Assembly (NCBI GenBank): GCA_013115145.1
Contig: JAAPAO010000128.1
Span: 1-64,000 of the forward strand
Direction: 5' to 3'
Length of the DNA: 64,000 bases
Source of the DNA: Perkinsus chesapeaki ATCC PRA-425
Taxonomy: Eukaryota > Protista > Perkinsozoa
The notes below the pieces were generated by a model. It was not told where the DNA came from. It searched no databases and was given only the letters and a program-made list of their open reading frames with translations. How positions within the stretch are numbered: position 1 is the first letter of the stretch; each line of letters starts with the position of its first letter. Below, piece by piece: positions 1-64,000 of the stretch. The translations under genes and the position numbers were made by a program.

Positions 1-114
1 CACGGGCTCTGTGAACCCGGGCAGACTCAAACACCCCAAAGCTCCGAGCAGAACCGAGCCGTCCAAGATTTTGCTGTTTAGTAGTTAGCGCGGGTTGCTT
101 CCCGAACCAACTCT

Positions 115-1163
115 TCATACGAAATCAGAGGGTCCTTCTGGCGCTACCAAGACTAAATGAAATAGATCCTGAAATGCTATCGTATTACCAATGAATCGAC
201 CAACGAGTCATTGGTCACAATGTCCGGGTGGCAAGTCTGGAATGAAACATTGTAGGAGCCGAGGGTCGGGTATTGCCGGAAGATTCACAGAGGAATTAGC
301 ATATTCGCTGTTTAACTTCATGAATTCAGGAGTAGGGAAGGGGAGCTGTTATTATTGGCCCAAACTTAGTTGCGTGTGCTCTGAGTAAGGCATGAACTAC
401 CTTTGCAAATCATAACCCGATCCAATTGGTTTGTACATCTTTAACCAGAAGAGTATGAGTCTGTATGAGTAAGCTACCGCTACTTGTTCATAAGATAATC
501 TTAATATACAAACGACGATACAATTGTAACAGCGCATATCACCTTCTTTCCCCTGCTGCAGGTGTTCCTGCTATGTTCTGCTGAGGTCATGCAATCTTCC
601 CCCCGTAGCAGGATCGGAATACTGCTCACTTCATCAAATTCAAGTTTGCTCCCGTAAGGTCCGCAATTCGTTAAATCATCTGCAAGTCTGGTCACTAGAT
701 GATCGACGGCGATGTGGGCAGTGTGGAATTGTTGCAGAGAGCTGGCGAGAACTGGAGCAGCATAAATCTCGAGGATGCCGGGTAGGTCCTCTGTTGGCGA
801 TTCTTGGACCTTGTTTAATTAGGAAACTTCGGATGTTGTCGAAAGTGTTACCGAGAAGAAGTATTATTCGCAAGATTGCAATTGCGGCCCCATGTTGTGC
901 GTTGCTGATTCCGGTGAATCCTGTAAGCTACGTGCCTGGAACAGCTTGCAGGGATTTCCAAGAGATATTTCTGGCCAGTTTGACGGGATGAAGATTCTGT
1001 GATGTTTCATTTGCATCTCAGGTCCAGTGGACGACCCCGAATGGCAGGAGAAAGTCGTAAAGTATTCCCAGAGGCTTCGCGACTCGTCGCAGGGGTAAGC
1101 AGTCGGAATGGTACGGGCTAGGAGACATGCAGTGCGGCTGGAAAACTCCAGCTTAGTAGGCAA
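115..1163 (-). CDS. Hypothetical multi-exon protein (helical)
   Basis: Open stretch NKVQESPTEDLPGILEIYAAPVLASSLQQF...SKLEFDE ending at a gtgagc donor; further candidate exons down to TGA at 115-117. Boundaries uncertain, no family recognised. Confidence 0.3.
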
Positions 1164-1419
1164 ATCAATACAACTCCCACCAGCCGAATAGTGCGTGAAA
1201 TGGCTGGTGGGAAACTATAAGGAAATAGCTAGCTCAATAGCTTTGACCGTCTCGGAATTCCAATAGGCTATATTTGAAAGCATAAAGTGGATTCTGAATT
1301 GGAACACTCGAAATTTGTAACTGACTCCATATTGAACCAACCCAGCAACAATTCTTCGGTCCTCGTTGGTAGGGCTATGAGCTGCTGTTTCACTGGCTTA
1401 CAGATCCGAACTGCTCTGC

Positions 1420-2445
1420 ATGGATTCTCAAGCTCCAGTGAAGCGGCAAATTCAGCCGATTGATACCGTGGCCAACAGAGTTCTCGGCATCCTTGATGAA
1501 TCGGCATCCCAATTAGGCGCGTCTGATTTTGTAGGCTTACGGAAACGAATATGGGTGAGCCGATTCACTGCAGTTACTCGTGGAGCTCCAGCTGTGCGAT
1601 GCCACTCTGAGCCTGGCTCTTGGGAAGGTTCTCGCCGAGGCGTCGTGGATGCCTCGAAACTCCACAGGTTTGCTATTACTAGATCACCTTCGAAACTCTG
1701 TTGTTTCTTTAGTTTCGTTTGTCCTATCGGCAGAGGAGAAGAATCGAGCTATCCTGGAAGAGACGGCTGAAGCTATCAAGAGCTTGCATCCGAGCTTCCT
1801 TGTCATCCCTGTTGTCACCAGCTTGAAAGACCTCTGCGTCGATGCTTTGTTTGGCGATCTTTCCCAGGGGAAGCAGTGCGCGGTTGTTTACTCGACGCAC
1901 CTGTGTGGAGCTGATGCAGATTTGGCCATGCGAAGTGAGGTTCACTCGCACTGCCAGGGCAAGTTGCCTGTCGCTTCAGGTTTGTCCCGTTCACAAGGGT
2001 GCACTGAAGAACGCTGCGCTTCCTTGGTTGCAGCCTCCTGCTGCCACTATCTTTGCGAATGGAGCCATTTTGTTGGTCGAGCTCCGTGGATGCGCCACTT
2101 TAACCTAACGCATACCGACTTTCTAGGATGCGTAAGTAACACCTTCATTTCGTGATGGTATTTCGATGACCGTTTCAATAGAGTTCTCCCGATGTCTCTT
2201 TGTAGGTTGAAGCGTCGTCTTGGGCTCGACTTGAAAACGCCACTGATGACCGTCGGCAAGCTGTTGGCCAGGCTGCTATAAAGCTCCTCGATGCGGCTAG
2301 ATTGATGGCTTTGAAAGAGGCTGATGATTACTCAATATGGAGCAAGAGGGAAGTTGTGCCGTATGGGACGGACCAAGACGTTAACATCATCGAGCTGCTC
2401 GTCGATGATGCCGTCCGCAGTGGTGGAGATCGTGACTATTCATGA
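1420..2445 (+). CDS. Hypothetical spliced protein
   Basis: ATG 1420 exon MDSQAPV...RKRIW then gtgagc donor; long exon in the 1580-2155 frame; last exon VEASSWARLENATDDRRQAVG...DRDYS* after a tag acceptor. Confidence 0.5.
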
Positions 2446-2611
2446 TGACAGTGAATCGACATATTTGAGTATAATTCGTACCAAAGCGCCTTCTACTGCA
2501 GGCCAGTCTAACGATGCAGTGGGGCACAAGTTATGCAAATTCTAAGTGTTGTGTTTTCACTCCTCCGGGTGCCGTTGTCTTTGCTCTCCCGCAGTCTTAT
2601 TTCCGGCCCTA

Positions 2612-2963
2612 ATGGTAAGGTAAAACCTATCCACCAATATCCAATCTGGTCAGCAGCGGTTACGTGTTTCATAGGTTGCCAACGCGTCTGAGCATGACCC
2701 TCTCGTTGCGGAAGTGTACGACCAAATCAAAGACATGACTGTCAAAGAGGCGATTTTGTTCGTCAAAAAGCTCCAGGTTATTCGACGAGTATCCGATATG
2801 TACAGGGCCATTCCTCGTTCAGATAGAACGTATCCGAGAAGCCCACGCGAAGCTGGTGGATGAAGTCGGCCCGGCAATCGGGGGCAAGGTTGAACGCACG
2901 AAGGCTGCTGTAATCCCTGATCGCCGTTGTTGTGCCTTTAGTTGTTCTCGCGTAGGTTGGTAA
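2612..2963 (+). CDS. Small spliced hypothetical protein; N-terminal helix weakly resembles ribosomal L7/L12 dimerisation helices
   Basis: ATG/gtaagg...tttcatag/VANASEHDPLVAEVYDQIKDMTVKEAILFVKKLQ/gttatt...ttcag/IERIREAHAKL; no L12 C-terminal domain seen. Confidence 0.3.
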
Positions 2964-4572
2964 GAAGTGATTAACTGATTATTATGAAGCTTTCGTATTG
3001 TAATTAATATGATTGCACGATAGGCAAGTTTGGGACATTACTTCCACAACTGTTGTGTTCATATTCGTAAATCCAGCAGCAAGTAACAAGCAAGGTGCAC
3101 GCGACTGAAAGAAGACGCTACTTCCGTTACACTAGATATTGCTGAGCCATTCTCTGACATCAAGGACAGGATGGACCAAAGAGTGAACATATTACAAAAA
3201 ACAGCTAATGCAATGTAATCCTCAAGAACTCACCTCATGATACTCTTAGGCCTAAACTGAGGGAACGTTCACCTTATAATATAAGGGTTATATAGTAGCT
3301 GGACTGCCAAACTGAACGACTACTCCTTGACGTTCCAAATGATATTGGTGCGAATGTCCATTTCGAATATCCAAACACACCCCAGGAAGATTTGCTTGAG
3401 ATTCTTCTCATGAGGTCACAGTACTTGAGAATTCACTTAATCCACCGCTTCATAGTACATTGGAGATGCGGTCGCGATACGGCAACCGCTAGCGGAAACC
3501 GAATAGGGGCTCTCCATAGTGTTGTGATAGCCGCGTTTACCTTACCGCTCCTCCCGGCTACCGTCTATTACCGCGATATTGGTCGAGTGGTAACCGGGAA
3601 AGCGCGGTATTCGATAGCGGTATCCCGCGAAGTGGTCATTCGATTTTACCATTTCCCGAAAACCACACCGCGTTTACCAGGTTTTCGTTTATTTCCGGAT
3701 ACGTTAGAGGGGAGGAGAACAGTAACTGCATTGAAAAGTCTACGTGGTTACTTCCAGCGCAAAACTGGCAGTAAGTGCAGTGTCCTGGTACTCCATATCG
3801 TAGAGTCTATGACCTTCCATTAGCATTTCAGGAGGTATCCCTGAGGTATCTTATAAGACCTCTTGAGAGAAAACTAGGATGGAGCCTCCATTGTGGAGGC
3901 TGTCTGAGCTTTCACCTCAACTTCGCAAGACAGCTACGGCGGCCGGTAGCAACAGTTTTGTCAAAACTAGTGTACTGTACACGAGATTCGCGGTTATGGA
4001 GAGAGGCACAGGTCAAGATTATGGTACTTGGAAAACGGGGCGCACCAGGTACGATTGATGTGCCTAGGTATATTGGAAGTCGTTCACCGAATGATGTGAC
4101 CGTCAAGCATGAAGTTGCGTCCCTCGAAATTCAAGGCTCGAACGTATTATGACTGTTCCTCAACACAACTGACAATTAGTATATCTGATAGACCGGACTT
4201 GCGACTTTCCCAAACCCTTCGTTTCAGCAATGAGATGAGAGAAGGACGGTTAACATCTATAAGGACTGCCTGTCACTATTTGATGATTGCTGAATCTGAC
4301 TCGGCTTAGCATCGACTCGTTGCCAACGAGCCGTATTTCGTCAATGCGTTTAAGATAATACAGTAGAGTTTCACGGTGAAACTGTCACCGGTTTTACATG
4401 TAAAACTGTTTTTCGCGTTGTGTAAATTGTGAAAAACGCGATGTGTTGTGTAGAGACGACACTTCGCGTAAGAACACTGGCGAAAAACGCAATAACGCGT
4501 TTTACACATCAATGATAACGCGTTATAAATGTACTGAAAAAAGCTATTGTCGTTTTTCAACGACAATTCAAG

Positions 4573-5460
4573 AAGCCTCCGGGAAATGATGGACAGGATG
4601 TCCGTGCAGTGGCAGGGACAAATGAACAGCTGGGCATGGGCAGGCGTCAGGAACAACACGACTTGATGAAGGACAGAGTATGGGTAATGACGCGTCACTG
4701 ACGAGTACTTCTAAAAACAATGCTACCTAGCTGCTTTGAGGCTTAACCTCTTCGAAACATTCGTGTGGGAACTGGCTGTGTTGAACATCGGAAGTCTGTT
4801 GCCGTTGTGAAGCACACCATTGTATTGCGGTGACGTGACGCCAGGCACCATCACTGTGGTGTTTCTGGCGTTCTCTTCAATCCTCTCTAACAGATAGATG
4901 CTTCTAGAGGGCACATCTCGGTCTGTTTCACGCGCCTCGAAACTAGTATCGCATGATGACTTATTATCGATAAGGCGTAAGTGTCGTCATGGAGAGCTGC
5001 GGCTCTCGGTTTGGGCGACTTCGGTGTGACCACGTCGGAATCTGCCATCGCTCTGGCATGCAAGAGCGAGCCAAGCATGAGCCAGTAATGCTAGGAAATG
5101 GCGGGAGCACAGCCTCGTGTTGAAATAGCTCTCAAGAGCTGGACCGGTGTCGGCACGGCGGACAGTAGACTCGGCAACAGGTTGGGAGAGAGGTGGGGAC
5201 AGAGTTAAAGAAGACCATAGTTACCCAAACGGATGGTGTCGGGCCGTGCGTCTGGCCGGGCCGCGTTGTGGCAGTTCGAAGGAAGGTGCTCTGCGCTTCA
5301 ATGCCTGATCGGCAGCAAACTCGTACATTCGAGGCAAGCGGACTTGGTGGCTAACCTTGACAGCCAACGAGAGCCCTCCTGTGGATGTGCGGCTGCTCGG
5401 TCGATAACGCTGACAAAATGAGTAACATTAAACCTTTCTCGATGGTGAGCTATAACCGCT
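4573..5460 (-). pseudogene. Decayed, internally deleted duplicate of the 12.5-15.0 kb Sfi1-like gene
   Basis: 4573-5045 aligns by eye to 12479-13015 and 5061-5460 aligns to 14611-15008; the intervening ~1.6 kb is absent. A net 14-nt frameshifting insertion at ~4953-4968 breaks DDTYALS-DTSFEARE. Confidence 0.8.
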
Positions 5461-5633
5461 GGCCGCATGTTGGAACTAATGGGAGCTTAGCTCCGCCGTG
5501 GCATGGAAGAACTAGCACCCACTATTCTCGCATCAATGGACTGCGACTTATGCGTCAGTGCCTAGAATTCAGTCTAACTAAGGGCATCATAATACGAATA
5601 TGATATGTTGCTCCGTCGAACTGCATGAGGGTA

Positions 5634-6110
5634 TCATGCGCGGAGCTTGCCGAAGTTGGCCCGGTAGTCGGCAACAAGGCGAAGTGTGCTAGATCGACCG
5701 TCGTCATTGATCACATGGCACAGTGTGCTCCTGTAGTTGGTCTCTAGCGAATCCATTAACACATGATGCTTGTTGTCTTTAGCTTCGGAGGGAGCTTCTG
5801 ATGCTCCACCACGAGTCACTTGCTAAAGTCATGTTGATACAAAGGTGAGCGAAACCCACTGGCAGGGGTAACGGTGAGGCTACAAGAGTTCTCACTATAG
5901 CTTCGAGACCCAAAGTAACTTTGAGACGAGTACTACCGTAGGACTTCTACGGGGATGGGCCCTGCCGCAGCGTGACAACGTGCTCTGTCTTCATGGCGGC
6001 ACGCGTACACGAATGTGGACTCGCCTCGGTGGGTTGGGATGGGATTCATCCGATGAATCCAAATGGACTGCATAAAGATTAGGGATGCACACATCATCTT
6101 ACAGGATATA
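5634..6110 (-). CDS. Possible small hypothetical gene
   Basis: Candidate exons with gtatat...atgcag splice sites and ORF 5634-5819; no recognisable motif. Confidence 0.2.
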
Positions 6111-6502
6111 CCTGCGAGCCTTTGTCTCGTTGTAAACTCATTGAGGAATCTAGCCTCAGGGGCCGAATATATAATCGCGGGAGCGGCGCATCTTGCAGGC
6201 GCCTCCAAAGCTCGTTAATGAACACTTCTCGCACCGTGTACCTGTTTTTTACCTCTACTTCGTTTTCTCGCTCTCGTCGGGTTGTGGTGATAAACTAATA
6301 TCGGCAAAACAGCTCCGGACCGGACCTCCGGTAGGGGCGGTAAGCAAAGCCTCCCGAATGACTCGGGTTTTCGCTACCTCAAATTCACCCTTGAAATGCT
6401 TCGATATTCGAGACCATACATCAACAACGTGACAGCGCCTAGAATGGTCGCTTCAGGTAGACTGCACCTATGCTACACATTCAAGCTCGCTGCTCACTCC
6501 AC

Positions 6503-8523
6503 ATGATTTTATCCCTGCTTCTAGTTATCAGATGCTCAGGAGCTCCATCGCTGGTATTCGACCAAGTCATTGACCACTTTGGTGGCGCAGGTATGTATGA
6601 GGGACTCTGAGTATGCCCTCCCGTTCCAGGCATGTATTCGGATTCCTAGCTTACCTCCATTAGGTACATTCAAGCAACGTTACCTTCATTCTGATAAGTT
6701 CGTAAATGGATCGAAACCAGAAGTGAGTGATTATCCCTGCGTCAATATATCCGCCCTGTATGCAGCTAGTCATAGTGGATATTAGAGGCGAGTTCAGTGA
6801 AGACGAGATGGCCGACTTTAGCTTGGATGTATTCAACGTTGGCTTTCAAACGCAGAGCATAGTCGTTGCTTTAGAACACAGGTGAGACTCTTCGACACCT
6901 CTTTCTAGTGCCCTTCTCCATTAGGTCTTATGGTAAGTCTCGTCCGAACTCTTCCCCGACCACCCAGGATCTTCGCAAACTTCTCCAGACTAACCAAGCA
7001 ATTGCGGATCTTGTTACATTCCGTGAGTTCATTGTCAAGAAATATGGTCTGAGTGGAGTAAAGTTTGTTCTGATGGGCTGCAGCTATGCAGGGGTATCCA
7101 TGGACGCTTCTGTAAATCCTTTACGTCTTTGTTTCAGAGTCTAGCAGCATGGGCACGCGTTAAACATCCCGACCTGTTCCTCGGAGCCGTAGCCAGCTGT
7201 CCTGTCATAAACTTGAATTATGATTTTACTGAGTACTTTCAACTCGAGACTTATAGACTTGTACAAACTTGTCTCTATAGATACTTGGGTTTCTTAAGCG
7301 GTTTATTCAGTGATGAACGTATTGGAGGAAGCCCGGCATGCCTCGCATTTGTATGTTGGTTGTACACCGCTGTACAATAATATGTGAGTGAATTTCAGAT
7401 ACGCCGAGCGAGTGGTATAATCAAGGAAAAGATAGCTACCTCGGCTGGTAGAAGACAAATCGAGAGTGTCTTCGGCTTGCGCGCGAATTATCTCGAAGAC
7501 CAGAAGACAAGATTGCTCTGGTAAGGATTTCGACGATTCACCCAGTACGAGTGAAACACCATCTTTATTCAGGTTGAGCAGTAATAACGCCCGTTTTATG
7601 GTGCAGTCGAATGATCCATATTGTACTAAGGACCTCTGCAACATAAAGAAAAAGTGCAACTTCGTTGCTAAAAGTGACACCTCAACAGAGTGAGGCGAGG
7701 GGGTCCTCTAATAATGAGCTGCGTCCATCTTTCAAGGCAAAAAGCTTTGAAAGTCCTCGACACAATTGGATCCCCAGTGCCCGGCCAACATTCAGCTCAG
7801 GACTACAATCAACACATTAAATGGTGATTTATAGCCTATTTCACGACGTCTTGAGTCGTCGATTTTGTCGCCCTTCATCAGGTTGAAAGATAAGTCACAG
7901 CTCAGCGATACAAGATTCAACACTTTCCAATCCTGCTCCCAGTGGGCACTGTTTCGCTCATGCAATCCTGGTTCCAAATGCCCTCTCGTTCAAGACTCAG
8001 GAATCCTTGGGATCGAACAAGCTGTTTGCCAGGATGCGTTTGGGATATCTAAAGATGATGTGATTACCTTTTAGCCACTACCTGGCTATCAGGTGAATTG
8101 TGATATCAAACGACTCAGGTGCAAAGGAATATTGCTGAAGAGATGAAGGATTTCGGAGGCGGCGGCCTGAAGGGAACTCGAAACATTATTGTTCTACTTG
8201 GTGGCATGGATCCCTGGAACGCTGTTGGAAGAACTCAAACTACTGGACGCGGTCCAGTACAGTACCAGGTAGGAAACAACTCGCTTATGACAACTCGAAC
8301 AACTCGAGAACCGACTCGCTTATGAACTTGTCTCGTAGATACCCTTGGCCAGTCATTGCTATTGGGATAAAGCTGGGGCAACGAGGCTTGATGGAGTGAA
8401 GTCTGAATCATTTATCCTATTGCTGGTATTCATTTTTCTTTCAGACAAATTATGCGTAAGACAGTTGAGACTACTCGGTCTTGGGTTCAAGCAGATGATG
8501 GCGTGACTCCATTATTTCTTTAG
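6503..8523 (+). CDS. Serine carboxypeptidase, peptidase family S28 (PRCP/DPP7/TSSP-like), secreted
   Basis: Signal-like MILSLLLVIRCSG; FDQVIDHF, FKQRY, VALEHR-YGKS-P, QAIADL; nucleophile GCSYAG; AWARVKHP; GGMDPW (Asp) and ASHC (His). Multiple short introns; ends ...TPLFL*. Confidence 0.9.
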
Positions 8524-10006
8524 TGTAAGTGGGTTACTGTTATTGTTTTCGCCCTATTTCATTTTATGTAGACCCTACACCCGCCACCTCGCTTTATCTC
8601 CTTCTCTTGAACCCCTCTTGAAGACCAACCCCTGCAGGCTCGGTAATTCCGACGCTATTATGTTCCGAGCATTTTGAAGTTCTTTCTGGTCCACCAGCTA
8701 GGTTGATGTCATCTCCTGCCAACGATGTACATAGATAACGGTGGCAGACATCTCAGCCTTTTTTTGACTTCGAAGAGTTGCGTTGAAGCAATGCCGTTGT
8801 TGACTAGTTCGCCGGACATTCACCCTCTCTTTCTCAACTTCAAGAGTTGGACCGCGCTGAAGGGGTTGGGATCGGTTGGGCAAGCCCCGAAAGTAGCTCA
8901 GTGTGAGTAGCATTCCTTACTTGTTTTGCAATCATGAAGAGGACTGAGCAGTGATACAACATCTTCAGCATGCGAAGTTCTTATTTGAACAAGGGAACCC
9001 ATAGACGCTGAGGTTGGGACTCCCAACCTTGGAAGTAACTGTCACAAATTCGCTAATAAATTTAGCTAAGCTCAAGTCGGATTACCGCATAGAATCGTAA
9101 GACATCGTGGTAAACTACACGTTCTGTTCACCGGTGCTCGCGGTTGTCTTCCTTTTTCTGCGGTGTTCGTGAAGTCGTAAACGGTTACCGCTAGCGGCTG
9201 CCATACCGCGAGTGCATCTCTATTATATTTATTTCCATTTTATTTGCGTCATAAAATCAAGAATCTTGATTCAAGATAAAGGGTACTACTAGCAAACGGG
9301 ATAATAACTATACCTTCACTTCAGTAGAGTGATGACGTACCCGGTAGGCGCGGTACAAGCGAACCCGTTGAGCGTAACCGGGATGTCGTTACCGCGTGAG
9401 CCACGTAGCGCAACACTCGTTTACCCTGCCACAACTACTGCGGTAAGCCTAGTTGTAAGCAAGCTCATCAGGATTCGAAACGAAGTTCAAGATTTGCAAC
9501 TCGCACCGAGAAGAGTGCCTCAAGACAAGCCGACAAGAGACAAGAGTCTAACCGTCAAGAGCGCCGTTAGACGTGGCTTCCCCTGTCACCTTGCTAGCAA
9601 CACAGGTGATTTCGTGCATTCATAAGCGAGTTCTGGCCGTGGCCCACGAGAGCGAGGAATCGTGGAACGTCGGAGAGAAAGTACGGAAACAAATGTTCAT
9701 ATATGATCGTTACACCAAAGTATCGCAATACTCTTCCGCGCGCCATCCATGACGCGGCTGCGAAGTTCACTGTAAGAATATTACTCCTGGAAGTAGCCAC
9801 TGCCGACACAAATATGGAATATCTCCATCGATAGCTTCATTCCACCCCTTAACGTTTTATCCTTGAAAACTAGATTAGCATATCACGCAGTAGTAGAATG
9901 CACACATCAGCTATTTTCTTCTCATACCTCACTGTCGATATAATTGGCGAGAGAACAAAACAGCAAGTAACCGGTTAGTTGGGATGAGTATATTGATCAT
10001 GGAAAG

Positions 10007-12027
10007 CTAAGTTCGCCAATCTCTTGCACGTGCAATCTGGTCATCTAGTGCTTGAATGGTTGCATCTCTCGCGGTGTAAACACCGGTGTCCAAAAGGCTT
10101 TGTTTCTGAGCCTCTAGCCTTCGGATGCGCTCAGACTCGCCTCCAGCAGATGAGGCGCCGCTATCCGATTCTGATTCGGATTCTGGAACCTCCTCAACCT
10201 ACATGAAATTTATACCGTATATAGAAGGGAGAATGGAAAGCAAGCACATACGTTCCACTCACCTCGACGCCTTGCTTATCCAGCTGGTTGCATAGTTGTC
10301 GAACAGCTGCTCTGAAGTGATCCCGAGACTTTGCCAAGAGAAGTTCACGTTGAGCAGCCTGTTCTAGCTGATGCTTCAGGACCTTCACATCTGCCTGCAG
10401 CTGTACCATATTCGAGGACTGTAATGTCTTGTGAGCCTGTAAATAGTACTAATCATCGCTAGCAAAAGCCTTACCTTATTAGCGCTGTCCTCGGCCTCCT
10501 TCACCTTCTTCTGGAGTTCCACTATCCTAGCCTCTGCGTCGCTTGCTCGCTTGGTCGCGATCTTTGTCTTCTCTGCTTGTAGCCGTAGCGCGTGTTCATG
10601 GTCCGTCACCAGCCGTTTCTGTGCAACTAAACGAGTTAGAGCATTCCACTAATTTGGTTCGTATAACGTATTCTCGCAGTATGTATATTCGATACGGTAG
10701 TCGTACGACTAGGACGACGAGATGCGAGTGGCCAATGCACATGAAGTTATTAATAAACGGGGAAATAAACGTTCTTGTACATGCGTGCTCTTCATCGCGG
10801 CGTCGTAGCGTAGTAGCGACGCCATCCTTCTCCTTCTGAAGACTCTCTTCTGCAGAGAGAATGCGTACCTTAAGACGCGATGAACCTCCTGAGTCTCGGG
10901 AAGGAGGTATGCCCGAGGAACGCACTCACTTCACGCTGTTCCAAGTCGGTGGCTTTCTTCTTCAGTTTACCCTCGAGTGCCGCCAGTGATTTCATCTTCT
11001 CGACGAATTCCCGTTGTCGAGTGAGCTCCTTTGCTGTGTACCTACTGATGCCTGTAACCCATTCCATAACAAATAATCTAGACTGCAAAAATGACGTAGG
11101 TGGTGGCTGTACCCACTCTTCATTGATGGTTCTCATCTTAGATGCCTCCTGCTCCCTTAGCCAGGCTCGGAACTTCGCCTCTTCATTCTTCTTCCATGTC
11201 TCGAGCTCGACAGCACAGATATACTCGGGCCGCAGGTTACCCGTGGAGTCTGTCGAAAGTGTTGAATGTTGGTGAGGATAGCGTGTGCCATCAGGCAGCT
11301 CGATAATCGACAGGTCGGTAGCTGAGCTTGACATTATTAATCTACGCAATAATTGCGAATCCACGTCACCCCTTCCGAGCCATACTGCGATTTGTGCGAT
11401 CCTAAGCTACGACTGACATTACCATGATAGCCGCTTTTCGATGCATGTCGAAATGATCCGTGGTTTTCCAAAAGACCACATCAATTCGCTTTCGATTCCC
11501 CTCGCAATTTTAACAACGAAGCTTGTACTAAACGCAGCTTCGAAACTCTTCTGGAAAACTATGTTGCGCGTATCATCAACTTCACTGAGGGCGAGCCACT
11601 ATCGGTGAGATCCTTCACTAAAACGTTAGCGTGTCGATGAGCGGCATAAACTTGGGTCAACTTGAGAGTAGATTAGATATTCTCAAGTTGCAGCTCTCAA
11701 AATGCCTGTGTTCATGTGCTGTTTCTAATGTTCATAATATTATATATGTTATACGGCGTATAATATACGCAAACGTAGACTTGGTTAAAGAACATTCGAC
11801 GATCTTTGAGGCGTCAAGTTGAGGTATCAGCTTTTTCTCTGTGTCCAAATCTCTATATGGTGTAGATGAGCTACGGCCCAAATCTGAAGGGGATGTCGAG
11901 CCTGAATTTCTACTATCAGATTTGTTCGCACAGTCAACCCCCGGTCTGTAGTGGAGATACAGCTACATATACGGGGACGAGCGAACACGCTAATGATGTA
12001 AATGACCTGACCACCCGCCGATGTCAT
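10007..12027 (-). CDS. CEP120: CEP120-like centriolar coiled-coil protein
   Basis: PEYICAVELETWKKNEEAKF...EEW...LEGKLKKKATDLEQRE and terminal RLEAQKQSLLDTGVYTARDATIQALDDQI match the CEP120 coiled-coil start and C-terminal motif as I recall them. Stop at 10007-10009; exons upstream of ~11500 uncertain. Confidence 0.8.
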
Positions 12028-12703
12028 CGCTGATTGGGCTTCCAGTTCCTACTATGCAGATCCTATGGAATTGGGTAGAAATCTGCAGGATCAGCGCCGG
12101 GTGAGTGGTGGAGATGCAGAGATTCGGGAGGGAAGCTGACTAGAGGTGACAGTAGATGACAGTAATGTGCGAGACTGCAGATCGAATGACAGGATCCGAG
12201 GGTGGAGGTCGTCTAGGCTCCGGGTGGGTCATACCTTAAAACCATTCGACTACAGCTAGTGGTCACCACTAAGTGGTGACTAGCATCCTCACCGGACCAT
12301 AAGTGGAACACGAAACTGTACAGTGTTATGGAAACGCGCCTAATTAACATGGGAGGATGCTCAGCCTCCTGAGGGAGTCTTCAGCGAGCTATATGGCCTA
12401 GCAGGGAATAAGCGAATGAGGCTTGGCTCCAAGGCTACATTCCGGCTATGGTAAGTGAAGGTCATCCATGCTCTCAAGTGGCCTCCGGGAAAATGATGGA
12501 CGCCTTGTCCGTGCAGTGGCAGGGGCAGATGAGCAGCTCAGAACGCTAGCAGCTTCCAAGAATGATGCCGAGGATCGAGAGAGCCGGGAATGCTGAACAA
12601 ACCAGCGCTGACCAATTTACGAGCAGAGGCGAGCATGACCAGGCGCCAGGTAAAACAAGACTTGGTGAAGGACAAAGGGTGACGAGTACTTCTAAAAACT
12701 ATG

Positions 12704-26610: not shown

Positions 26611-27181
26611 CATTTCAAGAATCCTTTGAGCATGAAATAAAACAGCAAATATTCCCCAGAATATCAGTATTTCTTCGAGCAGTACCGAAGCAGGAGCCTC
26701 ATACTGCCATCCTACAAGAGCCCAGTGAACTCCTCAGTAAGAGAGAGTATTTCATCAAGCGATGTGGCTTGCACTATTTGCAAGCAATAAAGAGAAAAAT
26801 AGTATCAATGATACTGTATCATCTTACTGGAGTCAGAAATAAGACAAACCTCATACGGCGTGAGTGACCGTGATAATACATCACAGTCACGTTATGTAGC
26901 TTTTGCGGGGTATGAGAAATCCGCGATTAGATCTTAGTAGGGCAACTATCTGCCTCGCTCGCCTAGGGAGAAACATAGGCGGTTCGATTCTCAGAGTTAA
27001 CGAGGCTTGTTAAAAAGCTATCCACAAGAGTGTGTAGAGGTCGCTACTAACCTCTACGAAGACCCCTGCGCGGCATGGCCAGTTTAGCACCCCCTTCATT
27101 CGAGCCTTGTTCTTTTTCCAAGCGCAGCTCATAACACTAGTGAACATTCTGTTCAAGCGAGGTTCTCATCAATATCAAAGA

Positions 27182-27734
27182 ATGAAATGTATCCACAAAG
27201 AGCTTCGCCAAGCCTTTGCCGGTCTTGTCAGTTGCCATTGGGGCGCCGACCAAGGAGGTAGTGATTATGCCATCCACTATTCCAAGAATAAGCTACTCAA
27301 GGTGGCCGCCTCCAGCCACTGCAGTGCAGTGTGTTACCGTGACTTTGTCGTAGGTCACCGCAGTCGATTTGTAGCATTTCCGAAGTATAACTTGCACGCC
27401 AGGAGAGACCATGGCTACCGAAGTGGGCACCGCGAGCCCTGCGAACATCCTCGTCCAGTTACGTGCCGCGAACATCGATCTCATTCGGGTGGGAGGCATC
27501 CCGAAACAGATGCTATTACAGTCGGTTGAGGCCCTCAATTTCTGGTTCGACCAATCCTTCCCCCACTCTTTATGGGAGCCTGGGAGCCTCTGGGCCGGTA
27601 AGTCCTTGCACTACTTTGATTTTCGCGGCGAAGAGAGCACGGAAATCCCTCGTTTTCGAGGGAAATTAGGACAAAAAGCGTCAATCCGACAAGTGATCCA
27701 CCAGAACTGTACCACGAACGCTCGTACGCTATGA
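27182..27734 (+). CDS. Hypothetical spliced protein
   Basis: Candidate exons MKCIHKELRQ..., NKLLKVAASSHCSAVCYRDFV, ETMATEVG...LWEPGSLWA with GT-AG sites; no family recognised. Confidence 0.3.
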
Positions 27735-27872
27735 AACCAGCGCCTTTTTGGACACCTCGCGCCCTGCGCACAGGTGAAAGGTGTCATACGGAAGGGGAGA
27801 AGATCTCCTATAGGACTCCTTCTCCGTAAACTAATCCTAGAATATCAGTATTCGTCTCTGGCCTCGAAGTAT

Positions 27873-30330
27873 TCAGGACCCCTGAATCAGGGGCAGATTG
27901 GCCGAGGGAACAACAAATCCGTGCACCAACAAACAACCGGAGCAGAGCGAAATTCGTTTCCGATTCCTGAGTTTCGGAGACTTACCGAGCCTTGTGGGGG
28001 AGGAGGTGGAATCTCAGAGGGGTCTCCCGAGAGGATATCCGGTGGCTCTGGTACTTGCGGAAGAGATGATGACAACTCTGGATGGGCTGGGGACGGCTTG
28101 TCCCAGTCCTTTAAAGATGACGATAAAAATAATGATGAATCTGAAATACAGTAATTAGCAATCGCCACTTGGCTGTCGAACCTACTATGTGACACGCAAA
28201 TTTGTTATGCAAATACATATACACTCCAATTTTGACATCCGCAGCCGCACTGCGGCGAGAGAACACTGAAATTTCGTAATTTGCACAGCAAATTTGCACG
28301 TAAAGTATTTTAGATTTTTGATACCCTGTTTCTATGCCCGCTATCCTTGTTTGAGGGAACCCTGGAAACCTTCGTATCAAAGACTTCAAGAGCTGATTCC
28401 CAAATATGAAATTTACGTACTTTCGAAATGTCATTTTCTCACCGACAGATGTCACATCTGAGATGTGGCGACCAGTCACCACGACTCGTGGTCGTCATCT
28501 GTCACATCTTTGCAAAATATTTCAGTTGCCTAATGCATAATGGACTTCATTATAGAGTGTCCATTGAATGAATACGACAGCAGGAAAGCTTTCTAAATCG
28601 AATTATCAGATTCGGAGGGAACCCACAAGGCAGCTCCCGACGCCATGCCAAACTATATGTCGCTTCGTACTTTGAGTCGCGGATCCGGTAGCTTGTATCC
28701 GGCTGAGCACTTCTTCCAGCTTGTCCGAGAGCGCAATGAGATTGCTAAGTTGATCCGAATCCTCCTGGCCGTTCTCAAACGCCTGCTCAATGGTGGCTCG
28801 AAGCCGTGATTTGCCTGCGGATGCCTAAGCGAATCTTTCGCACTACATATATTTTCAGGAAGCTACCTCCGCATAATCGGCTTCGAAAGTTTTTCTTGGT
28901 AAATTTGGACTGGAGAACAACTCATCAACTGCCCGCCGGAGTGCTTCAATCTGCGAGGGAAATGAAGCGCGCTGTGATTTCCTCGGGGCTAACCTCCGCT
29001 GGCGACAAAACCATCGCCTTAGTTTCCGCAGTAGTGTGTTTAGTAGTAGCCAAACTAGGATTGAGCGCAGGCGACTCCTCTGCACCTAAGAGAAAAAGGC
29101 TGAGGGATGCTGCAGACCCAGTGCGCGTTCGGGTACCAATCAGAGTGAGTCCGAATGGCTTTAGATCAGAGGGTCGGAACTACCAGTTGCGAGCGTATCA
29201 CCAGCGGTAGGCCGTTCGGCACTATTGTGAACTTTCATGCGTAAACATGCCACAAGGGTGACATTGAGAAAATAGACAGCAACAGCCAGCAAGCCCCGCG
29301 TACCTTTAATCTGAAATCTAACAGTTTCGTCTCGTGGCGGAAAGGGTTCTGAACGTACCAATACACCAACGTCGTGCTCGCAGCTCACCCTTTCTCCGCC
29401 GAAGTTCTCTATATGCTTTGAAAACACTCTCCATTTGCCCCTCCTTGAGAATGAAGGCATCGCACCATTCCTGTATCAACGACAGGACCTTCGCTCTGAA
29501 AAGTGCAGGAGAGATGTTAACATGAGGCAATGGGAAATTCATGCTAAATCCCCTCACTGGAGCAGGAAAGTACTGAATCATTCATCCTTGAAGTTCCAGG
29601 GCTCCTTAGTGAACCCATATTCTCATATAGTCTATATAGCGTGTCGTGTGAGGCCTTTATGATAAACCTGTATCATATCTATATGATAGATACAGTACAG
29701 GACACTGGAGGCGCTCAAACTCCCCACATATACCGGAAATATGCCAACAGCGCCGAATACGCCAAGACCACGCGGAGACATGTATAGGCAGGTGGGACTC
29801 GAGGAAAAAGCTACACTCGTCCTCTACTTGATAAGTTTCCGTTCAGTTCCACTAGGTATCCGTACTTTAAGTTGAGGTTGGTACCACCACGGAACCGACG
29901 CTAGTCGATACATATCCTTCATGAAGCCCTAAAAGAGCAACGCTGAGACTCCGATGCTAAGGCCACTGACGTACGTCGCTCATATAGGTACACACTACAT
30001 ACCCACAATTCTTTACTAGCATCTCCAGAAGGGTTAAACAAAGTTGAATCTATCACGGAAAATACGGTATGAAAAGTAGAACGCATATTCACAGTGGCAG
30101 AGTCCCCCATCTCAAAACCATTGCGGATCTCCAGAAGGACCTCTGGTATTAGGGACGGACAGGACTGAGAAACGAGCTACTCCCGCGATGCAGGGGCTGC
30201 CTTACCGACAACATGTCGCAGATTGCCACGTTGGCTTCCCAGTTGATAGAATCGCCTCCTGAAGAACACCGCAGTACCGAGGCAGGAAGAACGTTACTAA
30301 GTACGCCAGAGGATCACCCAAGAAACTATT
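27873..30330 (-). CDS. VHS + GAT domain protein (TOM1/TOL-like endosomal sorting adaptor)
   Basis: VHS: DSINWEANVAICDML, EVLLEIRNGF, AKVLSLIQEWCDAF...FKAYRELR; GAT-like: RLRATIEQAFENG...LSNLIALSDKLEEVLSR; Pro-rich tail. Ends approximate. Confidence 0.8.
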
Positions 30331-30884
30331 TCGTGGGTTTGCTTCGGGTGTTCGGACTATAATTCTACTGGATCTCAAAACGATTCCGCCCGGCAAAAAA
30401 TACACCAATCTCAGGTCTTGTGATGAAGAATTTCGTAGCAACTGTCACCCAGCATGGAGCCGCTCGCACATGACGTATGCGTATCACCACCATGGTGATT
30501 CATAGTATGATATTCGGTGATCAGCGAAGGATAGAGGAGCCCTGGATATTCCCAGACGGAATCCATTCGAGGCTAATTTCGGCTTTGCCAACAGAATTTG
30601 CATCTCTGCGTAGGGAGCATTTTTTGACCCCCGGAATGCGGTAAGAACAGATTTCCGTAAGGCGAGATGGATCGCTTTAAGTGACTTACCGAGCGCGGCT
30701 GTTAATAGGGTGTCGAGTCGACTTGTATGATACATGAGAAATAACAAACGATTGTAGCAACAACACTTATGCTGGAGAATCAACTACACCACTTCGACCG
30801 CCGCCCAGACTGTTGACAGACTTTATAAAGCAAACCGAACAAGTCAGAAAAATGTTGGTAGCTGCGGTAAATGTACAGAGAGCC

Positions 30885-33800
30885 TCAGTCAACTACATTG
30901 TAGACGAACCCGGCCAAGCCGTAGCGAATGTAGAAGGCGCACAAACTCCACATGCACTGGATCTGAAAAAGTGTGGAAATAGCCGTGAAACGATTACAAG
31001 AATTTCCATGCGGACTAGCTCTACTAAGTGTTAGAGATGTCTTGCCCACTAGTAGCGCTCAAGTCCATTAAGATGTCATGGGATGCAGAGAACTCCCAAG
31101 AAGTGTCGACGATACTATTTGCGCGAGAATCTTACAGTTAGAGCTATATAGTTGTTCCTCGAAATGTCGCTTACCAGTAATAGTATTTTATTTAGGGTAT
31201 CCTCATGAGTGTCTCCTTTAAGCCACAACACCAGATTTATCAAAGTAAGATTCTGTACACGAACCTCATTGTTATCGCTGTTGGTCTCGACCTTGGCCAA
31301 GTGGAGCCATTGAATGACCGACAAGCAAAGGCGACCTGCCAGAGCTATAAGCGGGAAAACTTGCATAACACAGAGAATGCCAGTTAACGCGCAAGATAGA
31401 GCCGATCTATTGGAGAAACCCCGCTTCCTGCCAAATTTCGGAAAACGTTTCGCTACCTCGAGAGGATATCTAATTCCTAGATGGAGCGGTATTTATATAT
31501 TAAAATTATTATTATTGGTAAACCCCAGTGGGAGGGAGCTGCTAGATATGCCAACAATATTGGTATGTCTGAAAGCATTAGAGATCGACTTACCCAGGAA
31601 GTTTAAATCCTTGCTGGGATTGAACCATGGTGTATAGCTGACACTAAGCAAGTCTGTCTTGGGGGTGTAATGGGGTAGCCTATGCCTCGGACACGGTATG
31701 AGCTTGAAAAGCTGCGGGACAGAGTACCTAGCAAGCTCATCACTGCGAAGCCCACCAAGCCTCCTTACAGGAAATTAAATATTTGCGGCCCGAAAAACAG
31801 TAGGGTCTAAAAAAAAGAGAAATTTTCCGGAAAATTTCGGAATATTTTACTCACCGTTTTGGAACACTGTCCCAGAATACCGCTAGCTGCCAACGTCATG
31901 CCGGCCAAGTAACAGTACGTGTCCCCAACAAACGCTGTGGCCGGATACATATTGGCGACCATCAGAGGCAATGATGCTGAGGGGAGAAACAAAACTTCCT
32001 AGAAGTAAACCGAATAGTAGTCGGGCAACTCCTAGCGCTCTCTTCAGCCGGGTGATATATCTTTCTCACTCATTGAAGACACCCTATGTTACACAGGAGG
32101 TTTCAGATTTAGCAACAATTTCGGTAAGATTTCCAAGTTCCAAGCAGATGTATATATTTTAAAACCAGAAAGACTTACCACCAACGAATGGCAATAGCAA
32201 GTAAAGGCTCATCAAATGGCTTTCATAAGGAGGCCATGTAGATGCCTAAGGAGGGATCTAGAAAATAAAAAGTGTAATGAAATGTTACTTGGTCGGCATG
32301 TCTGTAGAGCTGGAGGAGATCGTTTAGTATCAGGGAGATGGCAAGGATCATCGATTGGCCTATTTCCAACCCATTAATACCTGACATAATTCCGGCGAGA
32401 TGACAATAGAGGTTTATTCGATGGAATGTTCCATTGGGATCACTCCATTACTCCAGGTAGTGACATCGTAGGAAATACTCCCCCCTTACAGCTCGACTTC
32501 TCCTACCATGTGACTGATAGGCTGCACGAAAGACTTTGCCGAACTGTCGCGCATTTCGCAACTTTAACTTGTCCGCATGTGAATTATTATTATGAAATTA
32601 ATAATAAATTAAATTATGAAATGCTAAAGTAAATATATTTCAGCCATGCTCCTTAAGAGAATCTATCCCGACCTTACCTGCCAATATGTTGATAGCATTC
32701 GTGCAGAAAACCGATAAAAGAGATAAAAATATATAATATAGCACCCCAATGTCAATTGCTCCATGGCCTCCACTGAGGGAAAGAGGAATCGATAAGGCGG
32801 AAGAGGAAGAGTTATTACGGAATATATGGACGAATAATATCAGGCAGCAACACCCAGGTATTGCCAATGGATGAGTAATATACCAGGAGAAGCGGAAGGG
32901 TTGCAACTGAGCTATAGAGTATCAAGCAAGCATGAACCTAAGATCCCTACCTGTTGGTATTATAAGTTTAATCCTCCAAGGCAGGTCCAAGACATTATCA
33001 GCAAATCCCAGGAAACACATAGCGTTAATCGACAGCAGCGATCCCATAAAGAGACCTGACAAAGGCTCTACTATATTTTTCAGAGAAACATTTAGCGAAT
33101 AAGGACGTCACATGCGGGATAGGGCCTTCACTGAGGGCCCCTTAGTTGGGCGATGACGGCAGTACAGAACTTGTAGGCGTACTAATCCATATGTACAAAG
33201 TCTCTTCACCAGGTCTTCGCACTCCCCGCGGTATTACTAGCTTTCCTTTGGCTCATCAGCTCCGCTTCATCCACTGGAACCCCCTGTGGTGAGCACATCA
33301 TATGGAAGGGCAAGAACAAGCTCAATGCCAAGCAGTAGACAGCGCCGACACAAACGCCGGCGGCCTCTGGTATCTAATAGTAAGGATCCCTCCTAAGTAA
33401 AGAATACGTCCGCCAGACATGTCCGTATGAATATATTCAGCACGGAGAGCTCATAATTAACCCATGATAGTTCTTAATGCATTATTTAACTTGATATTAC
33501 CGAAGATCAAATCTCCCATTTCATCGACGATCCAATAATCAGAATATTCAAATTTTTCGCTCTCTCCGCCTGCTTCACAGGGGGTCAGTTACGCAGCGTA
33601 ACTTACGCTTTCCTCCTACACAGTACCGCAAAATTGGATATAGAAGGTGAACAGGAAGCCGGCACCCACTGAGGTTTCTCGCGAATTGCCCAATCGGTAG
33701 GATGCGTCTTATATGGCAACTTCCCACTTTCTGTACCTCGGGCTTCCCTTTTTTGTTCAGGTCTTTCCCGCAAATGCCCGCTCTCCGTAATGAAGCCAGC

Positions 33801-34200
33801 GCGCGTGGAAGAATCTTATTGGTTACTATACCTACCTCAGAAAGATCATGCGTGCTTGGAGAAAAGATACGGTACATGCTAACGCAGAGATTGCAATCGA
33901 TGCCATCATCTCTGCTCCACATATTATCCCTGATTTAGGCACCGCTGCGCACAGAACCTAACAACACTGATAAAGTCTGACAATGCTATAGAGTTGTCCA
34001 GTAAATGTTAGCCTTTTATTCACTACCCATCTAAGACCGGCTATCCTGACCGTCCCTCCAGTGAGCGTCATTTTAGGGTTGAAATTTCAGCCTCATAGTT
34101 ACAATATCCACTCTAACCCTAAAACCCTTCCCTCTACTACCCCTGCAATCGCCAATATAAGTATCTCTGTCGACTTGCGGAGAGGTGGAACTGATGACAT
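30885..34200 (-). CDS. DPAGT1: UDP-GlcNAc:dolichyl-phosphate GlcNAc-1-phosphotransferase (GPT/ALG7)
   Basis: [103 protein letters not shown]. Confidence 0.95.
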
Positions 34201-34229
34201 CTCAGAGAATAAAGGCAAACAGCGGCCCA

Positions 34230-35650
34230 AACTGAAATGACCCGCAGACACTCGTCGGGGTTCTTCAGATCCTCTACCTCGATACGATAGCGAATGTTAT
34301 CGTTCGTCCCGAGTTTTGCAAAAACTTCCCATCGTTCTGCCAACGCTTGCCGGCGAGAACCCCTCTTCTATTATAACTTATAAAATATAGTATATATTAA
34401 TATATTGATTCTCTGTATATATCACATAATTATTATTTGATTACACTTTTTCTGATACTTGTAGATTTGTATTCATATCTATATCATCATTATAATATAC
34501 CTATTCAGGTCCCATTAGTCCAAAAAAGGCTGCTCTTTCCCAGCAGGACTGACCCGTTACGTTCACTCAATGAGTATCGCAGGCACCGGATGGACGCGGC
34601 TCGTGTTGAAAGAAGTGTGGTAGGAAATTAAACCATCAAAATTATACTTAACCCAAGGCCCTTTAATAACAGCTAACATCCCATAACAGCTCACAACATG
34701 TATATCACTTTCTCACCAGCTTCGATGTCTTCCGCTTTAATATATCCTTCACCTTATCTTCCATCCATGTCCTAGCTCCCCTATGGAACTTTAGTATCCA
34801 TTCACTACTACCTTTATAATCCTCATAAAGGGCAGGAGGGTCGTTTAGAATAGCATCGACGACATACAAGCATCCTTCTAAATCCATCTTAGTTAGGCCT
34901 CTAGAGTACGTTTGCAGAACCTCTTTCGTTCCCTGTGAAATGTGGGACAACGGCAAAAGCCCGTCTTCGTTCATCTCATCGTAATCGTGGTTGTTGGTGG
35001 TTTCGCATATTAGGTCTTCAGAATCTGGTCGTGAACGGATATGGGCATGAAACTCGGGTCTATGAGGCGTGGTCCAACTGAAGTAAGTTCCATCGGCAGC
35101 AAGGTAACACAGGGAATCTTACAATTCATAAATCCCTTTGTGGTCAGTGTCGTACAACCTGGTATGATAAACTCGGCCAGCCTTAGTGAAGCGGACGAAA
35201 AAAGACATAGCTTCCAAGGGCTTGTCTTGTGCTATCTCGCATCCTCCTTGTTGAGCTTTGATTGTTATCTATAACCAACAAACCACTCGACGGAATTAAG
35301 CACATGAGAACTGATAATGCGGCGTTATATTGATTTGATGGATCATGTTATCTACCTCGAAAGATATTCTATAGGTCAGATGCCATAAAAGCCACCTATA
35401 CATTATGTAGTGGATACGACAAGAAAATGCACAATAATCCCGAAACACACACTGGAAACTTTTTAGATAATTTTATTTGGTCTTATACTGTTTCATAGCT
35501 TTACCATTAACATATTGAAAAGCTATAAGTACTAGGCTTCCTTACCCCTTTCGAACGAAGGCGCTCCTCGATTTCGCCCGATTTCGAGGCTTCAGCTAGA
35601 ATCAGTGAAATAATGGTGATTAGGATGGTCGGAAGGCCAATGAGGGTCAT
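34230..35650 (-). CDS. Hypothetical secreted protein
   Basis: Signal-like MTLIGLPTILITIISLILAEA; exons ...FFVRFTKAGRVYHTRLYD, DGTYFSW...KRKTSKL and probably RYRIEVEDLKNPDEC; 3' end uncertain. Confidence 0.45.
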
Positions 35651-35979
35651 TACGAAAGTACAACGACTATGCAAAGCATTCCATATAGAATTCAGCTGGG
35701 CATCGAATCTCCTCCTTGCTGTTGGTAAGGGAAATGTATAAAATGCATGAGAGAAGCACCACACGAAATTGCTCGGGAGAGACGTGAAGTCTGTTAGGGC
35801 ATCAAGCGGTTGTTTGAGGGTTAGGTAGCACTAGTATGCAGTCTCGCTGGGCCTGTGGAGAGACAAGTCTCTATCTATTTAATTCTACATTAGTACACAC
35901 AAAAAAAGATCAAAAAAATTCCGCCCGAAAATTTATTTCCCCTCTTGAGGATTGTCAACCCGAGCTCTGCACGGTACAA

Positions 35980-36118
35980 CCTTAGATTTAGCCGAAGTCT
36001 CCTTAGAACGCGCAACCTTAGATTATATCGTGCAAACCTTAGATTGTGCAAGATCGCCTTAGGGAAAAAACTGGGGCGCAAGCGAAACGCACCTTAGAAA
36101 ACTTACATTCCCCTTAGA
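35980..36118. promoter_or_regulatory. Cluster of seven CCTTAG motifs in the divergent intergenic region upstream of the NRPS-like gene
   Basis: CCTTAG at 35980, 36001, 36016, 36037, 36057, 36092 and 36112, three as AACCTTAGATT, all on one strand. Regulatory role is inference. Confidence 0.4.
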
Positions 36119-36271
36119 ACAAATGATTTCCACCGGATTGTCCGTTGAGAAGTGTCCTAAGAAATGACCGCGCGCCACGTTATTCACTATCACTTGTGAG
36201 GAGTAACGAAATGGTTATTATTATAGATTGTACACATTATCCCTATCAGGCCCCTTTAGGATATTTATCGC

Positions 36272-45160
<8,889 letters not shown>

Positions 45161-45252
45161 AGACATCTTTTCATATTTCACTTTCCGAGCGTGTTTCACT
45201 CATCGCTGTGTTGTGCTGTCAGAAGGGTCCTCGCACCTGGCGTAGTTGTGTG

Positions 45253-47653
45253 ATGCAGAACGGCGGCCGTGGCTCGTCGTCGTCGGTGGCGGACCTGCTC
45301 GGGTTCATCGTCGAAGAGTATTGGCGTTATCGGGCGGGTGAGATGGGCAACAAGAACAAGGCGTATCGAGGGCTCCAGAGGGTCTATCGCCTTCTACAGA
45401 AGAGCTCTGACTTTGGCACGGTCTACTGGACTCAACGGGAGGCCGAGTGGCTGGCTGTGCTCCACTGGTGGGGATGCTCGGCACACTGCTGCGATGCTGC
45501 TGCGGAGAGCTCGGCCACGCTGAACACTGATGGTTCGGTAAAGGAGAATGATATTGACTGGATTGATAGGTCAAGTCGAATACAATCGGAGGCTTTGCGG
45601 TGGGGAAACTGCGATGCCATTGAAGGCAAAGGGAAGTTGATTTCAGGTGCTACGCGGCTTTGATGCGACATGCAGACCCGACCAGCGTGACAACAGCGTG
45701 GCTGAAGGACACTCTCGAGTGCCCTGGCCTGCTGACAATGTGTAGGTGCAATGCTGGAATGCTACGGATCATAGTGCGCATCTCGAGCTCACCTGTCGAC
45801 GGAATTTCCTTATCGAATCGCTATAGAAAGAAGTTGATGTTGTAAGGTTCGTGAAACCGAAAGATATTTTGTGAAATTGCTGCGAAAATTTCTCTTCTCT
45901 TCAATACAGGCAGACGAGGGCCGCCCTCGGAGGGCGTGTTAATGGTTGGCAGCAGCATTGTGATTTTAGTGTGAGCTGCAGGCACGAGTGGTAGAACGGC
46001 ATATGTCCGTAGAGCCGCACTACCTGCGGCGGCGGCCACGCTGAGGCGAGGGCTGGAAGGGACAGTGGGGAAAAGGAGACATGTGACACAAGAAGGATAC
46101 AGGAAGGAGGTGTTCAAACTTATGTGTGCAGCGAGAAGGTGAATGAGAACTATTTGGAATGCTTTGTTGTTGATTTGCTGTATGCTCTGCGAAAATTTTC
46201 AAGCCGAAACGCCAAGTATCTGCGCGGGAACGGCGGTTTTAGTGACTTGGGTAGCAATTTGGGACACCCTGTGTTCTTATCTTATTTCACCAATAATAAA
46301 TACTCGTACCACATTAATGTTATGGTTGAGCTACTGAGCGTCTCTCCGTGCCTTGTCATCTATCCTTCACTCGGCACATGACCGAAAGCCTCTCCGTATC
46401 AGGTTGCTCCGGAGCAAGGATGCTTTGGATCGACGAACTGCTATATCTGGCGCGGCAGAAGTTGCCAGCCTGCTCTCTATGGTCATTCAATCCGAGAAGG
46501 TCGGTTTCCTCTACCACTTGTCTTTATTACAGGTCTTTGTCTTCAGAAGCCTCCCGAAGCTGACGTAGCACTCGAGGCTCGAGGGTTCGCCAGGGAGCTG
46601 CTGCAAAGCGACCTCAAATCGATAGAGTGTCGGCAAGCTGCCGCCAGGGCCAGCGCCGCGCTAGCTCTCTGCGTCGGCTCTGACGGCACCTACTCGGGTA
46701 GTGACGTGTTTCGGGAAGTTATCGAGAGAACACCTGTCCCGGAGGACGAGTCCGTGGGACTGGTGGATGCAGCACAAGCATGCCTCTTGCTCGGGGACAG
46801 CTCGGATGGCCTGGCCGCTCGGTATCTCAGGGACTCTCTCGGTAGCGCCGATAAGGCCGTACGGACGCGCGCGCTGCAAGCGGCGGCTCGGATAGACCGA
46901 CGAGTGCCGTGCCTTGTAGATGCCTTGGTCGAGTACGCCGCACTGGGCGAGTCGCCAGTTCTACTGGTGTTCCAAACAACAGCGCGCCATTTGACCGGTG
47001 ACAGTCTAAAAGGCATAGACAAGCTGCTTGTGGCCCAAACTGAGCGTGCTGCTAACCTTTATCGAGCAACAGCAGCTGAGATCTGCGCCCAGCGGGGGGC
47101 GGTTGTCCCTGTATGCGTGAGAGTGATTGAGATCAGCGAGGCTCCTGAACCGCTTATGAGGCTCGCGGCTCGGTTGCTGGCGGCATGTCTCCGAGAAGAG
47201 CGTTTCCAGCCAGTGCGGTTGAGTGCTCTGGATGAGCTGGCAAAGTGTCAAGTTGTTCCCGAGGCAGTACTGGACTGCGCTCTACGTCCATGTGAGAGCA
47301 TGGCCAATCCTAAAGATAAGGCGCTGAGCAAAGCCGCAGTGGTGGCGGGTGTGGCCCTGAGGAACGAGAAGCTCGCGAGCGGTATGAGGGAGAGGTGCCT
47401 TCGCTTCTTGCTGAGGATCCTTGAGAGGACCTGGGAAGTATCCGGCTACGTTACTACTGTGGCCATCGGGCAGATCAGAGAGGCTCCAAGGGAAGGGACA
47501 GACTGGAGCCGAGTGCGTAGAGTGGCCGAGAGTGCGTTGGCGTTGGCAGTCCCTGGAGTTGGAGATGATGCTGCGAGGACGAAGAAGGAAGGGGCTTTGC
47601 AAGAGTTGATAATGATGACAGTTTCTTATGAATTACAACCTCATCATGCTTGA
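45253..47653 (+). CDS. HEAT/ARM-like alpha-solenoid hypothetical protein (spliced)
   Basis: Exons from ORFs 45208-45663, 45660-45845, 46124-46381, 46348-46563 and the 315-aa terminal ORF 46706-47653 with repeated amphipathic helices (VRTRALQAAARI, VRLSALDELAK). Confidence 0.6.
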
Positions 47654-48198
47654 AGATAACCTATTGAGTTTGACATTCGTATATTAAAGCCAATTACAGC
47701 TGATTACAAATCTCTTATATTTGTAATCAGCTTGGAACAAATGAAATAAAGCTAGTGGATACAGAGTATTCCCTGGTACACCCGAGGGTATCACTCATCA
47801 GCATCATCACAACGTATGCGGTTGGTAGGCGTAGGCGTACTGGCACAGTAATAATACATAATCTATCATTATAAATTAGATATATATGATCAGCTTTGAA
47901 TATATTTATACACTATTCTATATTCATTGATAGTATTATATAAGCTAAAGATATAGTAATAACACTAATATTATTATATCACAAGGTGATATTATAGATA
48001 TAAGCTATAGAAACCTCTAATATAATATTAATTCAAGGTAATATAGTTATCCATATACAGTGTAATATATAGGGTATTATATAAATATAATACAGCTGGT
48101 TATAGATCAGTGCCATATTACATATTAATTACCCGCATCATCACGTAGGCGTACGCGCATCAAAACGTTCACTCTCACTGTCTCGCTTGTACTCAGCT

Positions 48199-48290
48199 TC
48201 GTCGTCTAACGTACGAAATCTACCGATCGGTAGATTTCGTACGGTAGACGACGATTCGGCCGAATCGGCAGAATCTGATTCGGCCGAATC
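48199..48290. repeat. Palindrome cluster
   Basis: Perfect 34-bp palindrome 48210-48243, extending to 48199-48254 with one mismatch, then two copies of palindromic GATTCGGCCGAATC (48253, 48277). Confidence 0.95.
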
Positions 48291-48452
48291 TGGGAATGAA
48301 TACGACGGTCCTTCCCGGACTAGTAACAGCCTTCCGAAATTTGCCTGGCGGCCCCATTGAATTCCTGACAGGCGTTGCCTTCCTTCTGGTAACCGAGTTC
48401 ATCTGTTATCTGCTGATACGAGACTGGTATTAGCTTTAGTTAGTTGTCCATC

Positions 48453-49280
48453 ATGGCCCCGTTATCTCGGGAAGCGACGTATTCTGGGATAACGCGTTGG
48501 TATTCGGCAGACGTGCCATGCCGTGGTAACAATCAAGGCGAGTGGCTGCCCAAACCGCCTAGAGGACTTCTGCACTGCTCAGCCTCGGGGTAAGCCAACA
48601 ACTCGATCGTTCTCATTGATGCAGGCCCGTTTAGCTTGTTCAATGGCGTAAAGGAAACGATAAATCCTATTGGAGTCTCCAAAGGTGAGCCTACCCGCCA
48701 GCAGCACTGTCTGTTGCACAATGTATTTTCACCAGTTCAGTTCTGAGCTTGCAAGTATCTGACTTCGCCGTTAGTTTGCGTCGAAGAGGACACCTTCCAC
48801 AGGTCACTGGTTCCTGCTGCCGCCTGCAAAAGCACCGTCACCCGGTCCGGTTTTCGGCCCAGTCCCGCCAAGACCTCAGCCACACAGAAGCCTTTGGAGG
48901 AACTCACTGCAGCCTCTAGAGCCTTTTAAAACAGTGGGAGCATTTGCTTTTGGATATAAGGACCAGATGCTCTTTCAGCCCCGGAGTCTGGCGCGCTCTG
49001 GCTCTTGCCTTTCCTATTTCGGTCGGCGCACCGAGGGCCATTTGAACCCAGAAACGATGGCACGGTCAACGCAGAGACCGGGCGGACTGAGCACGTGGAA
49101 GTCCAGGTAGCCTCGCTCGCTGTTTTGATTTGTATGTCTCTGTCAGACGGTGGCATGCCACGTCCACGTCTTTACCAATATGCCTTGTCTGACTTGCTGT
49201 TACCAATGGTCGTCTTGTGTTCAGAATTAGCCGGCGTAAGGCCTCTCCAGCAACACAGCATGCGTTGGTGTGGCTGAGAT
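48453..49280 (+). CDS. Possible hypothetical spliced gene
   Basis: Series of short exons with gtaagc/gtgagc/gtagcc donors; Pro-rich stretch; no motif. Confidence 0.25.
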
Positions 49281-49443
49281 GAGAACAATGATTTTTCAAA
49301 AATCCTTAGAAAAACTAATTACCCAATCCGATAGGGAAAATTAGGGCCATGCTAGCGGGCATCTTGCACGGGGATGTTGCAAGCTGTTTTTGACTCATTC
49401 GCCAATGCTTTTGCATATCAGCCGCAGCACCCCCTTGAGGGCC

Positions 49444-51113
49444 ATGCTGTTCATGGTCGTTGCGGCCAGGCGAGGGCTCTGCACAACGAGACGGGTTGCT
49501 GCCGTTGTGAGCCAATTTCGCCGAGCATTTCCGAGATTGTTATCTGACAGGTGCTCAGTCGACATGGGGCTCGAACTCCCACGTCCCTGTCATCTTATCC
49601 TGGCGGGGAAGATCAGTACCCTTGGAAAGGAATCCTGGTGGGACAGTTTTCAGACGCGTAGCGCAGCATGCCCTCGGTTCAGCCCCCCGGTGGCCTTACC
49701 AGCTTGGGAAAGGCGCAAATGGTGACCATGGGTCACCGCTACAGCCATTTGTTTGGTGATGTAATCGGCGATGAGGTGGAGATAATTTCATCGAAGAAAG
49801 CACGAGCTCTGGAGAGCGCGAATGCGATGGCTGAAGGGTAGACCAAGACGCTCTCACTGATGTTGACTTGGGTTATGTTTAGGTTTTGGGACCGCCAAAA
49901 GGGCACATCTTTGGTGCGCGTCGATAATGAAGTTCTTTCGAGCTCTGATGCTGAACGAGTGAAGGAGCTTATGGATGAGAAAGACAAAACAGACGAGTAC
50001 ATGCGGAAGGCGCACGGAGAATGGAAACACCTCTTGGAAGCTTTCGGCGTTAATCGAGTCACGAAGCTGAGGAAGGTCGGCTCGCTCGTACTTTGCCATC
50101 GCGCACACGACTTGCCTCCGCCGTATTCGGGCCGAGCAGCGGAGCTCGTCGACGAGGTGAGGCGCGAATCGGATTGTGTCGATGAGCTGTCCCCTCAGGC
50201 CATGGTGGCTCGTGATTGGATCATGCGCACTCGGTATGAAGGGTTCAAGATTGGCCGAGTTGCTGGTGGGCGACTTCTACAATGGTTGATTAATGCTTAT
50301 TTTAACAAACCTAAGGGGCTCACGATCTTGTCTGGACATGATGCGAATTTATTTGCCCTGCAAAGTGTAGGTTCGCGCCGGACACCACTGCTGCTCTACT
50401 CTCACTTTGGTGTGAAGAGCATCATTGTTGTTACGTTATTATTGGTCTCCGACTATCTGTCTTCTTCAATCGCGCCATTCCTCGCCGATTCGGTATAGAG
50501 GCTGCGTCCTTCAGTGCTGAGTGATGAAAAGCCTGCTTGATTTACCTCATCATTAGTTCCCTCACCAACAAGCGGCCAAATGCATATATTGCCATATTGG
50601 ATATATTTTCAGTCCTTTCATCAATGCTAAGCTTTCGATGCGCCACTTTGCTTTCCGCTTCGTACCTCAGGCGGCACGTCCTTATGCCTTCCTTTGCGCA
50701 GTCAGCTCAAAGTGAACCCGTAGCGCGCCTCGAAGTCATTTGCAGGTCCTCGGCGTCGGTCGCCATAAGATCTTCGTTCCCAATTTCGCCGATTCCCTCG
50801 CGATGGAACTGTGGGTTGAGGAGGTGTCTGGCCGTCCCCCTACATCGTGGGTGACCTTTGAACGTCATTGCTATAAAACATTAGAATGCCCACACTTCAA
50901 GAACCAGTCAGATGCTTTCGCTCGAGGTGCTGGTGAGCCGTATTGTTGGTGCGAATAGGAGTTTGTTCAGGGGCGAAGCAAGCGCTGACTGATCCCCAAG
51001 ATGTACCGAAGTCTCTGGCCAAGAGGTTCGGAGAAGACAATGTTATTGCTTTAGTTGATCTGAGTCGGTATGAGAAGCTTGTTATGAGCTCGCCTGTCCA
51101 TCAAGCTGTTTGA
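49444..51113 (+). CDS. Histidine acid phosphatase (His_Phos_2, branch 2)
   Basis: MLFMVVAA...VAAV/VLSRHGARTP (RHGxRxP), GGLTSLGKAQM, SSKKARALESA, LSGHDANL (HD), VPNFADSLAMELW. Confidence 0.88.
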
Positions 51114-51623
51114 TGTCCTTTGAATGATTTGTGTCGTCAATGATGACGGGGAATGTCGCGCTGATTCACCATTTGCCCCACAGTCCCCCCGGCGCGGAAT
51201 TGCTCTGCGTCTCTGTAGCGAGGATCATTCAAGTGTATACTCATCATTTCTTTCACCAGAAGATGCACTCAATAGGTTTGCCGTTTCCTTGCCGCAAGTC
51301 CCGTGAAGGCTGATGGGAATGGTGTAGAATAATTGTTATTTGCTCTCTTGGGCATATAACGACGCCAATCGCCGGTTCCCTGCGCATGCGTGCATAGCTA
51401 AGTCCTAAAACCTAATATGGGAGAGTTGGAGAATAGCACAGAATCAAGAGAGACATTTTACTACTTCCTTCATCACATGCGAAGAAATCCTCATATGGTC
51501 GGGTAACGCTAGCAGTGTGATTCGGTGCGCATGTGACAGACTTGGAAATCTTACATTTCCTCAACGCTAGAGAGCAGCGCCGCGTCTCCGCCTTTCACCG
51601 TTGTCTCTAGTTGCCCGTATTTA

Positions 51624-52093
51624 ATGTCTGACGAGAACGAGAATCAATTTGGCCGCTACCAGCAGAGCGATAAGGATTCGCTGGACTGTAGGCAATATGC
51701 ACCTCCTCCAGTGTGGCAGTCTGTCTGCAGGGACCGGCATTTTGGCGCTCTTCATTTTCTGGGGCGTTTCTATTGCCTACTATACGATATTTCACTCGCT
51801 CATCTTCGTTGGCGGTACGGAATACCGCTGGGTGCTATTGGCGCTGTGGCTCGGTAAGGAAGGCATGGCGCTGCTTGGGAATGGGGAGGGCTCGTCAGGC
51901 ACGATACTCATCACGGTGACCCTGGTTGGGATTTGGACGCCTAAGAGAAGGAAGCTACGTGAAGAGGTACTATTGGGAGAGCTCAAGGTAGTTAAGGATC
52001 CACTAGGCTGGTCTGGGCGGACGTGTCACAATTGCCGAGTCGATGAAAATGAAGCAGGAGGAGGAGGCTCCCAAAGCCGAGGAGCAGCAATGA
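51624..52093 (+). CDS. Small membrane hypothetical protein
   Basis: Hydrophobic exons GILALFIFWGVSIAYYTIF, WVLLALWL, TILITVTLVGIW; last exon ...KAEEQQ*. Confidence 0.35.
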
Positions 52094-52512
52094 GCGGGCC
52101 GGTTGAATGAAGCATGCACGTTTACTTGATAATTTATGCACTTGTAGATCCCTTGAGAATTTGTGTTGATGGGAGGGGCACTCTGAATGGCAGGTTGTTT
52201 CTACTATTTGTTTCTCTATGGCATTTGATTCTAACTCTTCAGCCTTCCCAGTGGAAGCACCTTTGGCGTCAAGCCCATTAGAAGTTGTATTATCCGCCCA
52301 AAAAGTATTAAAGGGTGGGATCGAACCGGGGTGGACAGTGTGGCTTTCAGATTGTTTCGTACAAGTTATTGGCCTTAGAGCAGGACATGAAATATTTGGA
52401 GAAAAAGCGCGCTTGTTATCTACAGCGGAAGTAGGCTCCTTTCACAGCACTCATCCATTTAAGACGACCACTCAGGCTTGAGATCGCTCGGGAACTCCAG
52501 AGGAGGCAGCTG

Positions 52513-53798
52513 TTGGCCATGCCAGTTGGACAGCTTCCATTCGAACACATTGCCCAATTCCTTACCGACCGAGACATCGTTCGGCTATCGGCCACGAGTC
52601 GACACTATCACGCTGCCTGTTGCGACCCTATCAAGGGCAAACTATTGGTGCCACACATCGCTCATGGTGGTACCAGCAGCGTATCTTTTGGTCGAGCGGC
52701 CAGAGCTGTTCCTAGGCTTTGCTTGCCGAGTATACAGAGTCTGAAGCTGGACGCGAGGAAGCCTGGGGCTCACGGGATGTTGTCCGCGTTGGCCGGGCTT
52801 CAACCGGGTTCTGTCCCCAACTTGCGCATTTTGCGTGTTAACTGCGCGGCAGAAAAGGACCACTTCGTTGACAACTTGGTCGATTTCTGTTGTACTGTGA
52901 TGAAGGCTGATCAGCTCGAGTCTCTTCACATAAGTGGTATCCGAAGCTTCGATACGTTGTGTGCGATACTAGGAGCCCACAGTGCATCGCTCAAGACCGT
53001 GAGAGCAGACTATTTTGTGGCTGGCCATGAGGCCAGATTTGAGGAGGGCGCATTGCCCCTCATGCCGAGGCTTACATCGCTCGCGCTTGATGTTGCTGAT
53101 GTGACTGAGATTTCCTCCGCATTAGCGCTCAGGGTTCTGAGTGCCATCGAGGAGCCTGAGAAGGTGATGGCAGCATGGCTCCGGTGATGTAGTATATTCA
53201 GTCTCAGGTTCAGCGCTTGTATTTGCCGCACGTTGAAATCAGCGGTGATAGTAACCATGTGAGCCAGGTGGTCCAGGTGTTAAATCGTTTTACTGGCCTC
53301 AAGCAACTGGTACGAGGAGTCCTAAGTGTCGGGGGAGCTGTGTCTCAGGTCCTCAGATTTGCGTTCATGCCGGTCAGCATTAAGGAACTTGTACGAATGA
53401 GGGAAGTTGATTTGAGACATCTTCCAGCTGTTTGTATTTCTGATCACTTTATTGTTGCTATGGAGAGATGGGCGCCGTGGTGGCCGGCCATATCTGAAGT
53501 GAGTGCGCTGCCAGGTGGAGGTTAGTAATGCTGCTGCTGCTGCTGCTCCTGTTAGGTTTGGGAAAAGGAGGACAGCATAACGGGGCTGTCGGTATTCCAG
53601 GAGCAAATTGACTTCGAAGTCCTCGGCACAACTGCCGCTCGGGAATGGCTGAAATTGTCCCAAGAGCAAAAACGCGTTTGGGAGAACGAGATAGCGCCCA
53701 CTGTCCGCCGCTTGCACCAAGACGCGCGGAAGAAGTCTCCTCGAGAGGTCCCCCGATTAGGGACCAGAGTCCAGCAGTTCAGCCCTCCATCCGTATGA
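52513..53798 (+). CDS. F-box-like / LRR protein
   Basis: N-terminal LPFEHIAQFLTDRDIVRLSATSRHY; LRR-like LPSIQSLKL, VPNLRILRV, LESLHIS, LKTVRA, MPRLTSLAL; spliced to TGA 53796-53798. Confidence 0.7.
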
Positions 53799-55000
53799 GT
53801 TGGCGATGTCTTCAGGCTTTTTGCCGCATGTAAGATGATGATCGTTGGCCCTTATGGGCTAAAGGCAGGCGAACACGTCGTATTCGAGCGCAGCGCACGA
53901 ATAAGCCGCTAGCGTCTCGTTGATATCTTTGCAATTCTTTGATGCTGCTTTTCCTCCTGTTGTTGTTCAGTGTATTGACTGTATATTATATTGATACTTG
54001 CTGATTTATCGTCAAAGTAGTCGAAGAAGTTCTGAAAAGTGCGGCACTCTTCCAACTACAACCACCTTCTTGCGTTGTAGTGTTCGATGGACATTACCTG
54101 ATTGCTGCTTGTTAGGATCCCCTTTTGTCAGCTGGTATGGACCGGCGTGCCGGTCAATTGTCGGAAAGTGAAGTTATAACAGGTCTTCATGATGCTTATT
54201 TTTACCACGTTTTCCGGTTGATATCACCTTCGTGAACTCAGCAGGTTTGAGCCAATAGGCCTGAGGAGCAGGCATTTCTCACAATCGGCAAGTGCGTAAA
54301 ATTCATATGTTAAGGGAAAGAAAGGAGCACGTTCCTTATAGCAATGGTTTTATATGCAAGCTCAAGGAACGTTCATTATCCTTATTGGATTTCAGGTTCA
54401 ATTCCCGGCCGACTTGGTGTTAGATGCTAAGACTTGGGTTTTATAGTAAGTCCAAGATCCTCTGATTGGGAGCATAGAAACTCGTTGTTGACAAGTTCTT
54501 GATATATTGCATTTATTTGGAATACTGTCCGTCATGTTGTCCCATTCTCAGCGAAGCATCTTTCAAAGGGGAAGTTTCTAAGAAATTTCCCCTGAAAACT
54601 TTCACACTACTGGTCTTGCTTCCATCGGCTTATAAAGGCGCACGAGTTCTGAAACAAAAATTTACTATAGGACTCCTATAATAGGAGAAAGTATTGATTC
54701 TGTTGGACTAAGAGCAGGCAGTTGTGCTGCCTCTCCCTGGGCTTCACAGATATGCTCAATAATTCCTGGTTGTTACTGGAGCCGAAGCAGTTCGGGTATG
54801 TTGCTGTTATGCTTGCAGTGCCTTCCGTCATTCTCCTGTAGGCCCCTTAGCGCTTTACGCTTTTCACTTGGCGTGACCTTTCACCAGCGAGCCAAGGAGG
54901 TTCTCTTTTCACTGTGTCAAAAAACCTTAATACATTATAAATGGTTTGCGTTAGCGATGGAATGCTTGTGCGTTCAGTTTGAAGGATCAGAGTTATTCTC

Positions 55001-56413
55001 ATGGAACTCACGTCAGATGATATCTGGGGCTCGCCCATCCGAGGAGTGGCTTTGCGTGAAATCACCGCAAGGTTGTCTGTGTTTCGGAACTCTGAAGCAT
55101 CAGATGAATCATACCGATTGTCCAAAACGGTCGAGAAGTTAGATCTATTTTTAAGTCACTCATGGTCTGGTAGCCCTTTCTGGAAGCATATGACACTCGT
55201 TACCGTTCTGTATGTCAAGTTTGGTTATATTGCAATGCTCCTCACTGTTATACCATTATCAGTAGGTATTTACTTCTTACCCGTTTATAAAAGAGAGGCT
55301 GTTGTAGCCACGGAAGTACTCGGTGTGTTGGCCATGTTTCTCGGTATGTGGTTTGGTTATCTAGTCCCAAGCCGAACCAACAAGAAAATGGTGTTCCTTG
55401 ATAAATGCTGTATACCTCAAGTTGACGAGAAGGCGAAGAGGGAAGGGTTGAAGAACATGGAAGCCTACCTTAGTCGATCTGATACGCTGCTTATCCTTTG
55501 GACGCCCGAGTACTTCTCGAGGCTTTGGTGTGTCTTTGAGTTGGCTAGCTATCTTCGTAGTCATGGAGCCGACTCGATTCTGTGCTTGTCGGCTTGGTTT
55601 ATGCGGTTTTCTTACGTTGTCGTCTGGTGGGAGGTGTTCAGTCTTCTTGCTGCTGAAATCGCGAACGCCGCAATCCCAATCAAACAAGCACAGACGCTTT
55701 GGGGCGAATTCGTTGTGTGTTTAGTCGCTGAGGTCGCTATATCCATCGCTATATGTTTAATTGTGATCCTCTTCTGTATTCCTGCCAAGATGGAGTTGAA
55801 GAAGCAGGTTCAACAGTTTTCAATGCGGACAGCATACTGCACGCTCGCTGAAGATACTACTATGCTGAGCTCTCGAATTTCCGAGTGGTATGGCTCGAAT
55901 GAAAACTTTGATGAGTGTGTACGAAGTAGCTGGTCACGGGTAAACTCAGTAATGAAGATTCCAGAGCCTGCCTTATCGAGACCGGGAATTGCCTTCGTTA
56001 CCTTCCCTTATGTAATGGCCTTGTGGCCTCGTTTGCTTACTGCTTTGGCCTGGAATTATGGAAGCGAGGAAAATGGGTATTCATGGACTGTAATTATTCG
56101 GAGTACATTCATCATGTTTGTTCTACTAGCATGCCGCACACCTCTCTTCGTTGTGATGTCCTACCGCATAGGTAGCGCCGTATGGCTGAAGGGCAGTCTC
56201 GCTAAATGCATCAGTATCGCTATTATGGTGTTTTTTGCTCTTCTTTACGGTGGCGCTATGTTCGTTTCAGCGCAGGGAGTCTTAATCTTTTACGGACCCC
56301 AGACGCCAGTTCTATTCCCGCAAAGTCCCTGGGCGTGGCTATTCATCACACTACCGATATTGGCCGTTGCATTGGTGTGCTGGACCCACTTTCCCCGCAG
56401 CTTGCATCATTGA
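55001..56413 (+). CDS. Intronless polytopic membrane protein with TM-interrupted TIR-like domain (copy 1)
   Basis: 470-aa ORF; LFLSHSW, two TM helices, VFLDKCCIPQ, SDTLLILWTPEYFSRLWCVFELAS, further TM helices. Confidence 0.8.
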   Translation: MELTSDDIWGSPIRGVALREITARLSVFRNSEASDESYRLSKTVEKLDLFLSHSWSGSPFWKHMTLVTVLYVKFGYIAMLLTVIPLSVGIYFLPVYKREAVVATEVLGVLAMFLGMWFGYLVPSRTNKKMVFLDKCCIPQVDEKAKREGLKNMEAYLSRSDTLLILWTPEYFSRLWCVFELASYLRSHGADSILCLSAWFMRFSYVVVWWEVFSLLAAEIANAAIPIKQAQTLWGEFVVCLVAEVAISIAICLIVILFCIPAKMELKKQVQQFSMRTAYCTLAEDTTMLSSRISEWYGSNENFDECVRSSWSRVNSVMKIPEPALSRPGIAFVTFPYVMALWPRLLTALAWNYGSEENGYSWTVIIRSTFIMFVLLACRTPLFVVMSYRIGSAVWLKGSLAKCISIAIMVFFALLYGGAMFVSAQGVLIFYGPQTPVLFPQSPWAWLFITLPILAVALVCWTHFPRSLHH

Positions 56414-56924
56414 TAAGTCATTATTTCATCCTTATTTGTCGAGGTTTAAAATTATAGGCAGGTCTTTTGTAAGATACGTGTATTGAGTTTAGTTTTCTCC
56501 GTTTTTGGGCATTGGTAAAGTGACATTAGTTATTTGAAATATATAATATATTTCGAAATCGGTGTTCCTTGTTGGCAAGAAGCTTTTGATTGTATGGCAA
56601 GTAAGGCCTTGAAATTTCTGTTGGCATCTAAATAAGTCAGAATGTGACCAGTATGATATCGAAGGAGTAAGAACAGACCTTTCCTGAGGGTGAGGTGCTA
56701 GCCCTCCGAACCATGAGACGAGAATGGTGGGAGTTTAAGTCCAAGAACCGGGATCGAGATCTGAAGTTTTAGCTGTTCTGTATTGCAACTTAATGGTTGA
56801 ACCACCTTCTTCAGATCAAATACTGTGCAGGTGATTAAGTTCTTCTCGTTCTGATCACTCTTTTGGTTCCAGAGTGTCAAAACCTCATACTTGTTACCTC
56901 TGCGGTCATGCGTCCACCACCTGT

Positions 56925-57253
56925 CGCCCAGCAGGCTGCTGGGCGTTTGCCGACGCAGCTGCTGGCAGCAGCTGTGTCGGCAAACGTCATAAGAGTCTCT
57001 TATTGAGAGATGACATCAAGCACATCTCTGAGATGTGATAAGTATTTCCGAAATACTATGTCGCCTGAATCCTCCGAACTTCGGAGTCTTCGGAGTCCGA
57101 AGACTGGGGAGTTCCCAGTGGGGACTGTGACACAGTCGCTGTGTCCGACATTCAATATCGGGCTTCACAAGGGTACAGTAGCTCGCATGGAGAAGTACAT
57201 ACCGAGAGGCTTCGTGCCTTTTTCCTGGAAGAACCCTCCCGGAGGGTCCCTCC
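56925..57253. repeat. Dense array of sequence-unrelated palindromes with 1-nt centres
   Basis: Arm lengths: 10 (56925), 21 with one mismatch (56944), 7 (56989), 8 (57021), 8 (57041), 7 (57072), 9 (57086), 7 (57123), 7 (57233), 6 (57241). Confidence 0.95.
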
Positions 57254-57299
57254 CCGTCTAATACGGGGGGGGCGGAGGAGGTCAGCCTAAAACGGCTTT

Positions 57300-58600
57300 G
57301 GATCCCGTCACCTTGCCATCAGCCAGCGAGATTGGCAAGGAGTTTAGCACGCTCAATTTTCTAAACCAGCACGATACAGCCAGATACTTGAGCGACTTGC
57401 TGAGGATCAGGGAGTGCTAGACTTGCTCAAGCTCACCCAGGACGCCGCCTGTGCAGCTAAGCCTCCTGCTGCGGTTCCTATGCCCCGCGTGAAGTCCTAT
57501 GTATCCACCTTGGACCTTCCCCAGCGTAAGCTCGAGAAGCTTGCTGGTAGTATCGATAGAGACTCATGGAGCTCTGTGCTCCCGCAGAGGTCACCCATAC
57601 GGTCCTCCTTGTCGGACTGTGAGCTGAACTTTGTCCTACGGAACCCAAGGATATGTTCAGCTCTGTTTGCAAGCACTTCGAACTTCAATCTACCTCCAGC
57701 AGCTCCAGCAGCACCAATAGCACAGAAGGGTCACAGAGACTCGTGTTCGGGATGGACTTCGGTGGTGGCACTAATAAGGTAGCCGTACGTCCTGTGGGAC
57801 TATCCGATGGACATGGCTGTTTGGTTGTGCTGGACAGCAGGAAGGACTCGAGGCTCACCACAAAACAGATCGTTCATGAGTTGAAACGGCTCGAGCAGTG
57901 GTTCCACTTGTTTCAATTCTGATAACGAACAACAGTTTTCGGCCGGGACATCATCTAACGCCTGATGGTTATGCGCCGCATGATATTTCTTCCCGACGAC
58001 ACCGCATAATATGCTAAGGTCTGGACCAGACCATCTGGGGCATGCAGGAATCAACTGGAAGATCTTCGGTCAGATAAGCTGCATCTATCTCCGGGAGATG
58101 ATCTCCCACCAACCCTATTGCAGGAAGCACTCCCACCAAGACTGACGTCTTGTGCTACTCCGGGTCCCGGAGTCCGGGAATGACTGCAAAAGGATCCTAG
58201 AGTCTAGGACCTAGACAAATCGGATACTACTGCGCCCGCTCTCGAAGGCTTGGAGAAGTGGAAAGATTCATGTAAGGTCCCGGTAGCTACGTGTTTGCTC
58301 ATGAAAGGGCTGATGGCTGCGCATTCTGCGGAGTCCCGTTAATGATTTCAACAATGCGTACGTTTCTGCAGGATACAATTCGAGTCTGATTATTCATTAA
58401 ATGAATTTCATTTGCTGTTGGTCCATACAGTCGAGCTCTATATGGCAGCAGTGATGGCTTGCGACTAGTGACTGAGGAGTTGTCAGAGCAAGTACACTCG
58501 GCGGTGAACACAGTCATTAGACGATCACAGATGGGATCCAATTTGCTCGGTCCAATGGCCATGTGGAACTGGCAGTATTCGCCTGATGAAGCCTCGGAAT
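57300..58600 (+). mobile_element. Decayed DDE transposase-like relic (Transib/RAG1/Chapaev-like motifs)
   Basis: Frameshifted fragments in the expected order: RLVFGMDFGGGTNKVAV, IFLPDD, FHLLLVHTVELY, GLRLVTEELSEQVHSAV. Stops and frameshifts between them; no terminal inverted repeats identified. Confidence 0.4.
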
Positions 58601-58743
58601 CCGTCGATTACCTTATCCCCGGGAGCCCTAGTTACAGGCCGGAGCGGAACCGGAAAGGGGATAGCATTATCTTCCCAAGTTAATCTCAGTTCTACCTCTC
58701 AGCCTTCCACTCGGTTTCAGTCAGGTGGTTCGGAGTATGTTGA

Positions 58744-58874
58744 TGGAAGGGAGTCCAACAGTAAATAATTCTTTCGAGTCGAAAGAATTATTTACTGTTG
58801 GACTCCCTTCCAATCACAATCACACACAATCACAGTAAGTTAGTCGAAAGTTTCGACTAACTTACTGTGATTGT
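58744..58874. repeat. Two long perfect palindromes
   Basis: 34-bp arms with central G (58744-58812) and 24-bp arms with central G (58826-58874); both cores contain TCGAAA/TTTCGA. Confidence 0.97.
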
Positions 58875-59215
58875 TGCACCGATAAAGATTCGTTCCGAAC
58901 GCGAATATTCTGAGGAAAATAGCTAAAACAAGATTAACAGCTAAAATTTTAGATTAGTAGTGTGGACCACTGATTGCTCACGACTCCCGCGTAGGCAAAC
59001 CCTGGCAGTTGTTAAGGATGCGACACACATTCTGTCACACTGCGTGAACAGTCACAGCGTGACTGTGCCCCACCGACAGAAGTTCTGTCGCTGCGAAATG
59101 CTCGAAGCCCCTGGGATTTAAGTGGTAGCCTTCATCATTGCGAGGTACATGTCTTTTTGTTGTGGGCTTTCGCTGCTCTATTCTTCAGTCCTCTTGGCAG
59201 TATATTCCTTTTTAT

Positions 59216-60706
59216 ATGGCTGATCCTAATATCGGCGTTGAAGGACCCCCAGAGTTACGAATGCGGAGCTCGAGCGACGTGTCGGACCTCGCCCAGCTGC
59301 TACGAGGAATACCTGCTAGTGTTATCGCAGCTAACTGGTCTCTTTTCCGTGATCCTGGAGCTGATCGCTCTACATATGATCTGTCCCGACCTGTTAATAT
59401 CTTGGACGTTTTTATTAGCCACTCATGGTCAGGCAGTCCACTGTGGAAGCAGATATCATTTCTAACTACCCTTTACCTCCGGGAGGGCTATATTGCTATG
59501 TTTATCGTTGTTATTCCTTTATCTATTGGAGTCTATGTATTACCATCTCACCAGGAGCTCGCGTCTGTCCTGGTTGAACTTGTTGGTGTCATTGCTATGT
59601 GTCTTGGTGTGGTGTATGGGTATCGGTTGGTCAAGAAGAAGTCGGAAGATATGGTTTTCCTGGATAAATGTTGTATACCACAAGATGATCCTGCCGCCAA
59701 GGAGCGGGGTATATGCAGTATAAGCGTTTTTCTACACCATTCGAGCAGGCTTATGATACTGTGGAGCCCAGACTACTTCTCACGGCTCTGGTGCGTATTC
59801 GAATTGGCATCCTTTCTTCGAGCACATAGCCCCGATGCTATTGTACTAGTATCCACATTGCAAAGCCGTTTTTGTATATCCGTCACTATCTGCGAAATTG
59901 CTGTGCTCGTGACGGTCATCCTAAGCGATCTGTTGTTCAAAATCCATCCATTAGCATTCTATGCACCACTCGTGGTCCTCATTGTACTAGAAGTCATAGT
60001 GACTTTTGTCATATGCGTTGAGGTTATTTCTGGATTCGTGCCGGCGAAGTCTAAGATCAACGAACAAGTGGAATCCTTTCGAGTGAGTGAGGCCCAGTGC
60101 TCCCTCCCCGAGGATAATCGTGTCCTTCGTGAAACCATCGCTCAATGGTATGGATCTGAATCACAGTTTGAGGACAGTTTACGTGACAACTGGCCTCGCT
60201 TGGGTGCAACTCAAATTCCGGAATGGGCCCTGAGTCGGCGCAGCGTAGGGATCGTCATGTTCCCGTATATGATTATTTGGGCTCCGCGTATTGCGTGTCT
60301 CATATCTACGCCGACTCTGATGCCCAGAGAGCAGTGGTGGTTGTACGTTAGAGATGTCCTTATTGCGTGTGTCATGCTTGCTTGTCGAACACCGTTATTC
60401 GCTTTTGTTGCATGCAAACTAACAACCTCAGCCGGACGACATGGAGTACCAAACTGGATCGTCATTGTCGTGGTGCTTGTATTTGGGGTTTTGTATGATG
60501 CTACTGAGATTGTTGGAGGAGGGGTAGCCCTGTTCGACTCGAGCCTCGCAACTCGGTTCAAGCTCCCTGAACCCTATGGCTGGGTGTTCGTCATTCCTGC
60601 TTGTGGTTGCCTACTTGCTATTTGGTGGACTTATCGTGGTCTCACATTTTGTTCAAGGCGCCGATCGACACCTCAAAAGATCGTCAGTACAGAAAACTCA
60701 CTTTAA
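59216..60706 (+). CDS. Intronless split-TIR polytopic membrane protein (copy 2)
   Basis: ORF 59138-60706, likely ATG 59216; VFISHSW, VFLDKCCIPQ, SRLMILWSPDYFSRLWCVFELAS, FRVSEAQCS...WYGSE..FE; paralog of copy 1. Confidence 0.8.
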   Translation: MADPNIGVEGPPELRMRSSSDVSDLAQLLRGIPASVIAANWSLFRDPGADRSTYDLSRPVNILDVFISHSWSGSPLWKQISFLTTLYLREGYIAMFIVVIPLSIGVYVLPSHQELASVLVELVGVIAMCLGVVYGYRLVKKKSEDMVFLDKCCIPQDDPAAKERGICSISVFLHHSSRLMILWSPDYFSRLWCVFELASFLRAHSPDAIVLVSTLQSRFCISVTICEIAVLVTVILSDLLFKIHPLAFYAPLVVLIVLEVIVTFVICVEVISGFVPAKSKINEQVESFRVSEAQCSLPEDNRVLRETIAQWYGSESQFEDSLRDNWPRLGATQIPEWALSRRSVGIVMFPYMIIWAPRIACLISTPTLMPREQWWLYVRDVLIACVMLACRTPLFAFVACKLTTSAGRHGVPNWIVIVVVLVFGVLYDATEIVGGGVALFDSSLATRFKLPEPYGWVFVIPACGCLLAIWWTYRGLTFCSRRRSTPQKIVSTENSL

Positions 60707-63700
60707 TTTCCTTTTCTGAACTTGTTTTTTCTAATCATGTACAGTAAGCTGTCGGATGATTTGACTGGCTTGACTTTGCTACCCATGCAGATTGACCGAC
60801 ATCTGTTAAGTATTTTCGTTTCATTCGTGCCTAGTTTATGAAGCCGGTGAGGCTCATGTTGGAGTGCGAGAGGTTTGTTGATTGCTGTCCGTTGCATAAG
60901 CGTCAAAGGGTGAGTGACGCAGCCGATCAAGTCGGGCAATCTATTGCATTTTCCTGCTGTACTTTACATTTCACGCCTTCGATTATGTCGTTTCGATACC
61001 TACTAACCGTCATAATACTACAGCAAGGCTGTAATTCGATTCCTTCGGAGATTATCTTAGTTCTCATAGTGTAAATTCGGGACTAACCCTCAAACAAAGA
61101 TCAGAAATCCACGACGATCTTTGGCAAGTGCATGGATCGACAAGTTTTGCGAGAATCTGAGCCGAGGATTGGAGAGTCTTATTACATACTCGGGTACTGA
61201 GGAGTGTACACCCTTTCCACACAAGACAACATCGGTTCTCAGACCGCAATGCTTTCCGAAGTATATAGTAGGCCAAGTCTCCAGGGCAAGTCGAAACGAA
61301 ATGCAATGATGGAGCAATCAAACAAATAGATGTGTTGATAGAATGTTGTGTATATAATACTCATTGATGGTCTCGAGTCCTTGGCAAACATCTTTTCATG
61401 AACTGCGATCGTGTTCGGTAATTATCCTACAACTGTTGTGTGTAACACACTTCTCCCGCCACAGCTAATCTACATCCGACTCAATCTAAGTTCATAATGA
61501 TTCATTATTAATAAACAATCGGAGATGATGGCGTCATCGAAGCAACCTTGGTATGGCAACTCTTTCAGAGGTACCAAAACTTGAAAATCACAAGTTGCGG
61601 AATTGAAGTTGCAACCTCCATCCTAGCTCGGATTCGTTATTGCAGTAATGACAAGGCAACTAGATTTGACAATTATCTCGAACTATAGACGAACCTAAAA
61701 CATGGGGTCGTCTGATGACATCCTTATATCCCATGTTCTGTTACAGAACTCCTGTAGCCAGGCAACAGTAGACTTGCACTCAAAATATATGTGTGGCACG
61801 GAACATACGATTCCACGACAGTGCGAATTGCAATCGGATTAACGGAATGAAAACTTGGATCCGGTGGAATGACAAACCAGTTGCTAGTAATTGAGATCCA
61901 ACAGCACCAGTCGCTTGACCATAAACTTTTAATGGCATGAAGCCTCATCTGTATTCCAGCCCGACCGAGTACAGGAGAGACTCGGTCAAGTTTGGGTTTT
62001 TTTATTGTAGTTCTACCGTCATGAGGTGCTACCGAGCTTAAGAGCAATAATAAAACTATTCACTCATTCCTGTGGCTGTTGTCGCCTACAAACTGTAGAC
62101 CATAATTTGTGTGTAAGATGGCAACGCTAGGAACCAAGTTGGTTCAACCAACGCCAACACTCATCTAGCAGCTTTGCGAATTGCACTAGAATTTCGCGTG
62201 GAATTAGATGCCTGACGGCTTTTGATTGAACTAGCTGATTCCATAAAATCTCACTTGACGAAGCGGGTATCTATAAAATATAAGATACGACAGTGTCATG
62301 ATGACATGACGGACTACTTCAATTCGTCATGTACCTATATCATACCTATTGGAAGACTCCACTAAGCCCGAGCGCCGACCGAGTTGAGTATTGGTTGAGA
62401 TTCACCTGCAAAGACGCGGTTTTCGTTCGATCCGCAAGGATCGAGAAAACCGCCCCAGTACATTTAACCTCATTGTTACCTTTGTGGTAACACCAGGCTA
62501 TCCAAAACAACGCAGTTTTCATCGTTCGTTGAGTTGAGCCTTTGTCACAGTCAGTTCGGTCGAAAATTGATGGAGTTTTTGTGAGGATGTCATAGTCAGT
62601 CTGGGCTCAGACTGACCGACTAAATAACGAGCTTATCACAGCAGTAAGATTATGAAACTTCTAGTGATGCCGGTATTATAATAGTTGGTTGATGAGGGAT
62701 ATCCCAAATCATTTTCCGTTCACCTCTTCGCAGTTGCAGCCTGAAGCATACAGCAATTGGCTCTATACCTCGTGAAGCGAACTTACTCAGTTCCCATAGC
62801 TTACGCAAACCGCCATAGCTATCGTTGACTGAGTATCACGTTTGACATTGTGAGAAAATCATCTGGTCGTGTTCCAAATGGGAGGGTGGCTTCAATCTCG
62901 TCTACTATGAATCATAGTCTATGATAGTTTATCGAGAAACGTTCCCAGTGATGTGTTAACAACTGAGTAGCAAGTGCGTTGGACCCGCAGCATGAGTAAT
63001 TGCTTCGTTCGAGCCCACTAGTTGCACGTCTGTGAGGGTCTTGCTTACTGGTATCAATTACGTCCCTAACAGGTTTTTATCCTATACAACAATCAAAAAT
63101 CGGTCGATCTTCTAGCATTTCTAGCTTAGCAGGTCCATCTGGGAGCACTGGCGCTGAAAAAAAGGTTATACAACTCACGTCGCTCCAGACAAGAACTGAT
63201 CCATCATCGCTAAGTGGAGCACTCTACAGTCTCTGCCCGTTCATACTCCGAGCAATACGAAGGTGCGAAAGAAGGCTTCTCTTCGCATATGCTTCGCCTT
63301 TCCCTCGCGCAATAAACGAGTGAATTACAGAACCTTCAATCTTAACGGCATCAGTTTTCAGAAACACCGAGTCAGGTAGACACGGGACTCGTGACAGAAC
63401 TCCTGTCACCGGAGATGCTTGACTGACCGCGCGCTCTGTCCCACTCTGAGATGTATCGTTGCCATTATTTGTGTGGCATAACCCTACGGAAGACTCCTCC
63501 TCTGGGGGTTGGATCGGGTTCGGCATCTTTAAGGCTCTAGCAGTATGGTCACTAGATTATTTGATACCTGCTTGCGTTTGAAGCCGGCAGGCTACAAACA
63601 TTCCGCGGAGCCCCAGCAGTGGCATCATGAGAAGTGCGACGTCACCCCGGCTGCCGGAGCCCGGCATCTCGCTTCGATCTGAGCCGAGATCCGTTTTATC

Positions 63701-63731
63701 GTTCTCAGTTTGAAGTGCGAGCTTTCCTCTC

Positions 63732-64000
63732 ATGGACTTCATCACGTCGAGCGAGAGACCTGTGTTCGGATCTCATATTCGAGGTACAACTCTGGATAAC
63801 ATCACCTCAAGATGTTATTTATTCTACAATTCGGAGGCATCCGAGAAAACTTACGAGCTGTCGAGACAAGTCGAGAAGTTAGATCTATTTTTAAGTCACT
63901 CATGGTCTGGTAGCCCTTTCTGGAAGCATATGACACTCGTTACCGTTCTATATGTCAAGTTTGGTTATATTGCAATGCTCCTCACTGTTATACCATTATC
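63732..64000 (+). CDS. Split-TIR membrane protein (copy 3, truncated by window end)
   Basis: ATG 63732: MDFITSSERPVFGSHIRG...VEKLDLFLSHSWSGSPFWKH; 63870-64000 is 130/131 identical to 55130-55260. Confidence 0.8.
   Translation, partial: MDFITSSERPVFGSHIRGTTLDNITSRCYLFYNSEASEKTYELSRQVEKLDLFLSHSWSGSPFWKHMTLVTVLYVKFGYIAMLLTVIPL

Follow-up and report, generated by a model that had tools for sequence, protein, structure and literature searches.

The window analysed here is a stretch of 64,000 nucleotides from Perkinsus chesapeaki, a parasite of clams (positions 1 to 64,000 of contig JAAPAO010000128.1, assembly GCA_013115145.1). Homologues bear the names of P. chesapeaki, P. olseni and P. marinus. 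Two paralogous intronless membrane-protein genes lie on the + strand at 55001-56413 and 59138-60706, and the intergenic DNA between them holds a dense field of short palindromes. The gene pair is present twice on the contig: the segment 55130-56758 matches 63870-65491 at 87.7%, and the second part of the duplication, 59138-59722, matches 65822-66406 at 96.9%. The palindrome field sits in 2.38 kb of intergenic DNA, whereas the other copy of the pair has 0.33 kb, and the field thus lies in DNA specific to one copy. Rfam and tRNA scans found no RNA genes. A Pfam search of 14 six-frame pieces of 67-144 aa from 56701-58765 gave no family at or near the curated cut-off, a protein atlas gave no match for the region, and a homology search with the 144-aa piece returned only its own annotated gene model. 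The suggestion that the field overlies the relic of a DDE transposase, which formed part of the original prediction for this DNA, is not supported by these searches of the region.

Between 56900 and 58900, an exhaustive count gives 19 perfect palindromes whose arms span 7 bp or more around a single central base; 100 dinucleotide-preserving shuffles contain 0.19 on average and never more than 2. The large excess over chance that had been claimed is therefore borne out, and an independent repeat finder recovers the identical palindromes. All 16 palindromes of the earlier list are present to within one base; the one placed at 57086 has the true coordinates 57085-57105, and the one at 56944 has 21-bp arms with one mismatch (56944-56986). 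Four others had been absent from that list (56956-56974, 58165-58179, 58392-58406 and 58399-58413). It was correctly seen, too, that the palindromes share no common sequence and that each is its own flank copied in inverted orientation. That the field is a repeat family was considered as well and rejected, as a blastn search with the intergenic DNA as query, run against the window and further loci, returned the palindromes themselves only.

The size of the palindrome centre is far from random. In 56900-58900 the count of palindromes with 0-, 2- or 4-base centres is zero, and those with 3-, 5- and 7-base centres (9, 5 and 4, respectively) are the inner parts of one-base-centred palindromes. The rest of the window contains 42 palindromes with a one-base centre versus 3.55 expected, and 8-11 with even centres versus about 4 expected. 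The excess of one-base centres over other centres, which had been named beforehand as a test, is thus strong within the window, and the field is a local peak of a feature that is seen across the whole of it. The peak itself is laid out as two clusters (56925-57254 and 58018-58413) and a pair of long palindromes, or twin, at 58744-58874.

Many of the palindromes overlap pairwise with an offset of 7 bases. The rule used to define such a scar for a site T is T minus its last base, followed by rc(T), followed by T minus its first base; under this rule an 8-bp T gives 22 bp, which is a gain of 14 bp. The window contains 14 perfect scars for an 8-bp T, and zero for a T of 5-7 or 9-12 bp or for even geometry. 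When up to one substitution is allowed, the number at 8 bp rises to 28 (14 perfect and 14 with one substitution), and none appear at 7, 9 or 10 bp. Transib and RAG recombinases, which had been among the proposed sources, do not fit this record: they call for a 5-bp duplication and an even hairpin, and there are no 5-bp scars, no scars of even geometry and, in the region, no palindromes with a 0-base centre. Neither does the free snap-back synthesis of polymerase theta, another of the proposed sources, fit a unit that is fixed at 8 bp.

As an alternative to the 22-bp scar, an event can consist of two long palindromes, both of which reconstruct one 8-bp site. A pair qualifies as such a twin if one 8-bp sequence can be read from both palindromes: from the first, as the final 7 bases of its left arm followed by the complement of its centre, and from the second, as the complement of its centre followed by the opening 7 bases of its right arm. 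When both centres are complemented, 17 pairs give an identical 8-bp site; with the other three choices of polarity the counts are 0, 1 and 0. In every case the centre base is complementary to the base that had stood next to the lost element. The model accounts for 55 of the 61 palindromes in the window: 22-bp scars contain 45 of them, long twins 6, and the other 4 are singles with a nearby partner copy. The 6 that fall outside it are about the number expected by chance.

The region holds about 15 events. The first seven, E1-E7, touch or overlap one another within 220 bp, a stretch that by reconstruction was about 81 bp long before they took place. E1 is a twin at 56925-56986 on the site CCAGCAGC, with arms of 10 bp (centre G 56935) and of 21 bp with one mismatch (centre G 56965); its two palindromes are joined via a common CG microhomology, and about 37 bp were added. 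E2 is a 22-bp scar with one substitution at 56989-57010 (site ATAAGAGA). The site of E3 (57006-57037, AGAGATGT) overlaps that of E2 by 5 bp, and the event comprises a short left palindrome, GATG-A-CATC, then the filler AAG, then a right palindrome whose arms are 8 bp long (centre T 57029). This last palindrome is classed as an R-type single, and its partner copy lies 23 nt upstream. E4, a 22-bp scar with one substitution, lies at 57042-57063 (site GTATTTCG), and E5 is a twin at 57072-57105 (site CTCCGAAG) with arms of 7 and 10 bp, centres at 57079 and 57095, and an overlap of AG. Two more 22-bp scars with one substitution each complete the chain: E6 at 57104-57125 (site CTGGGGAC), which overlaps E5 by 2 bp, and E7 at 57123-57144 (site GACTGTGT), which overlaps E6 by 3 bp. 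E8, of the same kind, is found at 57233-57254 (site ACCCTCCG). A possible decayed palindrome follows E8 at about 57253-57271; the label E9 is kept for it, and it is excluded from the event count.

In the second cluster, E10 (58018-58039, site GGTCTGGT) is a 22-bp scar with two substitutions and E11 (58086-58107, site CATCTCCC) one with a single substitution, while E12 (58158-58179, site CTCCGGGA), E13 (58195-58216, site TCCTAGAC) and E14 (58392-58413, site ATTCATTT) are perfect. The longest event is E15, a perfect twin at 58744-58874 on the site CTTTCGAC, with arms of 34 bp (centre G 58778) and 24 bp (centre G 58850). Its palindromes are separated by a 13-nt filler, ATCACAATCACAC (58813-58825), which repeats the adjoining arm, and about 79 bp were added in all. 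E16 is a single palindrome at 59074-59090 with 8-bp arms and a centre G; a partner copy was looked for and not found, and the paralogous copy of this place (about 65760-65780) has the right-arm sequence only. Added DNA makes up about 46% of the 330-bp cluster 56925-57254 and amounts to about 300 bp over the whole finding. The two 2-kb bins at 56-60 kb contain 8 and 5 events, whereas other 2-kb bins of the contig contain 0-3.

Between the two clusters, 740 bp (57276-58017) are free of scars. A scan of this middle segment that included degenerate scars showed no excess of them and none were seen, and the idea that the segment is built of older, decayed scars was rejected. Short stretches of it (e.g., 57466-57565) recur at about three other places in the genome with about 6% divergence, and in read contigs it has raised depth and loose ends. 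A protein-family search of the segment gave no match.

The palindromes are also present in read-derived data. The evidence here consists of independently assembled short-read contigs rather than raw reads. Contigs from four runs, which represent two samples and two studies, reproduce 56400-57550, 57522-58773 and 58783-59197 with zero differences and at single-copy depth. The sole contig break falls at the centre of the palindrome with 34-bp arms in E15, as is expected for 31-letter words. It had been considered at the outset that the block might be a fixed part of one multicopy transposon; the single-copy depth of both clusters contradicts this. It is extremely improbable that assembly, amplification or sequencing created the palindromes. 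The runs that carry the sequence may be the assembly's own source and are kept as contigs, which leaves this explanation some room, but the independent contigs from four runs of two studies agree without a single difference, and the same scars occur in an older P. marinus assembly from another project. An artefact, moreover, would not obey an 8-bp rule, follow a target motif or decay by point mutation.

One contig bears on the state of the locus before an event. In run X2, a contig departs from the reference at 56934 and reads on into CTGCCTCGGCAAACGTCAT, which gives CGCCCAGCAGCTGCCTCGGCAAACG. The empty site that the model predicts for E1 is CGCCCAGCAGCTG(C/T)GTCGGCAAACG, with a single copy of CCAGCAGC, and the X2 contig, one short contig from one sample, differs from it by one or two bases. 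It likely represents a diverged allele rather than a paralogue. At the position where the arms of the right palindrome of E1 disagree, the X2 contig has C, as does the inverted copy, which indicates that the T of the reference flank arose after E1. This contig is thus direct, if thin, evidence that the 37 palindromic bases of E1 were inserted and that E1 remains polymorphic. In the scars with one substitution, the deviations are scattered over positions and copies and comprise 13 transitions and 8 transversions, which is consistent with ordinary point-mutation decay after the scars were made.

The sites reconstructed from the scars have a base preference of their own. Of 42 sites, 21 carry T at position 2 and 19 carry A at position 7, where the background is about 26%, and in this they match the target pattern 5'-nTnnnnAn-3' that accompanies the 8-bp duplication of Hermes and other hAT elements (PMC10368747, PMC2803484). 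The duplications of hAT elements are mostly 8 bp, and their hairpin is made on the flanking DNA (PMC5499845). The exclusive 8-bp duplication, the centre that is the complement of the element-adjoining base and the nTnnnnAn preference together narrow the source to this superfamily, and we consider it very probable that the palindromes are hAT excision footprints that have piled up at an intergenic insertion hotspot. The original prediction had, as its first option, read them as excision scars of a hairpin-forming transposase at a hotspot; that part of it stands, on the strength of the same three features, without the DDE relic that was attached to it.

A search for the element itself was also made. 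Pfam was applied to 31 ORF pieces, each 110 aa or longer, from positions 1-36 kb of the window; it detected no transposase, and its only findings were TRM13 and a peptidase. No match to the hAT C-terminal block motif, which serves as a lead only, turned up in the window or in some 105 kb of further Perkinsus sequence. The same DNA was searched for occupied elements, with an 8-bp direct repeat on either side of inverted termini, and none was found. A candidate element at 16150-18451 was rejected as weak and at chance level, with three mismatches in 14, and the other candidates were AT-rich noise. As no transposase, termini or occupied site turned up in the DNA searched, it is from the scars that we infer the transposon.

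The lack of a hAT element in the DNA examined (the window and about 105 kb) lends something to a different origin, in which another superfamily with 8-bp duplications (Mutator-like, Merlin, P, Zisupton, Novosib or an undescribed one) forms flank hairpins that are offset by one base. Mutator-like elements (MULEs) do hairpin their flanking DNA and make duplications of 8-10 bp (PMC5499845), and ORFs related to Merlin, whose duplications are 8-9 bp, are present in P. marinus (PMC8101967). MULE duplications, however, are typically 9-10 bp and zero scars on 9 or 10 bp were found; their excision is mostly precise, with more than 90% of Muta1 excisions leaving no footprint (PMC5499845). Footprints of P elements keep sequence from the transposon ends, but the scars here share none. 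The nTnnnnAn preference and the complemented centre, for their part, are published signatures of hAT elements. An origin in another superfamily is, on this balance, quite unlikely.

The hAT footprints could have been produced in the following way. Insertion would duplicate 8 bp, written x-D-y, in which D is 6 bp. At excision, the transposase would nick one base into each flank and seal the flanks as hairpins. The tip of each hairpin would then be a single unpaired base, the complement of the duplicated base beside the element, so that the left hairpin would read xD-y'-rcD-x' and the right one y'-rcD-x-Dy. Zhou et al. (2004) reportedly placed the first nick one base into the flank. Indirect support for a nick at this position comes from the study of Ac/Ds footprints (PMC5873905). 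A host nuclease is then proposed to open the hairpins on the 3' side, 4-34 nt from the tip. The side is suggested by the scars, since opening on the 5' side with fill-in would leave uncomplemented centres, of which none are seen, and the distance by the long twins, which also indicate that joining can proceed via a 2-nt microhomology or a templated filler. Opening in this manner would leave 3' tails, y'rcDx' and xDy, that carry the flank in inverted form and can pair with each other along their full 8 nt. In the usual outcome the tails would anneal, the flaps would be trimmed and fill-in would produce xD + y'rcDx' + Dy, a 22-bp scar with 14 bp added; joining elsewhere, by 2-nt microhomology or filler, would set two long palindromes side by side.

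The joints in the twins carry information on the repair. The filler of E15 looks templated, with ATCACA repeats that copy the adjacent arm, and E1 and E5 were closed at the microhomologies CG and AG. These features show alternative end joining at work in the repair, and they suggest that an activity related to the polymerase-theta type completes the scars. The same features would be at home in a process independent of any transposon, which writes inverted flank copies at random breaks through fold-back or template-switch synthesis, in the course of break repair or of replication, or after the action of a host nuclease with an 8-bp stagger. Snap-back synthesis, however, offers no reason for a constant 8-bp unit, complemented outer bases and a rebuilt direct duplication, and the sites carry a transposase-like target motif. 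Such a process is accordingly a very unlikely author of the field.

Why these excisions would be concentrated at one place could be explained by a preferred, open target region or by one element that re-inserted at very short range. The chains of touching scars may reflect a single element that re-inserted within a few bp of its point of departure.

Scars of the same form are also present in P. marinus and are rare in P. olseni. With up to one substitution allowed, the P. chesapeaki loci L004, L006 and L007 have 5 scars in 12 kb, 1 in 21.6 kb and 1 in 15 kb, respectively; the P. marinus locus L003 has 5 in 21.6 kb, and the P. olseni loci L002 and L005 have 0 in 21.4 kb and 1 in 11.6 kb. The density of scars thus differs between loci and between species. 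A comparison of empty sites across species was attempted with the orthologous loci L003 of P. marinus and L006 of P. chesapeaki, which can be aligned in their coding parts only.

Small size and variability normally keep excision footprints from being recognised in genomes, and as a result only insertions can be counted. The scars in Perkinsus identify themselves and carry the original 8-bp target with them, which makes possible a census of past excisions that covers their target preference, clustering and relative age. It is worth pointing out that the accumulation of scars has also lengthened the intergenic DNA measurably and leads gene prediction astray, as in the annotated model FOL47_001223, whose exon 1 runs across scar E1. 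The uniformity of the outcome suggests that Perkinsus opens hairpins and joins breaks by annealing and not by blunt joining, which bears on genome editing and transfection in these parasites. Tentatively, and with more doubt than confidence, we suggest that Perkinsus handles transposase hairpins in an unusual manner, with a cut on the 3' side at 8-34 nt from the tip that is followed by annealing of the inverted 8-bp copies. If this were the case, nearly every hAT jump would add exactly 14 bp, the genome would amount to a countable and datable fossil record of excisions, and the intergenic DNA at hotspots would be partly built of scars.

Our literature search turned up no report of palindromes or footprints in Perkinsus, and the closest known systems are found elsewhere. 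The footprints of Ac/Ds in plants, Saccharomyces and Candida include palindromic insertions of the flank centred on the complement of the transposon-adjoining base; they have been explained by a flank hairpin that is opened and then joined, and in yeast their arms reach 20 nt (PMC5873905). The Perkinsus scars resemble them in the 8-bp target duplication, the complemented centre and the frequent joins at microhomology (PMC5873905). They differ in that Ac/Ds footprints are heterogeneous, mostly with 0-3 nt per side, whereas one 22-bp outcome dominates in Perkinsus, and in that the arms in Perkinsus extend up to 34 nt. The Ac/Ds footprints, furthermore, are known from reversion assays, whereas the Perkinsus scars form a dense natural record in the genome. 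With Hermes and hobo, the hAT elements of insects, the scars share the 8-bp duplication, the nTnnnnAn pattern and the hairpin on the donor flank, although the motif is weaker in Perkinsus, at about 48% at each of the two positions.

The P nucleotides of V(D)J recombination, made by RAG and Artemis, offer a similar parallel: there, too, a transposase-made hairpin on the flank is opened off-centre on its 3' side to give an inverted repeat of the flank. RAG hairpins, however, are symmetric and give even palindromes, P nucleotides are 1-4 nt long, and no target duplication is involved. Insertions by polymerase theta likewise place inverted or direct copies of nearby sequence at repaired breaks; these vary in length and register and have neither the 8-bp duplication nor complemented ends, in contrast to the fixed form of the Perkinsus scars. 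The chemistry is thus the one known from hAT footprints, and what sets Perkinsus apart from published cases is the dominance of a stereotyped inverted copy of the whole 8-bp site, the very long arms and the high density at which the scars occur in nature.

The twin palindromes of event E15 (58744-58874), two long palindromes that reconstruct the same 8-bp site, are separated by a 13-nt filler, ATCACAATCACAC (58813-58825). The adjoining arm (ACAATCACAG...) contains an ATCACA motif that recurs within the filler, which looks like the product of templated synthesis during end joining. An additional twin pair lies at 37916-37966, with arms of 13 bp and 7 bp; the reconstructed sites, AGCTAGAA and AGCTAGAT, differ from one another by one base, and the pair is probably an older long-arm event.

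Another twin event, E1 (56925-56986), falls inside an annotated hypothetical gene, FOL47_001223 (56908-57922), where the reading frame of exon 1 (56908-56991) runs straight through the palindromes and gives ...AQQAAG...QLLAAA.... The predicted protein of 168 aa yielded no homologues, and the gene is probably either a spurious model or scar DNA that was taken as coding. Inside the middle segment between the two scar clusters, itself free of scars, the depth of read contigs is 2-3.5 times the single-copy level across 57385-57975, and especially at 57466-57565. About 100 bp of this stretch are common to several read contigs at ~94% identity, beyond which these contigs continue into unrelated or diverged sequence; it is a low-copy dispersed fragment.

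The membrane-protein genes on either side of the scar field form a pair that is present in tandem duplicate, at 55130-59722 of the window and at 63870-66406 of the same contig (L001 18870-21406). Identity between the copies is 87.7% for the first genes taken with 345 bp of their 3' flank, as against 96.9% for the starts of the second genes, and this unequal identity suggests that the second gene has undergone gene conversion. The spacer between the paired genes measures 2.38 kb in one copy and only 0.33 kb in the other. Within the second gene, one contig, present in all four runs, joins 59722 to 60354, skipping 631 bp with a single C in between; it represents a shorter allele or paralogue.

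On another P. chesapeaki contig (JAAPAO010000816.1), five scars lie within 2.3 kb (L004 2028-4365), in the spacer separating another gene pair of the same membrane-protein family. Spacers of this family may be recurrent scar hotspots. Among the other species, a paralogous P. olseni locus of 21.4 kb (L002) has no 22-bp scar, the form in which an 8-bp site is rewritten around its own reverse complement, while P. olseni as a species has at least one (L005 5386). The P. marinus locus (L003, GG679899.1) carries five in 21.6 kb, at 9446, 11841, 12110, 15454 and 16260. The scar-forming process is genus-wide in Perkinsus, with a very uneven density.
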